Part shown: one piece after another, positions 1-64,000 of the stretch
Numbering within the stretch: position 1 is the stretch's first letter
Layout of the letters: each line of letters begins with the position of its first letter
From: Neophaeotheca triangularis
Lineage: Eukaryota
Length of the DNA: 64,000 bases
NCBI GenBank assembly: GCA_054600435.1
Contig: BAAIJX010000040.1
Span: 62,001 to 126,000 of the forward strand
Reading direction: 5' to 3'
The notes under the pieces: generated by a model
Database searches by the model: none
Told to the model about the DNA's origin: nothing
What the model saw: the letters and a program-made list of their open reading frames with translations, nothing else
Program-made: the position numbers and the translations under genes

Positions 1-1674
1 GGCGGACATGGGTGACATAATGGAGCCTGCGGTCGTTTGTGTGTTGCTGCGGTCTTGTGTTGGGCGAGCCGGAGCTGGAGTGGCCATTTCTTCCGCCGCT
101 GGAGTGGAAAACATATTGCGGTCGATCTGCGTTTCCGTTGGTGGGGGTTTGGCCGCATGCTTATCAGCAAAAGGGCTTTTGTCATTGTCGTATTCATTGA
201 TAATGTTCTTGTCGACCACGCTTCGTTGGTTGGAAATGGACGACGACGGCGCTATGCTACCGTGAGCGCGGCGAAACTCTTCGCCCCAAACTTCTTGTGC
301 GATCAGTTCAGACCTGGTCAATGGGGAGTCGTCTAGGGGACTCTCGTCTTCGAAGAAAGACGCTGACGCGCCGCCTCCGGCCCCTACAAGAACAGGGGAT
401 TTGAATGGCTGAGACTGGTCGTAGTAAGCTGCAGCCTCCCCCTGACTCGGTATACGGTAAATGTTGAACGTCGGTGCGTTGGAATCGAGAGCGCCTGGAG
501 CTGTCAGCGACCGCTTTGGAGCAGGTCTGTCATTCTCGAGGCTCCCATCGCGATCGTTGACCGGTGGTGCGGAACGTAGCTCGTCGTCTTCCGGTGCGCG
601 ATCTTGAAATACCGGCTCGCTCCTGCCCATCCCAGTGCCGTCTGCCAACAAAGAGCGGCTGGCTTCGTCATTGTGCTCGACCGGCGGAGGAGAGCGCCAA
701 AAAAATGCATTGGATCCAGCTGAGAAGGGCGAAGTTATCAAGTTCCACCAGCCGTTAGAACGCTGAGGTGTAGGCAACATTGATTGAGTAGTGAAACGCT
801 TTGACTCGCGAGCCGGAGCGCTCCCGGTGGCAGTAAGAGGTGTTTCTTCATCAAACTCCGTGCAGATGGAGAGGGTGGCGTTCCTTGGATTGGCATGGAC
901 ACCTTCTTTGAATGTTGTAAGGTTCGAGTCGCGGACAGTATGCTGAGCTGTGCCCTCTGTTATCTTAGGGCCGTTGGCAAAAAGTGGAAGGGGAGGGACC
1001 GGTGGAGTCTGTTCTCGGGATGTTTGCCTCGCTGCGCCATTAGTGTAGCGGGAGTATACGCTGGAAGCTGGCCTGTAATGATCTGTGTTTTGGAGCTCTT
1101 CAGGTGATCGGTTGAAGCCGAAAGTTTCTTCAGCTGGTGTAATGACAATGGTGGGCGTAGATGCCTCTTGCGCATATCGGAGGGAGCTTTTCTGGGGAAG
1201 AGGTGGCTGTCCTCGTGCTTCGCCAGATTGTGGACTCGACTCGTGATTCGGCAGTTCAGCAGAAGGGACAGCAAGGCCAATAGGGATCGTCTGGTCCGAA
1301 GGCGATATATCTGTCAGGTCGAGGGGAGCAGGACGGAGGCCCTTGACACGCTTGTGTACAGGCAGTACCTAGCTCGAGTGCACAACTCCTACGTTTTGCG
1401 ATCGATCAATTGGCTCCGCAAGTTGTTCATTTCCACGTTCTGCCGCGACGCCCTCGAGACTGCCTCCAACAGGCCCCTGCCGACGATCACGGCAGTCCTG
1501 ATTGAATGTTGCATATTCGTTGGTATACACCTGTTCGGGTATCTGGCCTCTGTGGCGGGATACGCTTGTGTCGAGCGCCAGCCCGGGTTTTGTGCGACTG
1601 ACTAGAGCTCGCAATTTGCGTTTGGAAGCTGATCGTGAAGGACGTCGCCTGAGATAGTCGGTATTGGTGAACAT
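1..1674 (-). CDS. Fungal hypothetical Ser/Pro-rich protein, 3' end outside the window, with one in-frame TAG at 1369-1371
   Basis: ATG at 1674 (MFTNTDYLRRRPSRS...). Manual translation continues in the same frame past the TAG: VLPVHKRVKGLRPAPLDLTDISPSDQTIPIGL...TPTIVITPAEE...RPASSVYSRY...PPVPPLP...TPQRSNGWWNLITSPFS..., apparently open to position 1. The ORF track misses this part because it has no stop inside the window. Confidence 0.75.
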
Positions 1675-2618
1675 CTCCGGTCCTGTGTGATTGTGATAGG
1701 AAGATGCTGTGGCGCCTGCGCCTGTAATGTGTTGCTTGCAAGGGGTAAAAAGGTCGAAAAAGTTACAATCACACGCTTCCGAGACAGGAAACACGTAAGG
1801 AGAATGCGCGACAGAGGAAAGACGCAAGGAAAGACAAGATGTAGAGACTCGAAATTTCAGTAATGCGGAAAAAGAGAAGAAGAAGAAGAGTCAAGAAAGA
1901 AAGTCAATGTCTGACCAAGGCCAGAACATATCCAGCCCTGCCACGGCCTTCTGGTCCATACTTAGGTACATGTCGCCATTGGATTGACGGGCTGCTGGCG
2001 TAATTGTGCAGTGGGGAGGAAGAAGTTGGAAGCCCAACAGGAAGCGTGTTTGAGGATAGCATAGTCGACATTCGTCGAGAATTGAACGCCAATGGATGTC
2101 GTGGCTGCCGATGCTCGTAGCGCTGAGGTTAAGCGCCGGGTGGCACGGTCTCAGGATTCTTGACCTGACTTGACCTGTACACGACGGGGGACGCATCCGA
2201 CCACGGCCCCTCTTCATAGTAACGATCGATCAAGTGCGTTTTTAGGCCTCTGTGGTCGAGCAAGTCTCGATTGGCCTTGGTAACAATTTGCACCCGAGTG
2301 ATAAGGTATAGGTAAGGTAGTGTGGAAAGAAAGACGAGGTGCAGTTCATGTTAGGTAGACGACGGGTGACACTGATGAGACGGCACCACGGGACTGGAGA
2401 CGTCGGAAGAGCTTCGGTGAATATGCCCCTCGTGGCTCCCCTGCAGCGGGCTAGGCCGTTCCTTGCGCAGAGCCTCATCAAATGTTTACACCAAAAGAGC
2501 CCCACCAAGGGACGATTAACAGAAGACGCTCTCACACTTCCCTCTTACACACCACCACCACCACCACCACCATCACCACTCCCAATTGCTCGTTTGTTCA
2601 GCTGCCACACCCCCAACC

Positions 2619-3923
2619 ATGGCCGAAGACAAAACCTTCTCCCTCGCGGGCAAAGCCCTCAAACTCTCCACCGCCGCCGACCTCTCCGCCCACACCTCTC
2701 CCCTCACCACCAACGCCTCTACAATCGAACACATCAACTTCACGGGCAACACCCTCGGTATCGAAGCCTCCGCCGAGCTCGCCGCAACACTCAAAGAATG
2801 CACCAACCTTCGCACCGCAAACTTCTCCGACATCTTTACCGGCCGCCTGCTCTCCGAAATCCCCACGGCCCTCTCGAACCTCTTGACCGCCCTGCTCTCC
2901 TGCCCAAACCTCCACACCATCGACCTCTCCGATAACGCCTTCGGCCTCAACACCGTCGAGCCCCTCCGCCCCTTCCTCTCCCAGCACACGCCCCTCCAAC
3001 ACCTAATCCTCAATAACAACGGCCTCGGCCCCGCCGCGGGCACTCTCGTCGCCGAAGCCCTCGTAACGCTCGCAGACAACAAGCGCCAAGCTCGCGTCGC
3101 CTCCAATAGCACCGCCGGCAACAACGACAAATCGCGCTTCCCGGATCTCGAGACGGTCGTCTGCGGTCGCAACCGCTTGGAAACGGGCTCCATGGCCGCG
3201 TGGGTCAAAGCCTACGCCGCGCACAAGAACGTCAAGACTGTCAAGATGGTGCAGAACGGTATTCGTCAGGAAGGTATCGCGCTGCTTCTGAGCCAGGGGC
3301 TGAGCTGCTGCTCCGAATTGCGGGTGCTGGACTTGCAGGACAATACTTTTACCAACTTGGCTGCCAAGACGCTCGCGGGGGTTTTGCCCAAGTGGGAACA
3401 GCTGGTGGAGCTGGGAGTGGGAGATTGCTTGCTGGGTGGCAGGGGCGGGGTGAATGTCGCCACGGTGTTGGCCGCGGGCAGCAACAAGGGGCTCGAGGTG
3501 CTGCGGTTGCAATACAACGAGGTCGATGCACGAACGCTCAAGGTTTTGGCCGAAGCTGTCGAGCTGGAGACGCCGTTGCCGAGGTTAAGGAGGGTCGAGC
3601 TCAACGGCAACAAGTTCAACGAGGAGGACCCCAATATTGAGAAATTGCAACTCGCGCTCGCCAAGAGGAAGGACAATGCCGCTACGGCTTTCCCAGGCGT
3701 CGATGAGGAGGATGAGGAGGCTTGGGGATTGGACGAGCTGGACGAGCTGGAGGACGAGGATTCCGATGAGGATGAGGAGGAGGAGGCGGAGGAGGAAGAA
3801 GACGCCGAAGAGGCCAAGGTGGTGCAGGATGCTGAGAAGGCGGAGAATGAAAAGGTCGCGCAGAAAAAGGACCAGGGCGTTGATGCTTTGGCCGATGCGC
3901 TCGGCAAGACGGAGATTAAGTAG
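2619..3923 (+). CDS. RNA1: Ran GTPase-activating protein (LRR domain plus acidic tail)
   Basis: Single exon, ATG at 2619. Motifs FTGNTLGIEA, SDIFTGRLLSEIP, DLSDNAFG, LILNNNGLGP, CGRNRLE, MVQNGIR, LDLQDNTF and a D/E-rich C-terminus. Confidence 0.95.
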   Translation: MAEDKTFSLAGKALKLSTAADLSAHTSPLTTNASTIEHINFTGNTLGIEASAELAATLKECTNLRTANFSDIFTGRLLSEIPTALSNLLTALLSCPNLHTIDLSDNAFGLNTVEPLRPFLSQHTPLQHLILNNNGLGPAAGTLVAEALVTLADNKRQARVASNSTAGNNDKSRFPDLETVVCGRNRLETGSMAAWVKAYAAHKNVKTVKMVQNGIRQEGIALLLSQGLSCCSELRVLDLQDNTFTNLAAKTLAGVLPKWEQLVELGVGDCLLGGRGGVNVATVLAAGSNKGLEVLRLQYNEVDARTLKVLAEAVELETPLPRLRRVELNGNKFNEEDPNIEKLQLALAKRKDNAATAFPGVDEEDEEAWGLDELDELEDEDSDEDEEEEAEEEEDAEEAKVVQDAEKAENEKVAQKKDQGVDALADALGKTEIK

Positions 3924-4659
3924 AGTTTTTGCCCCTCGTGTGGTCTTGGTCGCTTGGTGTAGGCCATTCTTGCAATGCGGATCTTTTTGCTTTGTGGAAG
4001 GAGAGCCGGGCTTAGGTTTTTGGCACTTGGACATTATGTTCCCCCACCCCAAACCCCGTTCGGCAAACCAAAGGGGAGACGTACTTGGAGGATGGCTTCT
4101 TGGTTGGGGGGCGAAGAGTATCGACGGCGGAATGGAGCTTGAGGGCAGGTCGGCACGGCACATGATAGAGTAGATACCCCTTTTCCCACCCCCTATTCAG
4201 CATGATTAATTCCACTGTGCTTTACCAGGTAGCTGTACGGCCACGAGGGAGGCATAATCTCGTGAAGAAGCCCCCTGGCAGTAGTTGTGGGGAGGGCATG
4301 GTTTCATTTTGAAATTTGCTGATGGGTAAAGGGCGAATCTATCTTCTGGCGTCGTTGCCACATTCCCTGGCGCGGCGGAAAATGAAGATCAAGAAGACGA
4401 TGGTCGACGACACTGTCTTTTGCATCGTCTTGGTTGGCTTATCTCCTTCGGGCGACTGTGGTTTAAGATTACATCCACCCATCCGACCGACCAACTCTCC
4501 AAAGCCCACCACACTGTCCTCGCTTCCCAGAAAGCCAGTACCAACGCTAGGAAAGACCCGAACCATCCGCCCACCTCGCCCTCACCTCCTCCCATCACGC
4601 CCCACCAAACCCTCGCAACAAAGGCCCAGCTACTTCAAATCCCCCTTCACGGAATCCTA

Positions 4660-6465
4660 CTAAACCCTCTTCTTCCCCTCCTGCCCGCCATCACCCCTCC
4701 CCAAAACCCCACTAGCCCCCACCAACCTCCCCAAACACCAAAGGTACACGCACCCAAACCCCACAGCACCGAGACACACATTCCCGACCGTCCACAAATC
4801 GGGCATCGAGGGCGGAGGCGTGACGAAAAGCTCCGCGGCGTGCCAGCAAGCCATTGCGGCGTAGAAAGCCAAGTGCAAAGAGGTGGTGGTCCAGTGGGGG
4901 CGGTCGTTGTCTGTGCCGGGGAAGTAAGCGGAGAGGCTGAAGGGCGGGAGGCCGAGGAGGTATGTCCAGAGAGCTGTGAGCGCGGCGTAGGGGACGCGGA
5001 GGTCGTCTTTGGTGAGGAGTGGGAAGAGCGTCCAGCTGGCTAGGGTGTTGGCGAACCCGATCCAGGCGCGGTTGGCGGGGCGCATGCCGGATTTGGTGGC
5101 TAGGAGGAGGGTTGTGGGGAGGAGGGGCAGGAGCACGTTTTTCTCGTGGACTTGGTAGGAGCAGAGGAAGAAGGCCCAGCTGCTGGTTGCTAGGGCTAGA
5201 GGGAGGAGTTTGCGGCTTGGGTGCAGGAGGAGGAGGAGGCAAGGGGGGAGGATGGCGAGAGTTGTGAGGGTTAGGGATGCGGTTGAGAGGGTTGAGGGGG
5301 CGTAGTGGTGGAGTTTGTGGATGCCACTGCTATGGAGGAGGCACCAGAGGTTGGCGACTTTGTCTTCGAAGAGTCCACGGGAGAAGGGGAAGATGCGGTG
5401 GATTGATTGGGTTATTTGCACGAGGTAGGGGTGATAGTTTGTTTTCGGGGAGAGATCGAGGGGTAGGGAGGTCAGGAGTGGGGAAGTAAGGAGGGGAGGG
5501 AGTCGCGCGTCCGATGGGAGTGCAATGGAGCGGTAGGTGTCGTAAAGGGTGCCGAGGAGGAGTGGGGCGTAAAGCGCGGCGAAGCTTGTGAGAGTTGTGA
5601 TAGCGAGGAGGATGAAGCGGATGGGTTTGAGTCGCGGGAAGAGGCAGCTGCCGGCGAGATAGAAGGCGATTGCGGGAGCGTAGAAAAGGGCCATTTGTTT
5701 GAAGCCTAGGGCTGCGACGAAGAAGACGCTGGCCCAGAGATGGTGGTTGGAGAGGAGACTGGCGATGCTGGCGAGTGTGAAGCCGAGCATGACTGTGTTG
5801 TATTGGAAGTGGCCGTGGTCGATGAGAATGGTTGCCGGCTGCATCAAGAGGGCTGTGAGAGCGATGGACCGCTCCCAGCTGTTGATGTTGTGGTAGCGGG
5901 CTAACTGACGAACGCATATGACGGCAGCTGGAACGTATGTCAGATACTCGCTGACGACGACGGTGCCACGCATGAAGACTTTTAGATGTGGGTTGTCCAG
6001 CCCTCGGCTGAGGTATAGCTGAAACCATTGGGGTTCGAGGAAGTGGCCTACACGTCCCAAGACCCAGCTGTGGTAAGCTGTCAAGGGAGGGTAGTCGAGT
6101 CCCCACCATTCGAGGTCATGAAAGTACCAGTGTGTTGCCGGGAGGTTTGCAGTGAGTTCCAGCCAGTGGCGCTGGGCTTCAAAGTCTCCAAACATGGGGG
6201 GCTTGCCTAGGCCCGAATAAGGCCAGAATCCAGTCGTCCACCTGAATAGAAAGGCGACCATCAAGATGGTAGGGAGTATGATCCATTGTGAGGTGGTGCC
6301 AGACCTCACTGGCCAGAAGAAGGCTACCAGCGGGAAAGAGGGCCGATCGGTCTTTGTTGTTGTTGTTGTTGTTGCTGGGTCGGATGTGATGGTGCCATTG
6401 GAGCTCGAGCTGGATAGTTCGGTCCTTTGCTTGGGCCGCGGCTTCCTGGAGGGTTTAGGAGGCAT
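4660..6465 (-). CDS. ALG6: Dolichyl-P-Glc:Man9GlcNAc2-PP-Dol alpha-1,3-glucosyltransferase
   Basis: 601-aa ORF with PPMFGDFEAQRHW, WWGLDYPPLTAYHSW, IDHGHFQYN, FKQMALFY, RIFPFSRGLFEDKVAN and YQVHEK; many TM segments; ends KKRV (KKxx ER-retrieval-like). Confidence 0.95.
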   Translation of the reverse strand: MPPKPSRKPRPKQRTELSSSSSNGTITSDPATTTTTTKTDRPSFPLVAFFWPVRSGTTSQWIILPTILMVAFLFRWTTGFWPYSGLGKPPMFGDFEAQRHWLELTANLPATHWYFHDLEWWGLDYPPLTAYHSWVLGRVGHFLEPQWFQLYLSRGLDNPHLKVFMRGTVVVSEYLTYVPAAVICVRQLARYHNINSWERSIALTALLMQPATILIDHGHFQYNTVMLGFTLASIASLLSNHHLWASVFFVAALGFKQMALFYAPAIAFYLAGSCLFPRLKPIRFILLAITTLTSFAALYAPLLLGTLYDTYRSIALPSDARLPPLLTSPLLTSLPLDLSPKTNYHPYLVQITQSIHRIFPFSRGLFEDKVANLWCLLHSSGIHKLHHYAPSTLSTASLTLTTLAILPPCLLLLLHPSRKLLPLALATSSWAFFLCSYQVHEKNVLLPLLPTTLLLATKSGMRPANRAWIGFANTLASWTLFPLLTKDDLRVPYAALTALWTYLLGLPPFSLSAYFPGTDNDRPHWTTTSLHLAFYAAMACWHAAELFVTPPPSMPDLWTVGNVCLGAVGFGCVYLWCLGRLVGASGVLGRGDGGQEGKKRV

Positions 6466-7190
6466 TGTCGAAATGGTGGAATTTAGGACCAGCCTTGATA
6501 GAGGGTAAGGTAAGAAGGGTACTGTAGCTGGGTAATGCTATCGGGATACTCTAGGCATGCTTTCGGGTAAGGTGGTGAAAGGGTTGCCCCTAGGAAGAAC
6601 AGGGAAAAGGCAGTGTGTCTTCAGAATGCTCCGGACTCTCCAGCTGTCGGGGTTCCTCCTTGTTTCTAGAGCTGTCGGGCTATGTACTGTAATGTACTGT
6701 ACTGTACTTTACAAGTAGGTATGGTATGCTATGGTATGGTATATACAGTCAGGTAGGTAAGCTTGGTAAGGTACCTACTAAGCCAAGAGTTCAGATGCGG
6801 CTCGGCTGCTGAGGTGTTAAGTTACCCGACTAAGTTAGTTAGATACCAGTACCTTACATAAGTAGGAAGGACACACCGCTAGAGAGAAAGCGGAAGAGTT
6901 CAAATTCTACCTTCTGTACTAGTATGCGAACTTCGGCTCGGCCTGTGCGACTAAGCTAAGCTACCTTAGTCTGCGGCAGAAAAAGCTGACGCTGAAAAAG
7001 AGCTCCCGTCTCTCACTTTTTTAAAAGGCACCCTTCACCTCTGTCCGCCTGCTTTTCTCTTCTTCTTCGATCAACACTCCACCACCACTTCTCATCAAAC
7101 ACCTTCACCCCTTTACCACAGCAGCTTCTTTCAGCTGCACCATACATACATCAGTGCTTTTCTAGCATACCAGAGGGCTACATTCAGAGG

Positions 7191-7690
7191 GTTCGTCGCA
7201 TATCTTTTCCGTGGGCTTCTTCCCCGTCAGTGGGCAACAGAGCTTTTCTGCTTTGCGCGCAGTGGGCTTCAGTGGTCTCGGATCACAGTCGCGATTAACA
7301 CAGTCATCGGCGCCCTTGTGGGAACACACTGCCCTTGACACCAGCGACACCGTGGGCTTGTTGGTTTACCAGATTCGGCTTGAGAGACTTGATTGCACTT
7401 CGCTGTCACGGCGATTTGCACTGTGGGCTTTGATCCAGACTTCACCTCGTTGTGAACGTCATCTCTGTGAGGGCATCTGAGGGCTTCTTGCGACTTGTTC
7501 GCTGTTGGGCTTGACCGATTCGCGTAGTTGCTAGCACTGCTTTAGTGCGGGCTTGCATCACTGCCTTTTAGCACGCACTCTACGTTGCTGGGTGTTCGAG
7601 ACGAGATACTGGGATACTGCTGCTATTGCTCCGCTGCTGCTGCGGGTGCCGCATTCTTCACTGAAGACCTTGAACTAACTTGCGAAGCAG
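7191..7690 (+). other. Probable 500-nt intron in the 5' UTR of NSR1
   Basis: Donor-like G|GTTCGT at 7191, branch point CTAAC at 7675-7679, CAG acceptor ending 7690, about 35 nt before the ATG at 7725. Confidence 0.6.
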
Positions 7691-7724
7691 AAATTTCAGA
7701 GACTTATCACGAATCTCATCAGCA

Positions 7725-9326
7725 ATGGCAAAGCTAAAGGCACCCACCAAAGGCCCCAAGGCCGCTGCTGCCGCGGCCCCTACCAAGGAGAAGAAGTCTA
7801 GCAAGACTGAGGGCGTCAAGGAAGGTCGCGTGACCAAGGCTGCTGAGAAGCCCACCAAGGCCTCGAAGGAGACCGCGAAGAAGACTGCCAAGGCGGTTGA
7901 GAAGGAGGGCAAGAAGTCGAAGAAGTCCAAAAAAGAGCCTACTCCTGAGCCTTCCAGCGAGTCTGAAGGCGAGACCAGCGCCAGCTCCGACAGCTCCGAC
8001 AGCGAGGAAGAGAAGAAGCCGGCTAAGGCTCAGGCCAACGGCAAGAAGGCCGCGAAGTCTGCCGACGCTATGGATGTCGACAGCTCCGACGACTCCTCCT
8101 CTGCCGCCGACGACTCTGACTCGAGCGACGACAGCAGCGACGCCGACACCACCGCTAAGAAGAGTGGCCCGGCCGCCACTGCTAAGAAGGATGCTGCTCC
8201 CAAAGCCAACGGCAAGAAGGCTGACACCTCCGACTCCGACTCGAGCGACTCTGACGAGGAGGACACTAAGGCTGGCGCTAAGCCCGCTGCCGCTGAGAAG
8301 AAGGCCGATGCCGCCTCGTCTGACAGCAGTGACTCCGGATCCGACGATGACGAGGACGATGTCGTCAAGACCAAGGACGTTTCTAGCGCCGACAGCTCCG
8401 ACAGCAGCGACTCGGACGAAGAGGCCGCTCCCAAGGCCGAGGCTGAGCCAGAAACCAAGAAGCGCAAGGCCGAGACTGCTGTCGCCGCCGCCCCTGAGGC
8501 CAAGCGTGGCAAGATCATGGTCGATGGTGAGGAGAAGGAGCCGACTGGCAACCTTTTCGTTGGCAACTTGAGCTGGAACGTTGACGAGGAATGGCTCCTC
8601 CGTGAGTTTGAAGAGTTTGGTGAGGTCAAGGGCTGCCGCATCATCACAGACCGTGAGTCTGGCAGGAGCAAGGGTTTCGGTTACGTCGAGTTTGGCAACA
8701 TTGATGAGGCCATTGCCGCTCAGGCTGGCAGGAACGGATACGAGATGGACAACCGTGCTCTGCGCGTCGACTTCTCCAGCGGTCGCCAGGACAAGAAGGA
8801 CAGCAACCCGCGCGAGCGTGCTCAGCGTTACGGTGACGTCCCCAAGGAGCCCTCTGCCACTCTCTTCGTCGGCAACATCAGCTTCGACGCCGATGAGAAC
8901 TCCGTTTCCGAGACTTTCCAGGAGTACGGCAACATCAAGGGCGTGCGTCTCCCCACCGACCGTGACACTGGTGCTCCCAAGGGTTTCGGTTACGTCGAGA
9001 TGGGCTCCATCGAGGAGGCCACGGCTGCCTTTGAGGCTCTCAACGGTGCCGACATTGCCGGTCGTCCCATTCGTCTTGACTACGCTGGCCCCAAGCCGGA
9101 CAACGGCGGTGGCGGCCGTGGTGGTGGCTTCGGCGACCGCGGTGGTCGTGGTGGTGGCCGTGGCCGTGGCGGTTTCGGTGACCGCGGCGGACGTGGCGGT
9201 GGTCGCGGCCGTGGCGGCTTCGGTGACCGTGGTGGACGCGGTGGCGGCCGTGGTGGTCGTGGCGGCTTCACCACCAACCGTGGCGGCTTCGGCGACTTCT
9301 CTGGCCAGAAGAAGACTTTTGAGTAA
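7725..9326 (+). CDS. NSR1: Nucleolin-like protein (Lys-rich and acidic/Ser N-terminus, two RRMs, RGG tail)
   Basis: RRM1 LFVGNLSWNVDEEWL...KGFGYVEF, RRM2 LFVGNISF...KGFGYVEM, C-terminal RGG/FGDRGG repeats ending KKTFE. Confidence 0.95.
   Translation: MAKLKAPTKGPKAAAAAAPTKEKKSSKTEGVKEGRVTKAAEKPTKASKETAKKTAKAVEKEGKKSKKSKKEPTPEPSSESEGETSASSDSSDSEEEKKPAKAQANGKKAAKSADAMDVDSSDDSSSAADDSDSSDDSSDADTTAKKSGPAATAKKDAAPKANGKKADTSDSDSSDSDEEDTKAGAKPAAAEKKADAASSDSSDSGSDDDEDDVVKTKDVSSADSSDSSDSDEEAAPKAEAEPETKKRKAETAVAAAPEAKRGKIMVDGEEKEPTGNLFVGNLSWNVDEEWLLREFEEFGEVKGCRIITDRESGRSKGFGYVEFGNIDEAIAAQAGRNGYEMDNRALRVDFSSGRQDKKDSNPRERAQRYGDVPKEPSATLFVGNISFDADENSVSETFQEYGNIKGVRLPTDRDTGAPKGFGYVEMGSIEEATAAFEALNGADIAGRPIRLDYAGPKPDNGGGGRGGGFGDRGGRGGGRGRGGFGDRGGRGGGRGRGGFGDRGGRGGGRGGRGGFTTNRGGFGDFSGQKKTFE
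9124..9270 (+). repeat. Coding tandem repeat (~45 nt, about 3 copies) in the NSR1 RGG domain
   Basis: Encodes GGFGDRGGRGGGRGR about three times; boundaries approximate. Confidence 0.75.
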
Positions 9327-10245
9327 ATCACAAGAGTTATCAGCACGGGGCTAAAGAAGCTGTGTTTTTGTTCGCGAGATTGTCACGATGAGGCAGCATT
9401 GTCAATTATTCGCATCGGGGGTATTGCTGCTACTACGGGAGTTTAGCTTGGAGAAGTGACTATGGGACTGCCGCGTTGCTTTTGACTGCTGTATGTTCTC
9501 ATAGTGTACCAAGAAAGAAAAGTGTTTTCTGCGATCATATCCGTCCCGTCCATCAGCTCCAGCTCTGCAACATGATCTAAACGTAACTAACCACTTAAGT
9601 TATAGCAGCAGACCCCGGCCTGGCTGAGAGGCCCTGCGTGACCAAGATCATGACCCTTGCTTGGCGGTTGATAGACGCTCGTCCGTCTTCTCTTTTCTAC
9701 CTTGACTGTCCTTGCCATGCTGATGGTTCTGTACCGTTTACGAGCCCAAGATAGCTTGGTATAACGGTCAAGTATCCTCGACAACAACTTGGAACCTGAG
9801 TACTACCTTATTACCTCCTACACTAAGGTACGTACCTCAGGTAGCGGATCTTATCTCTGCTTATCGGCTCCCCCCACCTCCACATCCCACTTGGGCAACG
9901 TCAGGTGTCCACGGTCCAATCAGCGGTCGCCAGCCACTTCTCACCGACTACGACTACCACAACATCTTACGACGAGTCTCGAGGCCGCCTGATCCAACCT
10001 GTATCATCCCGTCTCTGCCCTCGGCGCCTGATCACTGAATTCTCCCAGTGGGAAATCGAAACAAGGTCACGGAGAACTCGAGGAGTGTGCAACACAAAAC
10101 TTGCGACACTCAAGTAGGAGGGGTAGCATTCGACAGCGCACTCTCGCTTGAGGCGGATACGATAGCAATACTTGAACACACCCGCTCAGCATCAAGGAAG
10201 GACGCACATAGTGGTATACGCAAGGTCCTGACATTAAGAGCAAAC

Positions 10246-11817
10246 ATGGCTCCTCAACGTCACCCAGACGAGCCATACCGCTCCTCCCCAGACCCTCTAC
10301 ACCCTGCTCGGGCTGGGCCGACAGAAACAAACATGTCAACAAGATCCTACGCGGCCAACTCTTGGATTGAAGTGTCGTCGCAGCCCTCATCCTCTTCTTT
10401 ATCTTCCATAGCCGAGAACGCACCATCGAGCCGCACCCACCACGATCCCCGCAATCCGCGACGCAAACGCACCGTCGGTCGTGGCAGCATTCACGGCCAA
10501 CAGGGACCTAGCACTACACGTGAGAACAACGGCAAAGGATCGAGTAGTCAAGAAGAATACTCTGAGAGCTCATCGGAAAGCGATCACATCCTTTCTTCCT
10601 CCGGTGAAGGTTTACCAAACATACCCACCATTCATTACAACACGAACCAGCCTCCGCAATTACAGAGAGGTTCAAGCTACTCCAGCGTGCCTTTCTCTTC
10701 TTCGTCTGACGACGAGAACCGTACAGCCGTCAACCATCCCCTCAGCTCCCACCGTCGAGATAGAAACAACGAAGCCTGCTTCACGCCCCAGCCAAATGCC
10801 TTCTCGCACCCTCCCAGCGCAAGCCACATGCGGAATGCCTCCCAGCCCGCGCCAGGTTCCTACTTTTCTTACCAAACAACAAGTCGACCAGCTCCTCGGC
10901 AGCAAAAGCAGCAAGACATCAGCAGCCACGCTCCCCCACCCTTTCAAGCCGCTGCTCGACACGACGAAGCACTAAGAGCAAGCCTCTCCACACTCCTATC
11001 CTGTGCAGCAGCCGCCAGGGGACTAAGCAAATCTCAAACCGCACCCAACAGCAAAGAAGACAGTCTCAAACGTCCACCAACAACAACAACAACAAGCGCC
11101 GCGCAACCCCACGCCCAGCGCTCCCGCAACCAAATCGACCCCACGAGCCTCCGCCTCGTACCCGAAAGCGCTCTCCCGGGAGCACGCAACCGACAACCGC
11201 AACCGAAAGCCAACAACCTTGGGGAGCCAATCTTCTCCCCAACCCTCCGCCGCACGTCCACCCCCTCCTCCCCCTCCTCCCCACAACCCTCAAACGCCGT
11301 GCACCCAAAACGCAAAAGCCAGCCCCGCACCTCTTCACGCCCCAAACGCCGCCGCTCCCGCCCTCACTCCCCCTCCTCGCGCTCCTCCAGCCTCTCCCTT
11401 TCATCCCAAACCCAGCAAAACCCCAACAACTCTTCCAACTTCAACTCCTCAGACCCCGTAACCCCGACCCTCTTGACCTGGGTCCTCAGCGCGGGCGTCG
11501 TGGTGGTCTTTTCCGCTCTTAGCTTTGGCGCGGGTTTCGCCATGGGGAGGGAGAGTAACGGGGCCGAGGCGGGGAATTGCGGGTTTTGGGAAGGGGGGGA
11601 GTGGGTTGGGGCGGCTAGTGGGAGAGGGGCGGCTGTGGGTGTGGGTGTAGGTGTTGGGAGTGGGAGTGGGAGTGGGAGTGGGAGTGGGAGTGGGAGTTGC
11701 GCCAGGGAATTCATCGGCGTGGGGGGTGGAGGAGGCGGTGGTGGTGGTGGTGTGGGAGGGGGATTGGGCGGACGGGGCCTTTTGAGGCGTGAGATTGCCG
11801 GTGTGGGACAAGTCTAA
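10246..11817 (+). CDS. Hypothetical protein: disordered Ser/Pro-rich body, N-terminal LIR/AIM-like motif, C-terminal transmembrane anchor
   Basis: ATG at 10246. SWIEV at 10360-10374, helix HDEALRASLSTLLSCAAAARGL, TM segment PTLLTWVLSAGVVVVFSALSFGAGFAMGRE (~11464-11553), Gly/Ser-rich tail. Confidence 0.8.
   Translation: MAPQRHPDEPYRSSPDPLHPARAGPTETNMSTRSYAANSWIEVSSQPSSSSLSSIAENAPSSRTHHDPRNPRRKRTVGRGSIHGQQGPSTTRENNGKGSSSQEEYSESSSESDHILSSSGEGLPNIPTIHYNTNQPPQLQRGSSYSSVPFSSSSDDENRTAVNHPLSSHRRDRNNEACFTPQPNAFSHPPSASHMRNASQPAPGSYFSYQTTSRPAPRQQKQQDISSHAPPPFQAAARHDEALRASLSTLLSCAAAARGLSKSQTAPNSKEDSLKRPPTTTTTSAAQPHAQRSRNQIDPTSLRLVPESALPGARNRQPQPKANNLGEPIFSPTLRRTSTPSSPSSPQPSNAVHPKRKSQPRTSSRPKRRRSRPHSPSSRSSSLSLSSQTQQNPNNSSNFNSSDPVTPTLLTWVLSAGVVVVFSALSFGAGFAMGRESNGAEAGNCGFWEGGEWVGAASGRGAAVGVGVGVGSGSGSGSGSGSGSCAREFIGVGGGGGGGGGGVGGGLGGRGLLRREIAGVGQV
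11656..11697 (+). repeat. (GGGAGT)n coding microsatellite encoding Gly-Ser repeats
   Basis: About 7 consecutive GGGAGT units read directly. Confidence 0.85.
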
Positions 11818-12093
11818 ATTTCGCGTCCTCTTTTTCTTTTGCCAGTTGAGGGTACCGGAGCGTGCTAATCATGGACGCTCGGAGCGCTCGCTCGCCTGAC
11901 TTCTCGGTTCTTCCTTCTACTAGCCAGTCCCAGCTATTCCTTAACTCCAGTCTAGACTCCGTCTGCTTCACTTCACCACTCTTTCTTCCCCTCGCTCGTC
12001 GTGCAAACTATCTACCTGCCCACTCCTCTCATTCCGTCCGCTCTCTCGACTTTTCTTTCTTCTTATACCTCGCCGCATTGTCCGTCGCCTCGA

Positions 12094-12114
12094 CTCTCTC
12101 TCTCTCTCTCTCTC
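12094..12114. repeat. (CT)n microsatellite
   Basis: About 10 CT units read directly. Confidence 0.85.
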
Positions 12115-12717
12115 TTGAGATCCTAGGCTCTCGCGCTTCCATATCAAATGAAACCACCTAGTCAGCCAAAAATCCCAATCCAAAACCAAACCCCCCAAAG
12201 CGCCCGCGATTACCTACACTAAACCAGTAAGGGCCACTGGGCCATCTATCCCTCCCTCTCGGGTTCAAGTCCAACTACTCGGGCAAAGTGAGTTGTTGTC
12301 ATTCCGGCTGCTCTTTGCCTCAGGGTGTCCATGCGGATTCATGGAGACTTGCTTGCTTACTTATTATTGGGGCCGAAGGGGGAGGAAAGGGTTTTGCTGC
12401 TTTTTGGAGGTGGTGAGGAGAGGACGTATGTGGGTTTGAGTGAATGTGTTTCGACATGTGCTGCGCCTGGAGCTGTTTTTTTTTTTTTTTCAACAAGTTT
12501 AGCGAGCATAGCGCAGTAGTGGCGAAGTGTCGATGGGGCTTGCTGGGGGAAAAAACTACTCTGACCTCCCTCTTCACCCCTCCGCAGACTGCCTAGCTTC
12601 ACAGCAGCCAGCAGCCCAACGACATCTGCTCTCCCTTCTCGATCGACTTTTCGCCCACAAGCACCTTCCCAACTCCCATCCAACCCACCCGCCCGCCTCT
12701 CCAGTCTCGGAAACCCT

Positions 12718-13884
12718 CTACCGCCCAAACCTCCCCTCAACCCCAGCAAACCCCCTCAACCCCCTCAAAAATCCCGCATATCCAACGCCACCCCTGTGAT
12801 CCCTACGCCAACTCATCTCCGTCAACCGGACCTGCCAAGGCGGATACCCGTCAAGACAAACGCGCTCGCCAAACAACAAAAGCAAATCCGGCTCGCCCAT
12901 GACCGAAGCCGTGAGTTCGGAATCGATCAGTTCGGTCGTGATGTCCTGGGGCGAGATTTGTTGGTTTTGGGACAGGGTTGTGAGGGTTTTGGTCAGGTCT
13001 GTTAGGGTTTGGCGGGAGTTTTGGGCTGAGAGGAGGAGGAGGGTTAGGTGTGGGGTTTGGGGCGGTGTGGAGGGGGTGAGGTTGGTGAGGGGTTCTTGGT
13101 GGGGGGTGCGGAGGGTTAGGGTGGGAAGGGGAGGGGAGGCGCTGCCGTGGTAGATTTGGAGTGTGTTGAGGATGCGCGTGCGGAGATGGGGGAGTAGGGG
13201 TTTGAGTGTGCCTGGGGTTGTGTTGTTAGTACTGTGGGTGTGGGCGTAGTTTTGGGGTGGGATTTGTGACTTGCCGCTTCGTTCGTAAACGCTGAGAAAT
13301 CCAATGCCCGCGCAAGTGCACCAAGCGGCGATCTCAGCGACGTCTGCGACTAGCCTTTCGACGGCCTCCGAGTCTTCTTCTAGCACCCCTCCCATGCCAT
13401 CGCCGACTTCAATCTCGTAAGCGCCGGTTTCGCTCCTGTTTTGGGACTTGGAGCTACTCTCCAACGACAATACAACACTCAAATGCTGAGGAACCTTTTT
13501 TAAACCACCAACGTCCCGCTTGATCAATTCCGGCGTGCGGTGGTGGTGATAGAGCACCGCTTGGGCCCTGTCGAGAAGGGCATTTTTGAGTTTTCGCAGA
13601 CGAAGGTAGAGATCGAAGACGAGGTGGATGCTCCAGAAGAGGAAGAGGTGGAGGAGGTGTGCTAGGGTAGAGCGGATGCTGCGGTATTGACGGCGGGACT
13701 TGACCGAGGGTTTGTTGGAGTTTTCTGGTTTGCGGCGACGGGAGGTTCGACGCGAGGATGGCGTGGAGCTGGGACCAGCGGGTAGGTAGGGACGGAGGAG
13801 TTGCTCGCGGTCGCGGGGGCTTAGAGGGCGTCCATCGGCGTTGGTGTCGGTGGTAAGGGGAGAGTTTGCTAGGCGGCCGGGCAT
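12718..13884 (-). CDS. NUS1: Dehydrodolichyl diphosphate synthase complex subunit (NgBR/Nus1); exons 13884-13275 and 13211-12718
   Basis: YHHHRTPELIKRDV, PQHLSVVL, EIAAWCTCAGIGFLSVYERS|GTLK, EPDLLLLFG..LDGYPPWQVRLTE and C-terminal RFGR (RxG motif). A 63-nt GC-AG intron lies at 13212-13274. Confidence 0.9.
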   Translation of the reverse strand: MPGRLANSPLTTDTNADGRPLSPRDREQLLRPYLPAGPSSTPSSRRTSRRRKPENSNKPSVKSRRQYRSIRSTLAHLLHLFLFWSIHLVFDLYLRLRKLKNALLDRAQAVLYHHHRTPELIKRDVGGLKKVPQHLSVVLSLESSSKSQNRSETGAYEIEVGDGMGGVLEEDSEAVERLVADVAEIAAWCTCAGIGFLSVYERSGKSQIPPQNYAHTHSTNNTTPGTLKPLLPHLRTRILNTLQIYHGSASPPLPTLTLRTPHQEPLTNLTPSTPPQTPHLTLLLLSAQNSRQTLTDLTKTLTTLSQNQQISPQDITTELIDSELTASVMGEPDLLLLFGERVCLDGYPPWQVRLTEMSWRRDHRGGVGYAGFLRGLRGFAGVEGRFGR

Positions 13885-14384
13885 AGTTGAGAGTTGTGTC
13901 GAATGTGAATGTTAGGAGATTGATGCCTTGGCTGGTAGTGTATGAGGATGTTTGCACGTGTATAAAAGGAGAGACTGGGAAAGAAAAGGACACTGAAAGG
14001 TTGTTGAAGATAAAGTTGTCGTTCCCAGACGTCGTAGTCTTCCAATCTGTTGTCGCTGTCGCCAATGCGCGAACTTGGTCACTTTCTTGGAACCAACGTC
14101 AGCAGTGTCAGTCGTACTTGTCTGTCTCTTCTCAGCCACACTTTCGACAAAACGTTCCTGCAGCTTCGGCACCTAATCCAAGGCTCGGTCCGCCGCATGT
14201 TTACGCCACAGCAAAAGCTGCCTTGCCGACGTTTCCGCCGCTGACAAACACTTCGAGGGTCCATCCACCTTGCCGCCTTGAGATCACCAATATCGTCGCC
14301 ATCAAGCCCAGCTCTACCTACTTCCACTACAACAACAAACCACCAACCTCAACTTGAACCAATTCGCAACCACACCCCCAAGCA

Positions 14385-14714
14385 ATGTCCTCCCAACCAG
14401 CCCCAAACGGTACGCCCACCCCGCCACCCCAACCCACACTCCCCCAATCTAACAATCATCCCCCCCTCCTAACAGCCTCCGGCGGCATCAACAACCTCGC
14501 CTCCTCCCTCAAACCCTCGCCCGCAGACCCAAACAACCCCTCCTCCCAAACCGAAGCCACGCAAAAAGTAAAACCCTGTTGCGTCTGCAAAGACGAAAAG
14601 AGCGCGCGGGATGAGTGCATGCTGTTCAGCAGTGCCGCGGATCCGCAGGAGGATTGCAAGGGCATGGTTGAGAAGTATAGGGGGTGTATGAAGGGGTTTG
14701 GGTTTAATGTCTAG
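14385..14714 (+). CDS. COX17: Cytochrome c oxidase copper chaperone; probable 66-nt intron at 14410-14475
   Basis: KPCCVCKDEKSARDECMLF...C...YRGCMKGFGFNV (CC motif plus twin-Cys helices). Intron GTACGC...CTAAC...CAG preserves frame. Confidence 0.92.
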   Translation: MSSQPAPNGTPTPPPQPTLPQSNNHPPLLTASGGINNLASSLKPSPADPNNPSSQTEATQKVKPCCVCKDEKSARDECMLFSSAADPQEDCKGMVEKYRGCMKGFGFNV

Positions 14715-15407
14715 AGGAGAGGGATGGGGGAGTGCTTGGAGGGAGGGGTGGGTGAAGGTGGGATGGAAGTGGCTATGGGATGAGGGATTTGTGTTCGAGG
14801 AGTGAGTGGGTGATGGGTGATTGTTTGATGGGATCGGGAATATTGCATTTGCACTGGTGTTTCGTCTTGGGAGACTGGGATGGGTCACGGCGTCTTTTGA
14901 GTCGGAATTTTGGATACTGGACCGTATTGTGGATATGTAAAAGAATTGTACAATACACCTACCTCGCTAGTAGTAGTCACACACGCTTTGTTGCGTTCGG
15001 ATCAATCCCTTGAAAAAGTAGGCGTGCAACTAGCGAAGTTCAAACAGCGCCTTTGATATGACAGGGGCTTTGGAGAAGCGCGCTTGAGACAAGATCGTTG
15101 CTTAGCCGTTCGCTAGCAGTCTCATCTATGCTAGAACAGTGTTCCCAAGTAGAAAGACAAGAAAACACCGAATACATCACTGAAGCCAAGCCACAAATGT
15201 TGACCCCCTGGAAGCAGGAACGGCTCGGCGATTATCCGTTTTCCCTACCAAAGCACAATCGTGGGTATTGGTCGCCCGTCTCCTTCCAGTTAAAACGCCG
15301 CCCAAACGCCAAACCACCTCATTGACACTGCCAAATCAACAACTCTTTCCCTTCGGTCAGTCCCCATAACCTCCAACCTCCGGCTTCTACCTCATCCCCT
15401 CACCCCC

Positions 15408-16078
15408 TCACCGCCTCTTAACAGCAAACGGACTCCCCTCAGCCGCCCCGGCCGGATCAAAAGCCAAGAGCGTCGTAAAATACAACCCAACAAACCTAAC
15501 CAACTTCGCAACCCACCCAGCCCTCTGCGCAAAACCCGCAGGACTAGCAAGCAACCCCCCCACATCCAAACCCCCCAAACCAAACCCAGCACCGACACCC
15601 CCGCTCCCCCTTCCAGCCCCAGAAGACACCCCCTCACCCCCGAGCGTCCGCCCCTTGCTCTCAAAAACCGCCGCCCCCTCCTTCGCAGCCCTGGCTTCCG
15701 CGCCCGCAACCGCGGCTCTCAGCGCCGCCACGTTCGCGCCCCGCACCGTCTCCACTACTGAACTGCCTTTGAGGACGAGGAAGGTGGGCATGGCGCTGAT
15801 GCCGTAAGTGCTGGCGATTTCGCGCTGGTCGTCGACGTTGACTTTGCAGAAAGCGAGTTTGCCCGGTTTGGAGGAGGAGGCGAGGGTGTTGAAGACGGGG
15901 GAGATTTGTTTGCAGGGGCCGCACCACTGGGGGCTTGGGGTTAGCTGGATTTTCTATTTAGGGGAGGGATTGGGGGGATGCTTACGTCTGCGTAGAAGTC
16001 GATGATGGTGTAGGTGTTGGAGGTTGTGAGGGTCTTGAGATGGGCGGGGGAGGTTATAGGGACGACCTTGGAGGCCAT
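15408..16078 (-). CDS. Thioredoxin with a C-terminal extension; exons 16078-15986 and 15926-15408
   Basis: MASKVVPITSPAHL...IIDFYAD|WCGPCKQISPVF...FCKVNVDD...ISAMPTFLV...VRGAN after removing a 59-nt GTAAGC...CTAAC...CAG intron (15927-15985). Tail contains FESKGRTLGG and hydrophobic LVRFVGLYFTTLLAFDP. Confidence 0.9.
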
Positions 16079-16726
16079 TGCTGCGGTTGAGGCAGTGGTT
16101 GAGGTGCTTGGATGGTGTTGGAGGAGTGCAAGTTGGTGGAATTACTAGTAGAGGGAGCGACAGTGACAGCTCGCTGTGGTTGTCCAGGGCCAGGTGGAGT
16201 GTCGAGATGCTGACTAATAGGATGATGCGGGGAGATCCTGGGAAAGGCCCCACTCCCAGCATGCAGGTTCCATGTTGAATTGGAAAAGGTACTAGACACA
16301 ACTTTTCCTTCCGTGAGACGAGACAGAAAGCCATCAATGGGCCAAGTAGCAGAGAGAAAGCAGGATCACCGCCCCTTAGCGCAGCACAAGGCCAATCACA
16401 TAGCAGCCATCGAGTAAAGATTATCATTTCGCTCTTTTGAATTCATTCTTCTAGAACCCCCCAACCAGACCATCCATTTAGCTACTAGCCCACTCCACCC
16501 GAGGAAGGATTGCTGCACCACGCCCCGTTCCTTTTGACGAGAAACTTCATGTGCTGGGTAGACCATCGCGATTAACCTCACCCAATCCATCGTGATAGCT
16601 CGACCAAGACCATTGCGAAAAGAACCGCCAAACCGCTGAGCGGAGCATCGACGCTCTCCGGAAACCTTTCGCAAATGAGCGGCTCCTTCACTCTGGTCCA
16701 TGAATTCGTTCGCATTCCGAGCGCGT

Positions 16727-18902
16727 CTACAGAGCCGAGAAGACGAAGAGCTGTGGAGTATTCAAGTCAGCAAAGAGTCCTCTTCTTGCCACGCACGAAA
16801 CCGCAGTAAAGGAGCGAAAGGGGTTGGATGCACTCACATTATTAGTAGCAGCAATAGCAATGCTATCCTCCTGCGGATGCCAGCTCATGTGCAAAATCTT
16901 CTTGTTGAAATCAATCTGATCGGCATCCGTCTCCTTACGCATCCTCTGGGCACCACCAGCGGGGCTATTGGCCCTGCTTCCCTTCTTGCCGCCTTCTTTA
17001 CCACCAGAGCTGCCCGGGCTCGTGCCGCCCATGGGAGTCGGGATTCCGACCTTTTTGGCCTTGAAAGCGGACTTGTCGGCTTGCAGCACAACTTCAGTGT
17101 CGTTGCCGGGTTCTGTAGGGTAGATCATGAAATTGTTGTTGTAAGAGCCTGTCATGACGTTGCGGGCGTCGCCGGAGAAGGTGACTTCGAACTTGTCGAA
17201 GATTGAGTCGTTCTCGTACGTATCGCAGAGGCGGGGCCGGAGGTGCTCGTGGATGGGGATGGTTTTGACTGGCTGGCGCTCCATGTTGACGTCCCAGATT
17301 TTGACCGTCAGGTAGTCGCGCGAGAGGATGTAGCGGCCGTCGTTGGAGAAGCGTACGTCGGAGATGGAGGAGATGATCTCACTGAAGAAGGAGCGAGAGG
17401 AGGGGTCTTCTTCTTGTTCGAATTCTGGGTGGGTGTATTAGCAGGAGCATATTTCATGCCAGTTTGTGACAAGACTTACGTTTCACATGTTCGTCACAGA
17501 GCGCCTTCTCTCGCATGTCCGCAAGCTTGATAGTACCCTTGCTCGAAGCATACATGAACCAGTTGCAGCTCGTGGGGTGAAACTCCGCGGCAGTGATGAC
17601 TTCCGTCAGTTCCTCCATGTTCGCCGGTTTGATGTCGACGATGTTGAAGCTCTGATCTTGAATGTTGAGGTTCCACAGGTTTATCCGTAGGTCGTCGCTG
17701 CTGATGAAGGTCTCACCATCGCTGTTGACGGATATGCTGTTGATGTGGTAGGCGTGCGCGTTGGCGTACACTCTCCTGGGCACGGCGGCGACGACTGTGT
17801 CGTGGTGGGTCATGCGAGGAAATTTGAGGTCGGCGACGCTTCGAAAGTGGTGGTTGGGATATCGGACGGGACCACCACCGTTGGCGGCGCCATTACCAGC
17901 GGGTGTGAGTTCGGAGGAGAGGTTGTTCTCGGATACCACCTTGAGTGATTTCTCAAACACCTTCCACAGCTTGATTGTCTTGTCGTTTGTCGAAAGAAGG
18001 TAGTGCGAAGCATTCTGTCGCCGGCACCACTTGATCTTGTTGATCTTCTCTTCAATCTCGAGAGATTTGAGGTAGTCGAACTCTGGCTCGTGTGACTGGA
18101 ATTCGGTGTGGAACTTGTACTCGCAGGTCTTCTTCTGTAGGGCTGTTAGCAGGGAGCTGGTGTAGTCACCAGCAGCGCTACTTACGGTCTCGTTCCGCTC
18201 GAACAACACTACCCTTCCGCCCTTGTCACCCGTCGCAAGGTAGTTGCCGGTCTGATCGAACTCGACGGTAGATATTATATCCGCCTCTGTGATGTCCTCG
18301 ACGTCGCCCTTGTCACCGAAGCATCTGCATGAAACACGTCAGCGAATCGTTCCCTCTCCCTTTCCGTACCAATGACCCTGAACGCTTGTTGGGAGCAGTG
18401 AATCGAACTGTGCAAATTTCCACCCCTTCCCTGGCTCGACCCGAGAAGGAGCAGTCCCGCCGAATGTATCAAAAGCCGCATGCTCGACAAATTCATAACC
18501 CGTATCGCTTCCGAGCTTCCCATTACCCTCTGCGCCGTTTCTCTCGTCTTCGGAACCGCCACGACGCGTCTCAAGCCCTTGCCCTTGGTGTTGCGCATCC
18601 TTCAACTCCCTCTCATGTCTCTCCGAGCTACGATTTGTGCCATCCCCCAACACATTCCTCCAAGCCCGAAACATGCTGCTCTTCCTGCAAGAATCCCTAG
18701 CCGTTCTAGTAACAAGCACGACAAACAATGTCGCAAGCCCGCGAAGTCACGTAAAAGCAGAGTGCTCTAAAGTACTGCTCCCAACAAAGCAATGTCGTGT
18801 TGTAACACTACAAGTGAAGAAGTAGGAGTGTGAGAAAAGCAAAAGAACTTACTGCGTGAACTTCCACGTCGGCGGCGGCGTGCTCTCCCCAGCTTCGACC
18901 AT
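16727..18902 (-). CDS. CDC55: Protein phosphatase 2A regulatory subunit B55; exons 18902-18853, 18324-18186, 18134-17480, 17424-16838, 16750-16727
   Basis: [109 protein letters not shown]. All four introns are canonical GT-AG and restore frame. Confidence 0.95.
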
Positions 18903-19846
18903 CTTCCCTTCCTTGCCTGCTTGAACACGAACGAAGGAAATCCGTAGAGAGCTCTCGCGCTTGCCTGGGCTGTTCAGGCTCCTGCTTTTACTTGTACTCC
19001 TGCTTGGCGCTTGTTTCTGGCCGTGGTATTTCCTTCGCTTCAAGAAGCGCTTGGCTGTTCAATTGACTGGCCTGGCCTAGAGAGGATTCTGGTATGTTTT
19101 GAAAGGCCGTGAAGGTGAGTTTTGTAGGCAGTACGTCAGAGGGTTCGCGAAGCAAAGCGGTCAAGCCGAGCCTTTCAGGATAATGACGGAAGCGGAAGCG
19201 GGCGCGACGGAGGGTCTAGTCGGCGGTGAGGGCGGCGTGTGGTTGGGTGAAGGGTACTGAAGCAGCAGTTGGCGTGTATGAGGCCCTGGGAGTATTGAGG
19301 ATGGAGTGGTAGTAGTAGTAGCAGTGATAGTAGTAGATGTAGATGGACAAGGTACAGTACAGTACCTGGCTGGGGCGAGCCGCTGGATGCGTGAGAGAAC
19401 GACGCCCAGCCTTTGTGGTGGGGCAACCTAACCTCACGTCCATCCTCTAGACAGCTTACATAATAAAGAGATTCGATTGAAGTTCTTCCAAGGTTCTGTA
19501 CAAGTACCTACAGGACGATAGCTATTATTCGAGAATTGTTCTAATGCTGTAGTAAAAGGCGTATATACTGATAGTACCTTGAACAATCTACTCTCCGTCG
19601 TTGTTTCCCACCGCAGTCCTTGCACTTCATGTATGCAGCGGACGCCAAAAGAAGAGTGAAACCACTCCAGTTTCAAACGCTAAGTACGCAATAGACTCGT
19701 CACATCTAAGAGGAAAATGCTATCAAGTACAAGAAAGACGACACGTCTAATACAGCTCCCAGCCTTGCACAGAGGTGTCTCAGCTGTGTCACTGTTTGTC
19801 CACCATCACACCCAGCCATTCCCGCAACCAAGAAGAGTAAACAGAT

Positions 19847-21660
19847 TCACGAGATAAAACTCCACACGTTGATGAGCGTTGTGTAAACCATGGCGACGAA
19901 TCCGAGCAAAAAGAGCGAGATGTCGAGAGCTTTAGTCCAAGGCCTATCGGCTACACCGTAGTAATGGAGCAACGGCGGGTAAATGTAAACGAGCGGCACG
20001 CAGGCGAAGGAACCGATGATGGCGACGAATCTAGCAGAGCGTATTAGCATTGACAGTATGCAATCGTGGAAATTCGTTAGTACAGGCGGACTCACTTGTC
20101 GAGATCGGCAGCTCCGACGATGGAAATCAATACCACTGCCACCATCATTCCTACCCTCAGCGCGTTCTTCTTCCACTTGGTGGCGAGCGAGCGCTTGCCA
20201 GTGGCCTTCTCGCCAAAGAGCGAAGTCTCGATGATGCGGACGGCAGGGAAGAGCTGCACGGGGTTGCCAACTAGCACTGCCAAACAGTACAGGAATTGAA
20301 CGGAGTTTACCAGGGGAGAATCCTGCGGGTAGTTGCTGATGACCTGGATCATGGTATCCTCGCCAAAAGTCGCGTAGCAAAGCGCACCAACGGAGGTGAA
20401 GATGGCCGTGATGATGAACATGATGATGTAGAGAAGCATCGGAAACTTCTCGGGTTCAGCCATGCTGGATTGAATGGGTAAGAGTAGGCCAATCCCTTCA
20501 AAGGTGAAGATTGCACTGCCAATCGTGAGTGTGAAGCTCGCAGGGTTGAACAGCGTCACACTCTTGTCCATGCCACGGAAGGCCAGAGCGCCAATGTCGT
20601 ACCACCAAATGTATACCAGACCGATCAGGATGAAGACGTCGGCGAGCAGAGCCGCCGGCCCGAGCTTCGAGATGTTGCGGATCAGCGCGAGAGGCACCAG
20701 AATTACGAGTTGCAAGGCGATGAGACCGGTGATATCAACTGGGATAGACCGGTTCTTGGTAATAGCATCCAGGAAGGCATACAGGTTTTCGGCTGTGAAG
20801 ATGATACCGGCGCAGACGAAACCCAGCTGGGAGAGCGTGATACTCGCAAGCACCAAGGAGCGGAGCCGTGGGCCAACAATGGCTCCAGCCAACTCTCCAT
20901 AACCTCCACCATACTTCTTACGTGCCTGTAGTAGCAATCTAAAGCAGACGGTGGAGATGATAGAGACCATGATAAGAGTGATTGACGAGAACAGAATCCC
21001 GCCGTTCCTGAAGGCCTTGGGCAGGAACATGATGCCAGTCCCGATGAAGGCCTTGAGTAGCGTGAAGAACGTCTTGGTGGTCGATGCATCCCCTTCCTTC
21101 TTCGGCCGGCGAGAACTCTTCCTTCTGCCAAGGAGGGGTCTACGCTCCGACGGCTGCTCATCGTCACCGTCGTCGATAGCAGACTCGTCGTCGTCGTCGT
21201 CGCTGTCGCGGAGATCTTCACCGGCAAAGCTTCCATACAGCTCGAGGAAGGAGATAAAGTTGCTAGTCACTGGCGCGGCACTGAGGGTCCTGTGCAATCC
21301 TTTGCGCTGCATGTGCTGTCTTCTGAAGCCTCCTGGTAGCCGTTGCTCGTTTACCGCTAGTACGTCTTCATCATCGTGGAGGCGAGGGAGTACGCCAGTT
21401 CCTGCAAATGTAGCAGATCTTTGCGGAGCCTTGGCTCTGGCTTTGACCTTGAAGATATCACGATGGATGTCGCCACCCTGCAATTTAAGTGAGGATTCCG
21501 CGGGGGTGTCGCTCAGATTTGGGGCTGAAGCACTTCCTTGGTCGCCAACACCACTGGCAACAACATTCGGTTCAGCGGAGTAGCCATCCGGGAGGTAGGT
21601 GTCGACGATTTTGGCGTCACGCCTAACGGTCGAGTTGCTGCTTGCGGGGGTGTCGGTCAT
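19847..21660 (-). CDS. Vacuolar amino-acid transporter (AAAP family, Avt3/Avt4-like); exons 21660-20096 and 20030-19847
   Basis: SSLKLQGGDIHRD, PGGFRR, FLELYGSFAGEDL, LLKAFIGTGIMFLPKAF, FTFEGIGLLLPI, DLDK|FVAIIGSFACVPLVYIYPPLLH; 65-nt intron at 20031-20095. Confidence 0.9.
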
Positions 21661-22059
21661 GATGGGGGAGTGGGATGGGAGGGTCTGATGTCCTGGGTTG
21701 GCAGAGCGCGGCCGCCTAGCTTTCTCGATGTGTCATTCGAATTCACAGGTCACGTCTCAGGTCAGAACCACACAGGCCGGTGGGAAAAGACGGCGTTTAG
21801 GTGCGAAGGAGAGATGTACAGATAGGTTGGGACATGTAGAAGTGCCTCGATGTTTTCTACGCTTCTAAAAGGGGAAAGTAAGTCGGTGCTTGGCGGAAAT
21901 TCGAACGTCATGGCCTCAAGCCTGGAAGGTTTCGAGAACGTCGTCTAGACTTTTTGACTCGTAAACCATAAACTGGGTATCATTCTCGGCTTGCAACCGC
22001 ATCCCGTACTACACCCAACCTTGGGAAGGAGAGTTCAACAAAAGCCTCACCCTCTCCTC

Positions 22060-22998
22060 ATGGCCACCCGTAACCCCCTCGCGTCTCTACCCAGCGGCGT
22101 ACGACAACTAGTATACCAGCGCCTCTCCTCCAACCCCCATTCTCGACCCAGCATACCACTCCGCCTGCAACCCAGTGTAGCAGCCCGCACGGCAGCCCGT
22201 CGCAGCCATGGCACATCCACCTCCCAATCCTACACCAGCTCCGTCAACGAGACCGAAGTCTCCCACTTCAACGCCCTAGCCTCCTCCTGGTGGGACCCCC
22301 ACGGCTCCTCACGACTCCTCCACCTAATGAACCCCCTCCGCCACACTTTCATATCCCACTGCAAAGCAAGCGAAACCATCACAACCAGCCCACCAAACAA
22401 CCAAGGACAAATCTACCTCGACATCGGCTGCGGCGCAGGCATCTTCACCGAGTCCGCCGCCCGCCTACCCAGCACGGCCACCGTCACAGGCCTCGACCCG
22501 ACCCCCGAAGTCATCGCCGTAGCCCGCCAACACGCCCGCCAGGACCCCATACTGCAGCCGCGGAGCGGTAAGCTTCGCTACCGCAACCACGCGCTCGAAG
22601 ACCTGCCGGCGGACTTCCCGCAAGTCGACGTCGTCTCGCTGTTCGAGGTCATCGAACACATCCGGCACCCGGCGCCCTTTTTGGAGCAGTGCCTGCAGCG
22701 GGTGAAACCGGGTGGTTGGCTGGTGGGCTCGACCATTGCGCGCACGGCGAGTAGTTGGTTCACGACCAAGTTCATGGCTGAGGAGGTTCTGAGGTTGGTG
22801 CCCAGGGGTACGCACGAGTGGGGCCAGTATATCATGCCGGAGGAGATGAGGGAGTGGGCTGTGAAGCAGAGGGGTGTGGAGGAGGGGAGTTGGAAGTGTC
22901 AGGGGGTGGTTTATGTTCCCGGAGTTGGGTGGAGAGAGGTCAATGGGAGTGAGGCATGGGGAAACTACTTCTTCGGTATGAGGAAGAAGGCGGTATAA
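22060..22998 (+). CDS. COQ3: Ubiquinone biosynthesis O-methyltransferase, mitochondrial
   Basis: Arg/Ser-rich presequence, EVSHFNALASSWWDPHGSSRLLHLMNPLR, SAM motif LDIGCGAGI, FEVIEH, VPRGTHEW, GNYF. Confidence 0.93.
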   Translation: MATRNPLASLPSGVRQLVYQRLSSNPHSRPSIPLRLQPSVAARTAARRSHGTSTSQSYTSSVNETEVSHFNALASSWWDPHGSSRLLHLMNPLRHTFISHCKASETITTSPPNNQGQIYLDIGCGAGIFTESAARLPSTATVTGLDPTPEVIAVARQHARQDPILQPRSGKLRYRNHALEDLPADFPQVDVVSLFEVIEHIRHPAPFLEQCLQRVKPGGWLVGSTIARTASSWFTTKFMAEEVLRLVPRGTHEWGQYIMPEEMREWAVKQRGVEEGSWKCQGVVYVPGVGWREVNGSEAWGNYFFGMRKKAV

Positions 22999-23463
22999 GC
23001 TTCGTTCATGGCCGAGATATTGGTAGAGCCCTGTACCAAAACAGTCTTTGGGATGTTTCCGTGGTAGCTGACCATGGGAGCATTGTTTTAGGGTCAGAGT
23101 TGGTGTAAGTTTACCCTTCTCCCTAGATCGTATTAGCTGTAAGCACATAATAATACCACGACAAGTCTGTCTTGAGACCGCTCAGCTAGCATGGTCGCGA
23201 TATCGCTCGAGTCCAGTCGTAGATCTACAACCAATCGTGCAGCAGCAGGCGTAGATACTGGACAGCTACAGTACGTCTTTGGGTTTCAACAAGGCCAGCC
23301 GAAACAATTCTTTCAAATTGTACCGTCTCACTCCCACCGTTTGATTGTGCTTCTTACCGGTACTTGAAGCTCGACGACGCGACATCGAAGTGCTTGCTTT
23401 GTCAACATCGCCAAATCTAATTAGAACCTTGTGGGTGGGTACCCAGCTTACAAGTGAATTTTC

Positions 23464-23534
23464 AGTAGTAAATCTAGGAGTAGACCCAAAAGTGAGTCCA
23501 AGAGTGAATTGTAGAGTGAAACCGGAGTATAAAC
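23464..23534. repeat. Degenerate 12-bp-period array (RRAGTRRA core)
   Basis: AGT recurs at 23467, 23479, 23491, 23503, 23515 and 23526. Confidence 0.6.
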
Positions 23535-23796
23535 TATAGCCGTGTCTGAAATGCCCACGAGCATGCTGTCGACTGATATATACCGTGCATCTGCTGACTC
23601 TGTATAGAGCACGGCTAACCCAACCCACTGCCTCCCATACGCCCTAAGCTAATCCGGACCCTCGCCCATCAAACGCCCATTCGCGTCCTCGGTGGATGTA
23701 AACCCCCCACCATGTCACTCCAAATGCCCGAGCGCAGAAAAACGGGCAAAATTAAGAAACCCTCTCTTTCCCCAAAGAGTAACCGATCCCAATCCC

Positions 23797-25605
23797 TCAA
23801 AGCCTCCACCTATGCCCCGGATGCCTCCAGTCCAAATCCTCAATCTGCTGCCTACCAAGCCCGACCAGCTCGGCATCGGCGTCGACCCTCTCGCGCTTCT
23901 TATTGTTCGCCTTCATCCAAAACAACAAGCCAACGCAAAGCAGCAAAATCGTGCTACTAGTCGCGAGATTCAAGCCATTGCCGACGGGGTAATTCGGCCC
24001 GTTGGTGGGCAAGAAACTCCAGGTGGAGATCAGGCCGCCGATGTTGCCGAGCATGACGACGGTGCCGATGGCGGAGCTGCGGGCCGTGTCGCTCACGACG
24101 TTGGCGGATGCGTGGGCGTTGCAGAGGGCGCCGAAGGCGAAGGCTCCCGATGCGATGATGAAGGTCGCGCCGTAGCGGACCATCGGCTGGGCTGCCGTCG
24201 TCGTGAGGAACATGATGTAGCCGACCATCATCATGGGGGCGCCGACGATGAGGAAGATGATGCGGTTGTCGAATTTGCCGGAGAGGAGGGGGAAGAGGAC
24301 AGTGAAGAAGGCGCCGACGACGTAGGGGGGCACCGTGTTGAGTTGTTGGTTGACGACGGTTTCGTCGGGGTAGATTGTTGCTACGATGGTCGGGGCGAAG
24401 AAGGCTAGGCCTTGCACGGTGATGTTGTCGAGGAGGAAGATGAAGGCCGTGGTCATGACGACGGGGTTGAAGATGCCGCGTAGGGTTTTGGTCACGTCGA
24501 GTTTGTCTAGGACTTTGGTGGCGCCGACGCGTTCGGATTTCACGCGGGCATCGGCCAGGGCTTTTTCTTCGGCGGATAGCCAACGAGCGGTTTCTGGACG
24601 GTCGGTCAAAGTGATGAAGGAAATGAGGGCGAGGCCGATTGTGATGACGCCTTCGATGCCTGAGGGGGTGGTTAGTCTTCTGCCAGTGGTCGGCTCACGA
24701 GAGAGGGGTTTTAAGGCTCACCGAAAATCATTCTCCAGGACGTGAGGGAGCCGAAATTGTCAAGGGTCAGGATGCCGCTGGCCAATAGTCCGCCAAATGC
24801 ACCCGCAAGCGGAGCCATTACAATGTACAAGCTCAGTCGGAAAGCAAGCTCGCTCCTGCGGTACCATCGGCTGAGGTAGTAGGCAATACCGGGCAACATG
24901 CCTGCCTCAAAGAGTCCAAGCAAGAAGCGCACTCCACAGGCCTCAGAGAAGGTGTCGACGAAAGCAAACGTCACGGTCAAAACCCCAAAACCCAGCGAGA
25001 TGGCGGGAATCCACCAACCGGGACCAACCCATTTGCACAAAATGTTGGAAGGGATCTCGAAGATGATGTACGAGATGTAGAAGACGGAGAGTAGGGCGTT
25101 GAAATCGTAGCCTGTAAGCTCCAAATCGTCCTCGATGTTGGCCTGGAGATGTTGGTTAGTTGGGAGATGGTGGTGTTTTTGGGAGATTGGTTTTTACTGA
25201 CGAGGCGAGCGTTGCCGATGTTGGCCTGGAGAGTTCTGTCAGCTAGAGCCAGGGGAGTGGGGGGTTAGTTTTTGGGTCGGTGGTTTGACATACCCTGTCG
25301 ATGAAGCAGAAGAGGTAGAGCAAGGCCACGGTGGGAACAATGTGCAAGTCGATTTTCCACCGCAGTCGTCTTTCGGCTTCTTTGTCGTACACGAATGAGG
25401 AGTGGCCATAGCTAGGAGGCGGTGTTAGACGGTCGTAGTTCTCAGCCTAGCCTGTAGAATGGAAGAAAGAGGCTCACGGATCAGAGGCGGAGAGATCAGA
25501 GGAATCGGACGCTTTTTGGTTCTCGATGCCGTTCTTTTCGTCGGTCATGGTCTCGGGTGACGACTCGACGACAGCATTTTCGGGGTCGCGATGCTTGGAC
25601 AACAT
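23797..25605 (-). CDS. MFS transporter of the anion:cation symporter (Dal5/Tna1-like) family; exons 25605-25478, 25411-25294, 25225-25202, 25142-24722, 24659-23797
   Basis: ERRLRWKIDLHIVPTVALLYLFCFIDR|ANIGNARL|, FEIPSN, RFLLGLFEAGMLPG, SRWYRRSELAFR, WRMIFG|IEG, DRPETARWLS, DLDWRHPGHRWRL. Four GT-AG introns, including a 24-nt microexon. Confidence 0.9.
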
Positions 25606-26953
25606 GGTCGCCGATGATCTGGTCTGATATAGAGTGCTAGAAAGCTGCGATTTGACGGATGGTTTGCAGGAGTCTGTTGGGATCTAGCCTCGCGATCAGC
25701 AGGGCGCGGAGACAGCAAGTCGGTCAGTACTGAGGAGGCGATCAGAACAGTTTCCCGGCCTGATTGTTAGAGAGAAGAAATGGAAAATGGGGGGAGACGT
25801 CAAGAGTTGTGGTGTTTGAGCGGGCGACAGGTCGCATCCAAACCCAATCTCAAACGGCTCGCAAACTACTATTATATAACCAACTAATAACTTAACTATC
25901 TAATGCGGCTAGGGGCAGTGACAACCTTAACATGATGTTCCAAGGTTGTCGGTTGCTAACGTTACTAGAACTGTACTTGCTACACCCCTGGTCCCCGGCG
26001 GCGGCTTGCTATCCTGGTCGCTGGCTCAACAACGCGGGGTGGATGGACCACTGGACTTCCTTGGCCATGTCTTGTTTAGGCCGTTTAGCATTCGCCCCGA
26101 AACCCGTTGGATACGCGCTTTCTCGTTGGTTGATGACGGGACTCGTTGAAATTCTGGCAGCTCTCGAGTCTCAAGAGTCAAGAGCCGTGATTCTTTACCG
26201 TGAAGCCGCAATCGTTTGCCGTGCTGCCCTGTTCATTATTATTGTTGCATCCCTCCGCATGCTACTCCGCAAAGGATGCAGCAAGTCTGGGGTCCCCACG
26301 ATGAAAGAGCCTCACTGCCGCCAATAAGGCATGGAAGACACCCCCTCACTCTTGTCGTGATTTCTGTCGTTCCAACTGTCTGAAGGCAGCGCCAAGACAA
26401 GCGAAAGTCACGCTGCGCAGATGAAGGCGGAATAGGAGAGGTCGAGGAAATATGCACGTGTCCCAAGACATTATTTTGGGTTAGCTAGAGCAGACGAGGG
26501 ACCATCATCTCGCCTCCAAGCCGACGTGTGAGACGTGGCCGACCCTTTTCGCAACAGGCAATGGAAACTTTCGACTCTTCTCCTGTTCCGTCCGGCCTTT
26601 CCAATTTGCTTTTCTACCTTCTCGGCGAGTCCACAACAGTACCTTAATGTACAATAACAGTAGCGGCGACAGTGCTAAACAATAATAAAAATAATGTTAT
26701 ACTTTCTGTTAGCGGCTATGCTGCCTTTTCGTCCCTTCGTGTCCATCTATTTGCGGCTCACATATACACGTGACAGCACAACACGTGTTGCACGTTGAGC
26801 TGCTACAAGTCTACAACAGTTAGTAGTGACAACACCACCTCATCCAGCCAGTCCGGCCCCCGGCTATCTCCTGATTTCTCCTAACAACCTTACCTTGGAA
26901 GACATCAACACGCCGTGCCGTCACCGTCACAGTATGCGCCGCGGAGCTCAAAC

Positions 26954-26988
26954 CTGACACTGACACTGACCCTGACCCTGACCCTGAC
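26954..26988. repeat. (CTGACM)6 hexamer microsatellite in a divergent promoter
   Basis: ctgaca ctgaca ctgacc ctgacc ctgacc ctgac read directly. Confidence 0.85.
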
Positions 26989-27767
26989 TTGATCTCGAGA
27001 CATCTCGAGCGATGCGACCAGTGCCACTACCTAGTTGTACTCTACTGTCCTTTGTGCCAGGCCCTGACGTTAGCGTCCATGTCTCGTTTTGACTTGCCGC
27101 CGCCACATGTCGAGTCGAGTACTGTAGTCGAAAGATCGGCTGCACCAGGTACCTGCATAGGGAGCCGTGTCGATTGCTGCAAGACTATTGAAATAACTAT
27201 TTCACCCTGCCTATTCAAAGTGAGTTACCAAAAGGTCCAAGGTGCTGTAGATACCTTATAACGAGTATTTGGCGTCCAAATACGGGAGGTTCTTCGGAGC
27301 CCTGCAGTGGGTGGCCATTCGAGTCGAAACGCCCGTGGATACTCCGACAAGAACAAAAAGTAGGATTGCACGTCTGCACGCTCAAGCATTATTTTGCACT
27401 CAAAACCACATGAGATCCACGGGGGATTGTATACCTACCTTATCATACCCAGCAACATGTCCAGTGAGCAAGAACCACGGCAGTCTGTCAAAGCGAGAAA
27501 GCCCAGTGCAAAAGGTAGGCAGTCACCACCATCATCACCACCGCCGTCACTCTCTCTATCACGTCTCTCCCTCCCTGCCGTTGGTGTATACCTTATCTTG
27601 CTATTCTCCATCTCGATGATTTGCGACACACAATGACCTCGCATCCATTCAAAATCCCATCTTCGCCACCCTAGCAAGCCATCTATCCTCATTCCCAGCG
27701 ACCTACCGAGCAATCACACCACGCAGTAAAAGTCACGTTTCTACGCCAAAACACCTACGACCACACC

Positions 27768-29441
27768 ATGTCCTCCTCTACGCGAGGTCCGAGACACCAC
27801 ACCCAATGTATTCATCCCAAGCCACTCAAACTGACTTGCCTACCGTAGAGGCCGCCTCAGACATCCACACTCAATTCCGCAACGCCCACGAAGGCCACAA
27901 ACCGCACGCCGGTCTCGACCCAAGCCGCGCTTCCACGGGAGTCGTCTGGACGACTGAGCGCGCCTACGAACACGGCTTTCTCGACGACCCATCGGCATGG
28001 GCGAACCTGGGTCAAGGTGCGCCACAAGTCGACGATGGGATCGAGGGCTGCTTTGAGCGGCCTAAGCATATTGATGTCTCCCTGACTGGACGCGAGTACG
28101 GGCCTACGGCGGGTATCAAGCCGCTCAGACAGGCTGTCGCGAGGCTCTACAACGAGCATCATCGTCAAGGTAAGGAGAGTCAGTACACTTGGGAGAATGT
28201 CTGTATCGTGCCTGGTGGTAGGGCTGGATTAATCAGAATCGCTGCCGTGCTCGGAAACGCGTGAGTCTAATCCACATCCTTTCAAGCCTTTCCTCTGAAG
28301 GTAGGGAATTTCTGAAATGCTCATATTTCTGATTGTACAGCTATCTGGGCTTCTTCATTCCCGACTACACGGCCTACAATGAAATGCTCAGCCTGTTTAA
28401 GAGCTTCGCTGCTATTCCTGTGCCCCTCTCTAAATCGGACAAGTACCACATTCACCCCGAAAAGATCGCGGACGAGATCTCGCGCGGAACCAGCGTCATT
28501 TTAACTTCCAACCCGAGGAACCCGACTGGAAAGGTCGTCAACAATCCCGAACTGGCTGAGATTCAGGACATCTGTCGCGATCGTGCCACCCTCATCATGG
28601 ATGAGTTCTACGGTAAGTGAGAATCATGCGCCCATTGTCAATCGTGGCCCTCCCCCCAAGCAGAGCCACTGGCTTACAGGGATTCTCCTCAGGCGGCTAC
28701 AACTACACAACCTCGTGCGACGGCACCGTAATCAGCGCAGCCGACAACATTCACGACGTCAACGGCGACGACGTCCTCATCATCGACGGCCTGACCAAAC
28801 GCTTCCGCCTACCCGGTTGGCGTGTGGCCTGGATAGTCGGACCCAAGGACTTCATCAAAGCCATCGGTAGCTGTGGCTCGTACCTCGACGGCGGCACCAA
28901 CGTACCCTTCCAAGAAGCTGCCATACCTCTGCTCGAACCGGCAAAAGTGCGAACCGAGATGCAAGCCCTGCAACACCACTTCTGCTCCAAGCGTGATTAC
29001 GTCGTGCAGCGATTGGAACAGATTGGTTTCCGCTTGCCGTATATCCCCGATTCGACATTTTACATGTGGCTGGATCTGGAGTTGCTCCCAGAGTCGATCA
29101 ATGATGGTTTGAAGTTTTTTCAAGCGTGTTTGGAGGAGAACGTCATTGTCGTGCCGGGTATATTTTTCGACCTCAATCCTTCACGCCGGAGAGATTTGTT
29201 CGACAGCCCTTGCCATCATTTCGTGAGGTTGTCGTACGGGCCGAAGATGGAAGTTTTAAAGATGGGTCTGGACGGTATCGAGCGTGTTGTCAAGAAGTGA
29301 GTTTCAACCGTATCCTCTGTTCTCGAACGTTCCTCGTTGACAAAATTCTCCAGACACGGCGGTTTTGCCATGGACAAAGCGACAGTCAAGCAGGAGGGTC
29401 CAGAGAAGACGACCACAGCAGGCCATGGCGAGCACCACTAA
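27768..29441 (+). CDS. PLP-dependent class I/II aminotransferase; exons 27768-27786, 27849-28260, 28341-28612, 28693-29296, 29354-29441
   Basis: WANLGQGAP, EYGPTAGIKPLRQAVA, ILTSNPRNPTG, MDEFY, PLP lysine in DGLTKRFRLPGWR, VPGIFF, VRLSYG. Introns restore frame; first and last exons are less certain. Confidence 0.88.
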
Positions 29442-29542
29442 GAGGACCATTTAAGCCACCAATTCACTCCCAACCCACCCAAACCTAGACTAGCGCCCCT
29501 CAGACAGAAAACCAAATCCAGAGCACTTCAGGCCACAGCCTC

Positions 29543-30337
29543 TCACTCCCCCACCCCCTCCCCCCACCCCCAAACACACCACTCAATAGGCGCCTCTTCA
29601 TCCAGCCCCAACCCCTCATACTCCTCCTTCTCCACCCTCCCATCGCCCCGACACCGCAGCCCCAACCCCTCCATCCTCGCCCACAAATCCCGAATATGAT
29701 CCAAATACGCCACACGCAAGGGATAACAAAAAACCACCCTCGAGCCGCTGGCCCGCCTCAACCAGGCCTCGACAACCCCAACCACCAGCCCCGGCTGCGC
29801 CTCATCATAACAGCAATCCGCAGCAACAACGACATCGAACCCGGCCTCCCAGCCCTCCCCCGCGGCCTCCCCCCCTCCAACCTCAGCCACAACCCGCCTC
29901 CTGCCCCCCTCCAACCTCAAAACCCCCGGCTCCCGCCAATCCAACCCCCCACTCCGCGCCTCGGCCCCCAACCCCGCAAGCCCCGCCCCATTCGCCCGCA
30001 CATTCGCCTCAACCCCGGCCTCCATGGCCGGCAAATCCGTCAGCACCGCTCGCGCTTTCCAGCGCGCCGTCGCCGCCAGCCCCGCCAACCCCGTTCCCGC
30101 GCCCAGCTCTAGGAGCTTGAGTTGCGGCGCCGAGGACGCGGGCGTCGGCATGGGCAGCGCGGGTAGCGCGTTTGCGAGCACTAGCGCGCTGCCCCAGGTC
30201 GAGAGCGGGAGGTTGTCGGCTGTCAGGCCGCGGGTTTCGTGGATGCGGATCGCGTGGGTTCGAGGCGGGGTTGTTGGGGTGGAGGTGGGGGCGGGGGTGG
30301 AGAGCGGGATGTGGAAGAGGCCGCTGCCTTGGTTCAT
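29543..30337 (-). CDS. Methyltransferase-16-family protein lysine methyltransferase (Efm2/Rrg1-like catalytic domain)
   Basis: LTADNLPLSTWGSALVLA, SAM motif LELGAGTGLAG, LTDLP, LDW, VAADCCY. Confidence 0.8.
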   Translation of the reverse strand: MNQGSGLFHIPLSTPAPTSTPTTPPRTHAIRIHETRGLTADNLPLSTWGSALVLANALPALPMPTPASSAPQLKLLELGAGTGLAGLAATARWKARAVLTDLPAMEAGVEANVRANGAGLAGLGAEARSGGLDWREPGVLRLEGGRRRVVAEVGGGEAAGEGWEAGFDVVVAADCCYDEAQPGLVVGVVEAWLRRASGSRVVFCYPLRVAYLDHIRDLWARMEGLGLRCRGDGRVEKEEYEGLGLDEEAPIEWCVWGWGEGVGE

Positions 30338-31027
30338 TGTCTCTTTTTTTTCTTCTTTTTCTTTTCTTATGTATTATGTTTGTTCTGCTTTTTTTTTAAT
30401 GAGGAGGTCTGGGGGGTTTTTTCGATGCCGAAGCCGGGCTCCTGTTTGTTTGGTTGTTTTTGGCCTGTTAGGTTGCTTTGTGGTGTCCTGGGTGGATTGT
30501 TTGCTCGTCTTTTCACTCGTTCGTGGCTACAATACTGTGATTTTGCCCGGGGGGGTTTGATTCGAGAAGGGAGAAAAATGTTGATAATAAAAAAACCCGA
30601 TAACACTGGGTAGCCCGACTGCTTGGGCAAGAAAAGTGGCGACGACGATTGAAAGTGTCGGCGATTGCCTTTTGCTGTTTTTACAAAAGTTTCTCAATCT
30701 TGCAAGCCTTGGTCGGGTACAACTTTACAAGCCAGCAGCTTTTGGAAGTTACGGGAACGAGAGAAATTATTATTGAATGGGTGGTGGGTGGGTGGTGGGT
30801 GGTGGTGGTGCTTTTTGCCTCGGCCGAGAATGCGCCGAACTCTGATGGAAACCATTGACAGGTGTTCCGTGTCTAGTTTACGTGAGTTGGGGGGATGAAT
30901 TGGAGAGTTGAACTAGCTAGGGAAGTAGATTTTGAAATATAAGAAGCGGAGTTTTGGAAGTAGACTGTTCAATAGCTGTGAATGTTGGAATAGATAGAGT
31001 AGCAGGAAGGGAATGGGCAGGTTGGTT

Positions 31028-31121
31028 AGAGAGTGAGATGGAAGTAAGATAGGGAGTGATGTGGGAAGTGATGTAGGAAGTAAGGTAGGAAGTGATATGG
31101 GCAGTAACATGGGAAGTCAAC
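31028..31121. repeat. Degenerate 12-bp minisatellite (GGAAGTRAnRTR, about 7 units)
   Basis: GGAAGTAAGATA GGGAGTGATGTG GGAAGTGATGTA GGAAGTAAGGTA GGAAGTGATATG GGCAGTAACATG from 31040. Confidence 0.8.
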
Positions 31122-31449
31122 GATAGAGAGAACGATAGAGGGAACTTGTAATGACGTGAACTGAAGCAAGGAAAAGAGAGGGCTAAAGTGAGTGGCGCTG
31201 GTCGTCAACTGCTAATAGATTGACTCCTAATCATGTGCGACGGACTTGTGGTATGAGAGATACATGCCCATTCTAAACACGTCGAGCTGCAACAAGAATG
31301 CAGTCATGTTGGAACATAGACCCAGAGCGAAAACCAATACTTGCATAGTACACGTTATACCAGATGATCTTACCGACCCAAAACCACCAGACCCCAACCT
31401 TCGCGCGTCCTTCCCTGCCGCCCGGATCGCTAGCCGGCAAGACCTCCCT

Positions 31450-32169
31450 TTACCCCATTGCCCCAACGACACCAGCAACAGCAACAGCAACCACAACCCT
31501 CTTGACACCCCTCACCCTTCCCTCGCCCACGCCTCCCGTAGCCGTAGCCGCAGCCGCAGCAGAAGCTTCCAACTTCTCCGCCCCGGCCGTCACAGGCACC
31601 ATCTGGAAATTCCTGCTGGCCTGGTCGCCCGTCCAGACGCGAGTGGTGGTGCTCGTCGTCGCCGTCTCGGTGAGCGAGAACCCGAGCTGGATCGTGCAGT
31701 CGACGCTCGTCGTGCCGGCGAGTTTGCACGACTGGTCGACGGTGAGCTGGGCGCTGGAGGTTTCGATTTCGGATTGGATGGACAGGGCGCTGGGGCCTTG
31801 GGTCAGGGTTAACTGGGTTGGGTGTTAGTTGGGAGGGAGTGGGTGGTGGGAGGTGTTGGGTCGGGGGGACAAGCGCACGGTTGCTTCGGGGTTGCAGAAG
31901 TTGGGGTCGCCTTTGGTGCAGACGATGGCGTAGGTGGTGTCGCCGCCGGCTTGGGCGTCGATTACCGAGGCTACGAAACTTCTGTCCGTGTTGAGGAGGA
32001 GATTTGCGCTTGTTTGAGCCGGGACAGAGGAGAAGGAGGCGGTTGTTGTGGCGGTGGCCGTGGGATTGGGGGTTATGGAGGCCAGATCAATGGATGGGGA
32101 GGCGGATTGAGCATGGGTTTGGAGCGCCAGGGCGAGCGCGCTGGTTACGAGGAGGGTTGGTGTGAACAT
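31450..32169 (-). CDS. Secreted Ser/Thr-rich protein, probably GPI-anchored; exons 32169-31879 and 31812-31450
   Basis: Signal peptide MFTPTLLVTSALALALQTHA; ASVIDA..TTYAIVC..C..|LTLTQGPS...SCKL..TTSVDCT...VPVTAGAEKL; hydrophobic end VVVAVAVAGVVGAMG. 66-nt intron GTGCGC...CTAAC...CAG. Confidence 0.8.
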
Positions 32170-33170
32170 TTTCGGTGCGCTTGTGGTTGGTGGTCGGTTT
32201 GGTCGGCAGGGTGTTGAAGTTGCACTGGTCTGGAAGCCGCTGGTCTTTGGATGCTGGTCTTGGGGTGTACGACTGGCCGGTCAGTTACAAAATTGGAGCG
32301 AGTGTATGAAAGGGTTAGAAAGATCGAGCGAACGTGGATGACGAGACGATGAAAGAGTGCATATGTCCCTACCTTTGTAAAGCAACCCTCGAGCTGAAAA
32401 TAGACAACCTGAGTAGCGGACGTTGAGGACTAAGAGCAGAAATGCATCGGTCTTGAAGGTAAAGTCGAGCCCATTGTCTCAGAACCGTTTTGGCAGCGGC
32501 GAGATGGAATGTATGAAGCTCTCGAGATGTACGTATGCCGCGAAGAGCCTGGCGAGCGATATGTTTGACTGGCACAATATAATATTGGACTGGCTTCTCA
32601 TATTGCATCGTCGTTCTTTTGCTTTTCCACTCCACCACGGCATGGCTGCATCAAGAAGACGAGCGTGCATTGCGAGGGGTCTCAATGTCCAAAAGCAGTA
32701 TTCCTCGTCGAAACAGCAGCTTTGTCGCATGAACGTGTCGAGAGTGTTTCGAACAGCCGGCAAGCGTTTCGAACATCGAGTTTGCTTTTGCACAGACCAA
32801 GCTCGCCAAGATCCCGACCACTCTCGCCGATACGAGTCCTGGTCTCATTCTCGACGCTTCTTGATCGAATGGCAAGTACGACCAGGCTAAATTGAAAGCA
32901 CTAGTCCGGTGGTGGTTGTAGGGGCTGTGGGAATAGCTTGTGGTCGGTACGGTTGTATATGACCAGCCAGGCAGGCGGCGTTGAAGCCTCCGCATTGTCG
33001 CCCATCTATCGTAATCGTCAATCATGTCTATTCATGAGCTTTTCAGCGCGCAGCCCTCGTCGCCTGAACGAGCTAGAAAAGTAAGAGTCCTCCCGCAAAC
33101 AACAAAAAGCAAGCCGGCGATCTATCAGACCACAGCCGTAACCGCCTTCAGAAGAGAACCTCTCCCCTCC

Positions 33171-34418
33171 CTAAGCATGCCCATTAACACCATTACCGTT
33201 CGCCACCTTTCCCCCCACAACCACCTTCTCAAGCGCCCTCCGCACGTCCGCTACCAAATCCTCCCCATCCTCAACCCCACACGATATCCGAACCAGATCA
33301 TCCCAGACGCCCGCGGCCTCGCGCTGCTCCCTCGGAATCCCCGAATGCGTCATGGAACTCGGCACTTCAACCAGACTCTCCACGCCACCCAGACTCTCGG
33401 CCAGCGTGAAAATCTTCGTCTCTTGACAAAACTTCTCGGCCGCCGCTTGCCCGCCGCCAATACGGAAACTCAGCATCCCGCCGCCCAAGCCGTCGCGGTG
33501 TTGCGCCAGAGCTATGCGGCGGTCTTTGTGGGTCTCGAGACCGGGGTAATTGACTGCGAGGACGTGGGGCGAGGTCTGGAGGGTCTGAGCTACGAGGGCG
33601 GCGTTGGAGCTCGCTTGTCTGGCGCGCAGGTGGAGGGTTTTGACGCCGCGGTGCGCGAGCCAGCAATCGAAGGGTGAGGGGACGGCGCCAATGGCGTTTT
33701 GGAGGAATGAGAGGCGCTCGTGCAGAGCGTCGGAGTTGAAGGCTGCGACCCCCATGAGGACGTCTGAATGGCCGTTTATGTATTTTGTTACGCTGTGGAC
33801 GACAATGTCCGCGCCGTGAGAGAGCGGGTTCTGTACGTAGGGTGAGAGGAAGGTGTTGTCGACTACGACCATGATGCCGGAACGGTGGGCTATGTCTGCG
33901 ACTGCGCGGATGGAGACGAGAGAGAGAGTGGGGTTGGATGGTGTTTCGATCCAGATGAGTTTGGTCTCGGGGGTTATCATGCTCGTGATGTCTAGCTCAA
34001 TGCTTGGGGTGAAGGTCACGCGGACACCGTGGGCCGAGGCAACTTTAGTGAAGTAGCGATGCGTGCCGCCGTAGACGTCGCTGACGGAGACGACATGGCT
34101 GCCGGCCGCGAGGGATTGCAGAATCGTTGCCGTCGTTGCTGAGCCCGAGGAGAAGGCTAGGGCGTGTCGGGCTCTTTCTAGACTGGCTATACAGCGCTCA
34201 AAGTTTGTGCGATTGGGGTTTGAGGAGCGGGTGTACTCGTAGTCGCCGACGGGCTTCCCCACGGAGGTTTGTGCGTAGGTGGTGGAAAGGGAGATTGGCT
34301 CGATGACTGCGCCGGTTACTGGGTCGTGAGGGGAGCCTGCGTGGACGGCCAGCGTGCCGAAACGGTGGGTTGGAGAGGGCGCTCGGGGGGGCGTCTCGAT
34401 GGGTGCGTGGTCGTTCAT
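33171..34418 (-). CDS. CYS3: Cystathionine gamma-lyase
   Basis: FGTLAVHAG, EYTRSSNPNR, DVYGGTHRY, WIETPSNPTL, VDNTF, PLP lysine in HSVTKYINGHSD, LAESLGGVESL; intronless, 415 aa. Confidence 0.93.
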   Translation of the reverse strand: MNDHAPIETPPRAPSPTHRFGTLAVHAGSPHDPVTGAVIEPISLSTTYAQTSVGKPVGDYEYTRSSNPNRTNFERCIASLERARHALAFSSGSATTATILQSLAAGSHVVSVSDVYGGTHRYFTKVASAHGVRVTFTPSIELDITSMITPETKLIWIETPSNPTLSLVSIRAVADIAHRSGIMVVVDNTFLSPYVQNPLSHGADIVVHSVTKYINGHSDVLMGVAAFNSDALHERLSFLQNAIGAVPSPFDCWLAHRGVKTLHLRARQASSNAALVAQTLQTSPHVLAVNYPGLETHKDRRIALAQHRDGLGGGMLSFRIGGGQAAAEKFCQETKIFTLAESLGGVESLVEVPSSMTHSGIPREQREAAGVWDDLVRISCGVEDGEDLVADVRRALEKVVVGGKVANGNGVNGHA

Positions 34419-35017
34419 CGTGGCTGGTCTTCTGATGGCAACGGACTTGAGCAGTGGGTGAGTAGAAGAGAGTGAAGGTGTGTGTGAGAGAGAGAGAGGA
34501 CGTCTTTGTCCGAGGAGTAGGAAGAAGAATAGGAAGCGAGCGGGGTTGGAGGAAAGTCTCTAAGGCCTGCCTAGCTTTACGATCGCCCTTGCGTGACGAG
34601 GAAGTTATAGGTTTTATGATGCGAGGAAGATGGATTGCTAATTGGAAGGCGGATGATTGAGGTTAGTTGAGGGTCTGTCTCGTTCACGAGGCGACGATGC
34701 ATTTATCATGTCGTATCGTCTCTAAAGCCGCGAAAGCCCGAAGCTCGACGAGCCGACGACGACGACGCGACATTGGATCGAAAGGCTTTGCTTTGTCAGC
34801 ACAATCAAAGGACCCCAGGCCTGCAGATGATAAGGTAGGTAGCACGACACTCTACAACTTTGATACGGTTAAGAAGATAGAGGGTCCTGCTCATAGTAGC
34901 AGGGTGAAACATTCAATAATATAAGGAGACGTAGCTAGATAGTGAAGTAGGTCTTGGAATAGGTAAGGAAGTCTAGATCCTAAGGGTTAATAAGTAAGGA
35001 TCCAAGGAGACAAACTA

Positions 35018-35100
35018 GGGAATGAACCAGGGAGTGAATTAGCAGTAAGCCAAGGAGTGACTTAAGGAGTAAGGCAGGAAATGAGATAAGGAATTAAAGG
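35018..35100. repeat. Degenerate 12-bp minisatellite (RGGAGTRAnnnA) in an AT-rich island
   Basis: GGGAATGAACCA GGGAGTGAATT AGCAGTAAGCCA AGGAGTGACTTA AGGAGTAAGGCA GGAAATGAGATA AGGAATTAAAGG. Confidence 0.7.
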
Positions 35101-35279
35101 CCTGGGTGATAGCACGACACCAAAGAAGACAGAGAGCTCCGCTCAGAATAGTCAGATGGAACATTCTTAATACACAATACCAATCGCTCAGCACCCCCGT
35201 CACGGACGCGTCTCCCCATCCACCCGTAAAGACCCCAAACAATTACTACACCCCGCCCCCAAAACCGCAAAAGCTCCTT

Positions 35280-38200
35280 CTAAGAAACACCTGCAGCCGT
35301 CCCCTCCCCACTCTCAGGCCCTTGAACCTTCTTCCCCTGACCCATCCCCCCCAATGCACCAGCAGCCGAATACTGCACCACAAACTCCTCCCCCTGCGGT
35401 CTAACCCCCTTGGCAACCCCATGGAAGAACTCGCACACAAACTCCAAATCCCTGCCCTTGCCCCCTTTAGTCCCACTCCCAGCGGTGGTGCTCGTGTTGC
35501 CAGGCTTGAAAACTGTAATCACATCCCCGGAAAACAGCTTGCCGTACGCGCGTTTCGTGCCGCTCTTGTCCGTGGGCGGGAGGTGCACGCCATTGACGTA
35601 GACGCCCAAGCGGGACTCGGTGGTGAGGAGGCATTGCAGCGAGGGGTGCTGGTACCACTCGGTGTCGGCGGTCGGTGTCTTGGGGATGGAAGGCAGGCCC
35701 GGCGTTTCGAAGACAAGGATGAGGCCGCGTTTGGGCACGCGGGTTTCGGCTGGATCTGGGAAAATGTGCGTGTTGTTGGGTTGGCGGCCCCAGCTGGAGA
35801 GGCGGTTGGTGAGGTTGAGGGTCGTTTGCGTGAAGGAGTCGGGGGTGCTGGATAGACGGCCTAGGCGGGGAGGGGGTTTGAGGAAGTCGGGGGGTGGCGG
35901 TTGCAGCGCCGGGGCTCGCTGGAGTTGGGATTGTGAATGTTGGGGTTGGTGTTGCTGCAATTGACGTGTCTCATCGTTGAGGTCGTCATCGTGGTCGGTG
36001 TCTCCATGATCGACTGCTGCGGACGATCCAGCAGTACTGGGAAGCTGCGAGCCGTTCATGAAGAAGCTTGGGTTCTCTCTAAAGTCGTAACCGCTGATGT
36101 GCGAGGCGTATTCTGAGTTATGTGTGCTTGGGTCGTTGGCGTCGTAGAAGAAAGACTCAGTGATGGGTATCTCGATTCGGCGGGAAAATTTTGTCTGCTG
36201 AGCGGCCTTTGGCGTTATGTCAAGGTGAGCAGGATGACCGTTGGATGAGCCAACAGATCTGTTCAAAGATACGTTCGGCGTTTTGGGCTCTGCAGCCCCG
36301 TCGGAACCTAGTTCTTGCGAGTTGCCAGAATGCGGTGAGTCCATGTTCAAATCTCTGACGAGCGATTCCGCCCCGAGCAAGCTTGGCGAAGCAAGCGCTG
36401 CTTTGATCAACGCTTCTTGTTCTGCTCGTTGATCTTCGTTCCCGTCCCAGCTCGCGGCGTCGGAGCTTTGAGTGACTTCATTCGCTGGCGGGGAAACATG
36501 GGTGCCGTCATCACGAGGTCGAGCGCCAAAGAGAGTCGCGCTTGCAAGAGCGGAACGACTAATCTCGCCAAAAAGCTTTCTCTGCTGTGGTGCTTGTGGT
36601 CGCATCGATACCGTCGTTTGCGGTGCTGGTTGCGTTTGAGCGCGAGGGGCTGACTGGCGCAGCAAATCCGGACTGGATGCAACCATGTCTTCTCGGTCCC
36701 TGTACGGGTGGTGCATCGACTTCACGCGCTTTGACTGCCTGGGGTCAAAGAAGTCGAAACTTCCAGAGTGAATGCTGACCTCGCTGTTCTGGCTGTTGTT
36801 ACCAATTTCGCGTTCGTCCAAGCTCAGCCCAGAGACGTCAGGACCATCCCCATCTACTTCGTCCTCTTCGGCAATCGCACCCAGGATCGGATCAGTGGCA
36901 CCTGCAATACTCTGACGTTCACGACCAAACCAGCTGTGCTGTAAACACTGCGCCGGGTTAGGCCTGGCAGCAGGGTCGGTATTAAGCATTTCGGCCAATA
37001 AGGCAACAGCTTGGTTGGATACCCCTTGCTTGACCAGGTCGCCTGGATCCAGCGGAGTCAGCATTATCTTATCGAACATGCCGCGACCAGTGTTATCAGC
37101 CACGCCTTCGAAAGGAGGCTTGCAGCACAAGGAGAACCAAAGAACGGCGCCGAAAGACCAGATGTCCACAGACTGACTGTAGCTGTGGAATCTTCCATTT
37201 TGGTTCCCACTGCTTCTGCGTGGACGTTTGTTGCCTTTGCCAGCGACGTGAGCGTTGTAATGAGGGAACACTTCTGGCGCGCAGTAAAGCAGAGTACCGC
37301 AGAAGGTCTTTAGGAAGGTATCCTCATCTTTTACCACTTTCGAAAGACCAAAATCGGAGAGCTTGATGGTGAAACATGACGGATCAAGATCCGCGAGTAG
37401 GATGTTGTCAGGCTTGATGTCGCGATGGGTAATCTTATTCTTATGCAGATACGCCATCGCTTCAAACACTTGTTCGGCCATGAGCTTACCCAAGGGCTCC
37501 GTGAGCGGTCCACGTGCGGAGAGATACTGCTGCAAGTCGCCACAAGGCACAAACTCCATGATGATGTAGAGGTGGTTGGCAACATCTCGGTAATCGATGT
37601 ATTGCACAATGTTTGGATGGCTGATCTCACGCATGATTTGCATTTCATTATCCAGCTTGCGATCCAAGATGCCGTTCTTCATAAACTTGCGTTTCTCGAG
37701 CTCTTTCGCGGCGAAGAGCTGGCCGTCGCGCTTTGTTGCGAGCTGGAATACTGTAGCAAAAGCACCTTTGCCTATCTGGCCGACAACGTTGTACTGCTCG
37801 CCACCACTCCAGTGCATGCCGAACTGATTCTGAACCAGCGGTACCTTGACGGATCCTACGTGCGTTCTGCGATGGGTGAAACGCTCAGCGGTACGCTGAC
37901 CCTGTTGCTCCGTTTGCCTGACTGCACTCTCAACTCTATGCATGTAATTGTTGAATTTGAGCTCGTACTCTTCAGTGTAACCTTCGCGAGAGGGGATGCG
38001 CACGATAAACTTGACCAGTTCATCTTTTTGTGGCGACAGAATCTGGATGATAGATCCAGCGATGAGCATGCGTGTCTGAGCTCCCTGGGCAGTTTTGCCT
38101 CGCAGGAGATAGCCATCTACGACTGTGCCGTTCGTCGATATGTCATGGAGCATGAGAACTCCCTGCTCAGTGATGAAGATTCTGAAATGCATGTTGCTCA

Positions 38201-38603
38201 CTCGCTTGATAGTGTCAGTATCAAGGACAATGTCACACTGGGCTGGGTTGCGGCCGAAGATGAACCCCATGGCGGGGTTTTTGGCCCTGGCAGAGAAACG
38301 CAATGCCAGGTCGAGGTCTGTACCCTTGCCAGCATTCTCACCGGTTATGATGAATGTCTCCTGCTCTTCGACGTCCTGTTGTGTCAGACCGTCATCCCAC
38401 TCTTGGTTCCCAAGGTCCTGAAGCACATTCTGCGGCGAGCGGTCGGCAGTCCTGGCGACAATGTTGTATGCGCCTAGGGAGCATGGGTGGAGGATGCAGA
38501 TGACATCTGAAATATCATCCTCACTCAGACCAGAATTGTTTCTGCCCATGCGCCGTGGGTCCAAAGCATTCTGAGTCGGTTGGGTTGCCTCGTCGTTGTC
38601 CAT
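35280..38603 (-). CDS. RAD53: Checkpoint kinase of the Rad53/Chk2 family (TQ motifs, FHA, kinase, second FHA-like domain)
   Basis: N-terminal TQ motifs; FHA (FIFGRN..CD..VSNMHF..DISTNGT); kinase (IGKGAFATV, AAKEL, HRDIKPDN, DFG, TFCGTLLYCAPE); C-terminal FHA-like region (SWGR...GVYVNG...GDVITVF). Confidence 0.85.
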   Translation of the reverse strand: MDNDEATQPTQNALDPRRMGRNNSGLSEDDISDVICILHPCSLGAYNIVARTADRSPQNVLQDLGNQEWDDGLTQQDVEEQETFIITGENAGKGTDLDLALRFSARAKNPAMGFIFGRNPAQCDIVLDTDTIKRVSNMHFRIFITEQGVLMLHDISTNGTVVDGYLLRGKTAQGAQTRMLIAGSIIQILSPQKDELVKFIVRIPSREGYTEEYELKFNNYMHRVESAVRQTEQQGQRTAERFTHRRTHVGSVKVPLVQNQFGMHWSGGEQYNVVGQIGKGAFATVFQLATKRDGQLFAAKELEKRKFMKNGILDRKLDNEMQIMREISHPNIVQYIDYRDVANHLYIIMEFVPCGDLQQYLSARGPLTEPLGKLMAEQVFEAMAYLHKNKITHRDIKPDNILLADLDPSCFTIKLSDFGLSKVVKDEDTFLKTFCGTLLYCAPEVFPHYNAHVAGKGNKRPRRSSGNQNGRFHSYSQSVDIWSFGAVLWFSLCCKPPFEGVADNTGRGMFDKIMLTPLDPGDLVKQGVSNQAVALLAEMLNTDPAARPNPAQCLQHSWFGRERQSIAGATDPILGAIAEEDEVDGDGPDVSGLSLDEREIGNNSQNSEVSIHSGSFDFFDPRQSKRVKSMHHPYRDREDMVASSPDLLRQSAPRAQTQPAPQTTVSMRPQAPQQRKLFGEISRSALASATLFGARPRDDGTHVSPPANEVTQSSDAASWDGNEDQRAEQEALIKAALASPSLLGAESLVRDLNMDSPHSGNSQELGSDGAAEPKTPNVSLNRSVGSSNGHPAHLDITPKAAQQTKFSRRIEIPITESFFYDANDPSTHNSEYASHISGYDFRENPSFFMNGSQLPSTAGSSAAVDHGDTDHDDDLNDETRQLQQHQPQHSQSQLQRAPALQPPPPDFLKPPPRLGRLSSTPDSFTQTTLNLTNRLSSWGRQPNNTHIFPDPAETRVPKRGLILVFETPGLPSIPKTPTADTEWYQHPSLQCLLTTESRLGVYVNGVHLPPTDKSGTKRAYGKLFSGDVITVFKPGNTSTTAGSGTKGGKGRDLEFVCEFFHGVAKGVRPQGEEFVVQYSAAGALGGMGQGKKVQGPESGEGTAAGVS

Positions 38604-40105
38604 TGTCGCTCAGAGGTGGTGGTGAAACACTTTCCCACGAAGTCTATGACTCGGCTGAGACAATGTCGGAAGCTTGCATGCAGTATGCTGTTGTAGGCGA
38701 CGCAGCTGGAGTCGTGATGGCTCGCAAAGTTTCCCTACCTCCCATGCGAAATAATGCAAAAACAACCACCCTATCAACTGCTCAAAGCTCTTTCTATTCC
38801 CTACCCCGGCCGTATGTGGACTTTGTAAGCGCAGGCCGGGGCGGACACAGCATCCACGAACCGAGGTTGTGCGATTTGTAGTCTCGAGCTACAACGTGCG
38901 TGAGGAAGCTCCGAAGGCTGTCGTGCAAAGTCAACTTGGTGTTTGAGAAGGCGTTCTCTTCCGTTTCGTGAAACGAAGGTCGATGCTTCGACGTATATGC
39001 CAGCGTCAGCTTTGAGCGGTGTTGCAACAGTACGAGCAAGAAATGCGTTGGTAGCTTGGAGAGGAGGTTGGAAGTCAAAGATCAAAAGAGGAAGGCATGA
39101 AGTTCAAGGCGGATCACGGTTGGGGCCGCCGAGTCATGTTCACCCAGGCAACACCATAACGCTCAGACTTGCTGCCTCAGGCGATCATTGTGCGAAGTTG
39201 GTATCTGGTGGCGACGAGACAAAGGCGAACACCAATTATGCGTGAGTTGGATGGCAACTTAGGTACTGTGAGGAATAATAATCAGTCGAATTACCCCATT
39301 GGAGGAACGACCAAAGAGGGCGATCGATGTTCTGACTTTCAAACTCGGCGCGTCGGCTGGCAACAGAGCTAAAAACCTTATCTTATCAGATGGGCGCTGT
39401 AGATGGAAATCGCTGGCTGGCCAACGTACCTTGGTACTCATTCAGCAGCTCACGTCTTTCCTGGCGCTCTATGCGATTGTATCATACATAGATTGGACAC
39501 ATTCCCCGTTGTCACGGCGCTGGAACTATCCCTCGATTCCTTCAAGCCGCCCCAGCTGCCTCTTCCAGATTGCCCAGGGCGCGCAGCAGTATGCAAACGA
39601 CACAAGCGAGTAAAACCTTCAAGTAATGTAGCCAAGTAAGAGCTGCCTAAGAGGATCGAGTAGAGGTTCTCTTCGGCCAAATACGCTATCAACACTGCGA
39701 TGTGTAGCAGCGTACTATAGCCCGGGGCGTGATAGCACGTGCCATTAGGATACCGAACAGTCGTTCACACAAGAGGACTGCTATCGGAGACTGATCGGCT
39801 CAAGGGTCTGCAGTGGTCGCCAACTCGCGACCGGAAGATTGGTGAGACTTCCTTCATGGCTAGGGGCGATTGTTATCGTCTGCCGGAGATTCATGTCCTT
39901 TTCGAATTCCTTTGAATGCAGTTGAGGAGCTTTAAAGATGTCTGACATCAGGCATTGGTACGATGGTATTGCTGTTAGGCAAGCTGAAAGAACTGCTGCT
40001 CTGTGATGACCCCGAGAGGAAAGGCATCTTGGTCGAATCAGATATTATCAGAATAAAGGTATGAAGCGGTTATCCTCCAGTAATCGAGGCTCAGTCTCTC
40101 GCTGT

Positions 40106-40580
40106 TTAGGGTTGTCCCTGCGTTCTCGCCTCCTCGCCCCTGGAGCCGACCCGAAAACGCGGCCTTGGTCTTCTCGACCTAGACCCTGACCTCAGCCTTG
40201 CAATTGCCATCGTCGACTGCCAGCGACTATCCACCGACAGTAGTAGCAGTAGCACCAGCACTATAATCAGCTTCGGTTTGAGTCTACTTCCAGACCTTGA
40301 TCTCCACTGAAGCCTTGCTGTCGTTCTCCTCCTCCCCCTCAACCTCTCTCTCCTCCTCGCCCCCGTCGAGCGATGACGATTCACCGACGGCGCCAGCAGT
40401 ATCCACACCCATCTCCCCATCGGCCTTCACCTCGGCCTTGAACTCGAGCTCAGCTGCCCCATCGTTGCCGTCGTTGTTGTCGTCATCGGCAAGCAACAAA
40501 ACCCCACCAGCAGCAGTGTCCACCACGGCCTCCTTCTCGTACTTGGCCTCAACCTCGACCTCTAACGAGATCTTTCTGTC
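40106..40580 (-). pseudogene. Degenerate acidic, internally repetitive ORF with three in-frame TAG codons
   Basis: One frame reads ISLEVEVEAKYEKEAVVDTAAGG...VDTAGAVGESSSLDGGEEE...KVWK*TQTEADYSAGA..GG*SLAVDDGNCKAEVRV*VEKTKA, with stops at 40284, 40227 and 40179 and no clear ATG. Confidence 0.4.
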
Positions 40581-41459
40581 TTGTTTCGGGGGATTGCCTC
40601 AACAACCGAGTCACCATTGCGAGGTCCGGAGCCACAAGGTGCGGCTTAGGATGTGTTTGTGAGTAGCATGAAAGTTGCAGGGCATGTGAGGGAACGAAGG
40701 CAGAAAGAGTTGCTCCGTTTCTCCATCCTTGGGTCAGGGAAGTTCGAAGGTAGTACCAGAGAAGAGCAGGAAAGTTCAAGCTCACCTTGTCCGGGCGACG
40801 AAGTAACGTCTCTCCTGCTTTCTCCATAAGCCCTACAGAATTGGATTTTCAAGGCGAGGCTATCTGGCATCTCGGGGTACAGCGATGACAGAACAAAACC
40901 GCTCCAGGGCGCCGGGAAGGTCGATTCAAGATGTGCCGATGGAGGATGATCGGGGGTTCGAGCCTTTGGAAAGACGTGAAAAAGCAGTACGAGCTGGTAT
41001 TTGCGGCGATACTTACAGCGACAGCCTCTGTGCAATATGGCTACAGTGAGGCACCGGACACCGCACTTGCAGCCTGGCAAGCGACGGCAGTACACTCGAA
41101 TGACCAGCAGGAGCTCGCCGGGTTAGTATTCACACGCTTAAGCCAGTAAAGCCCCACGATTTTTATAGCTCCGTCCCTTTCGAAGTACGCTCTCCGGCGC
41201 CTTGCCAAGCACTCCCCTACTCCCCACCCTTCGCGCGAAGGAATCCGAGAGAGGTAGAGTTACCTACCCATCACTTCGGGATAGCGCTGACAAGAGACGA
41301 ATCAGGACAAGGGGCACAGAGCTGATACTCGGGGGAAAAAACAAAGCATTCATTAAGAATGGTCATAAACGATCGTAGTAACATGCCAATGGTATCCCAG
41401 CTAAAGCAAACGCACGCGAGAAGCAAGACGAAACAGCAAGGCCAGCCGAGCTCGCCAGC

Positions 41460-43757
41460 TCAGACGTTCGACCCGGGCTGCTTGGGCTGCTCTGACTGCT
41501 GCTCCACCTCGACTCGCTCAATCCTCTCGGCGTCGCCCTTGTCCATGTTCTTCTCGTCCACGACCTCGACCATGCTCTCTTCATTCCTGGGAGCCGCGAC
41601 GGCGTGCGCGACGCTCGGGTAGTGCTTCAGCGTGTCGGCGCCCACGTCGCCGGCGCTCGTCGTCAGGCCGTCGAGGATTGTGAAACCGCAACGCTCCATG
41701 CGGACGATGCAGTACTCGGAGAGGCCGACGAGACGGCACTCGACGCTCTTGCCGCCGTACATTTTGAGCTCTTTGAGGAAGTTCTTGAGGTTCGAGACGG
41801 CGGTGACGTCGAGGTGGTTGCAGCGCTTGAAGTCGAGGACCACGAGGCCGATCGGGGGCAGCATGCTGGCGTCGGTGATGTTGGCTTTGCGCCGGAGACG
41901 CTTGACGCGCTGCTCGCCTGCTACGGACCAGTTGCGCTCGGCTTCGGAGCCGTTTAGGGCGCTGTAGGTCGGTTGGTGGTAGACTTTGATGCTTTCGACT
42001 AGGTTGGTCTTGTTCTTGTTGGCGTTGGCGAAGAAGAAGTTTTCTTGGAAGCGGAAGACGCGGACGTCGGAGGGGAGCACGGTGGGCACGCCCTGGGCTT
42101 CGATGAGGGATTGCTCGAGCTCCGAGGCGTGACCCCCATCGCCGCCAGTCTGCTTGATGGGGCGGAAGACCTGGCGCAGGAGGACGTAGACGATGTTGAA
42201 GCCGACCGCGACTGCAAGACCGATTTCGGTGTTGACGAAGAGGCAGACCCAGAGAGCCAGCATTGAACTGATAAAGTCTGCTAAGCTCTGCTTCCAGTAA
42301 TTATGGAAGGTTGAGGGCGGGCTGATGAGTGGCCAGACAGCGCAGATGATAATGGCGGCGAGAGTGGCCTTGGGGATCCAGTAGAGGGCTGAGGACAGTT
42401 CGAACATGCAGACGATGACGACGGCCGTGGTGACGAGACCTGAGAGCGGCGACTTGACTTTGCAGGAGGAGTTGACGGCGGTACGCGACATGGCGCCACC
42501 GGTACCCATGGCCTGGAAGAAGCTGTTGAAGAAGTTACAGACACCGAAATAGCAGAGCTCCTGAGTCTGGTCGGAGACGTAATTATTCCTCACACCAAAC
42601 GCGCGGGCGATGGCGACGTGCTCGACGGCCGCGCCGATGAACACGGCGATACTGCGGGGAATGGTCATGCTAATGAGTTCTGGTGGGGGCATTGCGGGCG
42701 TGCCAATGCCGTCGGAGTTGACCTCGACGATCTCGAAGAGATAGTCCTCCTCGGCACGGCCGCCGTTGACGGCGTACGAAATGCCGGTGAAGAGGACGAG
42801 GCAGAGGAAGGCACGGGTGATGGTGACGAACCAGAGGATCTTGTTCTTGTCGCCGTAGCGTTTGCCGACTTTTTCGATGATGGTGAGGAATATGATACCG
42901 CCGAAACCGATGGCACATGCGTAGCCGTTGGCTTGACCTAATTGGGCGAACGTGTCTCGTATCTGGAAGAGTCAACGAAGGGTTCTTGACGATTGATCTG
43001 CACTGCAATAGGCTTACCTGTGCCGCAGTGCCGTCGCCAATGTTCGTCTGGCCGAGCAGACTGTCCATTTGGTTCAGGATGATAGTGATGGCGATGGCGG
43101 TGATGAAACCGTTGAGGACGGGCAGAGAGATGAATTCCAGCAAGAATCCGAGCTGGGAGTCTGTTAGCGGTTGGATCATTCTTGCAGCTCACAGCCTCAA
43201 CGAACCTCAAGGAAGCCGATGAGGATACCGAAGATACCCATGCAGCAGGCGACGGCGGAGGCGATTTGCTGAGGGGTGTAATCCGTATCGTGCAAGCTTT
43301 CGACAACTTCAGAGGTCAACAAGCCGATGAGCGAGGTCGGACCCATGGAAAGATCTGTCGTCGTTGTCAATGTCGATTCACGATGCCTCTAGACGTCGAT
43401 TTGCTTACCTTTGGTCGAGCCCATGAAGGCGTAGAGGGTAGCCGGGAACCAACTCGAGGACAGACCGTACTCGACCGGGATTGTGGCGATTTTTGCGTAG
43501 GACAGACTTTGAGGGATGAGCATCAGACCGAGCGTGAGGCCAGCAATCGCATCGTTGATGATCCATCTGGGGTTGTATTTCGGGAGCCAGCCGATAATGG
43601 GGACTTTGTTCTGAAGGTAGACGACTGATCCGCCAGGGAGGGCGCGAGCACCGTCTTTGGTGACTTGGGCAACGCGGTTCCAGTTGTAGTCTTCCCGTAC
43701 ATTCTGGTAGGCGTCTTCGGCGTAGCCTTGAGGGCTCTTCTTGAAGGGGTTCTTCAT
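41460..43757 (-). CDS. SulP/SLC26 sulfate permease with STAS domain; exons 43757-43409, 43354-43206, 43152-43018, 42962-41460
   Basis: WLPKYN..DAIAGLTLGLMLIPQSLSYA, GSTK|DLSMGPTS, LGFLLEFISLPVLNGF, EHVAIARAFG, GAMSRTAVNS, WIPKATLAAII, STAS segment VVLDFKRCNHLDVTA. Confidence 0.92.
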
Positions 43758-46337
43758 AATGGCGTCAAAGTATTGATGATTAGAAGAAGAGGAAGGGGGG
43801 TAAATGGGATGGGAAGAATGAAAACAAAAGATCGAAAACCTACCTCTCGAAGGCTTGAAATGGGGATTGATAAGGCATATAGGATGCTGTTGTCCAAGGC
43901 GGGGTTTGGGCCTGGAAGAAGCGAGCCAAGTGTACTTCCCTAGTGACTTGTACATGTACTTGCAGTCTGTACTTGCTACAGACTGCAAGTATACAGTACG
44001 CTGCCGGGGTCAGCATGGCGGATCGGCGGCGTACCGCCTACGCCCCCAGCTCAAGCCTTGGAGAGCTTGTCGACAGGTCGACGAGATGAGACTTGGTACA
44101 TTCTACTTACTGTACCTGTATCCCGCTGGCAAAGGATCTGCCTCTGGATCTGCCCTATTGAGGACCCTGTAGTGCTTGTACACCTCTTGCTATTCAATGT
44201 ACCAAGCATTAGGCCTCGTCGAGCCATGCTCCTGCGTTTGCTTATGCTGCTATACAGATGAACAGCTGAGGTAGCTATACGAGCTGTGCGGGAAAAGGTG
44301 ATACTGTAGCTTTCCCACACCAAACCCGTACTTAGCCACGCAGCCTCGCGAGAGTCGTAGATTCGACCAATGCTAGGTACTGACCATAGGTACAGTATTA
44401 TGAGCGACCGCAGGTAAAAGTAATAGTAAAGCATCGCTGGTGCATTCACGAATGGAGTAAAGGCTCGAACCCCACGGCAGTTAAAACTCCACAATTTCGA
44501 GGCTTGGTGCGTCTTGTTCAGCATGGAGCTGGGGGCGGGGCGCGGGGGCCCCACGAGCAGTCATGTGGTTTCTATTTTGCCGTCCGTGGCAGTGGAGACC
44601 TCTCTTTCATAAGGTACTTTACCTACCTCTATACCATGACACCTCCTTGGGTAGGCTCCTACCATCTGGGCAGCGACAGAGATGCGTGACTGGTTAATTA
44701 AATATTGCGCAAACGTAACAAACAACCTCTCTTGGCAAAGGAAGAAGAGGGGAGCTAGCGCGTCCAGCAGTCACCCAGAGACGTGGAGAGAGAGACCGAG
44801 TCAGGGAGCTGTAGACTGTATGTACTGTATGTACTACATTCACTACATGCTATGCGGAACGAGCGGCCTCGCCAGTTGTAACTTGTAAGGCTGAGCTGGG
44901 CAGTCTTGGTCTCAGACTACTAAAGTGGCTTGAGCGAGCAATGGTCGAGATGCTAATGGTCTTAGGGCAAGCTAGTTAGCTACCTACCTACCTACCTAAA
45001 CAATTCCAACTTCCAAGCCCAGCCTCTTTTAGCGCAGTCGAGCTTCCCCTAAGTAGGTACACGGCGGCCGTGACTACTACAACTCTACATTGGTGCCCGG
45101 ACCGTTGCTTGCGTGAGCCTCACGTGCACTGGCTACCAACCAATCCCGCCAAGCTTTGCTGGGCGGCGACGACAAGACCTGCACCTTGCCGGTTCTATTG
45201 GATCTCGTCCGCTTTCCCCGCGCAGCAAATCTGTGGGGGAACATGGTAGATGGTAGACTTTCGAGGCGCGCCCCTCGGAGTCGCTCTGTCAATGAACAAT
45301 TGACAGGCGCGAGCTCCTCTGCGCTGCGTGCCGAGCGGCTTTGCCAGGGTAGGAGTCGTCGACGTTGGAAGCTGTACCCTTTTCTCCTGGCCTCCCCTGG
45401 CGCGGACGGCTTTCTCGGCCTGTTTTTGCCCTTGGCCAGGGCCCGAAGCTAGAGATGCAACGTTTTCTCGTAGTCACTCAATGGCCCCCTCGTTTCGCGT
45501 CTCAGGTTCACGCCCCTAATAGTATGGCGATCACGAGGTGAGGGTAAAAAACTTTCTTCCTTGTCGAAGAACTCTCGAGAGAAAGGGCTCACGTTGGTGC
45601 TGCTCAATCATGTCGAGGCATTCCTAGGCAAGCGGCATCTTTCTTGGAGAGCTTCTAGATGCATTGGTAGCGTGGTAGATGTTGATCGTAGACACTCGTT
45701 ATTCTACTGGTGAAGTCGCAAGGCCCAAAGCAACAACATATGTATGCCGTCGAAGGTCCAGAACGAAGTCGACCTGCCGCCATGCCGCCGCACAACATCC
45801 GGGTCTGGCCCGACCAAGCCAAGTCACAGCCCTGTCGGCTGCCCGTGGTACAGGTCACTCGTATAGCCCTGTAGGGCAGCAAGTACCGGTACTTGGGAGG
45901 TACTTTTGGGGCTGGGGTATGCTGTAAGCTGGGGTGGTAGTGTTTGCCGACGAGACGCGGCTTCGGGATTTTTCACTATCGTTGTCGTGGCAAGAGCGGG
46001 TACTGCGGGGATAGTCGAGTGCCTAACCACGCTACCCCATAGAGCAGGCGGAGAGCCTGGATCGTCTAAGGTGAGGGTGGCCAACGCAATCAATTGTCTG
46101 GGCGACGAAGGTGACCCCTCTTCCTGGTTTTACAGTAGGACGACAAGGCGGATGCAGCGGGCACAACGGCGAGGCCGTAGTGATGGTGAGTAGCGTCAAT
46201 GACTTGCTGATCAAGGGTCAATGAACAGGCAGGGGAGAGCAGCGAAGGGGGGATGAAGGTGGTCGCTCGTAGGTTGGAAGACTGTGAGTGCCCTTCGTTG
46301 CTCAGATCGCAACACATTGGTAGAGTGGTTGGTAAGA

Positions 46338-46579
46338 ACGGATCGTGCGGTCATGAGGCGGAATCGTTGACTTTGGTGGACGAGTTGATATCGCTCTTCC
46401 ATCAAGTGTAGTACTTAACATGTACGTAGGAGTAGTGGGAACGACGGGTCTTGCGGTCTTGAAGCGGAATCGCTGACCTGTCTCTGGCCATTTAGTATCA
46501 CTCGTCCATCAAGCGTAGTACTATACATGAAGATAGAATCAGTGGTCACGACGGATCTTGCGGTTTCGAAGCGGAATCG
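46338..46579. repeat. Diverged tandem repeat, 106-107 bp unit, about 2.3 copies
   Basis: Units start at 46338, 46444 and 46551 with ACGGRTCKTGCGGT..GARGCGGAATCG; copies 1 and 2 also share TCCATCAAGYGTAGTACT..ACATG. Confidence 0.85.
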
Positions 46580-48457
46580 TGGGCTTGACGGGTTGGTGGT
46601 GCCCGTCTGACGAGTGCAAGTAGCCCTCTTCGCTGTCGTGTCGGGCGGTGTTGTAAAGTGTTCGCCCACGATCGTTCATCCCCTCTGGGGCACTATTCAA
46701 ACGAGCCAGCTTCGTTCGGTTCACGTAGAGCAGTGTATGAAACGTTCCCATTATTCTCACTCAATCCTTTCATGCTATCCTTTCATGCTATCAAAGATCA
46801 GTTGCTCGAGTTGCCTTACCCCTGACTTTCCTGTCTTGTTCGATCAATTCGACTGCCGGCTGTCAATCACGAGAAACGCGGTCCACGATCCTATCGCTCG
46901 CACTGTGTTGACTCCGTCTCTTCGAGCCTCCTCGACAAGCGAGCCGGCGCCTTGCGCGTTGTACACCTACTACGGACCTTCCCTGCCGTCGTCGACTCTT
47001 CAAAGGCCGGTCCGGCGTGACGCCGCTCGATGCCATCCCTCGAAGACGCCGTCGACCTCCTTCAGACCGTCGAGTAGGAGGGATTAGTTCATAGACAAAG
47101 GAGAAGATGACCAAGATCCCGTCGATGGTAGACTATGTCCTACGCTCCTCGTTTGTCGGCTGTCCTTGGTCACGAAGAACTGAGGGTTGGAAGGTGAGGG
47201 TGACTCTGCGGATAACGAACGACTTGAGAACAACGCTGGTGGGTCGAAATCCACGCCCTCATAGTAGAACAAGAGGGCCCTGAACCCTGTTGTGCTAGGA
47301 CGTCTCTTCATTCGGCATCGTCATGACACTATTAGGTCCTCCTCGATAATGTGACGCTCATCAGACCGGTCCCTTCGTAACAATCAACAGGCAGATGACT
47401 CGGCTCAATAGCAAGATAAGGACACTGAACTGAGGTAATCGCCGCCGTCGGCGGCGCACCATCAAGCAGTCCAACTAGACTATGAGATGATTTCGTCGAT
47501 TCCTTCAATGTCGTCAAGGAGTTAAATCAACAGAAATCGTCGACGGTCAGACAATGCGCCCGTGGCGTCTAACGAGGAATCACACCTACAACAGCTTGTG
47601 CGTCAGCGATGCAACCATAAGTCGATGCTTACAATCCACCTTTCCATCGAAACAGCGTACCTCAACAATCCTAGTCATCACTCAGTCTTACACGCTCATC
47701 GATAGTTCCTGCTCTTACCTTCGGTAGGTATCGGGTCACCGAGACCACGGGTGAAGGCGTAATTCGTCGCGTTTCTTTGATGCGAAACCTTTGAGCGATT
47801 GAGGTTCACTCAAGGAGGGCAGACGATGCCCAGCAGAACTTCGTCCGTAGCGTCTACCGCTCTCCTACTTGGGCTCGTGAGCAGATGGCCATGAGATGGC
47901 GAGGGTTTACGGCGTCACAACCTAAGGCGAACAATCTGTGAGTCAAACACAGCGACGTTGTGAGCTTCTCTCACACGATTCGAGGCTTGCGCCAGGCTGT
48001 CTTTTTGCCTCTGTACCGAGCGTGGGTATTGCACAACCAGAGACGGCTAGACAACGATCTGATGTCTTTAGTCTTCGTTCCTGGCTCTCTCGAAGACCGT
48101 TCCGGTGATGCCGAATCGGTCTTTGTCGCCAATCTCAAAGAACTCCATTGTATCCATGACCAGCTGTTCTGAGGGCACTTTGTTCTCATTGTGTCGATTC
48201 TTTATCACACACAAAGCCATTGTCCTGCGCGGAGACTCCAGCAAACGGAAATTTAAAGCAGTCGTCGCACCCATCGACCAAATCTTCTTGATTCCTCAGA
48301 CAGTCGGTTGATCGAGAACAAGAACGAGGTCTTCAGGTAAGTCCTCGCCTAACCCCCAAAGAAACTAACCAATTCTTCCAGCCCAGCAGAGCCCCTTCAC
48401 CTCAACCCACGCACCCACACACCCACACTCTCACACTGTCACGCACCCACCCAAAGA

Positions 48458-48991
48458 ATGGCCTCCTCCAACAACTGCCACGCTCACCAACCCAACTATG
48501 ACTACAGCGCAGCACCCTGCCAACGCCTCATCCTCGACTACCGCCATTGCGTCCACAAATACGTCGAGCCCATCCGCTGCGGCCACCGCTTCTGCCTCGA
48601 AAACCCCGCCCACTACCACCCGGGCCTGATCCCCGAAGACATCGACAACTGGTCCAACGCCGTCTTCAAACGCAAGCTCTTCTGGAGCAAATGCCGAGAC
48701 TGCGAGCTGCGCGACCAGGAGAGCGAGTTCGAAAGCAAGAAGCGCGTTTACGGACAACTGCTGGATTCCGGGCGCGAGCTGGATGATCCCATGCTTGTGG
48801 ATGCGGGGCGCGTGTGGGCGCAGGCGAGGGTGCTGAGGGATCGTAGGGTTGCGCACATTGCGAGATTCGCTTGGGATACGACGGACTGGGAGTGGGTGAG
48901 GACTTATGAGGGTCAGAGTCTGCCTGGGTGCGCGACGCCGAGTCCGGAGCGGTTGGCTGAGCCGGGGGTGTTTAGGGCGCCGAGGAGGTAG
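48458..48991 (+). CDS. Small Cys/His-rich hypothetical protein, possibly zinc-binding
   Basis: 177-aa ATG-initiated ORF with C..(Y)RHCVH..CGHRFC..CRDC, coding-like codon bias and no signal peptide. Confidence 0.65.
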   Translation: MASSNNCHAHQPNYDYSAAPCQRLILDYRHCVHKYVEPIRCGHRFCLENPAHYHPGLIPEDIDNWSNAVFKRKLFWSKCRDCELRDQESEFESKKRVYGQLLDSGRELDDPMLVDAGRVWAQARVLRDRRVAHIARFAWDTTDWEWVRTYEGQSLPGCATPSPERLAEPGVFRAPRR

Positions 48992-50396
48992 GTAGGGGGT
49001 GGTGTTTACGAAGGCTAGGGGTTTGGCGTTGGAGTGCTCATGGGAGGCGGGATGGCGCTGGCGCCTTCGCTAAGGTAGGTTGGCTGCGTTTTCCTATGTC
49101 TTTCCTTTTGTCGGGTATTGGGATAGATCGGGTTGGCTGTTTCGCTTTAAGCACGTAAGTTCTATAATCATCACTGTCTCTGGGTATTATCATCATTCGA
49201 AGTTTCGTTATTTTCGCTTTTCTCGAATAAGTGTTAGTGGTCCGACGGGGTAAGGTAGCTGTCTATTGCTTCTTGCTGGTAACGGCGACTGTGACAATGT
49301 AAAACTCGTATCCAACGTTGCTTTTCAAGAAGCTCTCCTTCACTGAAAGTGTCATTGCTAGAGCAGCGAGAGTAGCTAGCCCCATGTCAATTTCATCAAA
49401 TTCTTGTTCAGACTCGAGCTCGTCGTTGCAATTTGGGTCCTTAACTGGACGCTGTGTCCAGCATCAGCGAAAGGTAAATACTAGGAAGCAACCAGAACAT
49501 GGAAAGGCGTCTCAGCAGACATCTGGCACTTCGTCTCCAAGAAAAATCCGCTCTCCGACCAGCCTACTGCTCTCATGCACCAACAGCAATGGAACACTTA
49601 CCTACGCGAAACCCCCATAGAACTTCCAAAGACGAACACCTTGGTGCAAACATAAGTCCGCGTTTTCTTAATACATACTAATGTTTTTACAAGTGTTTTT
49701 GGTTCACGCCCTCGCGCTTTTTCCGTCCCCTCGAAGAAACCACAACCATCCCCATGTACTCGCTTTCAGGCACACACTGTCGCACCTTCGACATTCCAAA
49801 AAGCTCCAGCACTCACGATCAAGATCATCGCGTCCTCTCAGCCACCACCCAACGAGCCCAAAGCTCCTCACCACGCACTAGGCGTGGTCGGCGCGCTCTT
49901 AGAAGTCTTGTCATGCCCTTCAAGCAGCAGATAGAGATTGTCAGCGCGGTGTTCAGAGCCAGTTCGTGGTAGCTCAACGGCGGCCGTTGTTGCGGCGGCT
50001 CCGCCAGTTGCGGGAGTTGTTCTTACCACTGCCGCTTCTGCGCCGGGTTTGGACGTTGTCTTCGGAGTCGCCGTGGTCGATTATGCCATCGTCTTCGGCG
50101 CCGTCGTTGGCGTAGAGGTTTTCCCCGCCGTCTTCGTAGGAAGCGCGATGGGCATTGTTGCTGCGGTGGTGGTTGTAGCCATAGCTGTCGCCATAGCTGC
50201 TGCCATACGAACGGGGGCCGGCGTGATCGAAGGTCGAGCCATAACCTTTGCGAAGCGAGTCGGCGGGGCCGCGTGGAGCCTGATACAAGCTCGGCTCTCT
50301 GTTCGAACTTGGCTCTCTATCATCGCGAACATCTCTAGCATCCCTTCCAAGCCTTGCTTCGTAATCTGGGCGATCAACAGGGGCGTCATCAAGCTC

Positions 50397-53300
50397 CTAG
50401 CCATTAGCGCCGCCATCGTTCTGCCCGCCCATCTGACCACCCTCGCCACCGCGCATCCTCTTCTCGTCGCCGGTATGCTCAGTTGGGTTACTTCTCTTCT
50501 GGCCCGCGTTGGCAGCCATGCCACCACCACGCTGAGCACCACCACCTCGACCGCCGCGAGGAAGGCCGGAAGCGTTGCCGCCGCCGCGCCCTTGCGAATG
50601 TCCGCCGGCGCGCGGGAGGCCGGAAGCGTTGTTGGCGCCTCGGTTGGCAGGGCCTGGGAGTCTGCTGCCAGCTGGTTGGGGAAGACCGGAGCCACGACCT
50701 GGACCGGGTCCGCCTTGCTGCGGCTGCTGCTGTTGGTTGGAAGCACCTGCGAAGTTGAAAGAGGGCGCAGTGGGATTCTTGCCGGGCTGACCAAAACTGC
50801 CTTGACCTTGGGGCTTGGCTGGCAAACCAGCCGAGGGCTTGCCAAAAGAACTTCCCATGGTCATGGACGGAGAAGGCTGTTTCACAGCGCCGAAGCGAGC
50901 AGCGCGCTCTTGCATCTTCTGCTGTTCAGAGCTCTGCGGTTGTGGTGCTTGCTGTGGAGTTCCCTGTTTTTGTTGGGTTTCAGACTCTTGAGATGGTTCA
51001 GCAGCAGGGGCAGCTTGAGCAGCAGAGGTGGGAGTCTTGGTAGGCGACTGTTGCTCGATGTTAGTCGCGGATTGCTTCCTGTCAGTGTTCGTCTCCGCGC
51101 TGCCAGTAGTCTCCTGCTTCACCTGAGTGGAAGCCGGAGCAGGTGAGCTAGCGGAGCCACCAGTCTTGGAAGCAGTAGAAGGCGTCGCTGGAGCAGGCTT
51201 CTGGGAGTTCGGCAGCGGAGGCGCCTTGACCTTGGCCGCAACGTCGAAAGCTGGCTTGAGAGGCTGGTCGGGGGCCTCCTTGACGGCGGCTTCGAGAGCC
51301 GTCCACTGGGCCTTTGCATTTCTACCTACAGCGACAAAGACGTCTTTCTTCTTGCTCTCCATGAGTGCCTGCTGCTTCTCCTTGGCAAGAGTTTCCTTTT
51401 CGGCGTTGAGCGTTTCCTTTTCGGAATTGAGCGTCTCGAGCTGCGCTTTGAGTTCGTCGCGCTCGCGAGTGACAGACTCGAGCTGCTGGCGGAGCAAGTC
51501 GCCGTCGTCGGAAGGCGATGCGTTCTTGATGTCCTGCTCGAGCTGAGCGATCTTGGCATCTTTCTCCGCGATGAGCTGTTCGCGTTGAGCCTCGAGCTCT
51601 GCGATGCGGGCACGATGGGTCTCAGAGTGCTTCTTGACGTTGTTCTGAATCACCGTACGCAAGAAGGGGCTCCTCTTAAGCAAGTCCCTAGCCTGCTCGT
51701 CGGTTAGTTCAGAGTCGTCAGAGCCCGCCTTCGGCGGCGCCGTCGCTTCGGATTGATCGCCTGCCTCTCCCTCAGCCACGCTCTGGCCAGCGCTGGCCTC
51801 CGTGACCCTCTTAAGCTCTGCTTCAAAGTCCACCTTCAACTTCTCAACAGCCGCCGCGTGCTCCTCCTTCAACTGGACAACCACTGCATCATGCTCTTCG
51901 CGCAACTTCTGCAGCTCGGCGTTGTGTTCATCTTGAGACTCTGTCGTTAGCGTCTCGCGGTACTGTTTGCGCTCCTCCTTCAGCCTCTCACGAAGTTGGT
52001 CCTTCATCCTCGCAATGCGCTCGTCGCGGTTTTGTTCCACCTGCTTGATGGCTACTTCGTGCTGGGCTTCCAGTTCTTGCCGTAGCTTTGCACACTCCTC
52101 GGCAACCTGGTCGGCCACGGATCGCTCGCCTTCGGCAGGTTCGGCATTGGTCGTAGTAGAGTCGCCAGTGGATGCAGCGTTCGCGCGGAGAGCCTCGAGC
52201 TCTTGCTGTGCGGTCTCGAGCTGGCTGCGGACATTCTCCAGGAGGTCAACATCCTCATTCGACTTGGAAGTTTCGGCCGTAGCTTCAACCTGCGTGTTGG
52301 CACTTGCAGACTTTGCGGTCTCAAGCTCGCCCTGCAACTGAGTAGCCTGGTTCTGCAGCTGCGACACCTGGCCCTCGAGCTCTTGAACACGCGTTTGCAG
52401 CGTTTGAACTTCGACAGACAAAGCCTCTGCACGCCCAGAGTGGTTGCTGGCATGTTGTTCAGCCTCCGCAATGCGCGCGTGCAAAGCAGCGTGATCTGAC
52501 TCGCCGTCCTCGTTGACCTCACCCTCCTCTTGTCCTCCAGCATTGACAGAAGCCTTCGCCCTAGCGTCCTCCAGGTCCCTCTGCGCCTGCTCCAGCTCTG
52601 CAACCTTTGCCGCCAATTGTCCATCTGTCTCTTCCTTAGCCGCATTTGCGGTGGCGACCGACGCATTCGCAGCTTCGACATTACCACGCATTTCAGTCAG
52701 ACGCTCGTTTTGCTTCCGATTCTGCTCTTTAGCCTGAGCCTTGAACTTGGTCAAAGTCTCCGAATGCTTGGCCGTCGCCTCTTGCACAGCCGTGGCGACT
52801 GTAGCGTCAAAAGCCTCGATCTTTTCTCGGAGAGGAGCGGTCTCTGCCTCCAGACGCACTTCAAAGGCATCAATCTGCTCCTGCAACGGCACCCGCTCGT
52901 TCTCCAGGCGCTCCTTGTCGGCCTCCAGGTCTGTGATTTGCTGCTTGATACGAGTCAACTCCTCGGCGTCGACGACACCATGCTTGTTCATGAGCCTGTG
53001 GGTACGATCGCGCCAGTTGTTGCGGTCCTCGGTCGTCAAACGCAGATCTTGATCCTTGTATTCCATGTTGGTTTCCAGCTCGAAAACCTGCTGCTTCAAT
53101 GGTTCAAGCTCTTCGCGAAGTTTCTCGACTTCCTTCTCCCGAGCCTCAAGCTTCTCACGGGTCCTGCGGGCTTCGTCGCGGAGGTGGACAGTGCTCTCGC
53201 GGTAAGTGTTCAGCTCTCGCAGAGTCTCCTCGAGCTGGGAGAAGACGGTTGGGTTGCTAATCTTCGCCTCGGAAGCCCTAATCTCCTCGCGCAGCTTCTC

Positions 53301-56300
53301 ACGAGCCTTCTCCATCTCATCCCTGGCGTACTGGAGCTCGTGTTGATAGCGGCGCGAATCGCGCTTCTCCTTGTCGTGATTGACTTGCAGCATCTCCTTC
53401 TCGCGGCGAAGGTAGTCGATCACGGCTTGCATGCCGCTTTCGTCATGCTGGTAAGCACTTGCAGGACCACCGGTTAAGGAATTCAGACGGTTTTGGCGAA
53501 TGGTTTCGAGCTCTGAGGCATACTTCTTCAGCTGATCGTGCAGGTTGTTAATATGATCATCGGCCGAATCCTTCCTCATACGAGCATCGCGAAGCTGCTC
53601 TTCGAGTTGTTCCTGAAGACCCTCCCAGTTGTTCTTGGCGGTGTCAAGCTCGTCCTTAGCGGTCATGGCGGCCACCTTGAGTTCGTGAGACTTCTCGCGG
53701 AGTTCGTTGTACTCCTTCTTCGTGTTGTTCAGAGACTGTGTGGCCTCCGCGTGGCGAACGAGCTCTTCCTCATAGTGAGTCTGCGCGGTCCGCGCAATCT
53801 CGCCTTGGGCTTTAAGATCCTCCACAAACGCCTTACGCTCTTCGCTGAATCGTGTAGCGTCGTCTTCGAGCTTGACGATCTTGGCCTCGAGTGTGCGTTT
53901 CTGCTCAGCAAAGTCGCGATTGCTATCCTCTTGCTGTTCCTTGAGTTCAGCCAGCTCGCTGTTGGCCTGAGTCAACTCGGTAGTGAGATCAACAACGCGC
54001 TGCTCAAGCTCTGCGATGCGAGCATCCTTGGTAGCAATCAGTTCATCCATCTCCTCCTGATAGGCTTCGCTGGACTCGTTCAGAGCATCGAGATCTTCTT
54101 GAGTTTGCTTGGCAATTTGGTTCATGTTGTTGTACTGCTCACGCGAACGCTCGAGGTCTTCTTCGGCGTAGCGCAGTTTAGTCTTCAGGTCATCGACTTC
54201 GGAACGACGACGCTCCTCCACCTCCCACTCGTCGTCCTGAGGCTGGAAGTACCGCAATTTGTCTTGAGCAGCGGTGAGCTGAGTAGACAGCTCGTCGATT
54301 CGGGCCTGCTTCTCCGCCTTGACGCCGTCGAAATTGGAGATTTGCAGGCGGAGAGGCTCGATAGTCTTCATCATCTCATCGCTGCGGTCGCGGAAACGCT
54401 GCTTCTCGAAGGCATACTTCTCAGACTCTCGCTTCAGTTCCGCGGCGAGCTCACTGCGTTCCTTTCTGACTGTGTCCCTCTCTTCCTTCACCTCCTTGAA
54501 CTGGTCCAAGGTGGTACGCATCGCCTCGTCATGCTGTAGGTTGCGCTCGCTTGACAGACGCTCCACATCTTGAATCTTGCTCTGCCACTCCTCGCGCTCG
54601 GTACGAATCTTCTCCAGGTCAGAGATGGCATGCTGCTTCGCGTCTTCCAGTGTCTTCTGGTGGTCTTTGAGGCTTTCGATCTTCTGCTCAAGACTGGAAA
54701 CCTTGGCTTTGAACTCAACCACGTCTTCTGAAAGTGCAATAGCCTTGAAGTCGAGAGCCTTGTTATGGTTCTCGAGCTCATGTGAGTGCTTGCGAAGCTC
54801 GGTGTGCTCGGCTTGAAGGGCTTTGTAGTTGTCGGTGTAAACGCTCAAACGACCTTCGGCGGAGTAGACTTGGCCCTGGGCCTTGGTAAGTTCGGCTTGC
54901 ATATTGTTGAGCTCGGTCTTGAGAGCGTTCTCTTTCTCTCGCATCTCCTTGTAGGCGTTTTCGCGGAAATTGTCGAAGGCAATGGTTTGCTCCTTCAGCA
55001 CTTGAGCCTGAGCTTCAGCCGCTGCTTGGGCGGCTCGAGCTGTCGACGGGGTTTGGGGAACTGCAGGCTCAGACTGGTTCTGCGGTCCTGGAGTAGTAGG
55101 CGCGGCACTCTGACCGAACAGCTGATGGATGTCGTCCTGGTTCATGCCATCGGGAAGACGGCCACGACTCTTGAGGATGCGACGGTACATGTTGCGCTCT
55201 TGTACATAGCTTTCGACGGTCGTGAGAAGCGACTCGGCTTGCTCCTTGTAGTACTCCCGACTCTTCCTGAGACTCTCGGTCTCTTCGCCGTCTTGCTCAA
55301 CTCTGCGGTTCTTCTCTGCCTTCATGGCGTCAACCTTCTCGGCAGCGTCACGCACAGTCCTGAGCAGGCGCTCGTTCTGTTGTTGCATCTGGGTGGCAGT
55401 TCTGAAAGCGACGAGGTTCTCGCTAACGAAGCGAGTCCCGTTGTCAGGGTCGAGAATGTCGAGTGTCGCGTTGTCGAACTGGCCACGGGCGGCACGCTCC
55501 AGAGCGACGCTCTCGTCAAAAGTCGGCTCGGCCATGCCTTGTTCCCGGCGAATTTGCTCAGTAACGAGGAGCTTGATTTGAACGCAGTGGTCGCGAAGTT
55601 GTTGGCTCTTCAGCTCGTTCTCGCGCGCAAACCCGGCGGCCTCATCCCTCCAGCGGCCTTCAGCCTTCTTCGCCTCATCACGAGCCTTGTGCGCTTCTTC
55701 GAGCGTCAAAGAGTACTGGTAAACTTCATTCTCCAAACGCTCTTGCTCTTCCCTCATCTTCTCAACGTCTGGCTTCCGCGCCTCCAGCTCATTCATCATG
55801 TCCTCCAAGCTCTTCTGCAGTCGCTCACAACGTCGGCCCTCTGCAGCAAGCTCTTCGGTCAGATCGTTATTCTGGTCGGAGAGTTGCTGCCAAGAAAGCT
55901 CATGCTGAGGACGCCCTGTCCTGGAGTTCATGGGAGTGCCGGCTTGGGAGGCGTTGAATTTGGACGGCGTTGGTTTGCTGGATTTGAACATCCTGGAGGG
56001 TGTCATCTTGGACGGGGTCGCAAAATGGCTGCTCATGCGCCGATTTGCGATAGTGGCCTGGCGAGGTGTGCGGAGCGAGTCCTGGAGCTGCTCTTCGAGG
56101 TCCTTGACTTTGATCTCAAGATCGGCAACTTTCTGGTAGGCGTCGTTCTTGCTTGCATTCTCCTCGTCAATGTCAGCCGTCAGCTGCCCAAGCTCCTTCG
56201 TGTAGTCCTGACGTTGCGATTCCAGCTCCTTTTCAAGCTCTTGAACGCGGCCTTTGTGGGTGCGAGCGTTTTGTTCGTGCAGCTCTGCAAGGCGCTTAGT

Positions 56301-57206
56301 GGAAGCTATGTCCTCGCGCAGGTTGCGCTCGTTAGTCGCAGACTTCTCCTGCAAGGCTGTGATTCTTGCGTAAGCCTCCTCAGCTTTGGTCTGCATCTCG
56401 TCAAGGCGCTTGCGAAGACCTGACTCGGTACGCTTGAGATTATCCGTGTTGGTGGTGGCATCCTCAAGTTCACGCTCAAGTTCAGCAAGGCGGGCATTGC
56501 GCTCCTTGCGGTACTTGGTGTGGTCTGCGCCACGGGTCTCAAGCTCAGTTGCCTGCCACTCGGTGTGCTGCTTCAGCTGAGTAATCTCTTGCTGTAGCCC
56601 TTGCTCTTTGAACTTCTGAGAGGAAACCGAGTTCTCGAGAGACTGATTGCGCTCTGCCAGGCTGCTAACCTCGCGACGGAGAGCAACCAACTTTTCATGC
56701 TGTTCCTTGAGCTCAGCGTTCATGCTATCCTTCTCGTTGGCCCGGCTCTCCATAAGGTTCTTCAAGTCGAGATTGCTAGCCTCGAGCGTATCAATCCTTG
56801 AGCGAAGAGCTCCTGCCTCTGCGGTGCTGCCGGATGAAGTAGCCTGAAGGGTGTCGAGCTCCTGGGTGAGGTTGTCGACCTTGGCGTTGGCTTCGGTGAG
56901 CTGAGCTTTGGTTGTCTTGAGCTCGTCCGCATGCTTGGTGATGGTAGCTTTCTGCGTCTTGGCTTTGTTTTCGGAAGTGCGAACAGCATGTTCGAACTCG
57001 ACCTCCACACGGAGCTTCTCAGACTTTAGCTTTTCCATGTCTTGAGCTTTGTGAATAGCTGCCTCAATGAAGGTCTTAGCCCCATCGGCAGTGGGATTGT
57101 TGAGTAGGTTCTTGACATCTTCTTCGCCCAGTTCGAAGCAATTGGCGATGTACTGCGTGTCCGCGATGAGGTCCGACCCATCGGCCGCCTGCGCGCGGGT
57201 GCGCAT
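50397..57206 (-). CDS. MLP1: Nuclear basket coiled-coil protein Mlp1/Tpr
   Basis: About 2269-aa intronless coiled-coil ORF from ATG 57206. Contains SENLVAFRT..MQQQNERLL, AQTHYEEELVRHAEA, VIDYLRREKEML, ELNTYRESTVHLR, WRDRT and a disordered RGG-containing tail. Confidence 0.9.
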   Translation of the reverse strand: MRTRAQAADGSDLIADTQYIANCFELGEEDVKNLLNNPTADGAKTFIEAAIHKAQDMEKLKSEKLRVEVEFEHAVRTSENKAKTQKATITKHADELKTTKAQLTEANAKVDNLTQELDTLQATSSGSTAEAGALRSRIDTLEASNLDLKNLMESRANEKDSMNAELKEQHEKLVALRREVSSLAERNQSLENSVSSQKFKEQGLQQEITQLKQHTEWQATELETRGADHTKYRKERNARLAELERELEDATTNTDNLKRTESGLRKRLDEMQTKAEEAYARITALQEKSATNERNLREDIASTKRLAELHEQNARTHKGRVQELEKELESQRQDYTKELGQLTADIDEENASKNDAYQKVADLEIKVKDLEEQLQDSLRTPRQATIANRRMSSHFATPSKMTPSRMFKSSKPTPSKFNASQAGTPMNSRTGRPQHELSWQQLSDQNNDLTEELAAEGRRCERLQKSLEDMMNELEARKPDVEKMREEQERLENEVYQYSLTLEEAHKARDEAKKAEGRWRDEAAGFARENELKSQQLRDHCVQIKLLVTEQIRREQGMAEPTFDESVALERAARGQFDNATLDILDPDNGTRFVSENLVAFRTATQMQQQNERLLRTVRDAAEKVDAMKAEKNRRVEQDGEETESLRKSREYYKEQAESLLTTVESYVQERNMYRRILKSRGRLPDGMNQDDIHQLFGQSAAPTTPGPQNQSEPAVPQTPSTARAAQAAAEAQAQVLKEQTIAFDNFRENAYKEMREKENALKTELNNMQAELTKAQGQVYSAEGRLSVYTDNYKALQAEHTELRKHSHELENHNKALDFKAIALSEDVVEFKAKVSSLEQKIESLKDHQKTLEDAKQHAISDLEKIRTEREEWQSKIQDVERLSSERNLQHDEAMRTTLDQFKEVKEERDTVRKERSELAAELKRESEKYAFEKQRFRDRSDEMMKTIEPLRLQISNFDGVKAEKQARIDELSTQLTAAQDKLRYFQPQDDEWEVEERRRSEVDDLKTKLRYAEEDLERSREQYNNMNQIAKQTQEDLDALNESSEAYQEEMDELIATKDARIAELEQRVVDLTTELTQANSELAELKEQQEDSNRDFAEQKRTLEAKIVKLEDDATRFSEERKAFVEDLKAQGEIARTAQTHYEEELVRHAEATQSLNNTKKEYNELREKSHELKVAAMTAKDELDTAKNNWEGLQEQLEEQLRDARMRKDSADDHINNLHDQLKKYASELETIRQNRLNSLTGGPASAYQHDESGMQAVIDYLRREKEMLQVNHDKEKRDSRRYQHELQYARDEMEKAREKLREEIRASEAKISNPTVFSQLEETLRELNTYRESTVHLRDEARRTREKLEAREKEVEKLREELEPLKQQVFELETNMEYKDQDLRLTTEDRNNWRDRTHRLMNKHGVVDAEELTRIKQQITDLEADKERLENERVPLQEQIDAFEVRLEAETAPLREKIEAFDATVATAVQEATAKHSETLTKFKAQAKEQNRKQNERLTEMRGNVEAANASVATANAAKEETDGQLAAKVAELEQAQRDLEDARAKASVNAGGQEEGEVNEDGESDHAALHARIAEAEQHASNHSGRAEALSVEVQTLQTRVQELEGQVSQLQNQATQLQGELETAKSASANTQVEATAETSKSNEDVDLLENVRSQLETAQQELEALRANAASTGDSTTTNAEPAEGERSVADQVAEECAKLRQELEAQHEVAIKQVEQNRDERIARMKDQLRERLKEERKQYRETLTTESQDEHNAELQKLREEHDAVVVQLKEEHAAAVEKLKVDFEAELKRVTEASAGQSVAEGEAGDQSEATAPPKAGSDDSELTDEQARDLLKRSPFLRTVIQNNVKKHSETHRARIAELEAQREQLIAEKDAKIAQLEQDIKNASPSDDGDLLRQQLESVTRERDELKAQLETLNSEKETLNAEKETLAKEKQQALMESKKKDVFVAVGRNAKAQWTALEAAVKEAPDQPLKPAFDVAAKVKAPPLPNSQKPAPATPSTASKTGGSASSPAPASTQVKQETTGSAETNTDRKQSATNIEQQSPTKTPTSAAQAAPAAEPSQESETQQKQGTPQQAPQPQSSEQQKMQERAARFGAVKQPSPSMTMGSSFGKPSAGLPAKPQGQGSFGQPGKNPTAPSFNFAGASNQQQQPQQGGPGPGRGSGLPQPAGSRLPGPANRGANNASGLPRAGGHSQGRGGGNASGLPRGGRGGGAQRGGGMAANAGQKRSNPTEHTGDEKRMRGGEGGQMGGQNDGGANG

Positions 57207-58014
57207 CTTGTCGCGTTGGCCTGTTTGCCGCCAGTCGTGGTGTACGCTTCGGGAGTTCACACTAATGGATGATTCAGCAGTGCGGTAGATCGTACCGTGC
57301 AGGTAGCGTGAATGAGCGTAGGAATGCCAGACAGGCGTGAAGGTGCAGGTGTTTGGGTTTGAGAGAGGGAGTAGAGGAAGTGAGGATGTTTAGAAGGCGC
57401 GTTGCTGAAGTGGAGCTTTCGCTCCCGAAATCTAGATGGTCCGTGCCTGGAGCTCACTTGACAGAACTCTTGGTGAAGACAAACGGCGGCAAGGTCACCA
57501 TGTATTCTCGAACAATCAGATACGCCCGGTCGTGGAACAAACCAATCTGATGGCTAGATTGTAGGGTTCTGTAGCCATCCGGTCGATATTGCACCGCCAT
57601 CTCCACGTAAACGAGAGCAGTGGACATACCTTGTCTTTGTTGCTGCACGGAACTTGAGGCCGCATTCGGGAGGGTTCGCTGCTTCACCATTCACATCAGT
57701 CGCACCATCACCACTACTTCATACCACACCACCAATACCCACGCCGCAATCCAAGTGGCTGCAACACTTTCAAATAACCATCAGCGTCAGATTGCAGGAA
57801 GTCTATCTGCTACCCGTTCCCATCACGTGAGCTGTTGCGCTAGGCATAGCCGTGACTGCTGACTGCCTGGACCTCTTCACTGAATCATCCAGGACTGAGG
57901 ACACTGCCCGCGCCAAACCACTCACGACTCTCTTGCCATCTGCCGCGTCCAACACTCGCCGTAAATCCCACTCGAACACTCCTTGGTGCACCACCAATCT
58001 CCGCCATCACCAGC

Positions 58015-58935
58015 ATGTCTCTCGCCGCCTCCTTCAAGTCCTTTTCCTCGGAAAACAAGGCCGCCGCTGCGCGCAACCTCGCCCACAGTCGACCCTCAAA
58101 CAACACCCCAGCTCGATCCGGCACGCCCACGGGCGGTAAACGCGACCATGGAGCCGCCTTCTCACAACCCCAAGCCCCACAGGCTCAGCAGCAGCAGCCG
58201 ACTGACGAGCCCAGGACCGGCAGCGAGATCATGACCAACGTAGTCGCCAGCGTCAACTACCTCAAAGACAAGGCCCCGCAGCCCGTAACCTTTGAAAACC
58301 TCATCGGCTACCTCTCCCTGCCTGTAGACCTGCAGAAACAAGTCGCGAACATCAAGCGAGCTCTCCAAGGCAACGACCGCGTCATCTACCTCCCCAAAAC
58401 CGCCGCGAACCCAAAAGAAAGCTTCAGATATAAACCACTCGTTCCCGCGACGAACGCTGAAGAGCTGAGAGAATACCTCGCTCGTCTTCCCACAGCCCAA
58501 GGCCTTAGCGTGCGTGAGATCAAAGACGGCTGGCCGGACTGCACGCCCACTCTCGACGCCATGGAGCGGTCAGGGAGCCTTTTAATCTTGCGACATAAGA
58601 AGGATGACTCTCCGCGTATAGTCTACCCCGACCAACCCTCCTACCACGCGGTCGAGACCAGCACTAAGACCACCGACGGCCATACCGTCACCGCCGTGAA
58701 GCCTCTCGATGCCGATTTCCAGGACATGTGGCACAAGACGAAGCTTCCCGCGAATGAGAACGATATTCGGCTGGAATTGGAGAAGAACGGACTGACGCCT
58801 ACAAGCGCTGTAAAAGAGGTTCAGAAGGGTCTTGGGGCTGGTAAGAAGAAGAGGAAGGTTATTAGAAGGGGTGGCAAGACCACGAACACGCATATGAAGG
58901 ATATTCTTAAGGATTATTCGGGGAGCCGGAGGTAG
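58015..58935 (+). CDS. TFA2: Transcription initiation factor IIE beta subunit
   Basis: VNYLKDK, FRYKP..NAEEL..YL, GLSVREIKDGWPDC, DADFQDMWHKTKLP, KTTNTHM. Confidence 0.9.
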   Translation: MSLAASFKSFSSENKAAAARNLAHSRPSNNTPARSGTPTGGKRDHGAAFSQPQAPQAQQQQPTDEPRTGSEIMTNVVASVNYLKDKAPQPVTFENLIGYLSLPVDLQKQVANIKRALQGNDRVIYLPKTAANPKESFRYKPLVPATNAEELREYLARLPTAQGLSVREIKDGWPDCTPTLDAMERSGSLLILRHKKDDSPRIVYPDQPSYHAVETSTKTTDGHTVTAVKPLDADFQDMWHKTKLPANENDIRLELEKNGLTPTSAVKEVQKGLGAGKKKRKVIRRGGKTTNTHMKDILKDYSGSRR

Positions 58936-59785
58936 TGTGTGGTCGTCTGATGCATGAGAAGCAGAGCTACGGGTTGAGAGGGTTGCATTTGCTTGGTTTA
59001 GCGAGGAGTTGGGGCGTGACATATCCTGAAGCGTAGGGTTCGGGTTTGTGTTGATTCTTCGGCAGAATGGACACCCTTTCGCGAACGCATGCAGCTCAAT
59101 GGATTACATTTTTGTGAGAGGTCAGTGTTCTCTGATCATATGGAAATGCTGTCACAATTTTAAGTCGTTTCGATGCCCGTCCGCCCGTATTCGTTGCTTT
59201 TGAGCCCTCACAGTTGAAGCTGTTCTGCAATTGGCCGCAGGTGATGGTCACGATTGCAGTCCTACCTAGGTACCTATGCACTACCATACCTTACCAGTTC
59301 AATGCAGCTGTCAGCTGTCAGCTTACGATCAGATTGCTTCTAACCGAGAGGGATTGCTGTCAAATATTTAAGTGCAAGCAAGTAGCACCCTCCGTGTAAG
59401 ATGGACGTTGCTCAGGTCCACGGGTGTAGATGAAGACCTCGTCGACGTCAGTGTGCAGGCAAACCGAATGGCAGCTCGAGGTGGGACACGCTTGCTCAGC
59501 GTTCAAGCTCAGCTCTCCATCGTCTCTTCAACGACAGCCACCTCGATTCAACAAGTGAGAACTCAGTACTTACCTTTGCTGACACGATCAACCTGCCAAA
59601 CTCACTGCAGGTACTTGCCGAACAACAAACAATTCAGCCCAAGTTTTCAGCCAATTGGAATAACGGAATACGAAAGCCGCACCTTTGCAGTCGCTAGACT
59701 GATATCCAGATCCCAAGACACCTACTCGCCACCTCCCCAACAAGAACCCCGAAGCCCTCCCAACCCAACTTCCAAGACAGTCAAA

Positions 59786-60817
59786 ATGTCCGCTCGCACG
59801 CTTCCCACAACCATGCGCGCTGCGCAATGGACAAGCAACACCAACGGCCTCGACGCGAACCTGAAACTCCACTCCTCGCTTCCGCTGCCCGCCTCCGCCT
59901 CCTCTCTCCCCGCCGGCAGCACCCTCGTAAAAGTCGCCTACTCCTCTCTCAATCCCGTCGACTACAAACTCCCCGAGCTACCCATCATCGGCAACTACCT
60001 GCTAGCTCCGGGCATCCCAGCAATGGATTACGCTGGCACGGTCGTGACATCGACCCTGGACCATTTGAAACCCGGCGAGCCCGTGTTTGGAAAGCTGGAA
60101 CCGCCGAAGTTCGGAGCCTGCGCCGAGTATGCGGTCGTTGGGCGTGAGGGATGTGTTCCCGTGCCGCCCGGCGTGAGTCTGCGGGATGCGGCGACGGTCG
60201 GGGTGGCGGGGTTGACGGCGTGGCAGTGTTTGCTAGCTGCCGGGGCGGGGCAGGGGAAGAAAGTGCTCGTGAATGGGGGCAGTGGAGGGGTCGGGACGTT
60301 CATGGTGCAGTTTACCAAGGCTTTGGGATGCTACGTTGTCGCTACTTGCAGTGGAGCGAATGCGGAGTTTGTCAAGGGGACTCTTGGAGCGGATGAGGTG
60401 GTGGATTATAGGACTGTGAATGTGGTGAGCCATTTGAAGCGGCAGGGGGTGTTGTTCGATGCTGTCATTGACAATGTGCTGGCGACGACGGAGCTCTACT
60501 TCAATTGCCACCACTTTTTGAAGGAGGGGGCGCAGTATGTCACTATCGCTGGGAGTCCGAACCTGGCAGCTGTGAAGGATTTGATGATGATGATGCTGTT
60601 GCCGGGAGCACTCGGGGGTGGGCAGAGACCTTTCAAGTTCTTGACTGTGCAAAGCAGTGCCGAACATTATGCGGCGATTGCGGATCTGATTGCGAGCGGC
60701 AAGGTCAAGCCGGTGATCGAAAAGGAGTATGAGCTGAAACAGGCGGGCGAGGCGTACACGAGGTTGAAGACGGGACGTACGCGCGGAAAGATTGTTATCA
60801 ACGTTGGCGGTGTCTAA
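59786..60817 (+). CDS. Medium-chain dehydrogenase/reductase, NADPH:quinone oxidoreductase-like (Yim1/RTN4IP1 group)
   Basis: ATG at 59786; VKVAYSSLNPVDYK, DYAGTV, GLTAWQCL, VLVNGGSGGVG, GADEVVDYR, GRTRGKIVI. Confidence 0.88.
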   Translation: MSARTLPTTMRAAQWTSNTNGLDANLKLHSSLPLPASASSLPAGSTLVKVAYSSLNPVDYKLPELPIIGNYLLAPGIPAMDYAGTVVTSTLDHLKPGEPVFGKLEPPKFGACAEYAVVGREGCVPVPPGVSLRDAATVGVAGLTAWQCLLAAGAGQGKKVLVNGGSGGVGTFMVQFTKALGCYVVATCSGANAEFVKGTLGADEVVDYRTVNVVSHLKRQGVLFDAVIDNVLATTELYFNCHHFLKEGAQYVTIAGSPNLAAVKDLMMMMLLPGALGGGQRPFKFLTVQSSAEHYAAIADLIASGKVKPVIEKEYELKQAGEAYTRLKTGRTRGKIVINVGGV

Positions 60818-60857
60818 GCGGCGTACAATCGTCACCGCAGAAAATGCTTAGTGGAAA

Positions 60858-61889
60858 CTATTTAACTGCCTGCTGCTCTTCCTTCCAGAATACCCATAAT
60901 ATCATGATAACAAACTGCACAATCGCAGAAGTCCACAACGCTCCAACAAAACCAAACTGACTCCTCGCGAACCAGCCTCCCAGTATTGCTCCCCCCAGGT
61001 ACATGGCCACACTGCCCGCCCTCCGATTCCGCTGTACATTGCTAAAAAGCCCCGCCGTCAAAAAAGGATCACTCGCCAGATCATTAAAAAGCGTCGTCAA
61101 CACCACAGCAGGCAGAGCCGTAAACCCAACAACCCGACTCAAGGTAACCTTGCCCGAAGCCTGAAAAGAAAGCAAACCGATAGGCACCAGATCAATCAAC
61201 GGAAACCCAGGGAAATCCTCACCCTCACGACCCATCAGTAACAAAGACGGTCGCTTCACAGGCGAGTCCGAAGACTTGCCCACCCGCACCATCTCCGCAG
61301 CCACAATGACCGCAGCCGCTTGCAAGCCGAACGAACACATCAGCACCCACCGCTTCCGCCCGCCAAAATACCTATGCGCTGTCCCGAAGAGCATGGCGCC
61401 CGCGATGAAACTGAAAATCGACGTCAAGGACTTGAGATAGGCGCCCTTTGGCGCGCTGACGGGGAGGTCGGAAACCCCGAGCGCGGCGAAGACGGTGTTG
61501 CCGGTCTGCATGGACGTGAAGGTCTCGTAGGCATTGTAGGCGCCGCTGTCCACTAGGCCAGCGATGAAGAAACACGTCACTAGGATCAGGTCGGTCCAGC
61601 TGGGGGTTATGGAGGTGTTGAGGTGGGTTTTGAGGCGGGCGAGGCGGGAAAGTGCGAGGGATTTTTGGTGTGCTGCTTCTTCGTCCAGGCTATTGGGGAT
61701 GGTGGCGCCGTAGCTGTTTTGGTGGGCATTGGTGGAGTGGAGAAGGGTTTCGTGCTCGTTGGTGCCGTCGGTTGCGCTGTTTGGTGTTGCATCGTTGTGG
61801 GTGATTGTTGTCCATTCGCCTTCGCCGCGGTTGTCGATTGTGCCGGGTCTGGCGGCGAAGAATGAGCGGGTGAATCGTATCCGGCCCAT
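60858..61889 (-). CDS. DUF1275 (YoaK-like) multi-pass membrane protein
   Basis: FIAGLVDS..Y..FTSMQTGNTVFAALG, LLSFQAS, LPAVVLTT..DLASDP, RNRR; several TM segments. Confidence 0.85.
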   Translation of the reverse strand: MGRIRFTRSFFAARPGTIDNRGEGEWTTITHNDATPNSATDGTNEHETLLHSTNAHQNSYGATIPNSLDEEAAHQKSLALSRLARLKTHLNTSITPSWTDLILVTCFFIAGLVDSGAYNAYETFTSMQTGNTVFAALGVSDLPVSAPKGAYLKSLTSIFSFIAGAMLFGTAHRYFGGRKRWVLMCSFGLQAAAVIVAAEMVRVGKSSDSPVKRPSLLLMGREGEDFPGFPLIDLVPIGLLSFQASGKVTLSRVVGFTALPAVVLTTLFNDLASDPFLTAGLFSNVQRNRRAGSVAMYLGGAILGGWFARSQFGFVGALWTSAIVQFVIMILWVFWKEEQQAVK

Positions 61890-63398
61890 GTCGTGCTAGG
61901 ATGTATGTGGCTCGACTCGAGATTGAGATGTTCTGGTTATACGGCCAGTTCCGGTGGTGCCTTATTGATGAAGATGGACTACCTTACCTTGGGTAGCGTA
62001 GGTGGAAGTTCAGGTCAATGACGCTTGGCGCGAGTGGCGCTTGCGCAGGTGCCCTGGAGGCTACCGAAGTCGTCATTTCATCAACAACCTAACTTTCAAG
62101 GCTGAGCAATGTGGCCGTGCCTTGCCATCAATCTTGAATGCTAGTAATCTAGCAGTGGCCTGTCTCGATGCATCTAGTAAGCAGCGCGAGGCTGATGCGC
62201 GGCGACTCACCGACAGTCGTATCGCATTTCAAGCTCCATAGTGGCAGCTCACGAAGCTTCGCAGAGCTGGAGAGCCTTCCTGCCCAAACGGACTCGAAGG
62301 CGCCTTATATATAAGCCCGACGAGCTCTGCACACAACGCGATGACTAGATATATACAAAGAGTAGCCACGCGAGTGCTTCACATTCTCATCAACGAAGGG
62401 AAGTCTACGGGCATGGTGGAATGACCAGAGATGTCTGCGACGCGAGTCACGCGATGCCACGCGCGGTGCGCTTCACACTGGGAGCTCATGATTCTACCTA
62501 CATCTTCTCAGAGCTGGGCATGCCCCAAGTGCTGGGTATGCGTCGATGGATGGGTATACTCATCACTGGCATCCGGAGAACGCAAAGTCCTTTCAGGTGT
62601 ACCACCTGTTGGAATGCTGATGATGGTACTCGTTACATTGTACTGACCATCGACAGGAATACGCATGCCATGAGGCTTCAAGACATATTATCTAATACCC
62701 GATTGGATTGAGCACTGGCAAGCCAGGTGAGGTAGCGAAGCTGTCAATTGCTACCGAAGGGTAACTGAAGCGGTAGCCAGGTTTGGATCCTCGATGCAAG
62801 TACCCGATTGGAGAGAGAAGTGGCAACCCGAGTGATGAAGCTCTCAATTGCTACCCAGTAGGCACCAAAGTGGTGGTCTACGAATCCTCGACTCAATCGT
62901 GGTACGGTATCGACGGTGTCCAGACAAGCCAGGGTAGTGGAACGTGAGCTATCGACAGATAACTGCACCTGACGGACCACCTGGAGAGGAAACATCCCCT
63001 TTAAGCTACTGGTGGCAAAACAGACCGGAATGCCAGGTACTGTACCCACTCATTCGCCCGCAGCCCGAATATCTGGACACATCTGACTCAACCCGACGGT
63101 ACCTACCTAGCCTTGTCAGCGCATCGGTGACATAGACGGCCAGACTAATGCCTGGACTCATTTCTCGACAGGGCTAGTTACAAGATTGATGACAGCGAGC
63201 TGATATCTCGTCACGAGTACCAGACCACATTCATGAGCTGTGCTATGACTTACATGACCGGAGTGGATGCACGACCAACGCTTGGCCTCAGTGTCAATGA
63301 TCAAAAGATCTGATTATTCTCTTGGCGATAAGCTCGAACCGATTGCCACCAGCCGGCGGTTAGGTTGGTGTTCGCGTGGCAAGTGCAAGATCGTCGTT

Positions 63399-63433
63399 TG
63401 TGAGTCGTGAACCGTGAGTCGTGAGTCGTGAGC
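63399..63433. repeat. (GTGAGTC)n heptamer tandem, about 5 units
   Basis: gtgagtc gtgaacc gtgagtc gtgagtc gtgagc read directly. Confidence 0.75.
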
Positions 63434-63770
63434 GAGAATGTTTGAATCCCAGGCGAGCGGTAACGACCTCAAGTTCGCGAAAGCCCATCCATGGTAGAGA
63501 TGAGCCTCAAATCCATAGTGCGTGCTTGAAACGGTCTTTGAGCAACACTATTGCAATCAATCTCCCCGACTGAAAGGAACGGTGGAGTCGCTTTGGCCCG
63601 AAGAACCAAACAGCGAGTCGCTTTTCCCGTTTTTGACAGGTCCTTTGAACCTCGTTCCGGGTTTAGCGCCTTCGCCAAGGAGTCGGTCTACGTCGGGCTG
63701 GAAACATGGAGTCAAAATGCTTTAAACTTACCTCAACCCCGGATTCTTAAATCCACGTCACCTATCGGTA

Positions 63771-63793
63771 TCCTCCTCCTCCTCCTCCTCCTC
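63771..63793. repeat. (CCT)n microsatellite
   Basis: About 7 CCT units read directly. Confidence 0.8.
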
Positions 63794-64000
63794 ACCTCTT
63801 TTTTGTCTAGAACGTTGGAGGGTTGTTCCGTGACCGCGACTACTAGTTGATCCACGTTGGGAGTCGAGGGACTAGTTGGCAATAGGTGGTCTTGTCAAGA
63901 TTCCCAAGTCGGACACGTTATTGTTGGAATGAGGTTGAGTGTGGGCGTGCGAAGTGTAGACAGCACTTTTGTTGAGGAACACCATGGGGTTTTGAATGGG

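What the first reader, a model, noticed from the sequence alone, without database searches (positions are those of the whole stretch)
10246..11817. Uncharacterised protein with BNIP3/NIX-like architecture: candidate filamentous-fungal mitophagy receptor
Seen: ANSWIEVSSQPSSSS near the N-terminus (W-x-x-V flanked by serines), about 370 aa of mostly disordered sequence with one helix (HDEALRASLSTLLSCAAAARGL), and one TM segment ending SALSFGAGFAMGRE. Established: BNIP3/NIX carry an N-terminal SWVEL LIR regulated by flanking Ser phosphorylation and a TM ending SHLLAIGLGIYIGRR (GxGxxxGR, dimerising); budding-yeast Atg32 has no clear filamentous-fungal orthologue. Inference: both ends match the BNIP3 pattern in the right order, so this may be an Atg8-binding organelle receptor. 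Caveat: the post-TM tail (~85 aa, Gly-rich) is longer than in BNIP3.
Basis: partly seen in the sequence, partly recalled or inferred. Interest (0 to 1): 0.72.

Follow-up and report, generated by a model that had tools for sequence, protein, structure and literature searches.

The report
Candidate membrane-anchored fungal autophagy receptor
This mould gene encodes a mostly disordered, membrane-anchored protein from a widespread but uncharacterised family of filamentous ascomycetes, and its strongly conserved short motif looks like the tag that organelle-recycling receptors use to grip Atg8, so it is a testable candidate for a receptor missing in these fungi, although binding and location are unproven.

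Summary
Window 10246-11817 is a single-copy 523-aa ORF: W40-I-E-V before a serine run, disorder, one helix (233-257), one TM helix (407-435). It belongs to an uncharacterised Pezizomycotina family (N. crassa NCU03091, S. macrospora SMAC_02823). W-x-x-[VIL] is kept in 486 of 529 homologues; 38 of the 43 exceptions are gene calls that start downstream of it. It is almost always [DE]-S-W-[IV]-[ED]-[IVL], inside poorly conserved disorder. The TM ends small-xxx-G-xxx-G-[RK], in register with BNIP3.

It is not a BNIP3 family member by any test run: no Pfam BNIP3 match, no TM histidine (0 of 516), no BH3 core, 42-55-aa tail. An acidic block followed by [VIL][LM][ST]SS resembles yeast Atg11-binding sites, but the strict (I/V)LS form is in only 26 of 482.

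Best reading: a convergent, phospho-regulated, Atg8-binding organelle receptor (about 0.5); mitochondria are the leading cargo (about 0.28 overall), ER or nuclear envelope next. Binding and location were not shown, and two more-conserved blocks are unexplained. No paper searched names the orthologues.

The parts
10246..11817 (+). Intronless ORF, 523 aa (P0001), member of an uncharacterised Pezizomycotina family; second possible start at Met30 (10333)
10357..10407 (+). AIM/LIR-like block, residues 38-54: core W40-I-E-V (10363-10374), Ser at -1, then S-x-P-S-S-S-S-L-S-S run
   Evidence: W-x-x-[VIL] in 486 of 529 homologues; position table of 485 sites; block conservation 0.84 against 0.11-0.18 in linkers (on A2, whose rows were chosen for having the W)
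10459..10473 (+). Basic patch, residues 72-76 (poly-Arg in the family); role unexplained
   Evidence: R75 95%, block conservation 0.81
10543..10608 (+). Acidic Ser/Glu block (100-113, several S-x-x-E/D CK2-type sites, consensus recalled) followed by I-L-S-S-S-G-E (115-121), resembling an Atg11-binding region
   Evidence: [IVL][LM][ST]SS in 393 of 482, strict (I/V)LS in 26 of 482; (I/V)LS consensus from PMC5792711 passages
10780..10815 (+). Conserved F-T-P-Q-P-N-A-F-S-H-P-P block (179-190); partner unknown
   Evidence: F-x-P-x-P-N-x-F-[ST] in 506 of 533; conservation 0.88
10942..11016 (+). Predicted cytosolic helix (233-257), the most conserved block of the family; no BH3 core
   Evidence: AlphaFold2; conservation 0.90; BH3-type core in 0 of 487
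11305..11361 (+). Two basic clusters (354-372) on the cytosolic side of the TM: bipartite-NLS-like or positive-inside/targeting charge
   Evidence: 437 of 452 homologues; median net +8 in the 60 aa before the TM
11470..11550 (+). Single TM helix (409-434) ending in S426-xxx-G430-xxx-G434-R435 zipper
   Evidence: G430 99%, G434 99%, 426 S/G/T 100%, 435 R/K 94% in A2
11548..11814 (+). Post-TM tail, 89 aa, Gly-expanded here; keeps the family's C-A-R-E (11698-11709) and basic L-R-R...V end

Best explanation
A Pezizomycotina-specific, single-pass membrane protein that works as a selective-autophagy receptor, convergent with BNIP3/NIX, Atg32 and Atg43 and not detectably homologous to them. Shown from sequence: one C-terminal TM helix, about 400 disordered residues before it, and islands of conservation led by [DE]-S-W-[IV]-[ED]-[IVL] plus a Ser run. 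Inferred: the N-terminus faces the cytosol; W40 and V43 enter the two hydrophobic pockets of Atg8; phosphorylation of S39 and the Ser run raises affinity, as for BNIP3 S17; the acidic block and [VIL][LM][ST]SS, about 74 aa downstream, are a CK2-type switch that recruits Atg11; the glycine zipper dimerises the TM. Cargo: mitochondria are the leading guess (about 0.55 given a receptor, so about 0.28 overall), ER/nuclear envelope about 0.3, peroxisome about 0.15. The confidence given is for a receptor of any organelle.
For: AIM core kept in 486 of 529 homologues, with named members in Dothideomycetes, Sordariomycetes, Leotiomycetes, Eurotiomycetes, Lecanoromycetes and Pezizomycetes. 474 of 484 homologous sites fit the stricter xLIR pattern (pattern recalled). 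Ser at -1 in 99% and acidic at -2 in 100% of 485 sites; BNIP3 has Ser17-Trp18-Val19 and S17 phosphorylation promotes LC3 binding (PMC8519931 passages). [quoted passage not shown] Atg11-binding regions contain (I/V)LS, CK2-phosphorylated in Atg32 (PMC5792711 passages); the query has I-L-S-S-S after an acidic block. TM GxxxG motifs occur in NIX, FUNDC1 and Atg32 (PMC8700663 passages). Moderately hydrophobic TM and net-positive tail (median +4) lean mitochondrial (rule from PMC10200711 and PMC10883272 passages). The genome has Atg8 and Atg11; its Atg43-family gene has no aromatic residue in its first 82 aa, so no N-terminal AIM, and filamentous fungi have no clear Atg32 orthologue (PMC7711908 passage).
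Against: No experiment on any member was found. AIM cores are short and common. Conservation runs for 17 residues, far beyond what an AIM needs, and two other blocks (helix 238-262, F-T-P-Q-P-N-A-F) are as conserved or more so and are unexplained. The strict (I/V)LS form is in only 26 of 482. The ULK1-type Leu/Met three residues before the Ser is not conserved (Leu 7%; consensus). The first 10 tail residues have median net charge 0 and the query's whole tail is net 0, which weakens the mitochondrial cue, and a 42-55-aa tail is longer than the short tails on which that rule rests. One Aspergillus niger model reads W-I-E-N and one unnamed call has the Ser run without the Trp; both look mis-spliced but their DNA was not checked. 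Homologue counts are of related, unevenly sampled sequences.
Confidence: 0.5

Rival explanations
1. A membrane-anchored, phospho-regulated scaffold unrelated to autophagy: the Trp/Ser-run block, the F-T-P-Q-P-N-A-F block and the helix are docking sites for kinases, phosphatases or a ligase, and the AIM likeness is incidental.
For: Near-invariant 17-residue block and two further blocks at 0.88-0.90 conservation that a simple receptor does not need; generic AIM cores are common; many disordered single-pass fungal proteins are scaffolds (own knowledge).
Against: The exact positions that define an AIM (W at 0, aliphatic at +3, acidic at -2 and +2) are the ones held, and they survive where the Ser run has decayed, as in the Tuber and Blumeria members; a second receptor-type motif lies at a near-constant 64-96 aa.
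Confidence: 0.35
2. A receptor as in the best explanation, but for ER or nuclear envelope (Atg39/Epr1/Npr1-like) and not mitochondria. This is a subset of the best explanation's 0.5.
For: Bipartite basic clusters before the TM in 437 of 452 and a poly-Arg patch; a 42-55-aa tail with a conserved Cys and a basic, moderately amphipathic end, recalling Atg39's second membrane-binding region (PMC8789198, listing and abstract start only); A. oryzae degrades whole nuclei by autophagy and receptors there are largely unknown (PMC12005406 whole text). BNIP3 itself shifts to the ER with one TM change.
Against: Moderate TM hydrophobicity and net-positive tail in the family fit mitochondria or peroxisomes better; basic clusters before a TM are also expected from the positive-inside rule (own knowledge).
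Confidence: 0.15
3. It binds Atg8 through the motif but is not a cargo receptor: it is itself a regulated substrate, or a membrane tether or regulator of Atg8 lipidation sites.
For: AIMs occur in non-receptor proteins (own knowledge); the strict Atg11 motif is a minority form.
Against: Layout and a candidate second adaptor site match organelle receptors.
Confidence: 0.1
4. A true, remote homologue of animal BNIP3/NIX.
For: S-W-[VI]-E-aliphatic at one end and small-xxx-G-xxx-G-R at the other, in the same register.
Against: No BNIP3 match among the 25 of 46 Pfam families shown for 105 members at E up to 10 (those not shown are single-member hits weaker than E 0.58); PF06553 found nothing in G000 (whose control did not ring either); profile against PDB sequences 0 hits; no His in 516 TMs and a hydrophobic residue at the S172-equivalent position in 515 of 516; named members are all Pezizomycotina; about 430 aa against about 190 (BNIP3 length from the 184-position Pfam model).
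Confidence: 0.03

Closest known systems
BNIP3 / NIX (BNIP3L), Pfam PF06553, animal mitophagy receptors
   Same: Ser-Trp-[Val/Ile] LIR-type motif near the N-terminus with flanking serines; disordered body; one C-terminal TM ending in a tandem small-xxx-G-xxx-G followed by Arg.
   Different: No sequence match; no TM His or S172-equivalent polar residue (a Ser sits one position later, 501 of 516); no BH3-type core; tail 42-55 aa, so not a classic tail anchor; over twice as long; ULK1-type Leu not conserved.
Atg32 (Saccharomyces cerevisiae mitophagy receptor)
   Same: AIM followed by an (I/V)LS-type motif in a CK2-type acidic setting; single TM with a GxxxG; a substantial C-terminal tail (Atg32 TM 389-411; PMC9980689, PMC5792711, PMC8700663 passages).
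   Different: No folded pseudo-receiver domain is predicted (domain known from a reference title); strict (I/V)LS only in 26 of 482; no yeast member appeared among named hits. Direct comparison with Atg32 was not run.
Atg43 (Schizosaccharomyces pombe; Pfam PF08589)
   Same: N-terminal AIM, disordered linker, C-terminal TM.
   Different: No PF08589 match for the query; the genome's own PF08589 gene lies elsewhere and lacks an N-terminal AIM.
Atg39 / Epr1 / Npr1 (yeast ER and nuclear-envelope receptors)
   Same: AIM-bearing organelle receptors; Atg39 is single-pass with a cytosolic N-terminal AIM and an Atg11 site.
   Different: No sequence match; the family's tail is short and net positive. Npr1 is multi-pass (abstract start).
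Filamentous-fungal Atg8 interactors already published: MoAti1, MoAtg24, AeiA, NBR1
   Same: Same pathway and organisms.
   Different: MoAti1 is a SUN-family peripheral protein, MoAtg24 a PX-BAR sorting nexin, AeiA has no TM and ends in a peroxisomal signal, NBR1 is the conserved pexophagy receptor. None is this family; PTS1-like ends in 0 of 516.

Membership tests
BNIP3/NIX family | Match to Pfam PF06553 or to solved BNIP3/NIX chains | tested here: not met
   HMMER filters drop most matches above E 0.1; 21 weak single-member families were not displayed
BNIP3/NIX family | N-terminal Ser-Trp-Val LIR with flanking serines | tested here: met
   S(-1) 99%, W 100%, V/I(+1) about 100%, aliphatic(+3) 100% of 485 sites; BNIP3 positions
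BNIP3/NIX family | TM tandem GxxxG-type motif | tested here: met
   G430 and G434 99% each in A2; small residue four before in 516 of 516, R/K after in 509 of 516 (the anchor pattern itself requires the two Gly)
BNIP3/NIX family | Polar Ser172/His173 hydrogen-bond node in the TM (S172; His173 from the finding's quoted string and recall) | tested here: not met
   His in 0 of 516 TMs; position 422 is V/F/L/I in 515 of 516, position 423 Ser in 501 of 516
BNIP3/NIX family | BH3-like segment | tested here: not met
   L-xxx-[GA]-[DE] (pattern recalled) in 0 of 487 helix blocks
BNIP3/NIX family | Tail-anchored topology with a very short C-terminal tail | tested here: not met
   tail median 48 aa, range 22-93; query 89 aa
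BNIP3/NIX family | Profile-profile similarity to a BNIP3 alignment | not tested
Atg32 family | (I/V)LS Atg11-binding motif with CK2-type acidic context | tested here: inconclusive
   query I115-L-S; strict form 26 of 482, loose [IVL][LM][ST]SS 393 of 482; consensus
Atg32 family | Folded pseudo-receiver domain before the TM | tested here: not met
   model has only helices 233-257 and 407-435; Foldseek on PDB 0 matches (low-confidence model)
Atg32 family | Sequence homology to Atg32 | not tested
   no Atg32 sequence was held; no yeast name among the named hits shown
Atg43 family (PF08589) | Conserved C-terminal ATG43 domain | tested here: not met
   no match; separate gene at G000:C7:337214-337489
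Transmembrane selective-autophagy receptors (functional class) | Conserved W/F/Y-x-x-L/I/V in a disordered region plus an organelle membrane anchor | tested here: met
Transmembrane selective-autophagy receptors (functional class) | AIM-dependent binding to Atg8 and cargo-specific degradation | not testable with these tools
   needs binding assays and a deletion strain
Transmembrane selective-autophagy receptors (functional class) | Residence on a defined organelle with the AIM in the cytosol | not testable with these tools
   only sequence cues, which are mixed

The most novel reading that the evidence does not exclude
The family is the missing integral-membrane mitophagy receptor of filamentous ascomycetes: an independent invention that combines a BNIP3-type Ser-Trp LIR and dimerising glycine-zipper TM with an Atg32-type, CK2-gated Atg11 site, conserved in single copy from truffles to Neurospora, lichens and black yeasts.
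Probability: 0.28. Interest if true: 0.8.

Novelty: new member of a known kind. Interest (0 to 1): 0.56.

Why it matters
Filamentous ascomycetes carry out mitophagy, pexophagy and whole-nucleus autophagy, yet have no clear Atg32, Atg30 or Atg36 orthologue (PMC7711908 passages), and their Atg43-like proteins lack the AIM-bearing part (PMC7609059 passages). The factors I found published for them are a sorting nexin, a peripheral SUN protein, a TM-less peroxisomal protein and NBR1. A conserved integral-membrane receptor would fill that gap for whichever organelle it serves and would be another case of convergence on the AIM-linker-TM plan. The question becomes directly testable: named orthologues in two tractable non-pathogenic models, one residue to mutate (the invariant Trp), and a second candidate site for Atg11.

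Tried and rejected
Complex prediction of a stand-in Atg8 (L006:148-495, metagenome contig; 2 differences from the genome's own first exon by eye, 100% over residues 1-86 of the second-exon query) with residues 26-125: no verdict, scores 0.21 and 0.25 against a mark of 0.34, controls not folded, alignments not used; not evidence either way. Pfam: 0 families for the query; only weak compositional hits for 105 members. PDB by sequence: 0 hits for the profile, the AIM region and the TM region at E up to 10. Foldseek on PDB: 0 matches, low-confidence model. ESM Atlas: three unnamed ascomycete clusters at 0.92-0.97 for P0037, no structural match above TM 0.21; no usable hit among named clusters. Gene-ID search of full texts (NCU03091, SMAC_02823 and four more): 0 papers. 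Supplements: SMAC_02823 absent from PMC7550108 (19 files, one cut when stored; a positive control ID was found), from 12 of 24 files of PMC13557503 and from PMC8468769, so the idea of STRIPAK/Far-type regulation got no support. The 32 MoAtg8 two-hybrid candidates (14 hypothetical) could not be checked because no M. oryzae orthologue ID was obtained. No phosphopeptide of NCU03091 was found in the three held files of PMC6838226. RNA run X3 covers only two short pieces at depth about 3.5 and shows nothing about transcription or splicing. No published threshold for the TM-tendency score was retrieved, so the value 18.9 (scale recalled) is not interpreted. A FFAT-like reading of E-E-Y-[ED]-E-S was considered and left untested. 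The NCBI model with a spliced C-terminus was rejected on motif grounds, although the profile bit score did not favour the unspliced tail (61.9 against 70.6, owing to the Gly insertion). Neighbouring genes are housekeeping and give no functional clue; synteny was not examined.
Full report
1. Observation. Window 10246-11817 (+) is one open frame of 523 aa, found once in the 25.4-Mb genome G000. It lies among housekeeping genes: ALG6-type glycosyltransferase, a two-RRM protein, a cis-prenyltransferase-like gene, COX17 and a thioredoxin. AlphaFold2 on a 105-row alignment predicts only two helices, 233-257 and 407-435 (mean pLDDT 53, pTM 0.26), and there is one hydrophobic segment. A database protein identical over the first 451 residues (P0002, labelled Neophaeotheca triangularis by NCBI) ends differently: it removes 11601-12502 as a 902-nt intron.

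2. The family. Searches returned 1,222, 1,538 and 1,676 proteins at E up to 0.001 among 8,000 scored candidates each, and 232 representatives at 50% identity; only the best 120-150 of each were listed, and I held 529 distinct homologues. Every named member is a Pezizomycotina fungus: Dothideomycetes, Sordariomycetes, Leotiomycetes (Blumeria), Eurotiomycetes (Phaeomoniella, Aspergillus niger), lichen-forming classes, Xylona and Tuber (class assignments from my own knowledge). Absence from yeasts and basidiomycetes was not tested directly. Model-organism members are N. crassa NCU03091 and S. macrospora SMAC_02823. No Pfam family, PDB chain or named Atlas cluster matches. Median length is 431 aa over 473 full-length members. 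NCU03091 is listed among the proteins of a network built from mass-spectrometry identifications, to which STRING could add up to 10 (PMC6838226: passages and one supplement row), weak evidence that the protein is made.

3. The Trp motif. Using the Ser run as an anchor independent of the Trp, 468 of 529 homologues had the anchor and 465 of these had W-x-x-[VILM] in register; the other 3 matched the anchor at a wrong place and were not inspected further. Of the 61 without the anchor, 21 still had the motif, 1 (A. niger P0245) reads W-I-E-N, 1 (P0192) has the Ser run without the Trp, and 38 are calls that begin downstream of the site. Total 486 of 529. Over 485 sites: E/D at -2 (100%), S at -1 (99%), V/I at +1, E at +2 (93%), I/V/L at +3, then S-[QR]-P-S-S-S-S-L-S-S at 94-99% for the fixed positions. 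The linkers are conserved at 0.11-0.18 against 0.84 for this block (A2 rows were picked for having the Trp, so that figure is partly circular). The bare core is weak evidence: it occurs in 30 of 32 window ORFs and 75% of shuffles; but the query's other three cores are kept in 0, 31 (inside the TM) and 0 of 104 rows. The stricter xLIR pattern (recalled) fits 474 of 484 homologous sites; the query misses it only by Asn38, and a second strain in run X2 has Asp there. BNIP3 has Ser17-Trp18-Val19, and S17 phosphorylation promotes LC3 binding; its ULK1 determinant, Leu three residues before the Ser (PMC8519931 passages), is not conserved here.

4. Other conserved islands: a poly-Arg patch (72-76); an acidic S-S-Q-E-E-Y-[ED]-E-S-E-S-E-S-D block followed by [VIL][LM][ST]SS, 64-96 aa (median 74) after the Trp; F-T-P-Q-P-N-A-F-S-H-P-P (506 of 533); the helix 238-262 (0.90, the best kept); two basic clusters before the TM (437 of 452); the TM. 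Yeast receptors bind Atg11 through (I/V)LS, phosphorylated by CK2 in Atg32 (PMC5792711 passages). The query has I-L-S-S-S-G-E, but across the family the strict form is in 26 of 482 and the loose form in 393 of 482; this is a lead, not a match. The query is a somewhat decayed member: it lacks the [DE][DE][IVL][IVL][TI]TG motif that 326 of 533 sequences carry after the Ser run.

5. The membrane anchor. In A2, G430 and G434 are 99% conserved, 426 is always Ser, Gly or Thr, and 435 is Arg or Lys in 94%. Set against BNIP3 with G430 as G180 (S172, L179 and G180 from PMC10883272 passages; the rest of the register from the string quoted in the finding), the zipper agrees but the polar node does not: no His in 516 TMs, a hydrophobic residue at the S172 position in 515, a Ser one position later in 501. 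GxxxG also occurs in the TMs of FUNDC1 and Atg32 (PMC8700663 passages) and is common in TM helices generally (own knowledge), so it does not single out BNIP3. The tail has median length 48 aa (interquartile 42-55) and net charge +4, mostly in the last 25 residues; the first 10 are neutral; the query's tail is 89 aa, Gly-expanded and net 0; no member ends in a PTS1-like tripeptide. Low TM hydrophobicity and positive tails favour mitochondria or peroxisomes over ER for tail-anchored proteins, but that rule concerns short tails, and the basic clusters could equally be a nuclear-envelope signal. Location is open.

6. How it most likely works. Shown: the layout and the conservation. Inferred: a cytosolic disordered arm presents the AIM to Atg8 on the phagophore, strengthened by Ser phosphorylation; a second, acidic phospho-site may recruit Atg11; the TM, perhaps dimerised by its zipper, fixes the arm on the cargo. 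G000 encodes Atg8 and Atg11. Its ATG43-family gene is separate and, read from the first Met of its open frame, has no aromatic residue before position 83 (introns not checked), in line with the report that the AIM-bearing part of Atg43 is limited to Schizosaccharomyces (PMC7609059 passages). I put a receptor role for some organelle at 0.5 (mitochondria 0.28, ER or nuclear envelope 0.15, peroxisome 0.07), a non-autophagy scaffold at 0.35, Atg8 binding without a receptor role at 0.1, and BNIP3 homology at 0.03. The helix and the F-T-P-Q-P-N-A-F block are not accounted for by any of these.

7. Comparison with what is known. It works like, if anything, BNIP3/NIX (LIR type, zipper) and Atg32 (AIM plus Atg11-type site, longer tail). 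It is not filed under BNIP3 (four defining features tested and not met), Atg43 (no PF08589) or Atg32 (no folded domain predicted; homology not tested). It is not MoAti1 (SUN family; PMC10938464 part 1 of 8 and Table S1), MoAtg24 (PMC9980689 passages), AeiA (PMC12005406 whole text) or NBR1. A 2026 review of fungal autophagy names no such receptor in the passages shown (PMC13208281).

8. Novelty. Searches of the held library: six gene IDs, 0 papers; mitophagy receptor + filamentous fung + Atg8 + BNIP3, 6 papers; nucleophagy + receptor + Aspergillus + Atg8-interacting, 89 papers with 30 listed; Atg32 + homolog + Pezizomycotina + mitophagy, 2; a six-term search from 2023 on, 1. None of the listings describes this family. 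Limits: subscription papers are missing, supplements are not covered by these searches, I had no Aspergillus, Fusarium or Magnaporthe IDs, bioRxiv supplements were closed, and 12 of 24 files of PMC13557503 were not searched.

9. Verdict. A real, conserved and apparently unstudied family with the anatomy of a transmembrane selective-autophagy receptor; not a BNIP3 homologue; Atg8 binding and organelle unproven. New member of a known kind; interest 0.56.

Noticed in passing
window 11601-12502: The NCBI model P0002 treats this 902-nt stretch as an intron (donor GTGGGT), replacing the conserved C-terminus with a 30-aa exon at 12504-12593; probably a mis-prediction.
   Followed up: partly
window 11624-11768: Hexamer and triplet repeats encode the Gly/Ser and poly-Gly expansion of the tail; no laid contig spans this stretch, so the repeat length is unconfirmed.
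   Followed up: partly
window 10246-11623, run X2: A second strain differs at 13 listed sites in the ORF (12 codons, 8 non-synonymous; the table was cut), including Asn38 to Asp and Ser208 to Pro, both towards the family consensus.
   Followed up: partly
L084 (G000:C7:337214-337489, -): A PF08589 ATG43-family gene whose first 82 residues hold no aromatic residue, so no N-terminal AIM.
   Followed up: partly
P0245 (Aspergillus niger), P0435, P0509, P0013 and others: Database labels such as 'glycosyl hydrolases 28', 'glucan 1,4-alpha-glucosidase' and 'REJ domain-containing' sit on members with no such Pfam domain; the A. niger model also skips several conserved blocks and looks over-spliced.
   Followed up: no
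homologues P0003, P0009, P0016, P0493: Many members seem to have an intron just before the [DE]-S-W motif (variable, Tyr-rich or extra leading segments), whereas this gene has none there; 38 automatic gene calls lose the motif altogether.
   Followed up: no
residues 55-64 (window 10408-10437): The query lacks the [DE][DE][IVL][IVL][TI]TG motif found after the Ser run in 326 of 533 sequences; this acidic-hydrophobic motif is another candidate adaptor site.
   Followed up: no
L001 1294-1782 (G000:C55): The genome's Atg8 gene has one intron after codon 30 and a short extension after the conjugation Gly.
   Followed up: no
window 50400-57206 (-): A 2,269-aa ORF coincides with a strong AT skew (about -0.25 over 50-56 kb); not examined.
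   Followed up: no

Follow-up and report, generated by a model that had tools for sequence, protein, structure and literature searches.

A possible facultative intron carrying the stop codon of the MLP1/TPR gene in the black yeast Neophaeotheca triangularis

Introduction

In eukaryotic, including fungal, alternative splicing, an in-frame intron with a stop codon inside it can be retained or alternatively used, giving two C-terminal isoforms of the same protein. Stop codons may also be passed by the ribosome, and for UAG the leaky context is of the CAR-YYA type. In the peroxisomal isoforms of fungi and animals, the efficient readthrough motif is UGA-CU(A G), and UAG lowered readthrough, according to the accessible part of the study that described them (PMC4207609). 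A further route is A-to-I stop-loss editing (UAG to UIG), which the accessible text of PMC13123824 describes for FgDBF2 and hundreds of other genes of Fusarium graminearum and Neurospora crassa. There the substrate is a hairpin-embedded UAG and the products have disordered tails; the survey in that text used sexual-stage RNA-seq, placed its signals within the Sordariomycetes and gives three extensions of 11–27 aa.

The MLP1/TPR gene studied here lies in a 64,000-nt stretch of DNA (the window), which matches Neophaeotheca triangularis strain NU230. Behind its stop codon the reading frame stays open, and the public gene model reaches this sequence through a predicted intron that resembles the stop-carrying retained introns: it is a GT-AG intron with a length that is a multiple of three, it lies in the last coding exon, its donor is weak, and coding-like sequence follows it. 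It differs from them in being a prediction, in having an interior with protein-level conservation in a relative, and in the non-coding-like codons just past its acceptor. Our tentative reading, to which we give a probability of roughly 0.45, is that this stop-containing intron is facultative and that the gene makes a short and a long MLP1/TPR isoform. The sequence behind the stop would then be the gene's genuine last coding exon, reached when the intron, with the TAG inside it, is spliced out as in the public model. Retention of the intron would give the conserved short protein of 2269 aa ending in ...GGANG, while its removal would give a form of 2386 aa with a disordered tail of 117 residues that is rich in Tyr/Ser/Gly, acidic residues and Arg. 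Both the use of this intron and its facultative nature are inferred; facultative use seems about twice as probable as constitutive use.

Results and Discussion

The host gene and the open frame behind its stop codon

The host gene encodes a TPR/MLP1 nuclear-basket protein. Three Pfam families were recognized in it, each above its gathering cut-off: TPR_MLP1_2 (1.9e-24; 86.5 bits, cut-off 36), TPR (1.6e-13; 51.4 bits, cut-off 27) and Nucleoprot-TPR (1.8e-12; 47.6 bits, cut-off 27), and the same families are present in MLP1 homologs. The open frame spans 50397..57389 on the minus strand and ends in ...GGQNDGGANG-TAG. Near the C-terminus is a basic motif that is a putative, NLS-like candidate. 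The next gene beyond the tail is a convergent plus-strand ORF that ends at 48991. The features of the region are collected in Table 1.

Table 1. Features at the 3' end of the MLP1/TPR gene (positions in the window)
Feature	Position	Strand	Basis
Main MLP1/TPR coding exon	50400..57206	-	ATG at 57206 to last codon before TAG; 2269 aa (P0007)
Basic motif QKR...KRMRG near the MLP1 C-terminus	50448..50503	-	Aligned in 3 of 3 orthologs
Predicted in-frame intron of the public model, 72 nt	50366..50437	-	Donor G/GTCAGA, acceptor CCCAG; removal gives P0005
TAG, stop of the short MLP1 form	50397..50399	-	Open-frame listing; aligned with the end of relative P0006
Linker, first part of the last exon of the public model	50283..50365	-	Open in frame, non-coding-like
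Coding-like tail, 102 codons (Q-APRGP...SYG repeats...acidic patch...RRRSGSGKNNSRNWRSRRNNGRR)	49977..50282	-	Codon statistics
TGA closing the extended frame	49974..49976	-	Sequence and ORF listing
Probable 3' untranslated region	49683..49973	.	RNA contigs (two libraries) lie over it and over the TGA

The original prediction, made from the sequence, was that the MLP1 frame continues past its stop, and this was borne out, including the quoted translation: 140 codons (50396..49977) are open between the TAG and the TGA. This frame has no Met, and its sole ATG, GTG or TTG is a TTG at codon 37. Its length exceeds chance expectation only modestly, as the frame stays open in 60 of 5000 cases when the 420 nt are shuffled with dinucleotides preserved; 14 other long ORFs in the window remain open for 0–62 codons past their own stops. 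Because five of the six reading frames are open for at least 97 codons in the tail region, length alone is weak evidence.

Coding signature of the tail

The prediction had also called the sequence past the stop protein-like throughout. Most of it, the last 100 or so codons, does carry the genuine signature of coding sequence in the frame of MLP1; the first 38 codons do not. For the 102 codons at 49977–50282, the distribution of bases by codon position is strongly skewed (chi2 83.9, p = 5.5e-16), C:T at NNY codons is 26:8, and the z-score for synonymous usage is 5.8. In the sense frame the coding log-odds reach +26.7 nats (best other model, +10.2 nats) and exceed those of 96.6% of MLP1 windows. 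In the 35,320 bases outside the long ORFs of the window, only 13 merged segments score at least 20 nats, and they lie at positions where exons of other genes appear to be. The last 102 codons are as coding-like as real exons, and the codon statistics are strong evidence on this point. In the 306 nt after the TGA, codon periodicity is gone (p = 0.3).

The first 28–38 codons past the TAG, on the other hand, are non-coding-like. The codon log-odds of the 28 codons at 50283–50366 are -5.35 nats, lower than in all 2242 MLP1 windows and than in all but 0.85% of 6378 training-ORF windows. Over the full 38 codons after the stop (50283–50396), two-fold NNY codons have a C:T of 3:8 and synonymous usage has a z of -1.36.

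A tail with such a signature could belong to another gene altogether, either a small minus-strand gene that has a start of its own or a gene read on the plus strand from an ORF of 403 codons, and to this we give very little credence. The composition of the tail, unlike that of the Gly/Gln/Pro-rich MLP1 end, would suit a separate gene, but the only start-like codon of its frame is the TTG mentioned above, and a hand search for upstream mini-exons yielded only introns of 29–41 nt or poor sites, so that a gene with its own start was rejected. The plus-strand ORF is the in-register antisense frame of the original prediction; it does cross the stop, but it starts at 49935 (49935..51146) and not at 49938. 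In its favor are its length and the +10.2 nats of the antisense model; the sense model is nevertheless ahead by 16.5 nats, and the ORF would share 750 nt with the coding sequence of MLP1 and has the look of an Ala/Val-rich shadow sequence.

Homology searches with the tail gave a single relative. In the near-length search the sole match was P0004, an ORF of another strain that is 97% identical, and the same ORF was the only match among 1.84 billion representative sequences. The start of P0004 is the one start-like codon that follows the TAG position, which fits an upstream stop in its contig, that is, an unspliced form. The tail belongs to no family in Pfam and has no usable match in the ESM Atlas; tblastn and blastn against the window returned only the tail itself, with no paralog, and Rfam gave 0 matches over 49000–51000. 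The RNA-binding role that had been proposed for the tail thus finds no family or look-alike to lean on in these searches.

A predicted intron that removes the stop codon

The public N. triangularis protein MBLNU230_g5311t1 (P0005, 2386 aa) already includes the tail. When 50366–50437 is taken out of the window, the translation is P0005 exactly, and the 2269-aa form of MLP1 is identical to P0005 except for a 24-residue gap at the stop. The 72 nt removed comprise 13 codons of MLP1, the TAG itself and 10 codons from the start of the tail. The public model therefore has a single isoform, in which the last 13 conserved codons and the TAG are counted as intron.

Splicing had been dismissed in the original prediction on the grounds that phase-1 donors could not join the tail frame. 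The observations behind this argument are right: there is an acceptor-like signal, GCTAATGGCTAG, that overlaps the stop, and the donors GTAACC (50491) and GTCAGA (50437) are both in phase 1. The conclusion is wrong, since with CCCAG at 50366 as acceptor, instead of the TAG, both donors do join the tail frame, and the second of these pairings is the 72-nt in-frame GT-AG intron that removes the TAG and that the public protein uses.

The borders of this predicted intron are GT and AG, the frame is kept across it, and its 72 nt fall within the 53–80 nt of seven likely introns in the window. The acceptor is a CAG. A TTGAT lies 8 nt and a CTAAT 38 nt before the intron end; for the branch motif, of the form YTRAY, the distance is 9–14 nt in six of the seven likely introns. 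The donor, GTCAGA, set against the form GTRAGY, has a G at +5, but its C at +3 and A at +6 are unlike all seven, a comparison that, like that of the branch distance, is soft because the reference introns were hand-picked partly by consensus. Among 66 in-frame GT-AG combinations, which use six acceptors, only one acceptor (50366) is an in-phase YAG whose use removes the stop. Three other introns were rejected for poor signals or for leaving the TAG in place: a GC-AG intron at 50280–50357, a GT-AG intron at 50280–50378, behind the stop, and an intron of 192/195 nt ending at 50246 with an AAG acceptor.

A spliced terminal exon is favored by the exact match to P0005, the codon signal of the tail, the typical length and acceptor of the intron, the sole in-phase YAG and the long open frame, together with the RNA cover given below. 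Several points stand against it. The RNA contigs stop short of the junction; the predicted intron may be a gene finder's device for skipping a stop; the donor deviates; the 28 non-coding-like codons directly after the acceptor are unexpected for an exon; among the orthologs, the tail is found only in the model of the same strain; and the start of P0004 fits an unspliced form. The main text of the genome paper reports DNA sequencing only and names no annotation method or RNA data.

The conserved protein end

Where the protein ends was compared among orthologs. P0006, which is 72% identical overall, ends at the position aligned with the TAG, and P0008, which is 39% identical, ends 6 residues beyond the same KRMRG motif; the distance from KRxRG to the protein end is 16, 15 (P0006) and 6 (P0008) residues in the three orthologs. 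The interior of the predicted intron is under protein-level constraint: six of the 13 residues encoded there are identical in P0006, with one 3-nt gap, and both proteins stop directly after them. These 13 codons score +0.30 nats per codon. Judged from these alignments, the TAG looks like a conserved stop that is in use, and the tail is absent from the conserved architecture of the family, as seen in P0006 and P0008. The ortholog searches returned just 2 and 3 proteins, low-complexity words having crowded the candidate lists, and none of these matches has the tail except the model of the same strain. Metagenome scans with the C-terminal 173 residues of P0005 and with the ortholog alignment gave no confirmed match.

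The shared residues and shared stop in P0006, and the end of P0008 near KRMRG, count for partial rather than complete use of the intron. Partial splicing is probable because the donor is weak and because the codons of the intron and its TAG are conserved as a protein end in relatives.

Transcripts and the 3' region

RNA contigs from two libraries cover the 3' end of the locus: X2 at 49683–49918, and X1 at 49750–49917 and 49952–50103. Both runs are metatranscriptomes with small shares, and the contigs have no strand. RNA extends through the 3' end of the tail and about 290 nt past the TGA. The contigs end at 50103, and there is neither cover nor any joint from 50104 to 52310, a stretch that includes the splice junction and position 50398.

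A reading that we consider unlikely, although it is the strongest competitor to a facultative intron, is that the TAG is the only stop used, that the tail is an untranslated relic (for instance of an earlier exon or a gene fragment, in frame by chance), and that the public intron is an ab initio artefact. The ortholog ends at or near the position of the TAG would be expected from it, as would the weak donor, the coding behavior of the 13 "intron" codons, the non-coding-like 28–38 codons past the stop, the want of any homolog beyond the 97%-identical strain ORF in the near-length and representative searches, and a genome paper whose main text states no RNA support for the annotation. It would, however, need both a match of frame (1 in 3) and a linker of 38 codons free of stops (about 0.27 at a stop frequency of 0.034), or about 0.09 jointly. 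The 102 codons have neither frameshift nor stop and carry a codon signal above that of nearly all MLP1 windows, and no source gene or paralog was found in the representative search or by tblastn and blastn against the window. If the RNA contigs are those of MLP1, a relic would also imply a 3' untranslated region of at least 715 nt.

Possible passage of the stop without splicing

The idea of a conditional C-terminal extension is a fair one, as the coding signature of the tail, the RNA at its 3' end and the conserved TAG agree with it; the mechanism originally proposed fared less well. In that mechanism the ribosome passes the TAG of the unspliced mRNA, by readthrough or after A-to-I editing of UAG to UIG (read as Trp), and adds a conditional extension of 140 residues. 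We hold passage of this kind to be improbable. The frame is open across a conserved TAG and is coding-like further on, as it would require, but all of the 38 non-coding-like codons after the stop would have to be translated, and a strong codon bias would hardly be maintained by a low-level product.

As regards readthrough, the extension resembles the peroxisomal isoforms in lying in frame behind a conserved stop and giving a second isoform. The context here is TAG GAG CTT, which is not of the CAR-YYA type. TAG-GAG is not the leaky UGA-CU(A G), and UAG itself lowered readthrough, in the accessible part of that study (PMC4207609); the tail moreover has 140 residues and ends in GRR, and the 116 nt from the stop onward show no unusual fold (z 0.07).

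As regards editing, in a 61-nt fold around the stop (minimum free energy -24.1 kcal/mol) a long stem is capped by an apical AGG triloop that begins with the A of the UAG, an arrangement weakly in line with a UAG whose A lies in a hairpin loop: the z is -1.96, and 8 of 200 shuffles fold equally well. The substrate and the disordered-looking extension are alike to those in the accessible text of PMC13123824. The differences are that editing is reported there within the Sordariomycetes, in the sexual stage and with extensions of 11–27 aa, while N. triangularis is a Dothideomycete black yeast and the RNA contigs miss the site. That the conserved UAG is bypassed unspliced, through editing at the hairpin-loop A at 50398 or through regulated readthrough, to give a conditional 140-residue disordered tail rich in Tyr/Ser/Gly and Arg, is a long shot. 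If it did hold, stop-loss editing would extend beyond the Sordariomycetes, the only class reported in that text (PMC13123824), to a vegetative black yeast.

With a facultative intron, and if both forms are made, a core scaffold of the nuclear basket would exist with and without a low-complexity tail of 117 residues. The tail, if made, could alter the interactions or the stability of MLP1/TPR, in a black yeast that is studied for growth-form switching. The public protein record may depict a minor or non-existent isoform, and users of the P0005 model for orthology or tagging should know that it omits the conserved C-terminus. The case illustrates how a conserved stop can disappear into an intron predicted by a gene finder.

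Strain variation was also seen next to the extended frame, a 1-nt deletion at 49967 that falls just outside it.

Reading frame and public gene model

The MLP1 open frame lies at 50397..57389 on the minus strand (2330 codons) and ends ...GGQNDGGANG, followed by TAG at 50397-50399. Translated from the ATG at 57206, it gives a protein of 2269 residues (P0007), and because this carries the Pfam domains TPR_MLP1_2, TPR-like, and Nucleoprot-TPR, all scoring above cut-offs, the host gene is, by its domain content, an MLP1/TPR nuclear-basket gene. As originally predicted, the frame stays open past the TAG for 140 more codons, to the TGA at 49974-49976, and this tail contains no Met; its sole start-like codon is a TTG, codon 37. 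A second minus-strand frame (+1), at 50081-50860, is open for 259 codons and spans the MLP1 end and its stop. It is mildly positive (0.13-0.26 nats per codon) across the RGG-rich region 50523-50762 and is probably a low-complexity shadow.

The read-through protein, used as a query, retrieved the hypothetical protein MBLNU230_g5311t1 of Neophaeotheca triangularis (P0005; 2386 aa), which differs from the read-through translation of the window only by a gap of 24 residues at the stop. Once 50366-50437 (72 nt; donor G|GTCAGA, acceptor CCCAG) is removed, the window translates exactly to this protein. The extension is therefore already in the public record, as the last exon after a predicted intron holding the TAG. 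The original prediction also held that the nearby phase-1 donors could not join the tail frame; this is right with the TAG as acceptor, but not with the CCCAG acceptor, by which the public protein is reproduced. From the style of its locus tag, the model is presumably the output of an ab initio gene finder. The genome paper reports Illumina DNA sequencing only, and its main text gives neither an annotation method nor RNA data (PMC13064199).

Conservation of the stop codon

The TAG was compared in two orthologs, the only ones found. P0006, an ORF called mechanically in the assembly of a public run, is 72% identical overall; its end, ...KRVRGNEGAMTGGQNENADG, aligns with ...KRMRGGEGGQMGGQNDGGANG of the window, and both terminate directly after it. 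Of the 13 residues assigned to the intron in the public model, six are identical in P0006, with one 3-nt gap. P0008, a JGI model named nucleoprotein TPR, is 39% identical and ends 6 residues past KRMRG, a basic motif near the MLP1 C-terminus. Because protein-level alignment is not expected of an intron at such divergence, the TAG-terminated short form looks ancestral and in use, and on these alignments we regard a conserved, used TAG as solid. A practical consequence is that MLP1's conserved C-terminus may be missing from view in the public model. In another strain, a 104-residue ORF of the tail (P0004; 2 substitutions besides the start) begins at the sole start-like codon behind the TAG position, a weak hint that there may be an upstream stop in that strain too.

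Coding signal of the tail

For the codon model, 13 long ORFs of the window (MLP1 excluded) were the training set, with the remaining sequence as contrast. In the MLP1 frame, the whole tail scores +0.154 nats per codon, compared with +0.17 for MLP1 itself and -0.40 for the 140 codons downstream of the TGA. The signal is uneven: the cumulative score climbs to ~50384, drops to its lowest point at 50276, and gains 27 nats from there to the TGA. The last 102 codons (49977-50282) give a base-by-codon-position chi2 of 83.9 (p=5.5e-16); their two-fold NNY codons have C:T at 26:8, compared with 934:316 for the training ORFs, and the synonymous-usage z is 5.8, versus 4.4 for the last 102 codons of MLP1. 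Their log-odds of +26.7 nats exceed those of 96.6% of MLP1 windows; outside long ORFs, only 13 segments (merged) reach 20 nats, at apparent exons of other genes. The only repeat here is a 12-nt one (2.8 copies, 50174-50207), and repeats do not explain the coding signal. This tandem repeat gives the tail its SYG/DSYG repeats, and a weaker 9-nt one lies at 50314-50342, in the non-coding-like linker behind the TAG. Three long frames besides that of MLP1 run through the region, among them the in-register ORF of the plus strand (49935-51146); the best alternative model for 49977-50282, in-register antisense, reaches +10.2 nats, and a separate or antisense gene is a very improbable source of the tail.

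In the first 38 codons behind the TAG, NNY C:T is 3:8 and the synonymous-usage z is -1.36. The 28 codons at 50283-50366 score -5.35 nats, lower than any of the 2242 MLP1 windows; of the 6378 training windows, only 0.85% score as low. On these statistics, ~100 tail codons would be, or very recently have been, translated in the MLP1 frame, and the linker between them and the TAG looks non-coding. The full coding signature of the last 100 codons, in the same frame, is solid. No model in which the tail is translated accounts for the 28 non-coding-like codons behind the acceptor. That the whole tail is an untranslated relic, and the public intron an annotation artefact, we consider rather unlikely.

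Possible passage of the stop codon by readthrough or editing

A passage of PMC4207609 gives UGA-CU(A G) as an efficient readthrough motif and reduced readthrough for UAG; the MLP1 context, TAG-GAG, is unlike that motif. No unusual fold was found in the 116 nt from the stop onward (z 0.07 versus shuffles). The 61 nt centred on the stop (50368-50428, minus strand) form a single long, imperfect hairpin (-24.1 kcal/mol, z -1.96, equalled by 8/200 shuffles) with the UAG at its tip, the A being the first base of the apical AGG loop in the predicted fold. A part of PMC13123824 describes fungal A-to-I stop-loss sites as built in this way; it surveys sexual-stage data, places the signals within Sordariomycetes, and gives three extensions of 11-27 aa. 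Whichever of the two routes was taken, ribosomes that passed the TAG would have to translate the non-coding-like linker as well, and we think such passage improbable; A-to-I editing at this stop, the bolder reading, is slightly less probable still.

A candidate facultative intron

A conserved, used stop and a coding signature behind it pull in opposite directions. Their simplest reconciliation would be that 50366-50437 is a facultative intron: kept in the mRNA, it would give the conserved short protein, and spliced out, the long protein of the public record. We put splicing into the tail at roughly 0.45, about two-thirds of this for facultative and one-third for constitutive splicing, and leave what remains beside the other readings to some further, unconsidered explanation. 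Established routes to C-terminal isoforms are stop-containing retained introns, UGA-CU readthrough, and UAG stop-loss editing, and the MLP1 tail would be one more case of the first.

In-frame removal of the TAG is possible with 66 GT-AG pairs (11 donors x 6 acceptors). All 11 donors are phase 1 and none is GTRAGY; the CCCAG at 50366 is the only YAG acceptor. As a reference, a crude scan with coding-like flanks gave 44 clusters, from which seven realistic-looking introns were picked by hand (Table). They measure 53-80 nt, with GC 0.46-0.65, YAG acceptors throughout, donors GTAAGT, GTAAGC (x3), GTGAGT, GTTCGT, and GTGCGC, and, in six of the seven, a YTRAY motif 9-14 nt before the intron end; the set, though small, could be used as a splice-site reference for this region. 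Since the candidate matches them in length, acceptor, and GC (0.625), and comes close to them in branch site (TTGAT, 8 nt), but shares only the G at +5 through its donor GTCAGA, it is a plausible weak intron rather than a textbook one.

Likely reference introns and RNA-library contigs (metatranscriptome runs X1 and X2) placed on the window
Feature	Position	Strand	Basis
Likely intron	15927-15985		coding-flank logic
Likely intron	20031-20095		coding-flank logic
Likely intron	28613-28692		coding-flank logic
Likely intron	31813-31878		coding-flank logic
Likely intron	42963-43017		coding-flank logic
Likely intron	43153-43205		coding-flank logic
Likely intron	43355-43408		coding-flank logic
RNA contig X2	49683-49918	unstranded	poly(A) library
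RNA contig X1	49750-49917	unstranded	metatranscriptome
RNA contig X1	49952-50103	unstranded	metatranscriptome
RNA contigs X1, three MLP1 coding pieces	within 52684-54080	unstranded	metatranscriptome

RNA-library sequence and the flanking gene

The two metatranscriptome runs contain small parts of the window, at 97-100% identity. Their sequence spans the last 127 nt of the tail and ~290 nt past the TGA, which speaks against polyadenylation upstream of the tail, with the caveat that the contigs are strandless and that DNA may contaminate such libraries. Two variants appear in the contigs: position 50019 has a synonymous AAC-to-AAT change, and one nucleotide is deleted at 49967, immediately beyond the tail frame. 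Very short matches at 48407-48436 (30 nt, depth 50, X2) and at 52311-52328 and 54666-54683 (18 nt each, both from a single X1 contig of 1170 nt) seem to be coincidental or low-complexity hits contributed by other organisms.

The convergent neighbour, an ORF at 48458-48991 on the plus strand, encodes 177 aa starting MASSNN, with a Cys/His-rich first half; it is coding-like (25.1 nats) and has no Pfam match. The gap between the ends of MLP1 and this gene is ~980 nt with a coding tail, and ~1400 nt otherwise.
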